A stretch of DNA of 64,000 nt from contig OZ360229.1 of assembly GCA_977017645.1 (NCBI GenBank), positions 37,758,001 through 37,822,000 of the forward strand, given 5' to 3'. The notes under the pieces were generated by a model. The model was given only the letters and a program-made list of their open reading frames with translations. It was not told where the DNA came from and did not search any database. The position numbers were made by a program, and so were the translations under genes. Shown piece by piece: positions 1 through 64,000 of the stretch. The DNA is from Torpedo marmorata (lineage: Eukaryota). How positions within the stretch are numbered: position 1 is the first letter of the stretch; every line of letters starts with the position of its first letter.

Positions 1-1429
1 GAACAGTCAAGCTTTTCAAAACTATCTAGCAAAGAAGAAACCCATGCATTTACACTGAGGTTGGGATGCTCTAAAATGTATTTCCATTGACTGCAAAGGA
101 AAGAATTATCTGTGGGATTACCGTGCTGAATGGTGTCACTGGCTCCGGTTGGAATGGTGAGCTTTCAGCTGTTTTAATCCCAAGTAGTATTGTTTTTGTG
201 CATTCAAAATGCAATATTGATCTCCATACCAGTGCATGTATCATTCCCTGTGTTGCTGGATTCCACATCCTGCTGGGAATATACAGTGTTATACTGTGGA
301 ATTTGGCTCTCTGATCATACATTAAATCAGACCTGGCATATAATCAGTCATTTGAAGCTGGACTCTTGCCATGGACAAGGGGAATGAAGCTAAGTTATTT
401 ATTCATTACTTGTTTTATTTTAAAGTTTATAGTTTTGTGGGTTTTTTTGCAAAAGTTTAAATAAGTTTTATATTCATTTTAATAGATTTTTACAATCTCT
501 GACAATGTAAGAAATTTTAAAATGTTTTATTTATTTTATTTTTCACAGGAAGTAAAGGAGACTGTCCCTATATTCTCCTCTTACCAACGGCTGTCAGAGT
601 GTTCCAGGGCATGAACTCAAGGCTACACTACCTGAGGCCTTCTCGCTACCAACGGCCTTCCAATGCCTTGCTGCCAAACTCTTCCAACACAGAGCACTGG
701 AGAGATCAGCCCTCCCTTTCCAGACCAAGTAAGTTCTGGCAAACGAGGGTATGTGTGTAGCAACTTTGGGACATGGGTCATGTCCAACAAGATCAAGCCC
801 AGAAAATGAGTTTAAGTGCTATTGTGAGTGAAATGGTACTAACTGGGATGAATTTTAACAATTTTTTCATAATTCTTACTGTTCTTCCTTTTCATCAGAA
901 AAACACTGAATACATCCTTAGATAAGAATGTTCAACAAAATATCAGTAATTAAAGTTTATTGTAAATTCCTCATCTAAAATCAATTAAGTCAGTGCCAGA
1001 ATCAAATGCCTAATTTTATTGACTTACAGGACTCACCATATTACCAAACCATGTCTTTATCTAATTAATTAAATGAATATTTTACAGTATACATTGACTG
1101 AACTTCGAGGAGGATCTATTCATTTATAACTTTGCATGTTTTCTCTAGCCTCATGGTTCTGCCAATTAATATCCTACTGCTCTTTGACTTTAAGTTACTG
1201 GTATGAATATAGAGAAGACGAGTCAACACACAACTCAAAAAGCTTGGACTTCATCACTAAAAACCTGTGTGTTGTGATCCCTCGCCCTATGACCTGCCCT
1301 TGTCTGGAGTTCTGCTATCCTGTAAATGGGTTTCAAGGTTTTTCCCATTGGCTATTACCAGCATTTGCACTGGAAAAGTTAGAAAAGGGGAAAAAAACAA
1401 GTACCGGTAGTTCAGATTTCCATTAGATG

Positions 1430-2250
1430 TAGTATTTCATGTTTGGGATCACTGCCAAATCCAAGTTGCCCTTGGGAAGCTGGCAGTGGGCAATTTTCTT
1501 GAATTTCTACAGTCCATTTGAGGAAGGTGATCCAGCAGGGTTTTCGTAAAGGGAGATCCAGAATTTTGAACCAGTGCTGAGGAAGGACTGTTTTTGTCAG
1601 AATAGTGTACAGTGCAGAGAAAATGGATTCCATGAACAGCTGACCTTATCTTTTCCGGTGGAGAGAAGTCATGGATTTGTAAAGTGGAGTCAAAAATTCT
1701 TTAGCATCTTGCTGCTTGTATTCTATAAATACTTTAAATTGCTGCTCTAGTTTGCCAGTGGATGGAGTGAATTGATATTCAAGGTGGGTAATAAAGTGCT
1801 GATCAAGCGGATGGATAGTCAGACTGGTATCAACTTCTTGACTGCAGTGCACTCATTTACACTCATTAACATTATTCCATCACACCCCTGACTTGTGCCT
1901 TATGGTACTAGAGATGTTTTGGATAGTTCGAAGAATGTCAACAAAAATGCACCATTTGTCTAGTGCCCTTCCATTTATGTGGTGAGCTCTGTTGAGTGTT
2001 TAATAAGTAGTGATCCCTCCCTTTCCCCACCACTGATATTCCCCCACCACTGGGGCAATTGAACTGACATCAATGTTCTGCCAGACAGACTCCATGGGCC
2101 AAAAGTGCAGTTACAACTCTTTGATTCTCTTCTGTCATTCAAATATCCATTTCCATGTCTTTGGAAGAAATTTATTGTTGACTGATTTTAAAGCCAAAGA
2201 TAATCCTCTGCTGAATTTCGCTGTTTTAGCTCTTACAGCACAGAACAGCA
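1430..2250 (-). mobile_element. Old degraded LINE 3' fragment (CR1/L2-like, shark type)
   Basis: Resembles the reverse complement of a common elasmobranch LINE 3' end (ttgcccttgggaag...tcttgaat...cagtccat...gaaggt...agggag...ccagaattttga). No intact ORF. Confidence 0.45.
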
Positions 2251-2527
2251 TTTATTTATTTATTTATTTTTAAATTTAGACATATAGCACTGTAACAGGC
2301 CAATTCGGCCCTACGAGTCCGTGCCGCTCAATTTACACCCCATTAACCTACACCCCGGTATGTTTTTGAACGGTGGGAGGAAACCGGAGCCCCCGGAGAA
2401 AACCCACACAGACACGGGGAGAACATACAAACTCCTTACAGACAGCGCAAAATTCAAACCCAGGACAGGTCCCGATCTCTGGCGCTGTAAATGCGTTGCG
2501 CTAACCGTTATGCCAACCATGTCGCCC
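2251..2527 (-). mobile_element. tRNA-derived V-SINE (HE1-like)
   Basis: Minus strand shows A-box tggcataacgg, B-box-like ggtttgaatt, the V-domain ggagtttgtatgttctccccgtgtctgtgtgggttttctccgggggctccggtttcctccca, and an A-rich tail. Closely similar to copies at 10740 and 14416. Confidence 0.9.
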
Positions 2528-4578
2528 TCAAAGAATGCCATCAAAATTGTGGAGATATAGCAAGGAAGCAGGCTCTTCAGCAAGTCTAATGGTTGCAGGT
2601 ATATGTGCATTTAGCAAATCTGGCTTCTAGATCCACTTGGACAGTGCTAACCACGTTTGTGCTAACCATCATATTACCCTGATCCTTCATTAATCCTGTC
2701 TTTTTCATTCTTCCCACATTCTCATCAACTCCCCCCAGATACCAGAGAACAAAGCCTTAACTGAGGGAGAGGAAAAATATCAGGGATAAATCACTGGGAA
2801 CTCCAGACTAACCAATGAAGAGGTGGAAAGCATTCTTGGTGACTGACTGGCTGTATTGGAATATCTAAGAGTGGAACCGTGTTGCAATATTCCTCTGGAA
2901 CAAACTGGCATGATGATAAGGCCACAGGGAGTTGAAGATATCAAGATGGAATAAGGCACTAGTGTCACAGTTATGCAGCTTGTTAATGCTGACTTTGATA
3001 GCGGGCATGAGATAATGCAGTGAACAAGGCCATCAGGACTAAAAGGAAACAGACCAGGATTTGAAGGATAAATGGCCATTGAACTGGAAAATAAGATTTT
3101 GGTCAGGAACCTAAAAGAGGATTGTGAGATTGGCGACAGGAAGCTGTTAGGTCAAAATTTTCTGACTGAAAGGTGGGTGACTAAGAGAAGGACAATGCCA
3201 CAAAAAAATGTGTGCAGAGAATGAAGAAGGAGCAGGAGGCAGTTTGCATTGTAGGAATGAATTTGAACAGGCAAAGATATGTTAATACTTGCAGAGTGAC
3301 AGAGGATGGTAGTTAGAGATGTTCTATGATCATGTGGAAAATAGGAAACAGGCAACAAAGTATTGATCTGACTTTTATGATGCTGGAGATTAGGGTGAAT
3401 GGAGTACCCAGAGCTTACTTGTGGCCCTTTAACCCAGGATAGTCTTAGAATATTTGTAGTATTTGAATTGAAAACAGAAACAAATCATGCTTGGCACAAT
3501 CGAAGAGAATCTAGTAGCCAAATTTACTAAATGTACTCATGACTGCAACCTTTAGACTTCAGGAACTAAAGGGATAAGGGATTGTTGAATGACAGTGCTG
3601 GATGAAAACATTGAAAATTGAATGAAGAAAAACCTTCACCAAGTCAACATTATCAACAGTGTCAATGAAAGGTCTTGCCAAGGGGAAATTTAACATCCCC
3701 TTAAATTGGGTGAAGATATTTTCCTGGGGGAGAGAATTGAAGTTCATGGAGTTGTAGGACACATGGATGTTAAGAGAAACAAGAAAGTGGTGGGAGGTGC
3801 CTAATCAGTTCTAGTTGACTATGGCTTAACACACTCTGTGTTGTTTTGGAAAATAAGCAGCTGGTGCTCACTGAGACAACACACACCAGAAAAGCCTGTA
3901 CTAGTGTTGTTTCCAGATTAGAGTGCACACAATGTTATAAGTTTGTGTAGTAATTAACAAATTTGGTTCATTTGTGCATTGTAGCAGAATAAATCCCAGG
4001 ACTAAAAAATAACTTACTGCAGGCAATTTGTCTTTATGTAAATGAATAAGCAAATTCTTCGTACCCAAGCAGAGATCAGCAATGTAAATAACACAAGGAT
4101 TCAGCTCAGCACTCAATTCAATCCCAAGAATATATACCAGAATAACGCAGGAAAAATTGCCTTGTGAATCAACATATCAGGGCAGGTCTTCTGTTTGTCA
4201 CTAGAACTTTACAATATATACCCAAGTTTCTTTATAAAAGATTCAAAATCCAATGCTGGCACTAACTTAAGATAGGAGCAGCGTCTTCCACAGTGCTACC
4301 TGCACTGCCAGCCACCTCTACATCACACATGTGGACCCATTTGACTCCAACAGGCCAGTACAGACTTCCTCGTACTCAGGTTGGGAAATCTGCCTACTGA
4401 ACTGGAATCAGGTAATATTGCTTATATTCTGCAATTTACCATTTTAACCAGTGATGTTTCTGATTCACTGCATCCTGCCTTTGAGCTTGCTGAGTGTCAT
4501 TAAGAACATCGACCCTCTTCTAGAATATTCATTTGACAAGTAGAACTGGAAAAAGATGCAGTCATCTTTGTCAAGCTT

Positions 4579-4940
4579 GATAGACCATAGACCATAGAAA
4601 TCTTCGGCTCAGTACAGGCCCTTCGGCCCATAGTGCTGTGCCAACCTAATAACCTACTCTAACAACTGCCTAGAATTTCCCTACTGCATAACCCTCCATT
4701 TTTCTCAGTTCCATGCACTTATCTAATAGTCTCTTAAAAGATCCTATTGTACCTTCCTCCACCAGTGTTGCCGGCTGCACATTCCATGCACCCACCACTC
4801 TCCTTGTGAAAAACATACATCCCCCCTGTACTTACTCCCAAGCATCTTAAACCTCGTGTTACCCATTTCAGCCCTGGGATAAAACCTTTGGCCATCCACA
4901 CGATCAATGCCTCTCATCAGGCCACCCCTCATCCTTCATC
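4579..4940 (-). mobile_element. CR1-type LINE 3' end
   Basis: (ctatggt)n-type tail and C-terminal RT remnant MRGIDRVDGQRFYPRAEMGNTR. Confidence 0.8.
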
Positions 4941-4944
4941 TCAG

Positions 4945-5195
4945 TATGGAACTCATCAGAGACTCATTTAAGGACTCTTACTTTGCATATTATTTATGAC
5001 AATTTTTTTTATGTATTGCACAGTTTGTTTACATTTCTTTCTTTACATTTCTCTCTTTTGTAAACATATCTTTTTCTTGTGTACAGTTACCAATAAGAAG
5101 AAATTCTGCCTGGCCCACATGAAATAGAATCTCAGGGTTGTATATGATATCATGTATGTACTCTAACAATAAATCTGAATTATGAACTTTGAACT
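4945..5195 (+). mobile_element. LINE 3' UTR fragment (Rex1/Babar-like)
   Basis: Same family as the inverted copy at 46215-46555. Ends in ...atgtatgtactctaacaataaatctgaa plus short repeats. Confidence 0.7.
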
Positions 5196-5639
5196 ATTTC
5201 TGTATCTCATACAAGTCACCGGATGCTCCTTAGGACGCACACTGAGATAAGCATCAACTGCTGCAGGGGATTATCAGCTCAGTGATAATCACATTTGGTT
5301 ATGTCTGAAGTACCTGTGCAAGGAGCTGTCCACCAATTAATATTGCAGATTGGCACATTCCAAGGGGCAGTGTTATGTACTGTGGGATATGTTAAATCTT
5401 GGTGTATCTGCTGCAAAACACTCAACAGAGAAATGTGATTGTTCAAGGAACACTGCTATTGTACAGTGAGGGACTGAAGTTTGTATGAAAACCTTTTGGA
5501 CATTGTATGTGGAAGAAGAACAGATTCATTCTGACATAACATGAATTTTGTGGGAAAATAGAATGATATTCCCTGTAATTGCAAATTATAACAAATTAAT
5601 ATATTATATATGAGCACATTTTATGAATAAGATATACCA

Positions 5640-6312
5640 GACAAGTGTTAGGTAATGTATTTTGGGAGGTCAAATTCTGGTAGATATGTAGAGTAAATAG
5701 CAGGGAGATTGGGAGCATTGATGTACAGAGAGACCTTAGGGTGCTGGTTCATAGCTTCCAGCTTTAATAGGGCAGTGAGAAGGGCATTTGGCACGCTTGC
5801 CTTCATTGGCCAAGACATTGAGTTTAAGAGTTGAGGCAGTTGTACAGTTGTACAGAACATTTATTAGACCATATTTGAAATGGAGGGCTGTAGTTAGAAG
5901 AAGAATTGGATAGGCTGGGTTTATACTCATTGCAACATAGAAAGCTGAGGGGTTACCTTAGAGGTTTATAAAATTATGAGGGACATATAATCATTCTTTT
6001 TCCCAGGAGCAAGGAGGTCTAGGAAGAAAGGGTGCAGGTTTAAGGTGAAATGGGAAAAACTTAAACGAGATCTGTGGGTAAGTTTTTCAAACAGTAAGTG
6101 GTAAATATCTGGAACAAGCTGAAAGTAGTAGAGGCAGATACAGTTACATTATTTAAAACATGTTTGGGCAAGTGCTGGATAGGAGAGTCATAGAGGAAAG
6201 CAGGAGTAATGAGAGCAAATGGTATTAGTGCAGAAAGGCATCAGGTTCAGCATTGACAAGGTGAGCCAAAAGGCCATGTTGCTGTACACTTCTACGGTTT
6301 TATATTCTATGA
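5640..6312 (+). mobile_element. Degraded CR1 LINE 3' fragment
   Basis: Typical CR1 RT C-terminal nucleotide motifs (agagagaccttagggtgc, ttgccttcattggcc, aggtttataaaattatgaggg) and an (attct)-like tail. Confidence 0.8.
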
Positions 6313-6339
6313 TTTGGTGATAAAAATCTACAATTCATC

Positions 6340-6962
6340 TTTTCTATTTCAATATTTTTATTGATTTTATCAAATAAATGATGCATAGGTACATGACAAT
6401 AAAATAAAGTATTAACAAATCTTGTATAACAATACAACTACAAATAATGTTAAAACCTATGTTACATTAAAAGGAAAAAGAAAAAGAAAACCACTATATT
6501 AATTTCTAAATATCAATCCCCTACCTTCGGAGGCTACTGGCTTAACACAAACAATCCACTACTAATAATAAAAAAAAGGGAAAGGTAAACATTGGGTTCA
6601 AAAACCAAAAACTAATTGATCTTACAAATTTTGAAAGTAATTTAGAAAAGAACCCCATAAAGAAACAAAATTAAGATTCATATCAGTAGTAGAACATTGA
6701 ATTTTTTCCAAAGTCAGACATGCCATCATATCAGACAACCATTGATTATGAGTGGGAGGGACAGCATCTTTCCATCTCATTAAAATGGCCCGTCTCGCGA
6801 TAAGGGAGGCGAGGGCAACTACATGGGATTGTGAAGCAGTCAGAATTAAACCAGTTGGCCCACTTATTCCAAAGAGAGCAATAAAAGGTTTTGGAGTCAA
6901 AGCAATATTAAGAACTAAAGACAAGCTACGAAATACTCCTTCCCAATTAATCTTTTAAACTC
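6340..6962 (-). mobile_element. L1-clade LINE 3' end (ORF2 C-terminus and 3' UTR)
   Basis: ORF 6622-6924 reads IARRAILMRWK...PPTHNQWLSDMMACLTLEKI...WGSFLNY, typical of fish L1 ORF2 C-termini. AATAAA and an A-rich tail lie near 6350. Confidence 0.85.
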
Positions 6963-9900
6963 TACTCATAATATCCCCTAGACTGGCTGAGATCATGAAG
7001 TCAGCACTTTATTGTCTCAAGATAAGACCCACCCTATTAGTCTGTTGGTAGATTTGTTTGTATCTGGAGATGCTACAGCTTTAAGATTTATACTTAGCAC
7101 ATAACAAACACATTGAAAAACTTGAATATTTGAGTTAATTTTGAATCATTTAACAGTTTCCAATATCAAAACCTTCAACAAATTAAGCAAGCATACACTA
7201 ACATTCATCAAGAGACATCACAGAAAAATATGTGAAGCTTGAATGGCCATTAAGTATTGCAATAACCATAAAATGGAGATCAAAGGTTCAAACTGGATGT
7301 GCATAAACTCAAAACTTTTACTTTTGAAAGTAAAAATTGAAACTTAATTTCTTCATATTTTTAAGTTCTTGTTCTGTGTCTTTTTACAAGAATTCCCCAT
7401 GAACTAGAACTTTATGCTGAATTGTGATGTGTTGGGACCTTCATTTGCACTTATTCTGCAAACATTGACTCATACAAACATAACTAACTATAAAACCAGC
7501 CTCATAGTTTAGACAAGTCTCAGGCAATTTAAATTCTATTGATTTTGCTTTGAAAGCAGATATCTTTTCTTAATATCCTGCATATATGTAAATATTCATT
7601 AAAAAAACTCTCAGCCAAAAAAAGCACTAACAGTAATGTAGAATCTGACTTTCAACATAGTTTTTCCCACTACAAGATGTAAGTGAACACAAGGACTGTG
7701 CAATGGCCAAAAGTATGTCAGTCAAACATAAAGGCTGTTAATATAATGTGATAAATTATCCAATAAACTAATGTGAAAAACACTTGAAATTGCACATCAG
7801 TGACAATCATATGGTGTGATATACTTTCAAGTTCATTGTCATCATTGTTAGGTTGTTTTAACTCTCTTCATGTACTTTCTACAGCATTTATGCCCTTTCC
7901 CACATTAAGGCTTAAAATTCCAAAACGTGATTATAAAATTATAGGTTTCATATTATGAAGAATAACAAACAGCTGGCAGTGAGTTTTAAGCATTAAGCTT
8001 GGCGTTCTGTTGATGTTTCCAAGTCTGCTAAAGCTTCAGTCATACCATTAATGGCGTCATCAGAACCACTTTATTGAATTACTGCTTTTGTAAATCACTG
8101 CTGGCCATCTGTTATCCTATATGTATATGTTATGAAGTAACATTAGACAAAGGTAGTACCTTTACTTTCATTTAAAATTAAAGAAAATCTCATGTAAATG
8201 AAATCAATGGCTCCTCCACAAATATTTTTTTAAATCATTCCTTCTCTGTCCCTAAAATACCTGGCATTGATCAAGAAGTTTCTATATGGGGTCAGTAGGC
8301 TAAAAGAAGTTGTAATATCTAAGTTTAATTTTACGAGTTCAATTCAATGTTACAAGTGAAGCACCTAGCATTAAATTAAATTATTATTCTATCAAATCTG
8401 TATTTTACTAGAAACCATTAGACAAATTAAGAAATGCCTATCTGCATTTATTTGGTTTTATTTTGGATTAGATCATAGGTTCTTGAAATAAGTTATGACA
8501 ATACCATGCAATGCACAGTAACCAGTATTTCATTTCACATGAGATGGGAGGCCCATTCTGATTTCAGTACTACCAAATGTATCTAAAATGCAATTGCCTG
8601 CCAATAACAAAAGACAATATTCTTATGGTTGCATCAAGAAGTTCTATTCCAGATCTTCATATCTTTATTACAAAACTTTAACCATTATTTTAATGAAGCA
8701 ACACTATAGAATATTTAAGTACTACTGTCTTAAATAGGACAAGCAGTCAAAGTATGCTTATGCCCTGACAAGAGTAATTCAGTTATATTAAAGAAAAAGC
8801 CTACTCCCAAGGACAGTGATCTGATGGAGGATGACACCTTTATGCTGTCCTATGTGAAATGTCAAACTGGTTTACATAGACATCCACCTCCTGAGTCTAA
8901 AGCCTTGAATATCTTCAGTAAAATCTTATTAATAAAAAACAAAATGTCTGAACAATTTGCTTTAAGATAAGAAATCATCTCTCTTATCTAAAACTACATC
9001 ATAGTTGATAGCATGAGACATCTATTAAATCTGGATTTAAAAGATGTGAGGTAATCAGTGTTGAAAGAATATTAAAAGCAATAAGTTCGGACATCTTTTA
9101 AAACAATCCAATATGAAGACATTTTCTAATAGGTTTAGCTTGATTGTTCTGGCAGTTTGTATGATTTGTCTACTTCTGTTTATAAAAGGACTGAAAATAC
9201 ATTATGACATACAAAATAGTTAAATAATAATCCTTATTTTAGCATGTATTATTTGAATAATGTTATCTGTAATTATTCCAAAAGTTCAACTTGTACACTG
9301 TTTAGTGATGGTCTCAGTGAATTATAAGTCACAGAAATCTTATTATCGTGATCACTTCAGGGAAGAATGAGCAAATCATGCAACATAATCTAACGTGCTT
9401 CCTTCCCTGGAAATTGGTCCTTCCTTGCTGCTTATTCCCTGGCTACAATTGTAACATGACAGCAAGTGCTTATTAACCAGGTTTGTCAGTGAATTGGATT
9501 GAAGTTTGCTGGAGTCTGGGGTGTGTAATATGCACACAAGAACAGGAGGCCACCCTGGATAGTAACAATTACATGTTCTTTCTGAAGGGAGCTGTGGCTC
9601 CCTCAGAGACACTAACACTATTTTTTTATGTTTCACATATCAAGGGGAATTGAAAAAGTAGCTCTTTATTTAATATTCAAATATTTTTACACAAACCAAA
9701 ATGAATTTATGCCTGTGTTAGTTTCACAACAAAGCAAGTGTTTGAATAAATTCCAACAAAAATGTTGCTTGTTTTCTTAATGAGAATAAAAGCCATCTGC
9801 TACTGTTTGTCACGAATCAGTAATTATTGCAAACTGTACAGATACCCCAATATACCAATATAACATCCACTTAGCACTGCAGGCACTATGCTGATCAGAA

Positions 9901-10739
9901 TCATAGACTTTCAACATTTTAAATCCATATTGATTTACGAATTGATTTATCAATCTGTATTGATTTACAGACACTAATAATTCATTAGATCAACGAAAAT
10001 GTCTTACAGCAAGTAAAATGTGAATGTTCAGGAAAAATTACATGTTCAAATGAGTATGAAACTAAATTTTAAAAGGAAAAATTACGAGCAACATTACTAA
10101 TAAGTGAAGGAAGACTGAATGCAAACCCCATTTGTTCAAATTTGAAATGGAAAATTCAAAGATATACTTAGTATTTATTCCAGTTCACTGAATGTTTGTA
10201 GCTGTACGTTCATATTAACTAAATAGGGACTGAAACTAAACCCGAATATTTACAATGGAATAAATATTTCCATATTGCAATGTACCTTCCCCAGAAACTA
10301 TTACTAACAACTGTATTACATTTATGATATTTGTAGAAAAAAACTGGATAATGATTTCCATCATTTTACTGTTAGATGGATTTAATGAAAGACATTCAGC
10401 ACCAAAAGTACATTACTATCTCAATATTTATTACACTTCTTTTGGTTTTAGTTTGATTGTATACCTATTTTCATTTAATTTCAAGAGCACATATTCACAA
10501 TCTAAAATGCTCTGCTTACATTAAAATGAAAATATGTAGTTCATTTTTTTCTCCTAAATTAAAACATTTTCTGTAAAAATATGTTAAACACTGCAGATAT
10601 TAAAAACAAGAGAATTCAGAGTAAAATGTCATTTCATTCGATATATAAAATGCATTTTAATATTCATGGACAAAACAGAATTTATATATTATTTTCAGGT
10701 CCTTTGCCCAACAATCAATCTTTTCTGGTCCATTTTGAT

Positions 10740-10993
10740 TTTTTAATTTAACTTAGAGATACAGCACGGTAACAGGCCCTTCCGGCCCACGAGCCCGCGC
10801 CGCCCAAATGCACCAATTAACCTACAAACACCGAACGATTTTTTGGAGGGTGGGAGGAAACCCGAGCACCCAGAGGAAACCTACACACATCATGGAGAGA
10901 ACATACAAACTCCTTACATACAGCGCCAGATTCAAACCAGGGTTGCTGCCACAGTAATAGCATTGCGCTAACCGCTACGCTAACCGTGTTGTC
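10740..10993 (-). mobile_element. V-SINE (HE1-like)
   Basis: Colinear with the copies at 2251 and 14416; B-box ggtttgaatc and V-domain present. Confidence 0.9.
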
Positions 10994-13900
10994 GATGAGG
11001 CTATCGAGGCTACTCAATCTAAGGGTATGGAAATGTACTCAACAACCAACTGCTGGATGCATCACTGAACATTTTGAGGAGTCAGAAAGCAACCCTTTCT
11101 GCATTCCTCTTTCTATCATCAGGAAAGCAGCGAACCTCGATGTTAATGGCCCAATTTAGACTGAAATATAGCAGTAAAAAGATTGAAACCCAAGCTTGCA
11201 ATTTTCCATTTGCATGATCATGCATGAACATATTTTTTTCAAATGATACTTAACTTTATTGGCTTTTCTATTTAATGCAGTGACGGATTAACTTGATTCC
11301 ATTAATATAGTTACAAATTAGTTCTCCTCTCTACAGTCTTAAAAAGTTCATTTCAAATTCATACATTTAAACAAGCAGCTATGTCCTGTTTCTCTGATAC
11401 AAATGTTGGCCAAGTGAAGAAAGCTACATATAATTTTGTTTTATTCTGTTTATTTCTTTATTTTATTTCTGGAGTTCTGCTATGAATATTGTTTAACTCA
11501 TGTAATTAAAATCATAGTAAATGTTACCTATTTTGTGGAATTAATTATCATTTTCAATATAGATTTATTGGCATAATTTGAGATTTAAATTAATCATTGC
11601 ACTACACCACTGATTTCAAAGTTAATGTAATACCTTGTAGATCCTTCTTTCTATGTTTTCATCATTCCATGAGTAGAAGCTATTACCCAGGTTTTGACTG
11701 TGTTCTGTGACAGGCAATGTTTGACATCTCAACAATGTGACTATAAGATAAATCATTAAGTAATGCAATTCATTTCACAGTGGAGAGTTTAAGGAAATTA
11801 ATGTAAGTGCAGTGCTTTAATTAAACATAGGAACAGATTAATAGCTCATGTCCATAAATGCTTAACAAAAGCATATTTAGCGTGAGATTAATTAGAATGA
11901 TAAATGTCTCCTAAATTGTTTGACACTGCAAATTAATAGATGTCAGGCAGTTGGGAAGCCCTGGATAATATTTGCCAGAGATGAAACTTTTTTGCGAGTT
12001 TGACACCTCATGAAAAAGATATAATACATGCCAATATGTAATGAACATATGAGCCAGCCCATCCAGCTTGACTGCAATTAGACTTCTGGCAAAAATTATG
12101 TCAAAAATGAAACTAATCTTGAAATGTGGTTCTCCCCAGAGTTTCTGCTCAAATTCCTTCACTTATTGTTCAACATAAAGTCCATCATTAATGAGTGCCA
12201 TTGAGCAACATCTAAAACTATTTTCTTTCAGTGTTATCGCTTAAAAATATTTCTTTTTTAAGGATGCTAATTTGTTTAAAATCTGATTAGTACATCTGAA
12301 ATGGATTTATCTCAAGAAGTAAGTATATTAATCAGTGTCAATCCAATAATTGTGAGTAACCAGGTCTTAAATTACTGTAAATTAACTTTCAAATTATATC
12401 CAAAAAAATGTAATTCGATTGAGATACAATAGTCGGCTTCACAGTGAATTAAGAAAAAGTTACACTCAAACCATTTGAAACATACCTATTAGTGTGTCCT
12501 TGAGCCCAAAAGATCCCGTTTAATTTTTAGAGTTTTCTAAAGGGCCTGCAAAAAAATGCAATTAGCAGAAACTCTCAACGGCAATTAATTCACTCTGATG
12601 GTGTGGCCAGCTTTGAGTACAGAGCCTGCAGCAAACTCAATGTATTTTTTAACTAGCACAAAAGATCATTGAAACTTGAGCTACACGGAGCATAATTTAT
12701 GCTTACAAGCCCACACACTTTTGGGGAAATGCACAAAGAAAATAAGCATAATCAAGTGACCATACCATTGCATGAATCAAACTGGTCAAAGATGTTCTGA
12801 TCAAAAAAGACAAGGCAATAAACAAAAGCAGATACATAACATATTTATGTCTTACCAGAGCTATTTGTCTCACATGCATTTAGAGTCCAAATTCCATGTT
12901 CTGGACTTGTATTTTTATTTGTGATTTTATAAGTAACCAAGTGTATCACTTTAATTTGAACATGTTTTGTTGAAGTGAAACCACCTGAGATGTTGCTTCA
13001 GAGGAGATTGTGTTAGACAAGCTGTAAACATAACTTAAAATGTGTCATCCAGGTTTAGTAAATATGAGCTTTCAGTTAAAGTTGCCAGGAGTCAATGCAA
13101 TGATTGTCAAGGGGACACAAAAGGGTATTTGTTCCTCAGTGCCTTCGCAAGGTATTGGATGGTCCCGTAAGTGGAGCTGACAAAACTGTGTGAGTGTAAC
13201 AGATGGACATTGCCTTGAAAAGTGTTATTCCAAGCAGTTACAGACTCTTATTGATATGTAGAGGGAACTTACCACAAAAGATTTGATCCTTCTGGTTGTT
13301 CCTGTGACTACCCTTTGTCAGAATAATATTTTAGAGTTCTCAGCAACTCAGGTCTCTCTCGTCTACATTGATGGAGTGGCTGCAACCATGACAGTTGCCC
13401 AGTAAGCACTATATCACCTGGAGAAGAGACCGCTGGGATCAGCCATGCATGCTAGGTCCTGTGGAATAGACTCCCGTTAGCCAAAGTTACTATCATTCAA
13501 ATGGAGCAACATGCTGTGGCTGATGTAGGGGCAAATTGCTGATGGTGCTGATGGTGTGATATTAATTTTGTCTTGCAGCCTAGGGTCTGTAGTTTGAGTC
13601 AGACGTATTCAAACAATAAAATAAGCAAGATAAATTAATTCTGAAATGAAAGCTGATACTATATCATAGAGTCGACCACAAAAATGTTGGGTTCATTATA
13701 ATAGGACCCAGAAACAGTAAAGTGATTTGTATTTTGAGCATCAAATGCAATTATTCTCCAGTAGGCTATATTTAAGGGGCAGAGCTTTGATAAATAATTG
13801 ATTTACGTCAGCTTAGACAGAAAAATCATATTTGTAATGAAAGAGAATTTGAATAAATTTAAATTAACAATGAACCTCCATTTTATTTCTCTTTTATATT

Positions 13901-14084
13901 ATCTATCAAAATGGGTGATTGGAAATGAAATCTGAGATTTCTAATGCTCATTGTTGTCGTATAAATCAGCCAATTCTGCATAACAACATAGTATCTTGGA
14001 TTGAAGATAAACACACATGAAGCATTGGCTTCAAACCCATCTGCAGCTTATTGAAATAGTTACTTGGATGTAAAGGCCCAGTGC

Positions 14085-14812
14085 CCAAAATTTCCTAAGC
14101 TTCCCTGGGATGAGAAGGTTGTCCTATCACGAGCACCTAAAGAAATTAGATCTATATTCTTTGGAGTTTAGAAGAATGAGAGGTGATCTTATTAAAATAT
14201 GTAAGATCCAAAGAGGGCATGATAGGGTAGTGGGAGAATCTTAAGTAAGGGGATATGGTTACAGGACATGCCATGGGGAGGGATGTGAACATTCATAACT
14301 GAGATGTACAGAACTTCTTCATCCAGGGGAAATGAATCTCTGTAATTCTCTCTCCTGGAGAGTTGTGGGGCTGTATCATTGGAGATATTTAAACAGGACG
14401 TATATAAAATATATTTTTAAAAATTTAGACATACAGCATGGTAACAGGCCATTTCGGCCCACGAGTCTGCGTCGCCCAATTTACACCCAATTAACCTACA
14501 CCCCCAGTACATTTCGAACGGTAGGAGGAAACCGGAGCCCCCTGGGAAAACCCACGCAAACACGGGGAGAACGTACCAACTCCTTACAGACAGCGCGGGA
14601 TTCGAACCCTGGTCCCGATCGCTGGCGCTGTAAAGGTGTTGCGCAAACCGCTACGCCAACCGTGCCGCCCATATTGACATTTGGACAAGTGTGGACTAAA
14701 GCGTATTGGCACAGAAAAGGAGATGAGACCTGGGGCAGATCAGCCATGATCATGTTGAATGGTGAAATGGGCTTGAGGGGCTAACTCCTGCTGCTATTTT
14801 CTTTTGTTCTAA
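14085..14812 (+). mobile_element. Degraded CR1 3' fragment interrupted by a V-SINE
   Basis: ttggagtttagaagaatgagaggtgatcttatt...gatcagccatgatcatgttgaatgg...ctcctgctgctattt are CR1 3' motifs flanking the SINE. Confidence 0.8.
14416..14670 (-). mobile_element. Young V-SINE (HE1-like)
   Basis: Intact A-box (tggcgtagcgg), perfect B-box (ggttcgaatcc) and V-domain, with CpGs retained. Possible 5-bp TSD atatt. Confidence 0.92.
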
Positions 14813-16147
14813 TGTCTGAGAATATCATTTCAAAAAGATGGCCATATTTAATAAGTATCCAGTGTTGCATAGAGCTAGCTTTGTTAGTGCATATTTAAAA
14901 GCTATGTATCAATTAAAGCTGCACTATGTTGATCATTTTTCATGACTATGATTTTTGTTTTTATTGTTGAAACTTTATGGCACATTTAATTTTATTTTGT
15001 CCCTCCAGTTCCCAATGGGAATGTATCTGTCAGATTTGTTTAAAAGTAAAGAACAGGAATGCAAAGAAAGTCTTTTGTTCCATACCAGCTCCATTTGCGA
15101 TTATACATCGAACCCTGTGCTCCAGGCTGAAGGAAACAGATCTCACTTTGCCAGATGGTTGGTATATGGAAAGGTTCCCAGTTCTGTCATGGGCTGAGAC
15201 AACAGGTCCCTTGGAACTTTTAAGATAAATGAATGCGTGACTAACTACAATGTAGGATACTTCCTCATAAACACCCCGATCACTGTGTACCATACATAAT
15301 ATAATATATAAAACATACTTGTGTGCTTCAACAGACAGCAAGACCTGCTTGGCCACATCCATCAAATTATACGAAAACACCATTGTACCTATTTGGAAAT
15401 GACAGATGCAAAACTATCTTCACAAAGTCTGAGTCAATATATAGGGAGGTGCTGTTAACATGCTGTTAACAAGCAGTTGGCAGGGAACACATGCAGGATA
15501 GAGCTTGAACAATAATGGTCGGGCGATGCATGAAAATCAGTTCTGTCCCCTTGTGCACAAGGAATGGTACATTCTCACAAACACCTGTGACAGAATGACC
15601 TCTATTACATGGCTTTCAAACAGTAGGTCAAGTCTTCACCTATTCTGTCACTCTCCTACAAACATGTGCCAGCATCTTACATTGCAATTACCTTCTGTTT
15701 TACATACAACTTTTCAGTGACTTGTTCCTTCAGCTTTGGCATCGGGGTTAAGTAATTTGAGTTTTTCTAACGATTACCAGAATTTTCTGATTTTAATATT
15801 CCTCTTTAATTATTCTCCCTCCCCTTTAAAATTTCACTTTAATGTGTTTTACATTCCCATGAATCACAATTTTTTTCTGTATCTGTCCATATCTCCAAGT
15901 GATGAGGGAGCCAGCCAGAGTACAGCTCAGAACAGGCATGTTAAGTGACGGGAGAAGCCCCAGCAAATTAGGCCTACATACAGGCTAACTTATATTCACA
16001 TCAGAAAACCAGAACTAAAGTGCTGCCACCTGCCACTGACATATGAACAACCTACCACTAAACCATTTACCTTTTCTTTGCCACTTTTTGCCACAATGAA
16101 ACACCAGGCAACCTGTTCCTCAACATTCATATGTTGTTGCGTTAAAA

Positions 16148-16402
16148 GTCAAGTCAGGTTTATTGTCATCTGATTGCACAAGTACAATCCGATGAAACAG
16201 CGTTCCCTGATCCTCGGTGCAAAACACGCAGACACATAGCCAGACATAACACACATACAAACAATACATATGCAGGACAAGTACTGTATTCATATGTACA
16301 AATAAATAAATGTTTCGTAAATATGAGAGTCTCAGATGGTTAGTTCCTTTGGTCATTCAGCATTCTCACTGCACATGGGAAGATGCTGTTTCTCAGCCTG
16401 GT
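16148..16402 (-). mobile_element. Rex1/Babar-like LINE 3' end
   Basis: Minus-strand tail gacaataaacctgacttgac; appears to continue at 18245 after the Penelope insertion. Confidence 0.7.
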
Positions 16403-18245
16403 GTAAAAACACACCGAAATGCTGGAGGAACTCAGCTGGTCTTTTCAGCGTCCATAGGAGACAAAGATATATTGCCGACATTTCAGGCCTGAGCCCTTCT
16501 TCAAGGAATAAGCAGAATGAGCCAGAAGCAGGAAATCTCAGAAAGTCTCAGAATTCAGACAATTCTGGCTGGGGGAGGAATCCAGACCAACAAAAGGTGT
16601 TAATTGGATATGATAAGGGACAAGGTAAGAATTTATCATGTTTGTGCAAAAGGAGATGGAAGAGAGAGACAGAGCTGGGAGAAGGAGTTTGGGGGTGGGG
16701 GGTGGTTTAACGAAAGCCAGAGAAGTCGATATTAATGCCATCTGGTTGGAGGGTGCCCAGTCGGAAGATGAGGTGTTGTTCCTCCAATTTACAGGTGGTC
16801 TCAGTCTGGCAGTGCATGAGACCATGGACAGACATGTCAGCAAGGGAATGAGATGGAGAATTGAAATGGGTGGCCACTGAGAGAACCACGCTATTGCAGC
16901 GGACAGAGGCAAGGTGCTCAACAAAACCATCTCCCAGTCTGCGTCCAGTCTCTCCGATGTAGAGGAGACCACAACGGGAGCACCGGATGCAGTAGATGAC
17001 CCCTACAGATTCACAAGTGAAATGTTGCTTCACTTGGAAGGACTGTTTGGGGCCCCAAATGGGAGGAGGTGTGGGCGCAAGTGGAGCATCTCCTGTGGTC
17101 AAAGGGGTAGGTCCCAAGGGGCGATTGGTGGGGAGGGAGGAGTAGACAAGGGAATCGCAGAGGTAGCGGTCCCTGCGGAAGGCAGAGAGAGGAGGAGAGG
17201 GGAATATGTGTCTAGTGGTGGGATCACGTAGTATGTGGCAGAAATGGCGGAGGAGGATGTGTTGGATGCAGAGGCTGGTGGGGTGGTAGGTGAGGACAAG
17301 AGAAATCCTGTCCTTGTTGCGCATGGGGGCGTAGGAGGCCAGGGCAGATGTGCGGGTAATGGAAGATATGTGGGTGAGTGCCAAGTTAATGGTGGTAGAG
17401 GGAAAGCCACATTGTTTGAAGAAGGAGGACATCTCTGATGATCTGGCATGGAAGTCCTCATCCTGGATGCAGATGGAGACGGAGGAATTGAGAGAATGGA
17501 ATAGAATCCTTACAGGGGACAGAATGAGAAGAGCTGTAGTCGATGTAGCTGTGGGAGTTCGTTAGTTTGTAGAAGATGTCTGTCGAGAGTTTGTCTCCCG
17601 AGATGGAAACAAAGAGATCGAGGAAAGGGAGAGTGTTACTAGAGATGGACCAAGTGAATTTGAGGTCGGGGTGGAAGTTGGCAGCAAAGTGGATGAATTC
17701 AATGAGTTCATCATGGGTACATGAGGCAGCACCAAAGCAGTCATCAATTTAGCAGAGGAAGAGTTGAGGGGCCTTGCCTTTGTAGGCTTGTAGCATGGAA
17801 TGCTCCATGTAGCCAACAAAAAGGCAGGCATAGCTGGGGCCCATGCGGGCACCCAAGGCTACCCCTTTAATCTGGAGAAAGTGGGATGAGTCAAAGGAGA
17901 AATTATTGAGGGTGAGGACAAGTTCTGCTAGCTGGAGGAGGGTGGTGATGGAGGGGGACTGGTTGGGTCTATTATCCAGAAAGAATCGAAGGGCTTTGAG
18001 GACTTCAGTATGGGGGATAGAGGTGTATAGGGATTGGATATCCATGAGGTGATCGAGATCAGGGAACTGGAAGTTGTTGAAGTGATGGAGGGCATGTGAA
18101 GTGTACCAGATGTAGGTGGGGAGGGATTGGACCAGGGGGGAAAAAACAGAGTTGAGGTAAGCGGAGACCAATTCAGTGGGGCAGGAGCACGCAGACACGA
18201 TGGGTCTGCCGGGACAATTGGGTTTGTGGATCTTGGGTAGGAGTG
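16403..18245 (-). mobile_element. Penelope-like element, 5'-truncated (RT + GIY-YIG endonuclease, frameshifted)
   Basis: RT: LLPKIHKPNCPGRPIVSACSCPTE...DIQSLYTSIPH...GVALGARMGPSYACLF. GIY-YIG: FTCESVGVIYCIRCSRCGLLYIGETGRRL...EH...LGTLQPDGIN. Confidence 0.93.
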
Positions 18246-18695
18246 TGTGTGGTGGTAGAGGTCCACAACAGTTTTGCACACCCTCTTCAGACAACGATCC
18301 CGGTAGATCACATCAATGGCAGGAGGGAGACTCCAATCCATTTCCTTGCAGCAACCATACCACATTGTGATGCTGCCGGCCTGGACACTCTCAATAGAGC
18401 TCTTGTAGAAGGTTGACATGATGGTGGCCGGTAGCCTTGACTGCTTCAGTCTTCTCAGGAAGTGCAGTCACTGTTGCGCCTTCCTGACAAGTGAGGAGAT
18501 GTTATCTGTCCATGATAGGTCACTAGTTAAGTGAACTCCAAGGAACTTGGTGCTCCCCACTCTCTCCACTACAGAGTTGTTGATGGTAGTGGAGGGTGGT
18601 CATTCCTGGTCCTCCTGAAGTCCACGATCAACTCCTTCATCTTGTCCACGTTGAGATTCAGGTTGTTACTCCCGCACCATATCACGAGATTTTCA
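18246..18695 (-). mobile_element. Rex1/Babar-like LINE RT C-terminal fragment
   Basis: Translates to ...KAQQ*LHFLRRLKQSRLPATIMSTFYKSSIESVQAGSITMWYG, characteristic of the Rex1/Babar RT end. Confidence 0.8.
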
Positions 18696-20617
18696 TTGAC
18701 CTGACCATTAAATATCTTCCTTTCACCAGAGTTAGTGCCTGACCTGCTGAATATTTTCAGTATTTTCTGCTTTATTTATAATCCCCTCATTTTCACCATT
18801 CACTTTCCTGCCAACTGCTTGGTAGATGGACGACATTATACACTTCACAGTGGATTCACGGTGACAGTAAGAAGCTTGGGTTCCCCTTATAGGTAAGAAC
18901 TTTATAACTTTTCCTCTTCAGGTGGAACCAAATATTTTCCTGGGAGAGCTTTGCTCTTGGTTTAGCCTTCAGTTAAAACTCTGATGAACATTTGGGGCAC
19001 TCACTACATCTCTCTGGTGCACGTATTGTCCCCTTGTCAAGTGCGCTCTTGGCAGGAGTCTGATGTACAGTCTAGATAAATCCCAACTCGGGGAAATTGA
19101 GTGAGATCTGAAGGGGAGGAAACCCTAAACTATCATCAGGTTTCTCCACCAATCCTTTCCGCATGCCTGTTCTGAGCTAACTCCCTCTATCACTTGTTTG
19201 ACACTGGCAGAGGATTTCATCCATTGTTGGAGGCAATGATGGATTTGTTTCAAATAATCTGAAGGTATTTGATCAGAGATCATTTCCTACTCTCTTATTC
19301 TGCAGTCCTAGTGCATCTTGGGACCAAGAGTTTGGGTGATTTGATCCTTCTCTGGTGGTTGAGATTCAGGGAAGGTTGCTGAAGGCTCGAGAGTGGAGGC
19401 CTGTGGGAAGCTGTGAGCATCACTCATGATTTGCTGATTTAAGAGCTCTAAATTGTTATTATTTGCTGCATCTGCTTTAGCCAGGTCAACATTTGACTGT
19501 TTTTATTTGCCAGAATACACATACCCAGGCACCAACCACAGCATACTCACCCCATTCATTCACTCCCTGAGTCCCAGCTTGAGCCAGAGACACCCCCTCC
19601 CCTTTGCTTCTCAGCATCTCTCTGAGCCAGAGGCGTCCACCATTCATCAGTCTGCTGGTTCAAAGATAGGTGGTGGCGAGCCACCAGCACAAAGCTCCAT
19701 AGGAGAATGGCCACCTGTGGAATTGGCAATTCAGCAATCACCACCCTCTTTCTCTGGGCCAATCACTTTGCAACCTTAAGTTCCATTAAGTTCCAGTTAC
19801 CAAGGCTGTACTGCTGGTGAACGGGTCAGATCTGGCCCTGAGCTTAGCATCCAAAATACTAAAACTTTCCTAAATTTTATACCTGGATGTTTCAACAAAC
19901 ATTCTGCAAATCTTTGGAAGAAATCTCAAGAAACCATTTTACTCTAATACCAAAACAGGAAGGCCAAGTGATCGAAGATTTATAATAAATACTGAACATT
20001 TTCTCAGACAAATGGAAAGTTGTTCTACAGAAATTACCTTTAACTGTGTGCATATGTATGCCTGTTTCTCTCTATTTCCTTTTCAAAATTCAAAAGCAAT
20101 TCTGTAAAATCTTATCGCTGTATGAGGTGCTGATATCAATATGCAATTTATCAGATTAACATAAGTACACACTTCATTGTGGTTCTTCTTTCTTTCCTTG
20201 GTAGTGTGCTCTGAGTGGTGTCCATGCTATGTGCATCAGCCAAGGAATTCCAATGTGTAGAAAACAACTACAATAACACACATGTTATCATTAATGGTAA
20301 AGAATTCCACAGTCCAGGCTCTCAGCTGGCATCAAAGCACAAGGGAAAAGAAAATACTGGATCACTGATCTCAAGGGCAGATGAATCAAAGTTTACAGAC
20401 CTCCATTCTGATTGAATAAATTGTTTGCAGAGTGCACTGCTTTTTAGTAAATGACGTGTTTACAAATATGAAAATATTCGGACAATCAATTCTCTGATTG
20501 AACAGCACCGCTTTCATTACAGATGAATTTCTGTCTGTCAACTTAAATTTATTCACAATGCAGATGTTATTCCTTTGAAGAAACATTTTCTCTGCATTTT
20601 ACTATAGCATTTTACTA

Positions 20618-20845
20618 AAGTGAATCTCTGGAGTTCTCTGCGCCCAAAGGTGGTGGAGGCCAGACCATTAGATATATTTGATGTGGAGATGGATAAATAT
20701 TTGAAAGATCAGGGAAATTAAGGTTCTGGGGAACAGGCACAGAAGAGGAATTGAGGCGAGCATAGATCACCTATGATCATATTGAATGGCTGGGCAAGCT
20801 TGGGGGGCTTCATGGCCTCCTCCTTCTCCTGTTGCCTTGTGTATT
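20618..20845 (+). mobile_element. CR1 3' end fragment
   Basis: gtgaatctctggagttctctg...ggtggaggcc...atgatcatattgaatgg...ggcctcctccttctcct. Confidence 0.75.
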
Positions 20846-21839
20846 TAAAAGAAAATTAATCTAATGGTGTAACCAGGCAAATACAGAAAGTTGATGTATT
20901 TTCCACAATGACTTTTAAATGATTATTCCTCCTATTGACTAGACACTGTATCATTTTCATTTGATGAATACAAAATTAATGAAAATTGAGAGACCATTGT
21001 CCAGGTCCAGCTTTCTCGTTAGACATGGTTTTGTTTCATTACATTTCCTGGAGGACCAGATAGGAAGAATATTTATCATTTATAAAGAGTGGTTGAACTA
21101 AAGTGTCCATCTGAATTTTATTTTGTTATGAGGGTACACTCATTTCACACTGTTATGTGAATGGACATGACTGCAGCCAAGGGTTAGGTACCTCCTGGAC
21201 TTGTGTGGCCCACATGGAATGGGGTGAATTACAGATGCCAGTCTTTCTGTCACTCGACCTTGTTTCTGGGCTTCATGTATGGTCCAGAGGAGAAGCCTAA
21301 TGGTACAGAGCCCAAAACACCGGCTTCGAGCACTCCAGATTTGTGGCGGGACCATATCAATCCAGGTTGCTTTGGATCCCAATGCATAGGGATTAAATTC
21401 CTGGCGGTTTGGAAGGAAAAGATAGGTTATTTTTCTTTTACTTTCTTTTAATGTTTTGGATTATTTGTCACGTGTTTTGCTAGAGTTTTGCTTTTCATTA
21501 TTCAAAGCAACTTTAGTGTTCTTAAACATCTCTTACATAAACTTTTACAAAACTAAAATCACTTACAGAATCTCAATGGCGTCAACAGGAGGCGAACCTC
21601 TTGGCTTGCCTCTTGTCAGGCCATGCTATGAGCCGGGTAGTTCAACAACATACTGGTGAAGGCCGAGTCATGATTGAAGCCTCGTTATGTCTTGTCCATC
21701 AACTCCTGAATTGGGAGGGGCAGGACGATTGGACTACCAACATCTGTACAAGGTTACCTAAGGGCAGGGATAGAATAGGAGGGCAGCGCAACAGCTCAAG
21801 CAAATACCATTCGCCCTTTATATCTGATAAGTGTGAACT

Positions 21840-22674
21840 GGCGGCGCTGCCGGAGCTGCTGTAATGGCAGCGCTGCCGCTGGTGCTGACCCGCAGGGAGC
21901 GAGGAGCGGAGATACAGCGCTCCCGCGGGGTCCAACCGCCCAGTCACTGCTGTCAGCTCCGCACGGGCTTTGAACGGCCCGTTAAAGGAGCCGACGGTGG
22001 TTTTATTTAAAATCCCACGACCCCGGGGTCTGCGCCCAAGATGGCAGCGCCTCTGATCGGCAGCAGCCACGAGGGGTTGCAGACTCCAGGGGAGCGGAGG
22101 ACTGGCGCAGGGCACCAGAAAACGGGGAGACCATCCCCCGTCTGAGGAGAAGCAGAGGAGACGACCCACAGGACGGTGACCACGGCGGCGGACCAGTGAG
22201 GGGCTCTGCGGCTGAAAGACCAATGCATGCGGCGGGCTGCGGGCGACTCGAGGCGAGGAACCCGTGGAGGCTGTGGGCTGCTGGAGACTGCTGTCGGGAG
22301 ATTCGCGCCGGGCTGCGGACTGCTGGAGACTGGCTCGAACTGGCTTGAGGAGTACCAGGTATCGGAACCGGGATGCGAGGGGGTGCCGAAGGCGCTGAAG
22401 GGTTCCTGACCGTGTCGGAGGTTCGGATCTGGAGCACGAGTTGCCAATGGTTTGGACTGAACTCTGTGTGGCTGCGAATGTGAATCTACGGACACTGGTT
22501 GACTCTGGGGGGACTGTCTTTTGCTTCTCTTTCTCTGACTGTAAGAGGCGCTTCAGGCAATTTCTGCCGATGGTGAATCTGTCTGCCTTACAGCAGGCAA
22601 AAGGAATTTTGTGTAATATGACACTGTTTTATTACACGACAATAAATTGAATCTTGAATCTTGAATCTTGAATC
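21840..22674 (+). mobile_element. GC-rich non-autonomous retroposon, copy 1 (~830 bp)
   Basis: Colinear with the inverted copy at 55393-56202. Internal ccaagatggc (YY1-like core) and 3' acaataaa followed by (gaatctt)n. Confidence 0.85.
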
Positions 22675-22699
22675 CTTTAACAGTGTTTCTTTTTTTAAT

Positions 22700-22915
22700 T
22701 ACTGAGCGGCCCGGGCAAGAATCCACGGTCGGGGCGACGGGAACTCGGACGGGCAGGTGGCCGGGGCCTAGGAGAGAGTATGTGGCCGGGGTGTCGGGAG
22801 CCAAAAATAGGGGCGTCGACTTTTACACGGGTCATACAGAAAACACGCGATTTTTGGGCCAAAAAAAGGGGAAATCGACTATTACATGGGATCGATTATC
22901 ACACGAGTATATACG

Positions 22916-22916
<1 letters not shown>
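22700..22916. mobile_element. One end of a Tc2/pogo-type (Tc1-mariner superfamily) DNA transposon
   Basis: Terminal ...cacgagtatatacgg (reverse complement ccgtatatactcg) with subterminal tcgact...acacggg repeats, abutting a (TA)n tract. The other end was not found. Confidence 0.6.

Positions 22917-22918
<2 letters not shown>

Positions 22919-22966
<48 letters not shown>
22919..22966. repeat. (TA)n microsatellite
   Basis: Perfect TA run. Confidence 0.98.
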
Positions 22967-22970
<4 letters not shown>

Positions 22971-23249
22971 TCTTCAGTAGACTGTGCAGAAAGAGCATCC
23001 AAATAAGAATGGAATCCTGGACTCTCTTTAAAGTATAATTTTAATTAAAGGAAACAATTACATGATTACAAACACTTGTTAAACCTGAATCCAGGATTTA
23101 ACCACTTGTGTTTGTCTCAAAATTTGTTCACAAGTACATATTGTAAAATTAGAATGATATCATTTGCAAGATTTAATACAGCCTATAAATTATAATTTGA
23201 AGATGTTTGTATCTATTGTAATATATAAAACATTGATTAATGAGCACAT

Positions 23250-23572
23250 TAGAGTAGTGGTTAAGTTGCTGTATTAGCATACAGAGAGTTGACTATTGAT
23301 CAAGAAACATGAAATTATAACAGCTGGGCAATTTAAATTCTACTGTAGTTATAAATAAAACTGGAATAAGAAACTAGTTTTTGTATTGATGATCAGGAAA
23401 CTGGCTTGATGCAAAGAACATTTGGCTCCATGCTGTCCTTCAGGAATGGATGATTGGCATCCTTTCCCAGTCTGACCTGTACATCTCCAGACTGATGAAT
23501 GTCAATAACTCTGAAAAATTGCCAGTTCCCATGTCACCTGGTGGTGGACAATAAATATTGGTATGTCAGTAA
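23250..23572 (+). mobile_element. Old Deu-domain SINE (SacSINE1-like)
   Basis: aatttaaattc...ataaaactggaataagaaactag...tgtccttcaggaatgga...atcctttcccagtctgacctgtacat...ggacaataaatattgg resembles the Deu SINE body and tail as I recall them. Confidence 0.6.
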
Positions 23573-26500
23573 TTGTTTCTTTTTGGGCGAGGAATAAAGA
23601 TTATTATTTGATGCGCCGAATGTGCAAGAACTTCTAAACATGTTAAAACTTGTTTCTCACAATTTGACAGTTGTGCTAATGTGAAATTTTCTGACAGATT
23701 TTAAAGTTTTTTGGGCGAAATAGGAATTTTCGCAAACAAGTTGTCACTAAAAGTTGTGCTTATCTTCGTACCCTTGGTAGTATTTAATTTTTATTCCATC
23801 TGTACCTCAAGATTGTATGGCAGTTTGGAATATTTTTCAATTTAACCTAGTATTGTCTGGCACCATGTTCTTTATGCAAATATTCCTTCTTTCACAATCC
23901 TATTCCCTGGTTCACTGTGTTCTTGTTCCAGATGTATTGTACATCCCATCATATTTTCAGGAGATTACTTGTTAAAAGGTCTATTTTGATATTTGAAATG
24001 CCTTGGGTGTATGAATTGTTTTGTATCTGTGTTTTTGTTTTGCAAATATCACTATAATGAATGCCATAAAATCTACCCATTAAATATTAATTAATGTCTA
24101 TTTTTCTGTTGTACAAATGTATAATTGATTCTACTTATAAATTATTTTTTTTAACTTAAATGTAATTGTCTACAGTAGGCCTTGAGCCCCAAACTAAAGA
24201 AGCCACTTGAAAATCTTTGTAAAGAGACTCTTGCAAGATTACAACATTTTTCATGTGGTGGGAAAACCTGTAGTTCAGTTTATCTGATAGTTGAAGGAAA
24301 GTTACAATAGCTTTAGCATAAACAGAAATTTCTTGAAATATTGAGGAAGTAGGTCACAAAGGAGATTGACTCTGTTTCTATATTTCAGTTCCGAATCAGG
24401 GTCATGAATATGAAACATTAACCGTTTCTCTACCCAGAATGCTGCCTGACCAAGTATTTTAGCTCTTTGTGTTAATTTGAGAATTCTAGCATCTGCAGTT
24501 TTATTTTGATTTTTAAAATAGACTCAGCAGATCCTTTCTCGCATTTAACTCATGCTATGATTAAGGGAAAACGTTGCAAGATGATTTGTGCAGAACTTGC
24601 ATTTACTTTGATTTAATCAAGTATGACTTGTTTTTCTCTTATTGTTGGCTTCTTTTATGGTATTTTTTGGTGTATCTTTGTAACCCATTCATATTTTATT
24701 TTCATTTCAAGTTTTTGTTATGTGATGCATTGGAGCATACATATAGCTGCTAACCATTCAACATCACTTTCCAGGTGCAACAAATGAGCTGCAGAGTGTA
24801 TGAATGATCCTTGCTGAAACAACCAGATCTCTTCTCCCTTGTCATAAAATTGTAGGTACTTTGGAGAATTGGCAGCAGTGTTTATTTGGGCAATAGATTG
24901 ATCCCCATTTTTTTTCCTGACTTATTCATTCTTTTCTGGTTCAGATAGACATGGAGCAAGAAATGTTTGGCACATCCGTGGCAGCTGATTGAATAAGCTG
25001 ATTGAATCAGAGTTTGCTGAATTAAATGGCACCAATCGTTTTAGCGCCGATGAAATGCAATTTTTGTTTTAGAAGGAGAAGCAACTATTTGTGATCAAGA
25101 TGGACTCCACGTGAAATAATAAGAATGTCCAATTTTGCAAGAAAAATCTTGTGCACAACTCATGTGGACTATCCTCAAGTGGCAATCGGCTTACTTGAAA
25201 AGTGTGAAATAAACACTGGCATTTTTCCAACGGAGGCTTCCGTGTGTACACCACAGTATATTAGTTTTCACTAAATCGCACGTCGGCACCATTCAGCGTG
25301 GGTAGGAATTTGATCTTAGCTGTAAGATATTAAAATTAGGAACTTTCATTGTCCTATTTAGAGAGTCTTGGTCATGACACAGAAGGATCTCAAAACGAGG
25401 AACGTGATGGGACTTCGATTTCTTGTAACATAACTACAGATGCAGGGTTGTTAACTCTTTCAGTAAAAGTGCTGGGGAAATCGGCCGTTTGCGCATGAAA
25501 GAAACTCCCCCCAGTTCTCTTCTGAGAACTATTTCAGATTACACGCCGGCCCTGACGTTAACCATTGGTTCAAAATCTCGACTCTCCGTGTAACTATCCA
25601 TGATTTAGTTCTGCTGAAATTTATGAAATTACATGGCTTTATCTTCGTCAATATAAATTGCATGTTGAAACTATGCACTGATTACAATTTGACTCATTTA
25701 TTTAAATACTCAGCAAAGAGGCATGGCTCGTTGGCATTAATATAACCGTTCACTTGCACTGTAATTAACTCAGAAATCTTGAAATGGAATAATGCCACGG
25801 TTCAGAATTGTCTTTGAAATAGTTTTAGTGGTGGATGCTCCCACCTCTCTGTAACTTACATGCCTTTTATCAAACGGGAAATAGAGGCATAAAACGTAAT
25901 CTTTTGCGATAAACCTTCGTAAAAGAAGAGTCGAAATTGCGCTAAGACTATAACTCCATCACTAAGGAGGGTAAAAATCGTCTCTGCTTTTATAATTATG
26001 AAGTGTTGTCTAACTCTAAACGTAGTCAACCGTTCGGCCTCGGCCGGTGTGCGGGGAAGCGAATCGCGGTGAACGATAGAAACGTGAACACAGGGAATGA
26101 AGCAAAACGCACTCCGAGAGTGAGCACTGCACAGTATTTAAAGGGATTTAATGTCCTGGGCGAGCTAAGATTCTCCCGTCCCGTGCGGCGGACGGCTGTG
26201 TAAGGCAGTAATAGCTCAGCAGGGGCTAATAGCAGAAATGAGATCTAAACGAGCCCAGGAGAGGGTTAATGAACTCCCATCTATCACCCGCCGCCACTCT
26301 TCCGCTGTTCATTGATGGCTTTTCGCACGTATTTGTATTTTTCATTTTCATTGAATTTTATGATTCATTCCATCCATTTGTGTGGCCGCTTATTCCCAGA
26401 TGACTCCGTTCAGCTTTTATTTAAGTTTCAGCTGTCTCTGTGTCCGTCTGTCATTTTTGCAAAGACTGTATGTTTCCCAATAGCTGTTGACAGCCCAGCG

Positions 26501-26749
26501 CCATACAAACCCCAGGGGAATTTCAGAGGTAAGATGGGCGGAGATGAGCCAGCTACTCTGCCAAGGTGGCTTTAAGAGGAAGGAGAGGGAGGGGAGGAAG
26601 GGGTGGGAGAGGTCCAAACGGCATCTGAAAGCTGATTGACACCGGTAATATTCCTTTAATATTTATTTACACGCCTTTGCTAAAGCTACCGCCGATATTT
26701 TAGAAATGTTCTAAATGTATTTTAAGAATTATGAGGCAAAACGCAGGTA

Positions 26750-26835
26750 CAGAACGCTGCGAGTCCTGCTGAGTTCCTCCAGCATTTCTGTGTTTTTACT
26801 ACGATCACAGCGTCTGCAGACTTTCGTGTTTCACA
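26750..26835 (+). mobile_element. Short Penelope-terminus fragment
   Basis: cgctgcgagtcctgctgagttcctccagcatttctgtgttttt matches the end of the Penelope element at 16403-16450. Confidence 0.65.
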
Positions 26836-28149
26836 GAACTATCAAGAACTCCGTGAAAGAAGCCATTAAGCCGTCACGAAATGTTATTTTGACTTTTAAA
26901 AAAAAAATATTCGGAAAATAAAAGGAAAAACGTCGAGTTTTAACCAGTTTGCAGAGACTATGAAATAATTTGAAGTTGTTCTTTTAAAAGTCGGCCAAAA
27001 CTTTGACCAGTCAGTGTTGGACTTCAGACTAATTTATTGTCTTGAGTTTAACTTCTGTTCAGTTGTGGGCACTTTAATCAAATTAGTGACCCCCAGATAC
27101 CCATCAGACTTCTCCTCCAGAAGTTTATCTGGTTCGGTCCAGTACTGTTAAATTGGCTGTGTTACGCTCAGAATTACACGGAATCTACACTAGTGGCTCG
27201 TTAGCAACATAATAAAAAAAGAACGCTGTTTCTTTTGATGCAGATTCAGTGCCGCGAATACCGACTGGAATTCTCTCTCTCTCTCTCTCTCTCTCGTTCT
27301 CTCTCATTTAATTACGCGCATTGAAACTCCAGATTACATTAAAAGAAATTAATTGGAGGAACACTTTCTATTCACTGTCTGCTGTCCACCATATCTCCTC
27401 GGTATCTTTGGAAACAATCTTGTAAGACTTTTAAGCATAACCAACGAAAATAGATTATATTGGTCACCAAACTTAACGACTTTATCTCCTTTTCAAAAAA
27501 CAACCATTTCTGGTGAGGAATGTGTATTTATTGAGCCGATCAGTACATTTCTCCTGAAACTTGACCCGTGAAGTATCAATTTTGAACCCGGGTGCCTCTT
27601 CAGATATTCCAGTTTCACTCGCAATGACTCGACACGGGTAAATCTCTATTTCGCTCTCGTCATATCGAGAGCAAAAAATTATTGGTCGTATCAAGGTTCT
27701 CGGTCCTGCTCATAACGGCCTATTTCCTAAAACAATTTTATTCGTGATATTTCATGTGTATATGTATATACAGTATATATATATACATATGTGTGTGTGT
27801 GTGTGTGTGTGTACACGTACGTACGTACAATACACACATACATTCATACATACATACATACATATTCAAATTATGAAGGAACTTAGTTTTAAAACTGTGT
27901 GGACCAGTTGGCGTCTACGCCAGCTTTCCAATTTCCAAAAATAGAAAATTGTCAAATTATGATGTAGAAAAGTAATAGGAAACATTGCAAGCGCGTTAAG
28001 GAAGAATGTATGTCGCTACAAAAACGCAAACAAAATAAACACTAATGAATAGTGAAAAGTGAGGGTAAGGTGTACTAGATTGGTGGGCGACAGGGAGAGC
28101 ATGGCGCGAAGGATTACAGACATTGGAGAAAAGATAAACCATTAGGAAG

Positions 28150-29700
28150 GCGGAAATGAACTATGAAACTCTAATTATCAAGGAAATAAAACAATAGTCA
28201 GGTTGAAATAAGAGGAAGTCGGGTTTTGGATATGATCAGTAAGGTGTGACAAATTCACAGGCAGCAAGAGCGAGATGCAAGAAATGTTTAGAAATTACTT
28301 TTGACAGTATTTACCAGGGAGATCAACTGAGATTAGCAATGACTTAGATAACCACGTTTAAAAGTGTAAAATAAACTAATGAAACTCAGAGGATAACATC
28401 TTTTCCGGATTTCACCAGCATACCATAAAACATTTAATCATTTGTTATATTGTTTCGATTAAACAGGACTATGAAAAGGTAACAGAACACCAATGTTTAA
28501 ATTGGAGGATAGAAAATATTCAGGGAGCTATTAATGTCACATAATATTGGAGGCTGTACTGAAGGAGAAAACAGCAAACCTGTCTGAAACCAAAAATATT
28601 TTTGTAAAACATAGAACAGATTCCCCAAGAATTGCTAGACCATTCTCCTGGAATGATTTAACAGAATGACAGAGGGAGTCGAGAAGGGTGATGTAGTAAA
28701 TGCAATGTATCTAGATTCCCAAACGATCGTTGACAAGGTGGCACGTCATAGATTTGTCAATAAAGGCAAGAACAGGGAACAAGTTGCAGACTGAGGTGGG
28801 AGAAAGCTAAAATTCTGATTCTACCAGAGACCACTACTGTTCACAGTGCCCATTAAATGTTTATACTTTGAAATCAAGACACATTTTAAATTGGAAAATG
28901 AAACCAACTTTGAATGCAGGGGACAGTTAGTTGGATGGAGGCCGAAAGCAAATTACGAGACAAATAAACAGCCGGAATGGACAAATAATCGGGAGGTGAA
29001 ATGTGCGACACATTTCATTTTGTTAAGAAGAATAAATATAATAAATATTACTCAAAAAATAAGAATCTAAATATACTGTAATAGAGAAACAACGGATCTC
29101 AAGTACAAATATACAAATTGCTATTGGTAGCAACACAGGTAATACCATAAAACGAAACGGAACTAGCGCTTGGGCTTATTTCTTTTTAGAGGGGTGGAAT
29201 TGATAAGTTGATGTGTGCCAAACATTTGTCAGGCCACAATTCCAAGGCTGCATTCAATTCTCGACAGCTGTTGATAAATGAATATAGAAGAAAAGATAGG
29301 ATGCAAAAAATAAACACAAGCATGGGAACACAAATTGAAAGTTGTACTTTCCTTTTTCTTGAATAGGCCCGAGAGATGGCCTATGAGAGATCTATAACAT
29401 ATATAATGTTTCTGTGGACTAGGTACAGGAAGAGTGTAAAGCTAAAAGCCGCCAGTTTAAATTTGTCGTCAAAATGTGATCCAGAATTTGAAAGACTGCT
29501 CTGAATTCGGAGACTGAGAAGACCACCTCACAGAGTATAGTAGCATTCAAGGAAGAAGTAAGTAAGTAAAGGAGGAAGAGAATGTATGGCCAACAGGCGG
29601 GAAAGGGGTTAGTATGTGGCATAAGGACCAGTTTAATCTGATTAGGACAAGTTTCCTGTACCTGCCTTGCGTGCTCTATGTAATTCTTGGTTAAACCCCC
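28150..29700 (+). mobile_element. Very old CR1 ORF2 remnant
   Basis: gatgtagtaaatgcaatgtatctagattcccaaacgatcgttgacaaggtggcacgtcataga (D..YLDF.K.FDKVPH-like) and ggaccagtttaatctg...gtttcctgt tail. Confidence 0.6.
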
Positions 29701-30465
29701 TGTAATTGTTTTTCGAACCATTGACAAATGACGCTCTCAAACCTCGGAGATTACTCGTAAAAACGCATTTTATACTGTTTCTCTGATAGTTTTAGTTAGG
29801 ATATGGTAATATTGACTTTAGTCAATATTTTATATAACAAACTAACAAACCAATCCAAGCCAAGTAATTGCCAGTATTGCAAATAATTTCTGATCAGACT
29901 TCAGGTTTTATATAAAATATAAAACATCTGGAGTTCTCGGAACGTGACTCGTCCGCATTATCACAAGTTTCAACTACATTGGCTATTCAGGTGTCCTCTC
30001 ACGTACATAATATATATATATATTTTAAAAACGTTAATATGGGTATCCTTCACCTTTCATGAACTTCCAGCAAGAAAAATATAAACATTATTATGTTGAT
30101 TCTTGTTTGCTGAATTATGATTAGGATCATATCCTTTTCAAATATATTGAAGCAGATCCATCTCAAATAGTCATACTCTATAATACCCCTGAAGTCGGGT
30201 TACGATAAAAATAACCAATGGAGTTAACATTAACAAGAAATTAGTATTATGCGGGCGTTAATCGAGTTATGGCCATGAATAATTTTCGGCAATCGATGTG
30301 ACTGGATGTAAATCCTAACTCAGTAATATGGCGGAAAACTTAATGTGTTTCTAATGTAACAAATTTCCACGTGTAAGAATATATAATACCTCATAAGACA
30401 AGTTTGGTACACGAACAATCAGTTCCATTTATTTCAGTTTGTACAGAGCAGGCGAAGTCTTTTAC

Positions 30466-30526
30466 CTTTTTTGATTACAGACTGGTCCAATAAATTCATC
30501 CCAGGGCTTCCGTTATCATCCACACC
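30466..30526 (-). CDS. TFAP2B: TFAP2B exon 3 (61 nt; GVDDNGSPGMNLLDQSVIKK + G)
   Basis: Acceptor ttttcccttcag|GGT and donor AAAG|gtaaa. GMNLLDQSVIKK is identical to AP-2 beta, and the 61-nt length and phase 0/1 match the mammalian TFAP2B exon 3 as I recall it. Confidence 0.95.
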
Positions 30527-30577
30527 CTGAAGGGAAAAGAGCCAATTGTTTATTTAACTTTTTAATGCAGTAACAAT

Positions 30578-30579
<2 letters not shown>

Positions 30580-30616
<37 letters not shown>

Positions 30617-30645
30617 ACTCTCACTCTCTCTCTCTCTCTCTCTCC
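30580..30645. repeat. (TC)n microsatellite just upstream of the exon 3 acceptor
   Basis: Direct reading. Further microsatellites at 27272-27306 (TC) and 27790-27812 (TG). Confidence 0.95.
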
Positions 30646-33600
30646 CTTCCTTCCTATTAATAATACTGCAACCCACAATGGGATTCAGTTAGCACCTCTG
30701 CATCTGAATTGATGAAAAACTAACCCACGTGTGAATACATTCTAGAAGACCCAGGAGAAAGATAGCACCGAGAGCAGTGGATCCATTGGTGTATGTATTG
30801 CCCACTTTTCCCATTTATTGTCCCGACTTTGCTATTCCCTCTACAGATTATCCATGTAATCCTGGCGCGTCTCCTTCTTTCCATTTTGTCTTTTTTTTCT
30901 TCCAGAATCGTTGCTTGTTTCACTGTGCCCGGACCCGTCAACTTCAAATAAATTTCTCGTCCGTTCCCGCCAGGGGCTGTCAATGCCATCTCTCGCCGAC
31001 CTCCCACTACCTGCCTCCATCCAACCCCCAGTCCACCCCACCTCCTCCCCCCAAAAAAATAGTCACAGTCAATGCAAATCTCTCCGAAATTGTACGTGAT
31101 TTCAATGTAATTACGAATCGAAAGACATTTTGGATACATTCTGGGAGGGATGTTCCAACAAACCTGCAAGCATTTCCCTGCTTTTTCCTTGTTGTTCATT
31201 GTTCATCCGTCCACTGTTTTTACTTCCTTATTGTGTGGCCAGGAAAACAGATTAAAGTATTTTGACAGTCGCATACTTTGACGCGGGTCAAAGGTTAAGT
31301 TTGCAAATACATATTGCTGTTTTCCTCTGAATAAGAGCACGCCAAAATTGATACGTATTTGCTAAGGACAAGAATTCGCAATGAATGGTAAGAGGCTGTG
31401 CCAATTCGGCAACTTTAAATATGTTTCAGAATGCTTGATACGAGTTAAGGACTCATCGTTTTAAACATCCTGATATGTAACTGTTTAAAAGCAGGGGTAC
31501 ACACGATTGTAAATGTGGCATCAAAATATTGAAAATATACAGAACTGAGGAGAGTCAATGTTTTTTTTAAATGTCAGGGCATACGAGGATCTTGGCAAGA
31601 CGTCCTGTTTCATTGATTTAATGGATCACATTGATGATTGTTCCAGTGGACACTATGGTTCTGAAATTTACACTTTTCTATGTATTGTAGTGTCTATCCC
31701 TAATCCACTTGGAAGTTTGCTTCTTGGTTTCTTCTCCATATTTGTTTCCCATTAAAAAAAAACCAAAGTTTATGATTGATGTGAATAAACGAGCAGGTAT
31801 TTTGGGTCAGATTCAAATTAATTGTTACAGATTTGGTTCCAACAGTATTTCAGGGATGTAAGAGAAGAATGTAAAATTGGATACTTTTTAATTGAAACGT
31901 AACAAGTAATTGTTAAACGAATTGGAAAAAAAGTGAAACGCATTTGAAATTTAAATTTGTAGATTTAAGAACGTGGTTTAAGATTTATTTTTTAAATGGA
32001 ATTTGGACGAAACTTAAACCTGATCAACTTTCATATCTTAACAAAATAATTGGTTCAAACTTTCATATGGTTGAAATATTTAGGGCCTAAATATTGAAAT
32101 CGAACGAACCACTATGCTTCAAATTACACATTCTAATTATATAAGAGTACATTTGATCCACAAATCAAATATACTTGATTGAATTATCATTTAATCTGTA
32201 TTTGCCCCCACAACAATATGTTTCTTCTCAAATCCTAACGTTAAACCCTGGCCGATCATCACGACAATGTCAGAAAAAAAGATGAGCGATAAAACTTTCA
32301 CCATGCAGCATTAAACAAATTAACTGTATTGTAAAGGATGTGGAATTAAAATTTGGATCTTTGTCGTAGTTCTCGAAATTCCAACCTGTTATTTATACAT
32401 AGGTGACGACGAGTCATACGCAGCTACCTTATCTGATGTATCAGTAAATGTGATGTCCTCAAGCAGGGTTTCGACCCAAAACGTCGACTGTCCATTTCCC
32501 ACCACACTACGGCCTGACCACCTGAGTTCATCCAGCAGGTTGGTTTTTTTTTGTTGCTAATGAATGTAATGTTCTGTCCGGTCTCATTTAGAATCATTTA
32601 GATCGAGGCAGCAATAAACATTCATCCCCTTCGTCCCCCCCCCACCCCCCCCCCCCCAACCCACAGGTTTACTATTGTAAGATTTTTTAACTTCAAAGGA
32701 CACCAAGTGTCTTAAAGGGTTAAAGTAGATTTTTCCCTATAGTGCCCATCATGCAAACATATATGTGTTATAAAGCCCCAGAATTGGCTCCATATGTCCT
32801 GGTTATTTATGGTCACTTTGGGATTTAAACTATAGCATCTGTGATACGACATAGTCATCATCAACAGGAAATCCTAAACATGTTGAAAGAAGTAGTCTAT
32901 CTGGTTGTAGTTTGCTTTGCTGGCTATAGTGAAGAATCAGGACAGCACTATTCGGGGCTTTTAAGCGCTCTTTGACGAGAATAGGAACAAGGCTATCTAC
33001 ACCAAACACACCACTTTACAGCGTCGTATAAATTGATCGTCATTGTGAATGTCCTGCCATTCTTCAGGACTAATTCTAATTCAGGTTTGTCACGCGGTGC
33101 AGTGATCTTCTGCACACGAATTGCAGATATCTTGAATATTAATCGCTTCAGGCGTGAACATAAGTTTGAAATGAAAGTTGGTTTTCTGTGGGCGATGATC
33201 AGCGCTGCAAACACGAACTATCCAAGTTATTATTTTAATGTAAACCAACTACCGCTTTCATCTGTTGTGGGAGATCTCGGTGAAGCTCTCGGGTAAAATT
33301 ACTGGCGCAGCTTGCATGTTACTTCGAAACACCTTTGATGGAACTGGGTCCTCAATGTGTCAACTTTGCTATTTACACTTACAATCGCAAAATAACCATT
33401 TCATAATGGATTTCATGGTACAAGACAAAAATGGGGATTGGGACCGGATTAAACTGATAGACCGCTATCAGGAAAACGCCTCACAAATTTTCATCAATAT
33501 CCTGCTCAGATCAAATGTATTACCCACGTTTTTCAGTCGATCAAGCAGAAGGCTCGGGACAGATAAAACTATGCAAGTTAGGGGACAAAATATAATTGAA

Positions 33601-35508
33601 TTTGCAACATTAAGAGAACAGTTCATCTAATACATTTTTGTCAATATTTTTAATTTCTTGCTATTTGCTAATCCAGCAGGAAAAAAAGTTTCAAATTTAA
33701 CTTTAACTTTCCCAAAATATATATTAATAATTTGTTAGTTTAACTTTTTTAATCCCCGGAGCTCTTCAATTTGTATTGATTGGTGCCTTTTTGAGAACTT
33801 TAGGTATTTGAATTAATCTCAATATAAATGTAAAAAAGATATAACTGCAGATGAAATACATATTTTCCAAGCCACGTTCACGTATAACTAAGGAAGCTAA
33901 TAAGAATGAACCATACTGCATGGATCATGTCCTTATTGGATTCTCGCTTTAAATTAGGGAGAGTTGCGGTTTGTGCTAAATTGAAATCATTTATGTTTTT
34001 TAGACAGAAGTACCGAGATTTTCCCGTCATAATTGATGTCCTCAAGGAGTTGTGTCCCATTGTTAGCAATAAACACTCCTCAGTGATTACTTTATCTTTT
34101 TATATGAGTATAATTCTCACCGGTAGACATAGGAATGATTATCTTCGGACTCGAGGGAACTTATACCGGTACTCAGAACGTATTGGTTTTTTCTGTTTAA
34201 ACCTTAAAATAACCGAATTCTCCGACCATGTAAACCCGGTAAATCCTATTTACTCTCCCAATTTCGCATTTTATAATAATTGTTAAAAAAAACCAGGAGC
34301 AATCTGCGCGGTCCGAAAAGCGCAATGATTCAAGTCAGATTGGGAGTTGATTAAATATCTCCGTTTAGCAAATTGCTACAATTGGACTAGTTTTTCGCGG
34401 TTTCTTCGCTTTCTGATTTAAATTCTGTGACGTTTTTTTATGATTTTACACTATCTTGCACAATAATTTCAATATTTTAAACAGTGACGAAATACGGACT
34501 CCAGGAACATCAGTTTTCAACCATCATCTGAACAGTTAATTCCTTCCCGGGATTTTCAAAGAATGCCCCTTTTTTTGTCATTGCACGCGAGGGGTAAAAT
34601 GATTTGGGGGAATTGAGAAACGTGATATCGAGGGTATGCGATATCGAATGCATTGAGTTTGAGTTATTCGGGAGATGTGACATTATAATAGGAAATTTGA
34701 GGACGAGAAATTTACCAGTAGGATTAGATGCGACATGGGAGAAATAACGCGATGGAAAATCTGAGATTTGAGGAGCATGTGACATTGGCGGAGACTGACA
34801 TTGGGAGGCAAGTGGCACATGGGCGGGGATAGGGTGGGGTGACGATAAATTAAAATTTAGCAAAGGGAACATTTCGTCCCTTGTCTTCTACAAATATATC
34901 ACCGGAATTTCATCTTGTACTATCTACGCCTTTCTATAAAAGTAGAAAAAACAAAGCCAAGTCGAACATTCCACGGATTCTTAGCAATTAGCTATTTTTC
35001 AGGTGGTCTTTATCTGTTCTGAAAATTTACAATGTGTCCCGGATTCTCTTGTCTTTCAAGAATTTATGTCTGAAGGCAGTAAGTCATTAAACCTCCCCCA
35101 TTATCTAACCAGATTACTTGGTATTTTCACTTCGGTTCTTCTTGGCTTTATTTTATTCGCCAGGAAGGTGAAATGGAAGGTTAATGTTACTCTGGGAAAC
35201 TATTTCAAGCTTATTGAGGGTTATTTCAACACAGATGATACAATATTTAACGACTATCATTAGCACTTAATGTTAAAATGCATGGAAATTCTTACTAAAG
35301 TAATCTGTCAGTGCATACATATTACGTCGCGATCAGCGTGATGGTTAAATGGAAAAACGGCAGCTGGTAATTTTATAATTAAAACGCATTCTTTCAGTGG
35401 GAATTTCAGTATTTGGAAATGAGAAAAGTGTTGTTCTGGAAATAATTATTTACCAGGGCAGAAACTTTACACGAGTGACAGTACGTTTCTCATTAAACTG
35501 ACACCTGG

Positions 35509-35624
35509 ATTGGAAGCACTATGCTAAACTATCCTTTATTGGAAGCACTATGCTAAACTGTCCTTTATTGGAAGCACTATGCTAAACTATCCTTTATTGG
35601 AAGCACTATGCTAAACTATCCTTT
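35509..35624. repeat. Minisatellite, 4 x 29 bp (attggaagcactatgctaaactatccttt)
   Basis: Four head-to-tail units with one substitution and no spacers. Confidence 0.97.
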
Positions 35625-38178
35625 CGCGTTAGAATTCGTGCACCTGGCCTTAACTTGCATCGAAACTCATGCAATATGGATTACACACCAAATACCCTGC
35701 GGAGATAGCACGAACTCGCCTGGTAGCAAACACCCTTAAACTAGGTTAGCGGTGAAACTCACCTGTATAAAAGACCGATTGTTATATAAAGCTATCAGGT
35801 TGCCTTGTCGGCAGAATTGCGCCTTTCAATGAAAAACTTTTTGTAAGATAATAATATCTTCACTGGCCGTTTTGCCAACGTTCTGTCTATTTACGAATTT
35901 AAAAGCCTGGGAACGTCCTCGTTGAATCTAGATACAATTTAATTGTATTCAGTTAAAAAAAAAATTATAAATGACACACATACTGAAAGCATTTAAAACT
36001 GATATCTGCAAGAAACGTGTTCAATCGCGCAAAGCATCACGTTATGTTTTGGAAGGTTATTAATTTTATACCTTCCTAGAAATCCACTAGTCTGATACCT
36101 GGCCCACCTGTAATAAAATTGACTTAAAGTCCCAGGACTTTGGTGGGAACAGTGAAGGGGGGTGGGGGGGGGGTAATGGGGGTGGGGGAGGGAGAAATAT
36201 TTTTGAAAATGTAAAAATTACAAACAAGTTAGATTTAGATATCATAAATTTGTATGTAAATATCAATTATGAAAATTTAAAATAATCTCGTTCGTTTGCT
36301 CACTTCATTAGATGGATTGAAATAAAATAATTTTGGCACTGGCATTCACAAAGTGAAGATCGCGTTACAAAAATAATGTAACATCGCCAAAATCCATGAG
36401 GAAATATATTACTTCGGCGCACTGTATGCAACTAGGAAGGGAAACTGAACAGATTCAACCAAAGAAAAATAGGAATTGCATATTATCGAAAAGTAGCGTA
36501 AATAACAGAGAGAGGTTGCCCTAAATAAGGCGTTTATTTTTTCCAATCTCATCACAATCCACGTTAAGCGGCCACTTTGAGACCGATACTCTTTCTTTTC
36601 GCCGAATGCCCAAGTCTACGGCAAACGATTCCTCTCCATTTTTTGTTTACTGTTCTGATTTTTTTTCCCCTTTAAACGCTACACAAACGTCCAACGCGCG
36701 GAGTTAGTCAGGCGAGTTGTGTTTACAAAGCCTATAATTATATAAAAAAAAGCTTTCAGTGGAACAATCCGCCGAGACCAAGCAGAACAGATCTCGTCAG
36801 TACTGGAGCCCAGGGAGAGACTGTACAGTACTCAGTGATACGTTCATCTTAAATCGTTCTTGATTTTATTTGAGGGAACTCATCCGCGCAGAACGAATTC
36901 AAACGGCGAGCTCTGCCTTAAAACCTTTCATGTGTTATATTAATAAAATAGTGTAGTGTTTATGGTTAACTCGAGTAAAGGCGGAAACCGAATAATAGCA
37001 CTCAATGTAGCACTTGGATTTATTTTTAATTCTGAGATTTTTTGTCTTTTATCAATGAAATTGAAACTGAAAAATTCCATAAGGTTGTAATTTTGTAATT
37101 ACCAGAAGTGCACCATTGTGTATCTTACTCAATGTTTAAAGCATATACTGTATGACGCGCCATTAAGTTTGTCAGTTTCATTTTGATTTATCGAAAGAGG
37201 CAGCCATTACAATAAATAAACGGATCTGCAACTCTACAGCATGGATTTTCCATTCACCCGGCCAAGTAAATATGTGTGCTTTAAATATGTAGTCTTAGGT
37301 ACAGGAGGTGCTGTAAGAGTTGTCCGTATGCGGCATCCAAGCCCAACGCTATTTAGTGAAACTTGTCACCTTCTGCCAAGATCCCCCAGCCATAGTTAAA
37401 ATATGAACCAATAACTGGTACAAATCCTTTATACAGATAAGAACAAAGGATGTGGGGAGTGGACCAAACGGCGCACCGCACGTGTGACAATGATGAACCG
37501 GCTCTATTAATAAAACGCTACCTTTTCTTCGTTTAACTAAGTTTCTATTTCTGTCCAAACTAGATTATTGTCAGCAGGGTAGGATTCCCATCATCGTATA
37601 ATACACCACCCTGGCCTTGTCCTTCAAATGGCATCTCGGTTATGCAGATTTTATTTGAAAATGTGTATCATTTAATAATACAAATGTGTTTATCCTCCGC
37701 TAAAAACGGTTGATTTCAAAATCAATTTACAAAATAAACAAAACATTCAGGTTCTAGTAGGTTGAGTTAAGGCACAAATTTAAAAAAAGATTCAACCGAA
37801 TGCACTGTTTTCCATATCATAATAATTGAGAGAGTTCGCTGTTGTCTAATATTACATCTTTTCCGATTGGCGTGTTGGTCTAAACACCGTGTCACCGTTT
37901 GCAAGCAATAATGTTGCCGTCTCTTCCTATGTCCAATGTGAGGTTGCCACGGGGAGACCGACAGCGAGTACTAAACTAATCAGTTCATTGAAAACTTCTC
38001 ACATAAGTGAGCTGCCGTTATTTCTTTTGATTTCTATACGTAAAAAAATACCCTAGAAATGTCGGAAATAACGTTAATTTTCTATTTGTATTCCTTAAAG
38101 TCGGTTTCTTTCATTCAAAAAACTATCACAATTTTCCTGGAACGAGTCGGTCCGGTCGCGCGCGCTTCTCTGTGTTAC

Positions 38179-38640
38179 CTGCACATCGTCCAGCCCGTGG
38201 TGATTGAGAGCGTGGAGTGCGAGCGTGTCAACCAGCCCATGGTTGGAGTCAAGGCCGTGGCCGGAGTGGAGAAGCACGTCAGGCCGCCGGATCCCATGGT
38301 AATCCCGACGGTGGTCAAGACTTGACAACTGAGACAGACCCCGGGGTTGGTGCAGAATACCCTGCTCGGCCGCCACCTCCTGGCGTTGCCTCTGTTGCCA
38401 CGGGTGCTGCTGTGGCTGGTGCAGGGGGCTAGTCAGGGAGTAAGGATCGTTGACGTGAGCGTAGGGTTCCTGGCTCTGAGGATAGGGCAGGGGCTGGTAG
38501 GGCGGCGGGAAATAAGGCGGCTGGAAATCCGAAGAAGGGGTATGCGAGAGCGGCGGGGCAGTGGAGTAAGGCACTTGGCTCATCGAGCCGAGCTGGGCGA
38601 GGCGGGCGCTGTGACTGCCGTTCATTCCATCGTGCCGATC
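38179..38640 (-). CDS. TFAP2B: TFAP2B exon 2 (462 nt; proline/glutamine-rich activation region with PY motif)
   Basis: Acceptor ctctcgcag|GAT and donor CAG|gtaac. Translation DRHDG...[26 protein letters not shown]...[16 protein letters not shown]...RRPDVLLHS...GLDDVQ. The [14 protein letters not shown] and RRPDVLLHS motifs fit the beta paralog better than alpha or epsilon. Confidence 0.96.
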
Positions 38641-39219
38641 CTGCGAGAGGAAACAGAGTTGCATTACTGGAGCCAAAAAGAACACAACCCTCCCCGCTCC
38701 ATTCACCCCCCTTCGAAGATTTAACGAGCTGATCCTTGGAGTTTGTGTTTTAAATTTCCAGCTCTCCGTCGGACTATTTTAAATTTAATTTTCTGCCAAA
38801 CTTCTGCCGGTATGTAAAGTGGGACATTTTCCCCGACAAATTACTGTGAGGAAATATATCGGGTGCAAATCCGGAAATAAAATCAACCATCCCCACCGCT
38901 AGCCCTCAGGAGAAAAGACCCCCCTCCATCCCCACCACTACCACTCCCCACACACCCCTCTTCCCCGCAGTTTTCCTGTTTTGCTTTAACGCTGTGTGTA
39001 AAGTTGTCCTTTGTGGGAGTTGCAGTTTTGACTCGTTCATTTCTCCATTGTGAGACTCAAAAAGTTCGCCAAAATAACGAAAACGGCGGATAAAAACAAT
39101 GCGCGGCGTCTAAACCATCTGTTGTATTTTACTTGATCAGAAAATAAACGTAGCTCCGATCATGTTTTTAGCTTTGATTCGATATAAACAGAGCCGTTTT
39201 TCCTCTCTTCCGTACTCAC

Positions 39220-39246
39220 CATTGCAGCATACGTGTGCACCAACAT
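39220..39246 (-). CDS. TFAP2B: TFAP2B alternative first coding exon (MLVHTYAAM), phase 0
   Basis: Minus strand reads ATG TTG GTG CAC ACG TAT GCT GCA ATG followed by the donor gtgagt. This matches the MLVH-type first exon of AP-2 genes and splices in frame to DRHDG of exon 2. Confidence 0.9.
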
Positions 39247-39620
39247 CTGTGCGATCTGAGGACACCAAATCCCAAACAATCCCAGTCTTTTTGTGTGTAT
39301 GTGTATTTTGTTTCAATCGGAACAACTCCAAAGAATTAGGAGAAAGTTAGTCCAAAATCCATATAAAGATCCGCGTGCTGTGGGTTTATTTGGAAGAGAA
39401 ACCAAGAGACTAAGATCGGATCAGAGTTTCTCTTCTCTCTCTCTCTCCCTCTCTCTCTTGCTGTGTGTCTCTCCCACTGAGTCCGGGCTTTCTCTTCTAT
39501 TAAATATCAGCAAATCTTTAATCAGCCAGGCGTGAACGAGCGCAGCGCGTCCCCGACGCTCGGCTCCGGGGACGCGCATTTCCTGTATCAAATTGAACAA
39601 CTCCTGGTCCGGGGGAGATG
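39247..39620 (-). promoter_or_regulatory. Putative promoter/5'UTR of the MLVHTY first exon
   Basis: Directly upstream of the ATG. Contains a GA-repeat (39430-39458), a TATA-like TATTTAATA on the minus strand (~39498-39506) and a CpG-dense patch (39530-39580). Confidence 0.45.
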
Positions 39621-42160
39621 GGTCAGGGAAATAGTAGTGGAACCGAAAGAAACATTTCATAGAAAACCAAGAGACGATGTAATGCAATTTGGACATTTTA
39701 TTTATTAAGAATTGTCTGTTTGTGCGCTTTGCACGTAACTGCCGCCCAGCTCTCTGCAAAGTGAACAAATTATCCAAAACCCAAGAATAGTGTGCGAAGC
39801 AACTCTATCATTTAGCAGATTAATCGTTAACTTTTAACAGAAAACGAACACATTTTAAAAATGCTTTCAAGATATTTTTAAAAAACTAAAAGACACATGC
39901 TTCTTTTGGGGGATCTGTTCAAACCCTGAATGGCGACAACTCGTTTAAAGTTTGTAAGTGGCCTGGACAATGGAAGTAGGCAATCGCGGCGGCAATAGGC
40001 GTTATCTACCTTTTTCTACCGACCGGGATGTTGCCGGAGGGCCTGTTTTAAATCTGAATGCACAGAGCAGTTAGCGTCGCTTGCGGCTCCTGCAAACTAT
40101 TCGGAAAAAAGCTGCCCACCTTAAGGCGGACTGCTTGTGCGAGTCTCCAGGTCTGTCCAAAGCCTATGAGACTCGTCGACTCCCCCAAAGAAACAAAATG
40201 TTGCAGTTAATTGTTGTTCAGATTACATATAGAAAAATGAATGAAATTTAAAAAAATATTCAGAGGCACTTGCTTCTGGAGAATATGTGATGGTACCGGT
40301 AACAGTAAAATTAAGATTCTACGCTATAGTCGGCACATCAGTATTTTAGCAACGGGTAACTGCAAAGCAGAGATATTTAACAAATTATTTCAACAATAAA
40401 GAGGATATCTTCTATTGGTGTACTTATTTGAATCTTAGACGGTACTCCGTTAAAGGCTCTATAAAAGGCTAACGTCCTTTTTGGAACCGGCTCCTTTGTA
40501 TTTTTCTCTGTGCATCCGTACTATTGCCTCACTTAACTTCTGCAGGTAGAAATGCTCTCCAAACCATAGTAATCTGCAACAAGAAAATGTTTAAATTCCA
40601 ACAAGTATCTGTAAATTTGTAAATCCCAGTCTGAACATTAAATGCGGAATTACAAAATGTTACTTACATGATAGTAACATTAAATTGTAAATTAGCAGGT
40701 GGAACTAATATGATACTGCGTTCCTTTTTAGCTCTGGAACGGCTTTTGTTTTATTTCTTGCGCGATAATTAGTTGGATATTGTAGAAATATTCATTTGTG
40801 AGAATTTTGTCTGCGTTATTTTACACTGTTCTGGGGTAAGCTATTGGAACGTTTATAAATAGCCGTTCGGACTCAGTGCAGATGAAACAGGCGGTGAGGT
40901 GTGCTGGGGAGTTGATACTGTCTTCGGTTTAATTAACAGGGATGTGGATCGAAACAATAAACAAATCTCAGGACAGTAATTAAACGTCAGCATTACCTGT
41001 ATTCTCGGCGGTGTTGAAAATATCTCGTCTTCACCCTAACGTCACCCTAACGTATGGTTAGCCGCAATGTTAGTACGTAATAAAGTTTGGGTCAGTTGTA
41101 ATGACCATTTCGTAACGGCATTGCCACAGGGGGTAGCTAATTTACATTTCAAATCCCCAATGTGCAGTCTGTATATGATGTTCTAGGGTGTTTTAAAGTT
41201 GAAATGTAAAATCTCAAATAATATTAGAAAACTTTCCGAAACAAATTACCTGAAAGTTTTGAGCTGTGTACGATAAGAACTGTACTAAATGGGACAAAAG
41301 AACACGGCCTTTATGGCATTAAGGATATGAACCAGGTACAGTGCGATACAAATTTTAGACACTAGAAACTGGGCTCGGCTTGGCAAGCGCATCTGCGAAC
41401 ATCGCAATTTACACTCCCACGATTTAAACAGAATGCTGTTTCAATCTTTTGCTATTGACAAGAGATATTTCCTTGACTTCTATCAGAATTAATTGTCCAT
41501 TTTAATATCTGTATCAGAAATGGTTCTGTGTGGAGGAGGGACCTAATCGGGCAGTGTGATTATACACTTGTAAGTAGGAGTGTCCTGGTTTATGACAGAT
41601 TAATATTTGTGAGTCATGATTTTTTAAAACAATATACATCTTTAAAATACAGTGTGTGAAAGCGGAGTGTCAGAAAGCGGTGGGGTGAAAAGGTGGTCCA
41701 CAATACTCAATTGCACAGATATTAGCGCATCTCATTGTTGTAAGGATATAAATCACATTATGGTTGATACACGTGTTAAATGCAAGAGAAAAAACACCGC
41801 TTTGCAATTGGGGTTGCGAAAATCACCATGGTAAATAATGATAAGAATACTGCAGGCATCCTTCTGTCTGCTCGAGCGCTCAGCATTGTCCTTTGTAAAC
41901 ATCTCAGCCAAGGACTGCGCCTTTAAAATCAAAACTCTCTGATCTTTAGTAAGACAGCTTCCCGATGAAGGTCAGGTGATCCGAGCGTTGAAAATAAATT
42001 GCACGAAGAATATCCTCAATATTTCAAAATGTTTAGAATTTGTCAGGTGCAAGCAATCAATATATGTTTATGAAGAACTGGTACTAGGGAACATTTACAC
42101 ACTTTCTTATATATTGGTGCCTCTCCATGTTTCAATGTCTAACTTGCAGCTGCACAATTT

Positions 42161-42273
42161 TAGATACTTTGATGAAGGTCTCAAGCCCGAAACGTCAGTT
42201 ATGTATTTCTACCTTTGCTACATAAAGGACGCTGTTTGACCTGCTGAGCTTCTCCAGCATTTTGTGTTTTTAC
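42161..42273 (+). mobile_element. Penelope-terminus fragment with hammerhead-like core
   Basis: tttgatga-aggtctcaagccc-gaaacgtc followed by gctgtttgacctgctgagcttctccagcattttgtg, homologous to 16403-16510. Confidence 0.7.
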
Positions 42274-45200
42274 AATTTTATCATGGTTGGGATTGGGCAA
42301 AGGGTTTATTTCTTGATTTTTAAGCTATTAGTCTGAAATAAGTCGTTTCCAAATCGTTGTTTAAGAACATTTCACTGGATAACGAGAACTTGCGCCCTTC
42401 CCAAATAACATCTATTTCACCTCTCCTACTTAAGGATAGACAATCCTGGAAAAGTTCTGAGTAAAACGATTATCAGCATATATCAAATTAAAATGATCAC
42501 ATTCACATCAATGCGTACAAGAGATGTTAAAGAGTGTAAATACACAAGAACGTACACACGTACTTGGATTTAGAAAGATATTTACAGTTTCATTGCACAC
42601 ACATGATCTAACGTTATTTCATTTTAAATAAAAGTAAAATATTTTGACAGCAGATATAAAACCGGTGTAATAAATAAGGGGAAGGGGGAATGGTCAGAAT
42701 TTTTCAATAATAATTATATATAAACACTTTGCGTGGCATCAAAGGGAGAATAGAAATGTCTCCACAACAAAAGGCTGCGGTCCACAAAAGTACGTCAGTG
42801 GCTATTTAAAAAGCAGAATGTAACAGTAAGGAAACTCCAATATTTAGAAAAATATGGACACAATTCCCAGTTCCTCTATTCCTAATCCTAATATTTGGAT
42901 GATGGTGGAGGGGGCGGGGGTTGGGGGAGGTATGGTGAGGGAGTGGGTAGGCGGGATGTTGAAGAAGAATGGATTGTTTATACAACTAAAGCAGTGGTTC
43001 TCTTTTTTAAAATCAAACATTTAAAGTCTTTTTGTCAAGAGAAACCTTAGTCATGTATAAGGTTTTTAAATTAGAATGGATTCGGACATCTTTTATTAGA
43101 TTTATCCAAATTCATCAATTGACGCGAGACAAATCCACTTTCCAGTCACTAGTCCGCTGAATACTTATGTAGCTTCGCAAACTGTTAGACTTCAGTTACT
43201 CAAAAGTAGTAACATTCGAAAGGTCTTCTTGAGATGAACCCCAGGAAATAATACATCAAAAGTAGTGTTTATTCTCAATATTTTCTGTATTCTTCGAATA
43301 ACAATGGGGGTTCTGTAGTTTTGAAATCATTGCATCCTTGCAAATGATTTTTTTTATTACTTCATTGATTAATAATCACCTGAAGAAATCCGCGTATCTT
43401 TTGTAAACAGTTCCCATCTGATTTCAATTTTTGATATTTGCTATCAGTTATTTTAGTTTTTGCTATCCTTACGTTTCCATGTTTCGATGCTGTTAACGTT
43501 AGTTTATCTTTCTTCACGTACAGCGATTTGATGTTACCTAATGTTTGTTATTTCTATTATCTGTTTAAAATATTACTGGCTTCTGTAACTAACTTTCAGT
43601 GCCGATTGTTGTGTTTTCTGTTGAAAATGTGTACATGATTTGATTTTCACCCTGCTTGCCCGTTCTCAGTGTCAGCTTTGAGGGACATTCACAGATTGAA
43701 GATCTCACATTAAAATCAATTGAATTCTCCCGTTGTCGCCTGCAGCAATCCCCGGCTTTTTGTTTTGTTGTTGGACAGAAGGAGGGGAGAAGAGGTTGTG
43801 GACGAATCTTATCGCCTTTGGAAAGGCTAGAATTCATTCTTTTAACCGTTTTAATAAAACCAACCATTAAATTATTTTGGTTAGCAAATCCCATTTTCAC
43901 TGTCACATGTTCACTGATATAGTACTTGGATATTTCCGCGCTAAGACAATCGAATTGGTGCTGTTACATTCATTAGCCTCTTACCAAACATGAATTATTT
44001 TTCTGGTATGGCATGTCTCCGATAACTGATTTTAATGACTAACATTCATTCAAACTAACCCGCCCCCTCCCCTCCGCCTCAAACGCGCGCACACGCAAGG
44101 ACATATCCGGGATGCAATAGTCAGAGGCAATATCTAAATGTGGAGAGAAAATCAGCACTCGGTGAAGTAAAACATGCATTCGAAATATATTCAAAATAAT
44201 TTGTAAAATTAGAAGTTCGAAAATCAGATTCGAGGCACTTATAAAAGTCATCTTCTGTTCAAAGATCACACCGGTTAGCTCTACATTTGTTTCAAAGACA
44301 AACGTATTAACATTAAACTGCGCGTGTTTATTTTTTAAAGGGTCGAGCCTCTTTCCTGCTTGAAGTTCTCTCGTTTATGGATATGCACTGGGGTACAATG
44401 TTGCTTAACATTTCCCCGCCCCGGCTCAGAAACACTGTGAATCGGTGTCACAGCGACACCCTGCGGAACAACTACGGTTCATTGATTGAAATCTTAAATT
44501 TTGTCTTGGTAACTTTTATTTAAACGTTTAAAAGTCTACACACTAGTTCATCATTGGGAAAGGTCAGAATTTACAGGCACTTCATGTTAATTGAGAAATT
44601 ACTTATTGCTTTCAAAATCCTGAAGTCAAATTTAACTTCAGACTTCCGTGTAAATGGTCCGTGAATACTTACAATTATTTTATGAACGAGTGAACAATTG
44701 CAGAATCGCGTTGCTTTATTTTTTACAAGTTATTTTGTTGTCTGGCTAACACGGCAGAATCTGACCGTGTGTTAACGTTTTGGTCATTGTTTTGCTGCAT
44801 AGTAAATCTGACTGAAATATTTAAGGCCATACACAGTCGGGAAAAGCCACTGGAGTTTTCAAAGGGATTCAAAACGACCAACACTTGAGAGCTTGAGAAC
44901 GTCAGAACTTCCGAGGCAGTGTAAAAAATCACCTGAAGAAGACAACACTGGTTACAAGTTCATGGTAAGAATTCACATTCCAAAAATCCCTGGGAAAAAA
45001 TGGAATCTGCTGGGAACTTTATAAAGATCTAATTTTCCAAGTGAAGGCCTGAAATTTGCCTGTAGGCTCTTGACATTAAAAATTAACCGCTCAAGTTTAG
45101 AGTTCTGTTTGTGCATTCAAGCACAGCTCCTTTGTCACTAACCTCAATGTAACTCGTGGAAAAGACGTGGTACAAAGCCACTCTGCTTCCCCGAGGGTTT

Positions 45201-46214
45201 AGCAGCCCAGCCTTTTGCCGCTTCCGCTTTGCATCAGTTACAGAACTTCCAAATCTCGCCAGCAATTTATTGAACCATTAAAGTTTATTACCGGTCCAGA
45301 TTTTGTTGTTAAAACAACGATGAGTGTAACGGCGATCGCATTCATTTAAGCTTATATGGTAAAGTGACTTAGGACTTTATATGCAATTAAATGTCAATAT
45401 CAAAGAGGCGATCCCAGTTCTGCGGCTGCGCCACAGTGTTTTTTAAACCAGTGGAATACTTTATGTCTGTGACGTTGCTGTGTTTGCACAGTGGAATTTG
45501 TAATGAAAGAACAAGTCACACAATTTCAACCGTTGATGCACATATAGAATTATGATAAGGATAATTAGCATGTCGTCTTTTTGAAACTGGTCATTAAAAG
45601 TACGGAATCTCGTATTTTAATTATTATTGTTAAAGCCATACAAGTCTTCAAATTAAAGTTATAACGCGTTTTAATTTTCCTTTGCCTATTTTACTCATGT
45701 TATTAATCAAAATTTCCCGTCTACGCATCTTGCTGTAGCTGAATCGGCAATGAGCAATTTACACTTCATTCTTCGAAATTTCTATGTTTATTTTGCAACT
45801 TTCAAATAGATCATTTAAAATACAAAATTATTATGCAAAGTCAGGTCTCAAAAGGCGAGTTCTAACTACTGCATTCGCAACAGGTTGCAATGTCAGAACC
45901 TTGCCACAGCATAATACTAAAAAAAAAAATCTAAATATGAAAGGGGAAATACGATTAATTGTAAATGCCATTAGATGACGTCCCAGCGCTGTTATTTTCC
46001 TTTAAAAAATAACTATTAATGGCCAGGAACAACTTCCATTTATTTGACACTAATACATAAAAATATGCAAGGTGCAAAAGAATTATCAGACAACATTTCA
46101 CTCCATAAAAGATATTGCTTTCAATTTTGAGCGTGCAATCAGATCAGCATCAACAGCGCTCTTTATCAAATGAAACAGTTAACTCGCCTGTGCACTTATA
46201 GAACTGGTGCCAGC

Positions 46215-46555
46215 TTCAGATTTCAGATTTATTGTCAGAGTACATACATGACATCACATACCACCCTGAGATTCTTTTTAAGCGAGCGAGTCAGAATTAC
46301 CACTTATTGGTAGTGCAAAAAAAACTGTACCCAGCGTATTCATGTAAACAAATAAAGAACTGTAAACAGATAATGAATGTACACAAACCGACTGTGCAAT
46401 ACAGAGAGAATAAAAAAACATTAAAGTGCACAAGTAAGAATCCTTAAATGAGTCCCTGATTGAGTTTGTTGTTGAGGATTCTGATGGTGGAGGGGTAGCA
46501 GCTGTTCCTGAACCTGGTGGTGCGAGTCTTGTGGCACCTATACCTCTTTCCTGAT
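46215..46555 (-). mobile_element. Rex1/Babar-like LINE 3' end
   Basis: SGKRYRCHKTRTTRFRNSCYPSTIRILN C-terminus, then a 3' UTR ending gacaataaatctgaaatctgaa. Confidence 0.85.
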
Positions 46556-47283
46556 GCAAAGAGCTTCAAGTGCAAATGTAACATTAAATAACCAGAATGA
46601 AACTGAAAACCAAAAGTTGTCTGATATGTGTTTATTGAGTCGTAAACGAACCAACCTGTACTGCAATCAGAACACAACTTGAGGACCGTATTCAGTTCTG
46701 GTCTCAGGGTTTGTGATCACGTCAGTGCAGATAAGAACCGTGAGGCTGACCCCTAGTGTTAGAGGTTTGACATGAGGAAAGCTTGGTCGAACAAGATGTC
46801 CCAGTGCTCGCATAATGAAAACACGCAAGAAAAGAGAAATCTGAACAATATTTGCAAATTAAAATAGAATAGAAGTAAAGGCCACAGGTTTAAACTATAT
46901 TAAAATAACACTTGGCTAATGTCAGAAATAGTCTTCTTCATGGGGTGATGAACACATTGGTTAAAACATTAGAGAAAAGAGAGAAGCAACAATTTTCTGC
47001 GATGGGAGGATGTTAGAGTTGCTTCGGATTAATGACGAAAATTAACAAATGTCTTCATTTCTGGGGTTGGTTATGTGAAGATTATTTTGAACACCAACAA
47101 TAAAGCAATTGCACAGGATCCCTACCATTACCAAATTATATAACACCCTAAATGGAGAAGTTGCTTCATCATTTCTACTTCAAATGTATTTTATTTACTG
47201 CTCACCATCACCTTTTCAGAGCAACTAGGAAACTAATAAATGAAGCCCTACCTGTATCGGTGTCAGTGCTGCGCAATTGCTCA

Positions 47284-47726
47284 GCAAAAGGAGATGTAAG
47301 GCGCTCCTTCCGTCCGATAGCCTACAGGTCACCCTTGGGCAAGGTGTAGTACCTGTTTAGCCTCCCAATCAGGGTCACGTGAAGCCATGGATTGCAGATG
47401 GTGGATGGTTTTTACAAGCAGATTCTACAAAGTGGAATTTATGGTTGTAAAACTAAAAACGCTGGGCAGATGAACCTGCTGATCAATGGCCAGGGTTACC
47501 CGTCCAGTATGGACACTGCAACTGAAGAAGGCAACGGGAAACCACTTCAGTATTTTTCCCTTGTATTATCATGAACTCAACATCGACTACGGTCTCAGCT
47601 CAAAGATGGAGCCTTCACCGAAGGAGAACAGGGGAGGCAACAACTACAATTCGGAGGGTCAGAGATCGTGACGGATGGAGAGACATGATCGCCCACGCCG
47701 AACGGCAAGGCACCTGAATGAATGAA
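47284..47726 (+). mobile_element. Non-autonomous RTE-related retroposon (bipartite)
   Basis: The 3' end encodes an RTE-like terminus DRDGWRDMIAHAERQGT* followed by (tgaa)n. Internal gaagaaggcaacgggaaaccacttcagtatt resembles the Bov-A/RTE 5' motif. Confidence 0.65.
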
Positions 47727-49935
47727 CTGGTATCGATCCGATCCCACGAACAAATTTGAGGAAATATCCTTAATGGCTCTATAGAAGTTGCAATTTTACT
47801 TGTTTGCATTGGGTTAAACACTTGGATTTGGAGATATTTTAACGTAAATGTAAAATAATGTATTGTGTTAAATGAGGATGTCACTTTTTTCAAAATGTGC
47901 ACGTAGTTGAGTCAATTCCTCGCCTCTATTTAATTGGCTGATCTTAATTAAGGTTTGCATTCAGGAATCCTATAACTGACCGCATTGTCCATGAATAAAC
48001 AAGGTGACGATTGTTCATCATATTCTAAGACAGAACTAGTCCTGGCACGTGACATACTGTCAATATCCCCCATCCAGGATAGCATGAATCACAAATACTG
48101 AAAGGCCGTAGCCATTTGCAGAACTATGTCGGACATAAAGAGTTTTGAGCTGAGGAGAACGATCTCAAATGTTTGACCTTGAGTGTTCTGATTGATAAAC
48201 TAAACTGTGCGTGCATTAAACTTGCAACAGAACTCATACCAGATACTCGATTCCAAGATATAACTATAAGAGTTTGGCAGGAGGATGAACCATATGAGTA
48301 ATACATGCAGTTAATTTTCCACCTGAATTCCATTTCACAAAGTTAAAGGAACTTACTGATTCGAGATGGTATTTGCAGATACTAATTGAAGATTTATTTG
48401 ATTTTCTCTCTGTCCATTTGTTTTTATTTCTTACTGTGAACAGATGAACAGACTGTAATGGTTGTAATCGAACAACAAGGGTATAATTTAATTGGGAGAG
48501 TTAGATGATATCATAACCACAAGAAGAAAACTAAAATATTTTATGGATGCCACTTCAAAATCAGGTTTAAATTATATCCCTATAACTCAATCCAGACCAT
48601 ATATTATTTTTACTATTCGTGTGTATTGAATTTCAGTGAAACAAAAATAGTGCACTTGTCATTTAGGAGCAGAGTCAGAATGGCAACGTTTGAAGATTAT
48701 GAAAGGCTGCTATCCCAACGTATGATTCGTGCTGCATCTAGGCCAGTGTCTCGTCATACTCTATTGCACTTGTGCGAATGTATGACCCTTCTCCGCCTTG
48801 ATACATCGCGAAACTCCAGCAATGAGCAGGTCTCAGGTGGGTACTGTTAAGGGCTTTCTTCTGGGAAGGACTTGCCGGCCTTTAACTGCCGGCAAACCTG
48901 GAGGTGAGCTTTGCCTTCGTTAAAGTTAGCAATGGATTTTGAAATGTTTCTGACATCTAGAACAATGAAAATAATGTAAATAAATTTTAAGAGTTTCAAA
49001 ACGTTAAAATTAACTGAAAACCATAAAAACACATAAAATGAATGGGGTGTGCGATCGGAGCGGCATTCTGTCTTGAAGGATGGGGCAACGCCGGGATTTG
49101 CCGCTGGACTTCACGAAGCGCAGGGTCCCACTGACCACAGCGAGAATGGCCGATGCTGCCGGCTCCCCATTACCAGACCCAGCACCATGAATCAGTCCAT
49201 TGAGCAGGTTGTTACACCGTTGAGAACTGATGTTTCAACGACTGAACTTTGTAACTCAAACAACAACACTTTGGGTGGATATAATATTGGTTTTGTTTAT
49301 GGGTCTAATATTTATTCTATTTCTCCCCTTAATTTCTCTTACTTATTTTAAAAATATTTTTATAGAGGCTAGGACTCCTTTTCTACTGGAACCTTGTCAG
49401 CTTTCCACCTGTAAGGCCTTGTACCTAAGATATTCGGGCAAAGGCATCAGAGCAAAGCTGGCTCCTGATCAACACTTGCATGCATTTCAGAAGTGGCCAC
49501 TGGATGTTTTTCAAGAGTGAGGTGCTGAAAACGCCAAGCAATGGGGTCAATCATGCTGAGTGTGCCCTCAGTTGAGAGTTGTTTCCTGTGTCTCTCTGTA
49601 CCCGCATTTACCAGGACAGAGGAGGACCTTATTCAACGGCTCTCTGCATTCCTGGGTCTAAATGGCGATTGGGCCAAAGGCAGTGAGGAGCACCTGAAGC
49701 TCCTGGAACAAGAAAGTAAAGCCCTTACTGATTTTAGCAGTTTTATGTCTGACATAGAATATCTATTAAAATTGAAGAAAATAATTTTGAAAACACCAGA
49801 AATCACAATGATTTAAACACCGAACATATAAAATAATTAAGAAAATCAGTTCCTTTAACCTCAATATCTGCATATGTTAAAATCAGTGCGGTTATGGATC
49901 CAGTGGCATACTCTGGCGAAGCACCAATAGCCTGA

Positions 49936-50157
49936 AAGACAGCACCAATAGCCTGAATACGACTGGGATTGTCTGATCGCGGAAGCTAAACAGGCACAGG
50001 GCTGGTCAGTACTTGGAGGGGAGACCGCATAGGAACACTATGTGCTGTAGGTTTCTGTGAGGGGCGCTTGACAAAGTAGACAAAAATTAAAGAATTTCAT
50101 GTATGTTACATTCTAAATGTAGTATTACGTTCCAATAATGGAACCTTTAACCTTTAA
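49936..50157 (+). mobile_element. 5S rRNA-derived SINE (SINE3-type): diverged 5S head plus LINE-like tail
   Basis: 49936-50054 aligns by eye to 5S rRNA (gtctgatcgcggaagctaaacagg...ggctggtcagtacttggaggggagaccgc...gtgctgtaggttt). It is followed by a non-5S body ending caataatggaacctttaacctttaa. Confidence 0.85.
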
Positions 50158-50689
50158 GTACTATGATAACCCAATCTGCCCTGCCTTGCCCTCTCAGTAA
50201 GTCCCGAACTCAGTCCATGACTTCGGCTTGAAAGGCGAAATGCCCACAATTCCAGAGCAATACGATTCAGTTTGTTTTATTCTTTTGTAACTCACTATTT
50301 GTCGTAATTAACAAATAAGCCCGAGGACTTATCACGACCCATAGTTTTCTTTATTCTGTCGGGATTCTGCACTTGTGCTGACAATAACATTACCAAAAAG
50401 TTAAAGTTTGTCAAATACTGCAAGTCACAACCCAGGCTAATGGCTAATGGAGTCGCCTGGCCAAGCTTACTGACATTTCAATTCTATGTGAATGTGTGAG
50501 TTGTGAATAGATGGGATATAGTGGGAAAATGTGGTTATTCATTTTGCTAGAAAGAATGGAGAGGTGAAAAACTAGTGAATGTAGATGCACAGAAGAATCT
50601 TAGTACATAAACTTAACATGAAGATAAACTGCTTCAACATTCAATAAAGTCATGGTCAACCTTTTATCTCAGGACCACGTAAGGGGATA

Positions 50690-50962
50690 GCAGTGGAGTT
50701 GTTGCCTTGTAGAACTGGAGTTCAATCGTGACCTTGGGTTCTGCCTGCATAGACATTCACCTAGTGACTGTGTGGGTGCTCTAGTTTCCTCTCACGTGCA
50801 GGTTGGTAGTAGAACTGACCACTGTAACTTGCCCTAGTGTGCAGGTGAGTAGTTGATGAGAATATGGGGAGATTTTTTTTTAAATGGGGTTAATATAGGA
50901 TTAGTGTAAATGGGTGGTTGGCGCTAAAGGACCTGTTTCAGTGCTGTATCTTTTTATGACTC
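50690..50962 (+). mobile_element. Old V-SINE
   Basis: ggagttcaatc B-box, degenerate V-domain, tail ggacctgtttcagtgctgtatct. Confidence 0.7.
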
Positions 50963-50964
50963 AA

Positions 50965-52440
50965 TATATTTATTAATCCTATGTCCATTGATTCTCTTAA
51001 TATCTAAAAACAGACATCTAAAAACCTATCTATCTCACTCCTTAATATACTCAGCATCAGCCTCCAGAGCCTCCTTGGGACAGAATTCTCAATGTTCAAT
51101 ACCTATTCCTTAGTTTGAGATGGTGTTTTCTAGTCCAATACACCCATCCTGAAGAAATATCAACTCCAAATTGATCCTGTCATGCTCCATAAGAATTCTG
51201 TGAATTTCAATGAGATCCTTTTGTTTATAAAAAATGAGAAATGGAGTAGAGACTCAGTCTGCTTAGTCTTGCAGATAATCAAGTAATCTGCAGATGCTGG
51301 GGTCTAATGCAGTACACAAATGTGCTGAAGAAACTCAGCAGCTAATGCAGCATCCACGGAAAGCAAAAGGCAGTCGACATTGACTGCCTTTTACTTTCCA
51401 TGGATGCTGCATGACCTGCTGAGTTTCTCCAACACTTTTGTGTACTGCTTAGTCTTGCCGCTGACTCAAACTTGCCATCTCAGGAATTAAACAGGTGAAC
51501 CTTTGATGCACTCTTTCTATTGCCGGTATCTCATTCCTTAGGTAAGCAAACTAGACCTTCCACCATATTCCAGCTGTATTCTAACCAGAATTCCATGTAA
51601 TTGGAGCTAGACATCTCTACTTTTATATTCAAATCCTCTTGCAATAAAGATCAATATGCATCTTGCTGTCCCAATTTCTTACCTGTATATTAACATCCTG
51701 GTCCATTCAAATACCAATATCTCTGAGTCCTTCACTCTTTAAAAAATACTCTTCATTTCTGCTTATTTTCTGCCAAACTGAGCCTCACACTTTCCCCCAT
51801 ATTCCAGTTTGTCCTTGTCCATTTGTTCAACCTGAACATATTGTCCCTCCATCATCCTTTTAGTCCCCTTTGTTGAATAGCATATCATCATCAGCAGATG
51901 AATAAATCACACTTGATCTCCTTATGACTCAATGTATTTATTAATCCTTTGTCTTAAGCTTGTGAATAGCTGGGCTACGGCACCAATTACTTGGGCTTCC
52001 AGCCTGAAAATGGTATTTGTATTCCCACTATTTTCTGGCTGCTGACCAATCCTCAACCTAGACCCACCAAACCACCCACCAAAACCACACTTTGTTTAAT
52101 AACCTCTTATCTAGTATCTTATCAAAGACTTACTGAAAGCCCCAAAACATTTCATCAATGGGTTCTCCCTTTTTCATTCTGCGAGTCATGCCAAAAATTC
52201 CAATGGATTTGTCAAATGCTATTTCCCCTTATATAAATCCATATGACTTTTACCCAATCATTATTATTATCTGTGCCCCATAACCAGTTCTATATTTATT
52301 TATTCCAGCATTTTCTGCAGTGTTAGTACTAGGTTAATTGATTCCATATTTTCATGATTTATCTCACCTTTTCATAAATCATTGGCCTATAGTTGCAACT
52401 CTGTGGGAACTTTTCCAGAAATAATGGGATGTTGTTAATG
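50965..52440 (-). mobile_element. Degraded CR1 ORF2/3' remnant
   Basis: Reverse complement carries CR1 RT motifs (atctgctgatgatg = ADD-like; ttgacaaatcc; tttgataaga). Confidence 0.65.
51273..51448. mobile_element. Palindromic Penelope-terminus-derived element with 14-bp flanking duplication
   Basis: Inverted arms at ~51309-51377 and ~51380-51448. Direct repeat ctgcttagtcttgc at 51259-51272 and 51445-51458. Confidence 0.85.
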
Positions 52441-52879
52441 GAGTCTCAGCCTTGCACTTAGCCATCAGAGATGAAGTTCTTGCACTCTTTGTGGTTGAGA
52501 GCAGAGACTACAGGGTGGATTAGCAAATAGGCCACACCACAGCACCATTGGACAGGGGGTTAATCAAGTTGGAGAAATGAAAATTAATGTAATGGTAATA
52601 GAGAGATCATAGATAGGGGAATATATGCAGTTCTCCACAGGTGTGAGAATAGTCTCAAAGGCCTACCATCAGCCCAGAACTAGATCTCCTTGGGGCTGGA
52701 GAGAAATTTTAAATGGAAAGAAAAGATGCTGAATGTAAACATGCAAGCACAGCAAGTAAATATGAAGGCATATAAAATGTTGGTGTTTATTACTAACAAA
52801 GTGGATTTTCTTAATTAGTTTATTGGGCAACAGCTGCCAATAAAAGGAAAGTATGCTCAAGTGGAGTGACCATTATTGG

Positions 52880-53185
52880 AATGGCCCAAAGTAAGAGTGG
52901 GACTGAGACTTTTGCTCGAGAGGCTTCAGCAAGAGGAGGCTTCACAGGGAACCATGTATGACCCTTAATCCTTCCTCTTTAAACTACTCAGACAGACTAA
53001 TTGGTTAGTGAGTTTGTAGTTGAGACTTAAATGAGACAACAGAAATAAAACAAAAATACACCATGTTACAAGTACCAGTAATTAAATAAAGTAGGGATGT
53101 AGGATCAGATGATGTGCTGTAGCTGCATGATGTGGGAGCTGGTGGACCCCATTGTGGTTCCTGGTGACCACATCTGCGGCAAGTA
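52880..53185 (+). mobile_element. CR1 5' UTR/ORF1 start remnant
   Basis: MCCSCMMWELVDPIVVPGDHICGK resembles the zinc-finger N-terminus of CR1 ORF1. Confidence 0.55.
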
Positions 53186-53350
53186 TTATTTATTTCTAAC
53201 TGAGGGAAGAATTCAGAAATCAGAGGTACATACAAGTTAGACTGCAGAGTTGATTTCCTTCCATTAAGGACAACAGTGAATCAAATGGTCTTTTCTGACT
53301 ATCTGGTTGTTACATGGTCACCAATATTGATACTAGCTTTTTATTACAAA

Positions 53351-53854
53351 CTAGCAGGATATGCGGCGTTGCCCGAGCTTTGCTCCACAATGTTGGCATA
53401 CCTCTGACATGGAGCCAATTACAATTGCATTAATGGAAGAATACTCAATGTCAACTAAGTAATTGAATGCAGCATTTATTAGCAGGTTGGCTGTAGTAAA
53501 TGGTGCTGCCCTTCGGCTGGTGGCTTTTGTTCGCATTGCTCGGAGTCTTGCTTGTTCTTCCTCAGCAGACTCTTGTTGTCTGCTCATGGAATGCCTGGCG
53601 GCATCAGCACTGAGGCGGGCTTGGTGTTGTTCCTCAGTTTCCTGCTGCCTGCTCCTTGTTTGTCTGGAGGTCTGAGCACTGAGGCAGGCCTGGTGTTGCT
53701 GTTCTGTTTCCTGCTGCCTGCTCCTTGCATGTCTGGAAGCATCAACAGTGAGGCGAGACTGATGTTCCTCTGCTATCTCTTGCTTTCTCCTTTGTCTAAC
53801 TCTACGGGCTTGTGAAGAGCTTCTGCCAATGTTGCTTCGCTTTTTTGGGCCCAT
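53351..53854 (-). CDS. Helitron RepHel N-terminal fragment ORF (167 aa): basic leader, 4 x 23-aa STPR repeats, AAFxY...IGxM..C..C motif
   Basis: MGPKKRSNIGR; repeats EIAEEHQSRL.../ETEQQHQACL.../ETEEQHQARL.../ESAEEEQARL... at exact 23-aa spacing; AAFNYLVDIEY...IVIGSMSEVCQHCGAK. The stop codon is the terminal CTAG. Expression unknown. Confidence 0.75.
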   Translation of the reverse strand: MGPKKRSNIGRSSSQARRVRQRRKQEIAEEHQSRLTVDASRHARSRQQETEQQHQACLSAQTSRQTRSRQQETEEQHQARLSADAARHSMSRQQESAEEEQARLRAMRTKATSRRAAPFTTANLLINAAFNYLVDIEYSSINAIVIGSMSEVCQHCGAKLGQRRISC

Positions 53855-54124
53855 ATTGAACTGGGTTTGGCCACTTGTTTTTATTCTGAATGTACATTGA
53901 TGCACAGCACTGTAACTAATTGAGGTGTCCCTGGTGCAAGTTCAAATTTTTTTTTGGAACTTTTGAACTTCATATGACCTTAAAGGTTAAATTCAATGTG
54001 GTCATGACATTCAGCATTAAATGTCACAATAATTATAGTAAACAGTAATGCAAGTCAGTGCATAGTAAATACTTGTATAATAAACAGTAATGCAAGTCAG
54101 TGGAAGCTGGTCAAAAAACACTTT

Positions 54125-55345
54125 CGATTTAAATTTATTCAATTTTTGCGGCGTGATATATAACTGGTTCAAAAAATTATATTGCACCAGTCTGTATCTC
54201 ACATTTATTGTATTTTTCATACTGTCCCGCATAAGTCGAACCAGTTTTGTTCATTAATTATTATATCCAAGTCTGATTCCCATATCTGTCTAGATCTATG
54301 TAGCCCCTGTTTAGGGGTTCCTTTTTGTAGTAAAAGATAGACTGCTGAAATAAACTTCATTGTGATCCCCTTTCGGATCAAAGTCTCCACTTCACTGCAT
54401 TTCGGTAAGGTCATTAATGGGCCCAATTTATCCCTTAAGTAAGATCTCAACTAGAAATAGCAGAAGAGTGTGTTGTTCATAATACCATACTTCTTTTTTA
54501 ATTGTTCAAATGACATAAGTTGTCCCTGCTCATAACAATCCTCGACACATCTGATCCCTTTCTGGGACCAGGTGTCCAGGATCTCATTATTCATTGTAAA
54601 GGGTATAAGCCTATTTTAAATGTTTTAGATGCGGCAAAGAAATAGGAACGTTTTTACATTTAACCTGGTCATGCCCCAAAGTAAAACCTTTCTGGACAGA
54701 CTTAGGGAAATTCTTAGAACAAATTACAGAAATTCAGTTCCCACAACGCCCAGAATTATTTTTATTGGGCAATATCTCCGGCGTAAGACCTAAGATGAGG
54801 CGTCAAAATTTCAAATAAAATTTGTAGAGATCGCATTGGCGGTGGCCAGGAAATGTATAGCGGTCACATGGAAGTCTGATTCCCATCTAGGTATGACAAG
54901 ATGGAATGAGGAAATGTACAGTTGTGTTCCCCTTGAGAAGATTACCTATAATCTTAGAAATAGATATGATATATTTTTAAATATTTGGACTCCATATTTA
55001 CAATATATGGCTGTAAATCTATAGCTAGGCCCCTCCTCGCCTCCAGGACCTATGTTTATCTCCTCTTTAAAAATCCGAGTAAGCCAAGTAATTTAAGCCT
55101 GCGGGGTGGACGACGAACCTCCAACGTCTTCTTTCCTTTTCTACTTCAACCTCTTCTTATTCCATTCTTCTCCTTTCTTTCTTTTAAGAGGGAACTGGGT
55201 GGGTGGGTTTTCTTTGTTTGTACTCTTGTTGTTTTTTTAGTATAATAGTCAGCATACGTATATTATATTCGATGATGTATTATTTTTGTTATTGATAATA
55301 TGTTTGGCTTTAAAAAAAATACAAATAAAATATTTAAAAAAAAAC
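54125..55345 (+). mobile_element. L1-clade insertion with 5' inversion (inverted 54125-~54617, forward ~54618-55345)
   Basis: Minus segment encodes ...FEQLKKKYGI...WESDL...LVQYNFLNQLYITPQKLNKFKS. Plus segment continues KCFRCGKEIGTFLHLTWSCPKVKPFW...LEKITY...IWTPYL, then AATAAA and polyA. TSD aaaaaacacttt at 54113-54124 and 55339-55350. Confidence 0.9.
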
Positions 55346-55392
55346 ACTTTTGAACTTCATATGACCTTAAAGGTTAAATTCAATGTGGTCAT

Positions 55393-56202
55393 CAAGATCA
55401 AGATTCAATTTATTGTCATAGTAATAAGACAGTGTCATATTCCATGAAATTTCTTTTTGCCTGCTGCAAGGCAGACAGATTCGCCACCGGCAGAAATTGC
55501 CTAAGTGCCTCTAAACATTCCTTACAGTCAGAGAAAGAGAAGCAAAAGAGAGTCCCCCCAGAGTCACCGAGTGTCCATAGATTCGCCTCCAGCGCTTCCG
55601 CAGCCACACAGAGTCCAGTCCAAACGATCGGCAACCCGAGCTCCAGATCCGAACCTCCGACACAGTCAGGTCGCCCTTGGCACCCCCTCTCATCCCGGTT
55701 CCGATACCTGGTACTCCTCCAGCCAGTTCGAGCCAGCCTCCAGCAGTCCGCAGCCCGGCGTGAGTCCCCTGATAGCAGTCTCCAGCAGCCCACAGCCTCC
55801 GCGGGTTCCTCGCCTCGAGTCGCCAGCAGCCCGCCGCATGCACTGGTCCTTCAGCCTCAGAGCCCCTCACCGGTCCGCCGCCGTGGTCACCGTCCCGTGG
55901 GTCGTCTCCTCCGCTTCTCCTTCTCAGACGGGGGGTGATCTTCCCATCCTCTGGTGCCCTGCCCCAGTCCTCCGCTTCCCCAGAACCTGCAGCCCCTCGT
56001 GGCTGCTGCCAGTTAAAAGGCGCTGCCATCTTGGGCGCAGACCCCGTGGTCGCGGGATCTTAAATAAAACCACCGTCGGCTCCCGTGCGGAACCGATGGC
56101 AGTCGACTGGGCGGCTGGACCCCGCGGGAGCGCTGTATCTCCGCTCCCATGCTCCCCGCGGGACTGCACCAGCGGCCGCTACAGCGGCAGTGCCTCCATT
56201 AC
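55393..56202 (-). mobile_element. GC-rich non-autonomous retroposon, copy 2
   Basis: Reverse complement of 21840-22674 with moderate divergence; tail gacaataaattgaatcttgatcttg. Confidence 0.85.
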
Positions 56203-56584
56203 CTTATCCAGCATCAAATTTTACCCCTACTGAACCTCCTTGGACATTTCTAGAGTGCTCCATATTGATTTGCATGGAGAACAGACAAACAGACATTCAT
56301 GCACAAATATATATTAGAAGATAGATTTGTTTAACAAACTGAATTAAACGTTGAATTCTTATCTCTGGATTATATCCTTCAGATCATACATTCTAAGAAT
56401 GCAGGTTTTGTACCTCAACTGACTAGAATACTTAGGAAACAATATTTATCATTTTTCTAAAAAACATAGAACCGTAGTAAAACAACACCTGGTATACTGC
56501 CCACAGATCTGCTCTCCCTACCCAAGGGAAGATGTGTTTGTGATCAAGCAAATGTAACAAAGGTTCTGTTTCTTGATTTCAGTG

Positions 56585-57025
56585 ATGAAATGAATCCTTT
56601 GAGGAGAGATTAAGCAGACTAGGCCTGTACTCTAACACTTAGAAGAATGAAAAATGATCTCACTGAAACATATAAAGTTCTTAAAAGTTCTTTTAGGGAT
56701 TTACTAGATAGATGGAGGAATAATGTTTCTCCTGGCTGAATTGTCCAGGTGCAGGATGTGCAGTCTCAAAATAAGAGTTTGGTTATCTGGGCTGAGATGA
56801 AAATAAATTTCTTCAATAAAGTGAATTCTTTACTCAAGAGGGCTATTGGGATAAGTCATTGAGTATGTTTAAGAAAAAGAGTGACAAATTTTTGTACAGA
56901 GAAAATATGAGATTATTACAGGCAAGTGGTGCAAATGTAAAATATCAATCATGATCATAATGAAAAATGGAGCAAGTGTGGAGAACTGAATGGCCCTTTC
57001 CTGCTTCTACTTCTTACATGCTTTT
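56585..57025 (+). mobile_element. Degraded CR1 3' fragment
   Basis: tttgaggagagattaagcagactaggcctgtactct...tagaagaatga...tgatctcactgaaacatataaa...gaatggccctttcctgcttct. Confidence 0.8.
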
Positions 57026-58711
57026 GTACCTATCCCACCACGAAAGCACCAAACACAGCATTATCCATGTCAAGATCATCTAATTAATACAGATTGCACC
57101 CATCTCACTGGATTCTTGTTGAATACCAACAGAGGAAATGAAATGCTGTGCATTAAGTTGCTGACCTAAATTTGAAATATTACATCACAAATGACTACAA
57201 GGAATCCCTTTCAAAAAAACAAAATACCTTCACTGTCACTTGGTTTTACGTGAATATTACGGGGAAAGCTCCTAATCCTATTAATGTCATCATATTTATC
57301 AAAATTAAAGTTCAGAAACATAATTTCCCTGCCCACGTAATGTGAATGTGATAATTAGTTATTGTTTTCAAGGTTACGAAAAATCAATAATACATACTCT
57401 TTTAAGGACTTTACAAAATAAAATAAATTAATATTCAGCCAAAAGTCTCTAACAGAATTTCAACCCTCCAAGAACAACTTTTAGAGAACATGATAAAGAC
57501 TAATATGATTGCAAGTTAAGATTTCCATCGGTATAAATTTGTTGGAGCTAAAGTTCATTCTTCTCAAGATCACAATGTTACCCATTTATGAACACTAGGT
57601 GGCATCTTATATTGCTTTGAAGAAAAATATATTTGGAAATATAATTTTAGAAATATTTGATTCTGTTTTATTAATCATTTTGTGTTCACTTCGCTTGACA
57701 GTGGAAATTACATGAGCACAATACATTCTCTTGCACTTTTCTTGTGAGGTATCAGAAGATTAAATGAAAATGATCTGTCAACCTTCTGAGCCAGAAATGT
57801 TGCAGGCAGTCATAGAAGAAATAAGATGAGACAATGAAATGGTTGGCAGGTCAGGCCCGCAGGGTATGGGTTCTTGGCAGGAGAGTGTAGCTTTAGGGTG
57901 GGGTGTGGGAGCTTTTGTGAAACTAAGGCAGAAATCACATAGGGTGGTGTTTGGTCAAATTTCCAGAATGGTGTAATTTGATCTAAAAATTATAACAAAA
58001 CATGTTCCACTCCAAGATGAGCAATTTTCAGAAACATAGCTACCTCATTCAACTGATAATCAGCCTCAACAACAACAATCTCATCATGTGATCGCAATGT
58101 CTTTCCTCCTCCCCAAAAGCTCACCACCCTGTTACACCTCTTCCTCTCCTTTTTTCCCACAGCTCAGCTTCCCACCTGTGGCTCAACTCCCCAACAAGCA
58201 GCAAGTCAATGAGGTTGGTTTCCTGTCATTCAGATTGACTGTCAGTGGAGACTTTTGAATTTTTTTTTTTAAAAGAGAGTTTTGTGTCTATTTTGACAGA
58301 ATTTCCAGGAAATCCATTACACCTAGTGTTTCCCACCCAGAAATCCTACTTACTTTCTTGTAAATACCATAGGCCTATATTGTTACAAACAGAAAAAGAT
58401 TGTTCAATTCATTAAATCTGGGTTTGTGTCCTTCTCCACTTGAGCAATTTAATCTTATTCCACTTCTACTTTGTTGCCACCATCATTAATATCCATTTGT
58501 TTGAAACAACTACTAGTAGCTATTGTTTTTTAAAAGTCAGATCTAAAAAAAATACATATTATGGGTAATTCCTCATTCATATTGTTCTTAAAGAAATGTT
58601 TGCCACCCACTCCTCATGTGATTAATTTAAATCTGCAATGTTTTTATCACATTCTTGCTGACTAAAAGAAATAATCTTTATTTGTTTAATTTTTAATCTT
58701 TTTCAACCCAG

Positions 58712-60602
58712 AAATGGACACTATGTTAAGAAGAGAACTACAGATGGAGTTAGCAGACTCTATGTTTTGGACTGATAGTACATCAGTACTTAAATACATT
58801 AATAACAAAACCACAAGGTTTCGTACCTTTGTGGCTAACAGAATTAATGAAATTGGAAAGGTTTCTCATGCTAATCAATGGAGATATGTTAAATCAGTGG
58901 ATAATACAGCTGATATGACTTCACGAGGATTAAAAGTTCAATCTTTTCTGAAAGAAGCCAACACTTGGGTGTTCGGTCCTCAATTTCTTTTGCGATCTCA
59001 AGAAGAATGGCCTCTAAATCCGGAAGATTTAAAAGTAATTTCAATGGAGGATCCTGAAATCCAAAGCACTAATGTAAATACTATTCAAATGTCTAATGAA
59101 AATGATCCAATTACTCAATTAATTTGCAGCCACTCTTCATGGTTTCGTTTGAAAAAGGCAGAAGCATGGATTCTTAGATTAAAAACTATGCTTTTAAATC
59201 GTATTAAGAAAAGGAACCAGACTCAAAAGAGCCATTGCCTAACAGTTGATGAATTAGCAAATAATGAATTGGAGATAATTCGTTTTTGTCAGAAAAGGGC
59301 ATTTGATAACGAGATATCAAAAGTGAAGAAGAACCAGAATGTTACAAAAACAAGTCGTATTTACAAGCTAAATCCTATTCTGGCCAATGATGTATTGAGA
59401 GTAGGAGGAAGATTGGAAAAAGCAATAATGCCAAAAGAAGTGAAACATCCAATTATATTAGCTGAAGAATTTCATATTTCTGATTTGATTGTTCCACATA
59501 TACACGAGAAAATAGGTCACGGTGGTTGTAATCACGTGTTATGAGAGCTACGTCAGAAATATTGGATACTTGGTGCTACAACATTAATCAAAAGAATTAT
59601 ATCGAAATGTATTAATTGTCGACATGCAAATGCTAGACCAGGACAACAACAAATGGCAGATTTGCCACAGGACAGAGTTACATCTGATGAACCCCCATTT
59701 ACATACGTGGGAGTTGATTATTTCAGTCCTTTACAAGTAAAGCGAGGAAGAAGTATAGAAAAACGATATGGAGCTATTTTTACTTGTTTGACTACAAGAG
59801 CAATTCATATTGAAGTAGCGTCATCGCTTGATGCAGACTCTTTTATCAATGTTCTTCGACGTTTTATAGCCAGATGTGGTCAAGTAAAGGAATTATGTTC
59901 TGATAATGGATCTAACTTTATAGGAGCTCAATTAGAATTACGAAAAGCAATTCAAAAATGGAATCAACATCAAATTCATGATTCATTACTTCAGAAAGAA
60001 ATTAATTGGATATTTAACCCACCTACAGGATCACATCATGGAGGTGTGTGGGAAAGAATGATTAGATCATTTAGAAAAATTCTTAATTCCATTTTGAATA
60101 GTCAAATACTCAATGATGACAATCTTCAAACAGTTTTGTGTGAAATTGAAGCTATTTTAAATAGTCATCCAATTACAAAAATTTCAGTCGATTCGAATGA
60201 CAGAGGCACTCACACCAAATCATCTCCTGCTTCTTAAATCTAAACTTTCGATGCCTCCAGGTCAATTTCAAAAAGAAGATATTTATGCCAGACGCAGATG
60301 GAAACAAGTGCAATTTATTGCAGATTTGTTTTGGAAAAGATGGATTAAAGAATATCTTTCATTATTACAAGAACGACAAAAATGGTCAAAAAATAAAACG
60401 CAATTTTGTATGTGGAGATATTGTAATTATCATGGACGATTCTTCACCAAGAAATTCTTAGTTGCTGGGGAGAATTGTGGATACAGTTCCAGACAAGAAA
60501 GGATTAATTCGGCAAGTGCGGATTAAAACCAAGACTGGTTACTTAAATAGACCTATTACTAAAATCTGTCTTTTACAAGAAGCAGAAAGTTTTGATTCTT
60601 AA
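58712..60602 (+). mobile_element. BEL/Pao LTR-retrotransposon pol remnant (RNase H end + integrase), pseudogenised
   Basis: FWTDSTSVL...FVANRI...WRYV...NTADMTSRG; LRVGGRL; MADLPQDRV...PFTYVGVDYF...IFTCLTTRAIHIE...SDNGSNF...GGVWERMI; LTPNHLLL...[10 protein letters not shown]. Stop at 59542 and frameshifts near 60200 and 60390; no LTR seen. Confidence 0.93.
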
Positions 60603-60879
60603 CAAAAATGTCCATCTCAAGTTTTTGTTTCTCAATGTAACCTTCATTACCTATATGTTTGATGTTCTATGCTGCATTATTTCATTTGATTTCATATCCT
60701 TATTTTAATGGGTTTGATACATCAAACTAATTACAGGATTGCAAAAGTAACATCTTGAGTTTTTACTCACTGTTTCTTTGTAGATAATCTGAAGAGAACA
60801 AATTAAATTAATTAGAGGGGAGGGGTAGAAGGCCCAGTAGCCATCTTCTGCTTCATCATATTATCACTGTGCATAGAGT

Positions 60880-61160
60880 GATAGAAAGACACAGTATGCA
60901 AATAGGCTCTTCCACCTATTAAATCCACGCTGAACTAATCCTCTGTTAATCTGACTTTTTATTCTCCCATATACTAATCAACCACCCCTAGATTCTATTG
61001 TTTTTCTATGCACTAGGGGCAGTTAACCTACCAACCTAAACATCCTCAGGAAACTGGAGGAAAAGGAGGAAACTGGAGCACCCGAAGGTCATGGGGAGAA
61101 TATGCAAACTACACACAGACAGCAACGAAGATCAGGGTTGATCTCAGGTATCTGGCGCTC
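60880..61160 (-). mobile_element. Old V-SINE
   Basis: ggaggaaactggagcacccg...catggggagaatatgcaaact...cacagacagc is the reverse-complement V-domain. Confidence 0.75.
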
Positions 61161-61535
61161 TTCTATCTGTTCCTGTCTTCCTTCATGCCAAATGACAGAC
61201 ATGAATGACAATGAAATCAGTGTACATTAATAATGAAGATAAAGCTGCCAAACAAATATTATGTTGATGTACACTGGAAGAATATCTTCCCTGGCCAGAG
61301 ACTGATATGTCACAAATAATGCATAGTTCAATGTGAAACAAGTCTTTCAAGATCAACACTGATGTACTCTAAGAACCAAAAAAGCATTTTCATAGGCTAG
61401 CCATTACATTTTCAAACTGCAGCAAAACGAAAGATGCAGGGAGACTCAATTTTTAGCAGGATAGATATATGAGAATAGCCAGATGCAAAGTATGCAAAAT
61501 GAATGAATGAATGAGAGTTTATCATCATATACATA

Positions 61536-61631
61536 CAGTGCCCTCCATAATGTTTGGGACAAAGACACTTTTTTTCCTTTATTTGCCCGTGCTCCATAGT
61601 TTTACATTTATAATCAAACAATTCGCGTGTG
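61536..61631 (+). mobile_element. Tc1-like transposon left end
   Basis: TA|CAGTGCCCTCCATAATGTTTGGGACAAAGAC, a typical Tc1 TIR start, interrupted by the L1. Confidence 0.75.
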
Positions 61632-63555
61632 GGGGACGTGTAGAGTCATGAAGTAGAAATCTGACCCTCCCGGGAATTCGTTTTAAAAGTGCCAAATAAG
61701 TAAAGTACTTTCAACCAAATATAAAAAAAACTGCTCAAAAACTATTCTAGAATGATTTTATAACGTCACCTAAAAAACCAAGAAAGGTCGCTGGCCTGTT
61801 GGGAACGCAAAGTGAACAACAACAGCAACAAGAAAGAAGGCCTACTGTTTCGATGGATCCGGGAGTTGAGGTGAGAGCTCTTTCCCGGCCGAAGCAGGCC
61901 CCTACAGGGGCTGTTAGACGCTCTACAGTGACATCACAGTAGTTTCTGCAAGCAGTAGATGACGAAGACGAAGAAGCGGAACAGCGCATGCGCGAGAAGC
62001 TGCGCATGTGCAGATCACAAGAAATTCAAAATGTTAGCGAACAAGACACCACATCTCAGGCCAACGACGAAGAAGTGGAGGAAGAAGAAGAAGTAATAAC
62101 TCCTAAAGTTTCCAAAGATAAAGGTAGGAAACCCAAGCTGAAAGGAGAAGAAAAATATACATCTGTACAATTAATGAAAGAACTAAGAGAGATGAGAGCA
62201 GAAATGAAAGTAGAAAGGAAGAAATATTTTGATATGGTAATAAAAGTGCAAAATAAATTGGACAAAGTTGATGATAAAGTTAAACATCTGGAGACCGAAA
62301 TGGAAGAAGTACGAGATAGAATGGAACATATGGAAAATAATACAGATGCATGGGTTAATGAAAGAAAACAACTCTAGGAAAAAATAGACTTATTAGAAAA
62401 CTTCAGTAGACGAAATAATATTAAAATTGTTGGCTTCAAAGAAGGTGAAGAAGGTGAAGATCCTATAAAGTTTTTTCAAGATTGGATCCCGCAAGATCTG
62501 GAAATAGAAAATATGGATAAACCTATTGAAATTGAAAGAGTACACAGAGCACTGAGACCACGGCCACCACCAGATCAAAAACCAAGATCAATATTGATAA
62601 AATGTCTTCGTTACCAAGATAGAGAGAAAATATTAGCAGCAGTGGTACAAAGAGCTAAAGCGGGAAAAGACCCACTGGAATCTGGTGGGAAAAAAGATTT
62701 TCTTTTATCCAGACATAAGTTTTAAGTTGTTGAAAAGAAGAAAATAATTTAACAATGTGAAGCACGAGCTGTGGAAAAAAGGTTATAGATTTTATCTATG
62801 ACATCCTGCTACTCTGAATATTTTGTATCACAAGGGGAAAATAAATTTTTAACAAATTATGTAGGTACAGAAGAATATGTGAACACATTACCCGATAACC
62901 GACAGGTGGACGACCAGCAGGCGGAATTGTAAAAGTTCATGATTAATAATGATGTTAAAGATGGATTTATATTTGGTGAACATCCAGGGGGTTGGAGGGG
63001 AAATGGACTGACTACAATGGAATCATGTGTGTATTTGTGGCAGAAGCCACAACCTGTAAAATGGGGGGGGGGGGGGGTGTAGTGTTGCGTATTATTTGTT
63101 CCGCTTCTTCGTCTTCTATTGTTCTATATATAATTTTTTTTCTTTTCTTTTCACCTGGATGGTCGGGGAGGACGCACTGTAACATGGTATATTATAAATA
63201 TAGGATTCTCAGGGAGATGCGAGGAGAGAGGTGAGGGGGAAATATCATAGACATGAATCAAATTTATCAATGAGTAATGCATTACATTTTTAAAGTTTTA
63301 ATGTTAATGGGCTAAATGGACCAGTGAAGAGAAAAATAATATTGACATATATTAAGAAAATGAAAGCAGACATAACTTTTTTGCAAGAGACCCATTTAAC
63401 TGAGACAGAGCATCAGAAATTGGGTAGGATATGTTACAGCTTCTTCATTTAATTCAAAAGCAAGAGGGGTGGCAATCTTGATAAAGTAAACTCTTCCGGT
63501 CAAGATACAGAATATAATAACTGACCCTACAGGGAGATATGTGGTAGTACACTGT
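61632..63555 (+). mobile_element. L1-clade LINE 5' part: degraded ORF1 and start of ORF2 (APE endonuclease)
   Basis: ORF1 coiled coil then LENFSRRNNIKIVG...IEIERVHR...PRSILIKCLRYQDREKIL. ORF2 SFNVNGLNGPVKRK...ADITFLQETHL from ~63270. Several stops and frameshifts. Confidence 0.92.
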
Positions 63556-64000
63556 ATTTTTCTTTTTTAAATCTCTTTATTAATTCCATAAAATCATGGA
63601 TATAACAGTTCATTCACTATATACGTTTACAAAGAAAAGCATTATCACATGTTCCATTACTCCATCCATAACAGAGTATACATTACAGATATATATCAAT
63701 TTTTTTTCTTTACAATTTAGTATTATAATACCAATAGATATAAAAAGAACCAAGCCACAAAAAAAAGATAACATAGTAATGTAATCGTAATACATTTTTT
63801 TATAAAAGCTAAAGCACTCTAAACTAGCCTACCACCAACCCCCACATCAGAATTGCACTGACCTGTAGAGATAATATAACTTCAAAGCATGAGGAATCAT
63901 AAACTCTGATAATAGTCCATAAAGGAACCCCAACTATTAGTAAATTTTAGGTTTAATTTAATATTTGATCATCTAATTTTTTCTAATGTTAAGTAGGATA
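63556..64000 (-). mobile_element. Second L1 3' end inserted antisense into the L1 ORF2 (runs off window)
   Basis: Minus strand SYLTLEKIR...WGSFMDYYQSL*, AATAAA and an A-rich tail at ~63556-63585. Related to 6340-6962. Confidence 0.8.

Follow-up and report, generated by a model that had tools for sequence, protein, structure and literature searches.

A non-autonomous Helitron of the canonical type (HLE1) lies in the window, i.e., the whole stretch of 64,000 nucleotides from Torpedo marmorata that was analysed. The element very probably goes back to one internal deletion of a RepHel Helitron, was brought to about 1,000 copies by the parent transposase and has decayed without selection since. 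Of a RepHel parent in the same genome, the element keeps the left end, the leader, the first 158 codons and the last 27 nt. The parent RepHel likely mobilised the short element in trans, giving about a thousand copies, as suggested by their dispersal and shared ends; after the spread, all copies would have decayed without selection. In Helraiser, the transposase needs the left end and the hairpin serves as terminator (PMC4778049; cf. PMC13286980). By analogy, only the two ends would be needed in cis, so the coding remnant would be a passenger.

Selection need not be invoked for an open STPR-like frame that closes on a Helitron terminus. The result is a new non-autonomous Helitron family in a cartilaginous fish with an identifiable parent, which matters little as found. 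The family may already be listed in the HELIANO tables (PMC11417382).

Anatomy of the window copy

The features of the window copy are collected in Table 1. Its open reading frame of 167 aa (53854->53351, minus strand) is uninterrupted and is closed by the TAG inside the terminal CTAG (53354-53351), exactly as the earlier note had described. That note had also taken Rep and helicase to be deleted; both are indeed absent from the window copy, whereas the parent loci continue into them. The proposed A|T target was recovered as well, with an A at 56326 flanking the 5' side and a T following the terminus at 53350. In the family, T comes next in 135 of 136 3' ends, and A precedes 92 of 105 5' ends once extra short units are removed. 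The claimed lack of a target site duplication is backed by clean empty sites of three other copies (L142, L166 and L225), where the element went in between A and T and left no duplication of the target. An empty site for the window's own copy was sought and none was found.

Two further hallmarks hold in part. The 5' TC is present, but the family start, a consensus start common to the parents, is the TC at 56318 and not 56325, which includes 7 extra nt. The terminal CTAG is there and a hairpin precedes it in the family consensus (-5.5 kcal/mol), but the hairpin is broken in the window copy, which has a different fold at -2.6 kcal/mol and a z-score of 0.70 against shuffles. From 54127 to the element end, the window copy is 97.6% identical to the consensus. 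A 3-nt insertion within 53378..53503 is private to it and in frame. Tandem Repeats Finder reports a period of 69 nt in the ORF region.

Table 1 Features of the window copy and of the neighbouring gene (positions in the window)
Feature	Position	Strand	Remarks
Extra TCTA+TCT, 7 nt	56319..56325	-	Separates target A (56326) from the true 5' end; short units copy the element's first bases
Helitron left end, begins TC	56206..56318	-	First 113 nt of family consensus, 98% to family consensus
Insertion 1, 813 nt high-copy repeat	55393..56205	-	Short tandem 3' tail
Helitron 5' leader fragment	55339..55392	-	Between both insertions; part of a ~190-nt internal repeat unit
Insertion 2, LINE 3' end, 1,211 nt	54128..55338	+	5' part inverted, A-rich tail
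Rest of Helitron 5' leader, up to the parent's ATG	53855..54127	-	
RepHel codons 1-25, basic start	53780..53854	-	Putatively NLS-like
Four STPR-like 23-aa repeats, aa 26-117	53504..53779	-	
RepHel residues past the repeats, ending CxxC	53378..53503	-	Parent's next CC pair deleted
Parent's last 27 nt: hairpin + CTAG	53351..53377	-	Adds 8 codons + stop
TFAP2E first coding exon	39220..39246	-	14.1 kb from element; exon 2 starts 38640

Family size and derivatives

The window copy belongs to a large family. Of 1,675 candidates for the ORF region, 40 were scored, and among these 39 other loci are 96-97% identical over all 550 nt. The genome contains 576 exact-pattern matches to a 31-nt junction pattern (control: 0), so that the deletion junction, which the earlier note had proposed to check, is common to at least 576 copies; on this point the check came out in favour of the note. 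The parent-type pattern has 19 matches, and the ratio of the two counts is rough as the patterns differ in degeneracy. A 29-nt left-end pattern gives 710 exact matches. Since the junction pattern is matched by 10 of 18 junction-bearing copies picked via the 5' end, the 576 matches correspond to an estimated family of ~1,000 copies. Uninterrupted copies measure ~0.7-1.3 kb, their length varying with the leader repeat units.

Thirty left ends, taken in positional order, were sorted by derivative. The junction of the window copy is the commonest, with 15 cases and one probable. Five left ends join the leader straight to the helicase end and have no repeats, two break inside repeat 1, two have other breaks, one is of the parent type and four are unmapped. 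Derivatives without all or most of the repeats have therefore spread too (7/30). Subfamily structure is slight: one variant is found in 21 of 80 copies, there is perhaps one clade of three, and the rest is star-like.

The RepHel parent and the deletion junction

The PF14214 profile has 34 matches in the genome. Among 30 fetched Rep-domain loci, 17 have the same N-terminus as the short element at 87-96%, and two more carry part of it. At the point where the short element passes directly to its terminus, these parent loci run on through Rep and helicase. The PF14214 loci share the left end and the N-terminus; the right end is visible in 9 of the 19 fetched. As assembled, the parent consensus has a frame of 1,469 aa; a deletion in the reference copy makes it ~30 aa too short. 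The shared coding part (158 codons, 474 nt) shows no difference between the family consensus and that of the parent.

At the junction (53378/53377), the 158 parent codons meet the final 27 nt of the parent, which begin at the hairpin base. Past the repeats, a cysteine motif has lost its second half to the deletion. Microhomology was considered, and none is seen at the junction when family and parent consensus are compared. The retained 27 nt carry a stop in one of the three frames, and the break chanced to be in that frame, so that the ORF closes on the terminus.

Parents are 1.5-5.3% diverged from their own consensus, the same range as the short copies; the two spread in roughly the same period. 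Among the 19 fetched parent loci none is intact, the longest frame being 1,140 aa. The RepHel parent is hence likely extinct.

STPR-like repeats

The earlier note had described four exact 23-aa repeats. They are exact in length, all four being in 23-aa register and basic, but not in sequence, as only 7-15 of the 23 residues are shared between repeats. Their assignment to STPR was likewise sustained in part. The repeats are STPR-like through intermediate homologues, but no match of the family to Pfam STPR exceeds the cut-off. The window ORF gave no match to Pfam STPR (PF21107) at E<=1, and its repeat region alone reaches 8.5 bits against a cut-off of 27. Five of five open sister copies score 7.4-16.2 bits, all below that cut-off, and the window copy scores lower on the profile than its sister copies. 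The family is absent from the matches of a genome search with PF21107. Word-indexed homologue searches found nothing, and no sequence match was obtained to the solved STPR chains in PDB; STPR has a kinked helical fold that follows the major groove of DNA. A HMMER search with one sister copy (L153) yielded 289 relatives. PF21107 is matched by 19 of the top 40 of these, 16 of them over the cut-off, and three carry Helitron_like_N or PIF1.

The STPR repeat is defined by 23 residues with Glu1, Thr/Ser2 and Arg9 (PMC4856987). All four consensus repeats of the family keep these residues and Leu10; Arg6 and Arg20 are each found in one of the four, and Tyr16 in none. The N-terminus of the parent is thus a divergent STPR-like module that likely binds DNA. 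STPR in canonical Helitrons has already been published as an extra domain almost only of HLE1 (PMC11417382). In the window copy, T27I, R57C and R77H fall on repeat positions 2, 9 and 6. These changes remove Thr2 from repeat 1 (now Ile), Arg9 from repeat 2 (now Cys) and the only Arg6 among the four repeats; the position of Arg57 holds Arg in 45 of 49 homologues.

Insertions in the leader and the neighbouring gene

According to the earlier note, two later retroelements had landed in the element. Two nested insertions are indeed present, and the second is a LINE; we infer the class of the first, which is likely a non-LTR retroelement. A target duplication was looked for at the boundaries of insertion 1 and none was seen. 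The insertion has 26 matches of >150 nt in the DNA fetched, itself included, the others being 73-90% identical, and a search of Rfam families gave no match. Insertion 2 is flanked by a 15-nt target duplication (54113-54127 and 55339-55353) and has 270,044 candidates. Its relatives have both pieces joined in one frame, and one relative carries RVT_1; a Pfam search of the LINE fragments themselves gave no domain match. The LINE is presumably of the L1/Tx1 type. Both insertions sit in the 5' leader, the likely place of any promoter.

An AP-2 first coding exon does lie 14.1 kb away, close to the ~14 kb given earlier, but the gene is TFAP2E and not TFAP2B. With skate AP-2 epsilon, exon 2 shares 97% identity, against 74% with AP-2 beta of skate, which rules out TFAP2B as the neighbour, and the first coding exon corresponds exactly to the N-terminus of the epsilon record. 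The position near TFAP2E would fit a role of the window copy as cis-regulatory DNA 14 kb upstream of this gene, with the frame irrelevant, and Helitrons can spread regulatory sequence (PMC4778049). Such a role is very improbable, nonetheless, as with ~1,000 copies in 6.2 Gb some will land near developmental genes, and none of the present tests gave a sign of regulatory activity.

Selection on the open frame

Selection was assessed on copies chosen blind to the state of their frame. The first 100 of the 576 junction matches were taken in positional order, and 12 were left out as not full-span (n=88). Another 150 protein-ranked copies were not used for dN/dS, because such ranking biases against frameshifts and amino-acid changes. 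The 88 copies have a mean divergence of 2.4%; stops are found in 52 of them and frameshifts in 44, and 12 are intact. Samples picked by the 5' end contain 1/16 and 1/15 intact copies, the second sample partly overlapping the first.

The earlier note had proposed neutral accumulation of stops in sister copies as a refuting test for a mobile STPR-only family acting as a trans regulator or domestication seed. Stops do accumulate at the neutral rate, with an observed/expected ratio of 0.99 (0.61-1.33) and 36 stop-free copies against 34.3 expected, and a selected regulator is not supported. Nor does dN/dS among copies, which the note had suggested to compute, reveal purifying selection: it is 1.29 (bootstrap 1.09-1.55; rates by mutation class; junction-picked copies). 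Short indels are multiples of three in 32 of 88 cases, and nonsynonymous and synonymous changes are in similar proportion in open and broken copies (122:26 vs 554:149, p=0.37). The dN/dS is somewhat above 1 and not exactly as the neutral model predicts, probably because of few synonymous CpG sites and the subfamily variant present in 21/80 copies. The star-like structure of the family does not allow for dN/dS on internal branches. The test measures what befell copies once inserted and does not bear on selection on the source copy, which shows no divergence from the parent.

Copies of the family decay neutrally after insertion. About one copy in seven to sixteen is still open; some 60-140 copies should therefore be open, and finding one is expected. 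The window copy carries ten substitutions, nine of them nonsynonymous; with this number, a frame stays free of stops with a probability of 0.43. At 2.0% from the consensus the copy is young, which explains why its frame is open, as the null explanation of the earlier note had it. With sister copies decaying as DNA under no selection does, chance is the likely reason for the open frame, rather than a working regulator gene.

That the host has kept the window copy as a small gene for DNA binding, or as the seed for one, is hardly credible. The frame is open and the sole indel is in frame, but nine of ten substitutions change the protein, the Thr2, Arg6 and Arg9 positions are hit, and the Pfam STPR score is below that of the sister copies. 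Moreover, 2 kb of retroelement DNA interrupts the leader, the probability just given makes an unbroken frame unremarkable, and the element is not single copy, having at least 576 copies. Neutral decay, lost repeat residues and the insertions in the leader also speak against the regulator or domestication seed proposed before, as does the absence of a Pfam STPR match over the cut-off, since the earlier note had listed a missing STPR HMM match among the findings that would refute it.

A possible repressor

KP is a deletion derivative of the P element whose product of 207 aa, with 199 transposase residues, represses P elements (PMC4938643). A KP-type derivative is characterised by a truncated transposase with the DNA-binding part kept (PMC12393704). 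The transposase of the Torpedo family is truncated with the repeats kept, and these would be expected to bind DNA. It is conceivable, although unlikely, that while the family was active a 166-aa truncated RepHel bound Helitron ends and damped the parent as KP does for P elements. Such damping would have favoured the window-type derivative and helped to extinguish the family, and the present copies would be relics.

The anatomy is suggestive, with 158 transposase residues and 8 new ones against 199 of 207 in KP (PMC4938643), and Glu1, Thr/Ser2 and Arg9 are kept in all four consensus repeats. The window-type junction is the commonest derivative (15/30 5' ends, 16 with the probable one). Of 136 3' ends, 47 have an AATAAA within 20 nt past the terminus, where shuffling gives a mean of 16. 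The window copy has one too; just after the stop, it made a polyadenylated transcript possible. The lack of a full-length parent frame in the 19 fetched loci (longest 1,140 aa) would also fit, and redundant repressor copies would decay neutrally even so. Nonetheless, there is no positive sign of selection on the frame, and only half of the cysteine motif past the repeats survived the deletion. Derivatives without repeats spread as well, and closure in frame is a one-in-three event. Preferential mobilisation alone can spread short derivatives, which explains the abundance equally well (PMC12393704). No KP-like case for a rolling-circle transposon was found in the literature, of which coverage was partial. 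If true, rolling-circle transposons, too, would have self-regulation through a protein as known from KP.

Extra short units at the 5' ends

At 49 of 105 5' ends, an A and one or more extra short units (TC, TCT, TCTA, TCTAA; TCTT was also allowed) precede the element. The count excludes loci picked with a stutter-bearing query (the window's left flank); with such loci included, it was 62/109. The units copy the element's own first bases, and the same unit pattern occurs 20-40 nt further out at only 3-4 of 105 5' ends. Parents show extra 5' units too (3/11).

For 53 stuttered copies, the empty-site test gave 12 alignments, four of them clean, the rest being self-hits, microsatellites or too diverged. 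The four clean empty paralogous sites, those of copies within other repeats (L070, L087, L131 and L165), are without extra units, so the units likely arose during insertion or later. At a guess, they were made by strand transfer that aborted several times at insertion, slippage being the alternative. The extra units may thus record repeated abortive strand transfers, which bears on the annotation of Helitron left ends. No description of 5' units this short was found in the partly covered literature, including PMC5876387.

Comparison with known systems

Longer duplicated 5' ends are known from Fusarium oxysporum, where Helitrons have multiple 5' termini (PMC5148889). Like the Torpedo family, these repeat their 5'-terminal sequence but have only one 3' end downstream of it. 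In the examples given there, the duplications are 31-85 nt long and are ascribed to self-insertion, whereas the Torpedo units are 2-5 nt long.

With KP (PMC4938643), the family shares an abundant internal-deletion derivative that keeps an N-terminal DNA-binding part and adds 8 junction residues. In contrast, KP derives from a cut-and-paste transposon and its repression is experimental, while the Torpedo family is known from sequence alone and its copies decay neutrally.

The repeats resemble the STPR of Bombyx FMBP-1 (PMC4856987; PF21107) in that there are four of exactly 23 residues, and they are basic. They differ from it in scoring below the Pfam cut-off, with few Arg6 and Arg20 and no Tyr16, and the window copy has lost three key residues. 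Furthermore, the Torpedo repeats are in frame with RepHel, whereas HELIANO (PMC11417382) puts most extra domains in separate ORFs.

In build, the family resembles wheat Xuan1 with its Feng parents (PMC13286980) and the HLE1 families in HELIANO (PMC11417382). The 5' TC and the 3' hairpin with CTAG are the same, insertion is between A and T without duplication, the termini are shared with an autonomous parent, and short copies outnumber parents. Unlike those systems, the Torpedo family has no intact parent found, which is therefore likely extinct, and about half of its 5' ends carry an extra 2-26 nt of TC/TCT/TCTA units. It further differs from them in keeping 158 transposase codons as an open frame in the consensus.

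Insertions and neighbouring gene in the window

The non-autonomous Helitron copy carries the 3' end of a LINE from a very large family. The 5' segment of this LINE is inverted, and its target duplication measures 15 nt, a combination that is the pattern of twin priming. The neighbouring gene, called TFAP2B in the earlier note, turned out to be TFAP2E (AP-2 epsilon). The coordinates are compiled below together with those of further features.

Features located in the window
Feature	Position	Remark
AATAAA in the 3' flank of the Helitron copy	53340-53345	
Extra 5' units of the Helitron copy	56319-56325	
LINE 3' end	54128-55338	
Second copy of the 813-nt repeat	21872-22663	84% identity
Tandem repeat	35509-35624	29-nt x 4
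TFAP2E	39246-39220 and 38640 downward	minus strand

Other derivatives and distribution of the parent

Further deletion derivatives of the same RepHel parent, with different joints, were found in the genome (loci L248, L250, L251, L253, L270; L258, L260, L065, L086; L257; L266; L138, L139), and some of them lack the N-terminal frame entirely. Rep-bearing parent copies are clustered in a few chromosomal regions (G000, the T. marmorata genome: C22 97-101 Mb, C31 171-181 Mb, C25 4-16 Mb), whereas the short copies are dispersed. The same parent is also present in contigs of sequencing runs X1, X3, X6 and X7, which are labelled as other organisms, as judged by comparison with the parent locus L136:900-6050. 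One of these contig copies is almost at consensus. The copies in these runs display other deletion joints, most of them putative.

Separately, an open frame of 248 aa with about seven regular STPR repeats lies at locus L140:1360-2103 (G000:C77, 38.19 Mb). It scored 51 bits on PF21107, being the sole match to this model in the genome search, and is unrelated to the Helitron family of the window; it may belong to a host gene or to another element.

Sequence preferences at the Helitron ends

At 49 of the 105 5' ends of the family, short extra units (TC, TCT, TCTA or TCTAA) separate the target A from the true start, against 3-4 in the control. Their combined length does not exceed 26 nt. The empty paralogous sites of four copies (L070, L087, L131, L165) are devoid of them. 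No description of such short 5' extra units of Helitrons was found in the literature searched. At locus L150, two copies are arranged head-to-tail; the left end of one directly follows the CTAG terminus of the other, with TCTA extras between them.

Past the 3' terminus, the flanks of 136 copies exhibit a strong target bias, A7-T8-A9-A10 being present in 110, 102, 105 and 98 of them, respectively. Because of this bias, AATAAA occurs in 47 of the 136 flanks. According to PMC4778049, an AT-rich 3' bias was already known for Helraiser.

What the first reader, a model, noticed from the sequence alone, without database searches (positions are those of the whole stretch)
54113..55350. Twin-priming (5'-inverted) L1 insertion in a non-mammalian vertebrate
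Seen: TSD (aaaaaacacttt), ~490 bp of ORF2 inverted, ~720 bp forward 3' end, polyA, TSD. The inverted part ends at ...KFKS next to the 5' TSD and the forward part resumes at KCFRC, so the two pieces are nearly adjacent in the source RNA with only a few nt lost. The nick site is TTTT/GA-like. This is the geometry predicted by twin priming, which has been described mainly for mammalian L1. A clean case in a cartilaginous fish would suggest the mechanism is older or more general.
Basis: partly seen in the sequence, partly recalled or inferred. Interest (0 to 1): 0.72.

Follow-up and report, generated by a model that had tools for sequence, protein, structure and literature searches.

The report
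Front-flipped L1 insertion in a skate
A dead 1.2-kb piece of an L1 jumping gene was inserted into a skate genome with its front part flipped, just as human L1 often is, which suggests that this known insertion quirk is not confined to mammals, though one copy cannot say how common it is.

Summary
The structure is real. A 12-bp duplication (54113, 55339; 15 bp with one mismatch) brackets 493 bp of inverted L1 ORF2 and 721 bp of forward 3' end with a short A tail. The bottom-strand nick reads TTTT/GA. The host is a skate (TFAP2E exon 95-96% identical to three skates). In three related runs, intact L1 contigs pass from the outer end of the inverted piece (54126) to the start of the forward piece (54617). 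Sister Helitron copies carry the target once. Homologous proteins put about 12 nt between the pieces. This is the twin-priming geometry (about 0.87). The primer-RNA pairing test stayed open: the family's letters in the gap were not obtained, and only a shared GA is seen. No genome was held, so no frequency could be counted. The mechanism is known. One zebrafish Nimb-2 inversion in chicken cells is in print; ten searches found no in-vivo non-mammalian vertebrate L1 case, but four key papers could not be opened. The scan noted similar flips before on other DNA (an RTE family, an L1/Tx1-like copy; unchecked). Verdict: a new member of a known kind, moderate interest.

The parts
53351..56325 (-). 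Host Helitron-like element (5' TC at 56325, 3' CTAG at 53354-53351, inserted between A and T); the L1 and a second element sit inside it
   Evidence: Termini read from the window. X4 contig record 25 joins 56321-56659 to 53122-53345, so the whole element is absent at this locus in organism D (table 8). Helitron terminal rules are recalled; the ORF at 53351-53941 had no Pfam hit.
54113..54124 (+). 5' copy of the target-site duplication (extends to 54127 with one mismatch at 54125)
   Evidence: family D15
54125..54617 (-). Inverted L1 ORF2 segment, 493 bp; its most downstream codon (Ser of KFKS) abuts the 5' duplication; one stop (54448-54450) and one frameshift (near 54229)
   Evidence: tblastn of homologues; joint 54126 to 54617 on opposite strands in X1, X2, X3
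54618..55024 (+). Forward end of ORF2 from the zinc knuckle (KCFRC...HLTWSC) to the stop; one frameshift near 54801-54812. Base 54617 fits both segments
   Evidence: tables 4, 5, 8
55025..55338 (+). L1 3' UTR, AATAAA at 55324-55329, first three A of the tail (55336-55338)
   Evidence: covered by repeat contigs of X1-X3
55339..55350 (+). 3' copy of the target-site duplication (to 55353 if 15 bp); its six A continue the tail
53959..54005 (+). 47-bp internal repeat of the host element, identical to 55346-55392; host period 161 bp once the L1 is removed. Not part of the duplication
   Evidence: D2; joint 'goes back 161' in X1 and X4
55393..56199 (-). Second, unrelated nested repeat with a short-repeat tail, 42 bp beyond the 3' duplication; sister copy at 21872-22664 (84%). 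Right end approximate
   Evidence: highest contig depth of the stretch

Best explanation
One L1 insertion event by twin priming. (1, inferred) The L1 endonuclease nicked the bottom strand of a Helitron copy at TTTT/GA and reverse transcription began on the RNA's A tail. (2, inferred) The top strand was nicked 12-15 nt further on before the first copy was finished; its 3' end primed the same RNA internally, about 0.73 kb from the 3' end, just upstream of the zinc-knuckle codons. (3, product shown) The first cDNA stopped about 12 nt short of that point (721 nt) and the second ran 493 nt upstream in the opposite direction. (4, inferred) The two cDNAs were joined with one shared base (54617) and the gaps were filled, leaving the duplication. 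(5, shown) The copy has since decayed by at least about 2% with three reading-frame lesions; it holds no RT or endonuclease sequence and is inert.
For: Exact duplication around the whole insert. Sister Helitron contigs carry the target once: joints 54112-55338 (X1, 2 contigs), 54112-55340 (X1 2, X4 2), 54119-53959, equivalent to 55346 (X1 2, X4 3); X2 and X3 Helitron contigs stop fitting at 54124. Intact L1 contigs go from 54126 (minus) to 54617 (plus) in X1 (9 contigs), X2 (1), X3 (1), not in X4. Four codons between the pieces: 70 of 75 motif-bearing homologues among 150; 40 of 41 computable among 60. TTTT/G is one of the three cut sites counted for human L1, and 46% (132/287) of human inverted L1 have the two cDNA ends within 20 bp; germline medians 751 and 571 bp (PMC12016303). 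Human inverted inserts have 10-20 bp duplications (PMC4245944). No overlap between the pieces (longest shared word 10 nt).
Against: Pairing of the primer end with the RNA is not shown: the family's letters in the gap were cut from the output (table 5c) and five other tries failed. Only GA at 54126-54127 fits both target and L1 (chance about 0.06), behind a mismatch at 54125; if the duplication is 12 bp and the next codon begins with G, strict microhomology is zero, seen in only 28 of 605 human cases (PMC2912911). The 12-nt gap is a proxy from proteins 37-69% identical in their best stretch, not from this family. The exact 1226-bp skip is not among the 15 joints shown (319 hidden). No listed record spans the insert's own junctions, and the runs are not the window's individual. 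The tail is short (3 A beyond the duplication).
Confidence: 0.87

Rival explanations
1. An ordinary 5'-truncated L1 of about 1.23 kb inserted first, and its front 493 bp were inverted later by double-strand-break repair.
For: The copy is old enough to carry at least 2% change and three lesions.
Against: One breakpoint falls on the 5' duplication to within 1-3 bases and leaves it intact; the 12 nt are missing at the end that now touches the duplication. No inverted repeat links the two breakpoints among the 25 longest of 30 pairs.
Confidence: 0.05
2. Two different RNA molecules or two separate insertions supplied the two pieces (head-to-head nested insertion, or priming of a second transcript at the top-strand nick).
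For: The family is abundant (depths). Priming of a second RNA in opposite orientation is described for snRNA/L1 chimeras (PMC4476161, PMC13174262; passages).
Against: The inverted piece has no 3' end, tail or duplication of its own, and ends about 12 nt from where the forward piece starts; independent pieces would not be adjacent in a 5-7 kb element. Both halves differ from related contigs at similar rates (13 of 493 and 14 of 721 among the rows shown).
Confidence: 0.04
3. Assembly artefact (fold-back or chimeric read joining two L1 copies).
For: No laid record is listed across the insert's own junctions; no reads of the source animal were available.
Against: An artefact would not give an exact duplication with an L1-type nick, nor match the single-copy empty site in other organisms; there is no palindromic duplication of sequence at the junction.
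Confidence: 0.02
4. cDNA snap-back: the first cDNA folded back and copied itself, as seen with R2 proteins in human cells.
For: Snap-back gives antisense sequence at 5' junctions (PMC11371274, passages).
Against: Copying of finished cDNA would duplicate sequence of the forward piece; here the inverted piece lies upstream of it in the RNA with no overlap.
Confidence: 0.02

Closest known systems
5'-inverted (twin-primed) human L1 insertions (model of Ostertag and Kazazian 2001, paper not held; as described in PMC2912911, PMC12016303, PMC4245944)
   Same: Inverted 5' piece plus forward 3' piece with A tail inside one 12-15 bp duplication; TTTT/G nick; the two cDNA ends within 20 nt; total 1.2 kb and piece lengths near the human germline medians; 1-nt overlap at the inner junction.
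   Different: Host is a skate and the element a fish-type L1 (best stretches 37-69% identical to unnamed homologues; named hits are salmonid proteins). Tail is very short. 5' microhomology, present in 95% of human cases, is unresolved here (0 to 3 or more nt).
Single 5'-inverted insert of zebrafish Nimb-2_DR in chicken DT40 cells (PMC4245944, passage in section 12)
   Same: Non-mammalian LINE inverted in a non-mammalian cell; about 12-bp duplication peak.
   Different: Engineered, cultured cells, Nimb rather than L1 clade, one event. The same paper found no inversion for human L1 in chicken cells and tied inversions to L1 plus human host factors; the skate copy is a natural germ-line insertion.
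Zebrafish L1 junction surveys by nested-transposon analysis (Ichiyanagi and Okada 2006, 2008; Ichiyanagi et al. 2007; not held; seen only as cited in PMC6007223 and PMC4245944)
   Same: L1 nested in another repeat so that the empty site is known; 13-15 bp duplication peak reported for zebrafish and mammals.
   Different: Whether these papers report or exclude 5' inversions in zebrafish L1 I could not see.

Membership tests
Twin-primed 5'-inverted L1 | Inverted 5' segment joined to a forward 3' segment that ends in an A tail | tested here: met
   tail short (9 A, 6 shared with the duplication)
Twin-primed 5'-inverted L1 | One 10-20 bp duplication around the whole insert | tested here: met
   12 exact, 14 of 15
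Twin-primed 5'-inverted L1 | Single target copy at the empty site | tested here: met
   Sister (paralogous) Helitron contigs in X1 and X4; A-run varies 5-7. Not the same locus in the same species
Twin-primed 5'-inverted L1 | L1 endonuclease site at the first nick | tested here: met
   TTTTTT/GACC; TTTT/G counted as a cut site in PMC12016303
Twin-primed 5'-inverted L1 | Outer end of the inverted piece and start of the forward piece nearly adjacent in one family's RNA | tested here: met
   Joint 54126-54617 in 3 of 4 runs; 4 codons by homologues
Twin-primed 5'-inverted L1 | Microhomology between the 3' end of the 5' duplication and the RNA at the internal priming site | tested here: inconclusive
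   GA at 54126-54127 fits both; base 54125 differs from the target and is not included in the L1 joint; gap letters not obtained
Twin-primed 5'-inverted L1 | Short complementarity at the inner junction of the two cDNAs | tested here: inconclusive
   One shared base, 54617 (X2 record 12 fits the minus strand to 54617; the joint resumes at 54617); within chance
L1 clade (vertebrate L1) | ORF2 C-terminus with CCHC zinc knuckle homologous to proteins that carry RT, APE endonuclease and L1-type ORF1 | tested here: met
   455 hits at E<=0.001; of 9 long hits scanned, 5 carry RVT_1, 3 endonuclease, 2 Transposase_22, 1 nothing. The window pieces alone hit no Pfam family
L1 clade (vertebrate L1) | RT-based placement in L1 rather than Tx1 | not testable with these tools
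   The copy holds no RT and no full-length family member was retrieved
Helitron (host) | 5' TC, 3' CTAG, insertion between A and T without duplication (recalled rule) | tested here: met
   empty orthologous site in X4 record 25
Helitron (host) | Rep/helicase coding sequence | tested here: inconclusive
   ORF 53351-53941 resembles a Rep/helicase N-terminus from recall only; no Pfam hit

The most novel reading that the evidence does not exclude
Twin priming is a routine, ancestral property of vertebrate L1 that predates the split of cartilaginous and bony vertebrates, and skate L1 families produce 5' inversions at a rate comparable to human L1 (about 20-30% of inserts). This would contradict the proposal that inversions need human-type host factors, and L1 copies nested in abundant skate Helitrons would give a ready test set with known empty sites.
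Probability: 0.4. Interest if true: 0.62.

Novelty: new member of a known kind. Interest (0 to 1): 0.38.

Why it matters
Almost everything written on 5' inversion concerns mammals, and one cell-culture study tied it to L1 plus human host factors because human L1 gave none in chicken cells (PMC4245944). A natural germ-line case in a skate argues that early second-strand nicking and internal priming are properties of the L1 protein shared across jawed vertebrates. That bears on how second-strand cleavage and 5' joining work, still an open step of retrotransposition, and on annotation: such copies are split into two opposite-strand fragments. One copy shows possibility, not rate.

Tried and rejected
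Genome-wide count of inverted versus truncated copies: no genome held. Within the window, tblastn with 40 homologues of 300 aa or more found one other L1 3' end (6601-6945, minus strand only, another family) and no second inversion; too few to give a rate. No RNA holder listed. The 47-bp repeat at 53959/55346 was considered as a longer duplication and rejected: it lies 154 bp upstream of the left junction and is an internal repeat of the host. X1 record 8 enters the Helitron end by only 28 letters, under the tool's 31-letter rule, so sharing of the Helitron with organism A is not counted. Pfam gave no family for any piece of the insert. Look-ups of earlier scan notes by sequence, by place and two by words were empty. 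Paper searches were swamped by unrelated papers and are weak negatives; one found nothing relevant. No supplements were opened; those of PMC4245944 and PMC2912911 could hold junction lists that bear on the comparison.

Full report
Observation. The 12-mer AAAAAACACTTT occurs exactly twice in the 64-kb window, at 54113 and 55339; 0.05 copies are expected and 0 of 100 shuffles gave two. In register the two copies match for 12 bases, differ at the 13th (C at 54125, T at 55351) and match for two more. Between them, 54125-54617 (493 bp) translates on the minus strand as a stretch of L1 ORF2 ending in LNKFKS next to the left copy, and 54618-55338 (721 bp) translates on the plus strand from KCFRC to a stop at 55022-55024, followed by a 3' UTR, AATAAA at 55324 and nine A, six of which belong to the right copy. 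The bottom strand across the first nick reads TTTTTT/GACC.

Host organism and setting. The AP-2 exon at 38176-38640 (minus) is 95-96% identical to TFAP2E of three skates, 81% to Callorhinchus and 60-77% to the other listed proteins, so the window comes from a skate. The insert lies in a Helitron-like element on the minus strand, 53351-56325, with 5' TC, 3' CTAG and an A/T insertion point (the terminal rule is recalled, and its ORF had no Pfam hit). One contig of run X4 joins 56321-56659 to 53122-53345, so organism D lacks the whole element at this locus (table 8) and the L1 insertion is younger than that split. A second, unrelated repeat is nested at 55393 to about 56199, with an 84% sister at 21872-22664. 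The 47-bp repeat at 53959 and 55346 is internal to the host (period 161 bp), not a longer duplication.

Element identity. The forward zinc-knuckle piece hit 455 proteins at E up to 0.001. Of nine long hits scanned, five carry RVT_1, three an APE-type endonuclease, two the L1 ORF1 domain Transposase_22 and one nothing. With the A tail and the nick site this places the element with vertebrate L1; an RT tree against Tx1 could not be made because the copy has no RT.

Are the two pieces one family and adjacent? No genome was held, so contigs of four public runs (4 of 20 listed; four coded organisms, four studies) were laid on 52900-56700 at 85% likeness. They are not the window's individual: unique flanks differ at 8 of 403 letters in X1 and 35 of 546 in X4. 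A joint from 54126 on one strand to 54617 on the other appears in X1 (9 contigs), X2 (1) and X3 (1) and not in X4. This is what intact copies should show: they run through the inverted piece to its outer end and continue at the start of the forward piece. The letters between were not displayed (193 rows of table 5c hidden). Protein homologues fill in the length: of 150 proteins, 75 bore the motif pair and 70 of these have 13 residues between the proline of YxTP and the first cysteine, where the window has 8 plus 1; of 60 closer proteins, 41 allowed a tblastn estimate and 40 gave four residues, the other a spurious pairing (alignment). These proteins are partly redundant and only 37-69% identical in their best stretch, so about 12 nt is a proxy. 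X2 record 12 fits the minus strand up to 54617 and carries 265 further letters, so base 54617 fits both pieces. Among the difference rows shown, 13 fall in the inverted and 14 in the forward piece (371 rows hidden), a floor of about 2% and no sign of two ages. The copy has a stop at 54448-54450 and frameshifts near 54229 and 54801.

Empty site. Sister Helitron contigs skip the insert: 54112 to 55338 (X1, 2 contigs), 54112 to 55340 (X1 2, X4 2), and 54119 to 53959 (X1 2, X4 3), which equals a jump to 55346 because the two stretches are identical. Helitron contigs of X2 and X3 fit up to 54124 and stop. All show the target once, with an A run of five to seven. The exact 1226-base skip is not among the 15 joints shown (319 hidden). 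These are paralogous sites in other organisms, and no listed record spans the insert's own junctions.

Priming complementarity. This test stayed open. GA at 54126-54127 fits both the L1 and the target (chance about 0.06). The L1 joint stops at 54126, which suggests that the family does not have the window's base at 54125. If the serine codon is TCA (4 of 10 TCN codons elsewhere in the copy; TCC 3, TCT 3), the duplication is 15 bp with at least 3 nt of microhomology and one later substitution. If the source element had the window's base, the duplication is 12 bp and strict microhomology may be zero, since E or D follows in 25 of 38 homologues. I lean to the first (inference, about 60:40), because 577 of 605 human inverted copies have microhomology and about 70% have 2-5 nt (PMC2912911, passages), and the L1 duplication peak is 13-15 bp in zebrafish and mammals (as cited in PMC4245944, and PMC6007223). 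Five attempts to get the family's letters failed (with 20, 26, 38 with 42, 57).

Mechanism. The product is shown; the steps are inferred from the human model. A bottom-strand nick at TTTT/GA primed reverse transcription on the tail; a top-strand nick 12-15 nt away primed the same RNA internally before the first copy finished; the first cDNA stopped about 12 nt short of that site; the second ran 493 nt upstream; the two were joined at one shared base. Confidence 0.87. A later inversion of a truncated copy (0.05) must put one breakpoint on the duplication by chance. Two RNAs or two insertions (0.04) do not explain adjacency. Snap-back (0.02; PMC11371274, passages) predicts overlap, and the longest shared word is 10 nt. 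An assembly artefact (0.02) is not excluded directly but would not make a duplication that matches empty sites elsewhere.

Comparison with what is known. In human data 18-22% of L1 inserts are inverted, 132 of 287 have the two cDNA ends within 20 bp, germ-line medians are 751 and 571 bp, and TTTT/G counts as a cut site (PMC12016303, passages and section 8); 639 of 2068 human and chimpanzee inserts were inverted (PMC2912911). The skate copy is typical by these measures. PMC4245944 (passages, Introduction and Discussion) found inversions only for human L1 in human cells, except one zebrafish Nimb-2 insert in chicken DT40 cells, and proposed dependence on host factors. A review of vertebrate L1 (PMC5381506, term search) and an anole LINE study (PMC5389967) do not discuss inversions in their main text; PMC4476161, PMC13174262, PMC11429677 and PMC7922186 were seen as passages only and gave no non-mammalian case. 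Ten searches found no in-vivo non-mammalian vertebrate L1 inversion; one search listed 40 of 106 papers, three searches were swamped, and the library lacks most subscription papers. Ostertag and Kazazian 2001, Ichiyanagi and Okada 2006 and 2008, Ichiyanagi et al. 2007 and Kojima and Okada 2009 were not held; the zebrafish surveys among them could already settle the point either way. No supplements were opened.

Earlier notes of this scan (unchecked AI notes) describe a flipped RTE LINE with about one in ten long copies flipped (e1-7812926), a flipped L1/Tx1-like copy in another animal (e1-7513827) and a fungal case read as an internal inversion (e1-7146221). They suggest the phenomenon recurs outside mammals but were not tested here and do not enter the score as support.

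Verdict. A real and clean 5'-inverted L1 insertion in a skate, best explained by twin priming. The mechanism is known and the host lineage appears new in the literature I could search. One copy without a rate and with the priming test open: new member of a known kind, interest 0.38. If skate L1 inverts at human-like rates (probability about 0.4), the interest would be about 0.6.

Noticed in passing
window 55393-56199 (-) and 21872-22664 (+): Very abundant 0.8-kb GC-rich repeat with a short tandem tail (7-bp unit in the sister copy); stop-free frames of 140-310 aa that were not searched; inserted into the same Helitron 42 bp from the L1. Family not identified.
   Followed up: partly
window 53351-56325 (-): Helitron-like host with a 161-bp internal repeat and a 69-bp coding repeat (53580-53754); absent at the orthologous site in organism D, so usable as a presence/absence marker among skates.
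   Followed up: partly
window 38176-38640 (-): Coding exon of TFAP2E (AP-2 epsilon); the insert lies about 15 kb upstream of this exon on the gene's strand. No effect on the gene was examined.
   Followed up: partly
window 6601-6954 (-): Short 3' end of a different L1 family, about 25% identical to the best homologue, no inverted partner found.
   Followed up: partly
window 61943-64000 (+): Decayed L1-type ORF1 and start of an endonuclease-like frame, apparently breaking off; whether it belongs to the same family could not be compared.
   Followed up: no
window 58690-60526 (+): Decayed integrase-region fragments (weak rve and H2C2 hits, below curated cut-offs) of an LTR-type element; described only.
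   Followed up: no
window 16707-18312 (-): Broken RT (weak RVT_1 hit) followed by a frame that looks like a GIY-YIG nuclease from recall, suggesting a Penelope-like element.
   Followed up: no
window 51304-51452: 150-bp imperfect palindrome (87%), possibly a small inverted-repeat element.
   Followed up: no
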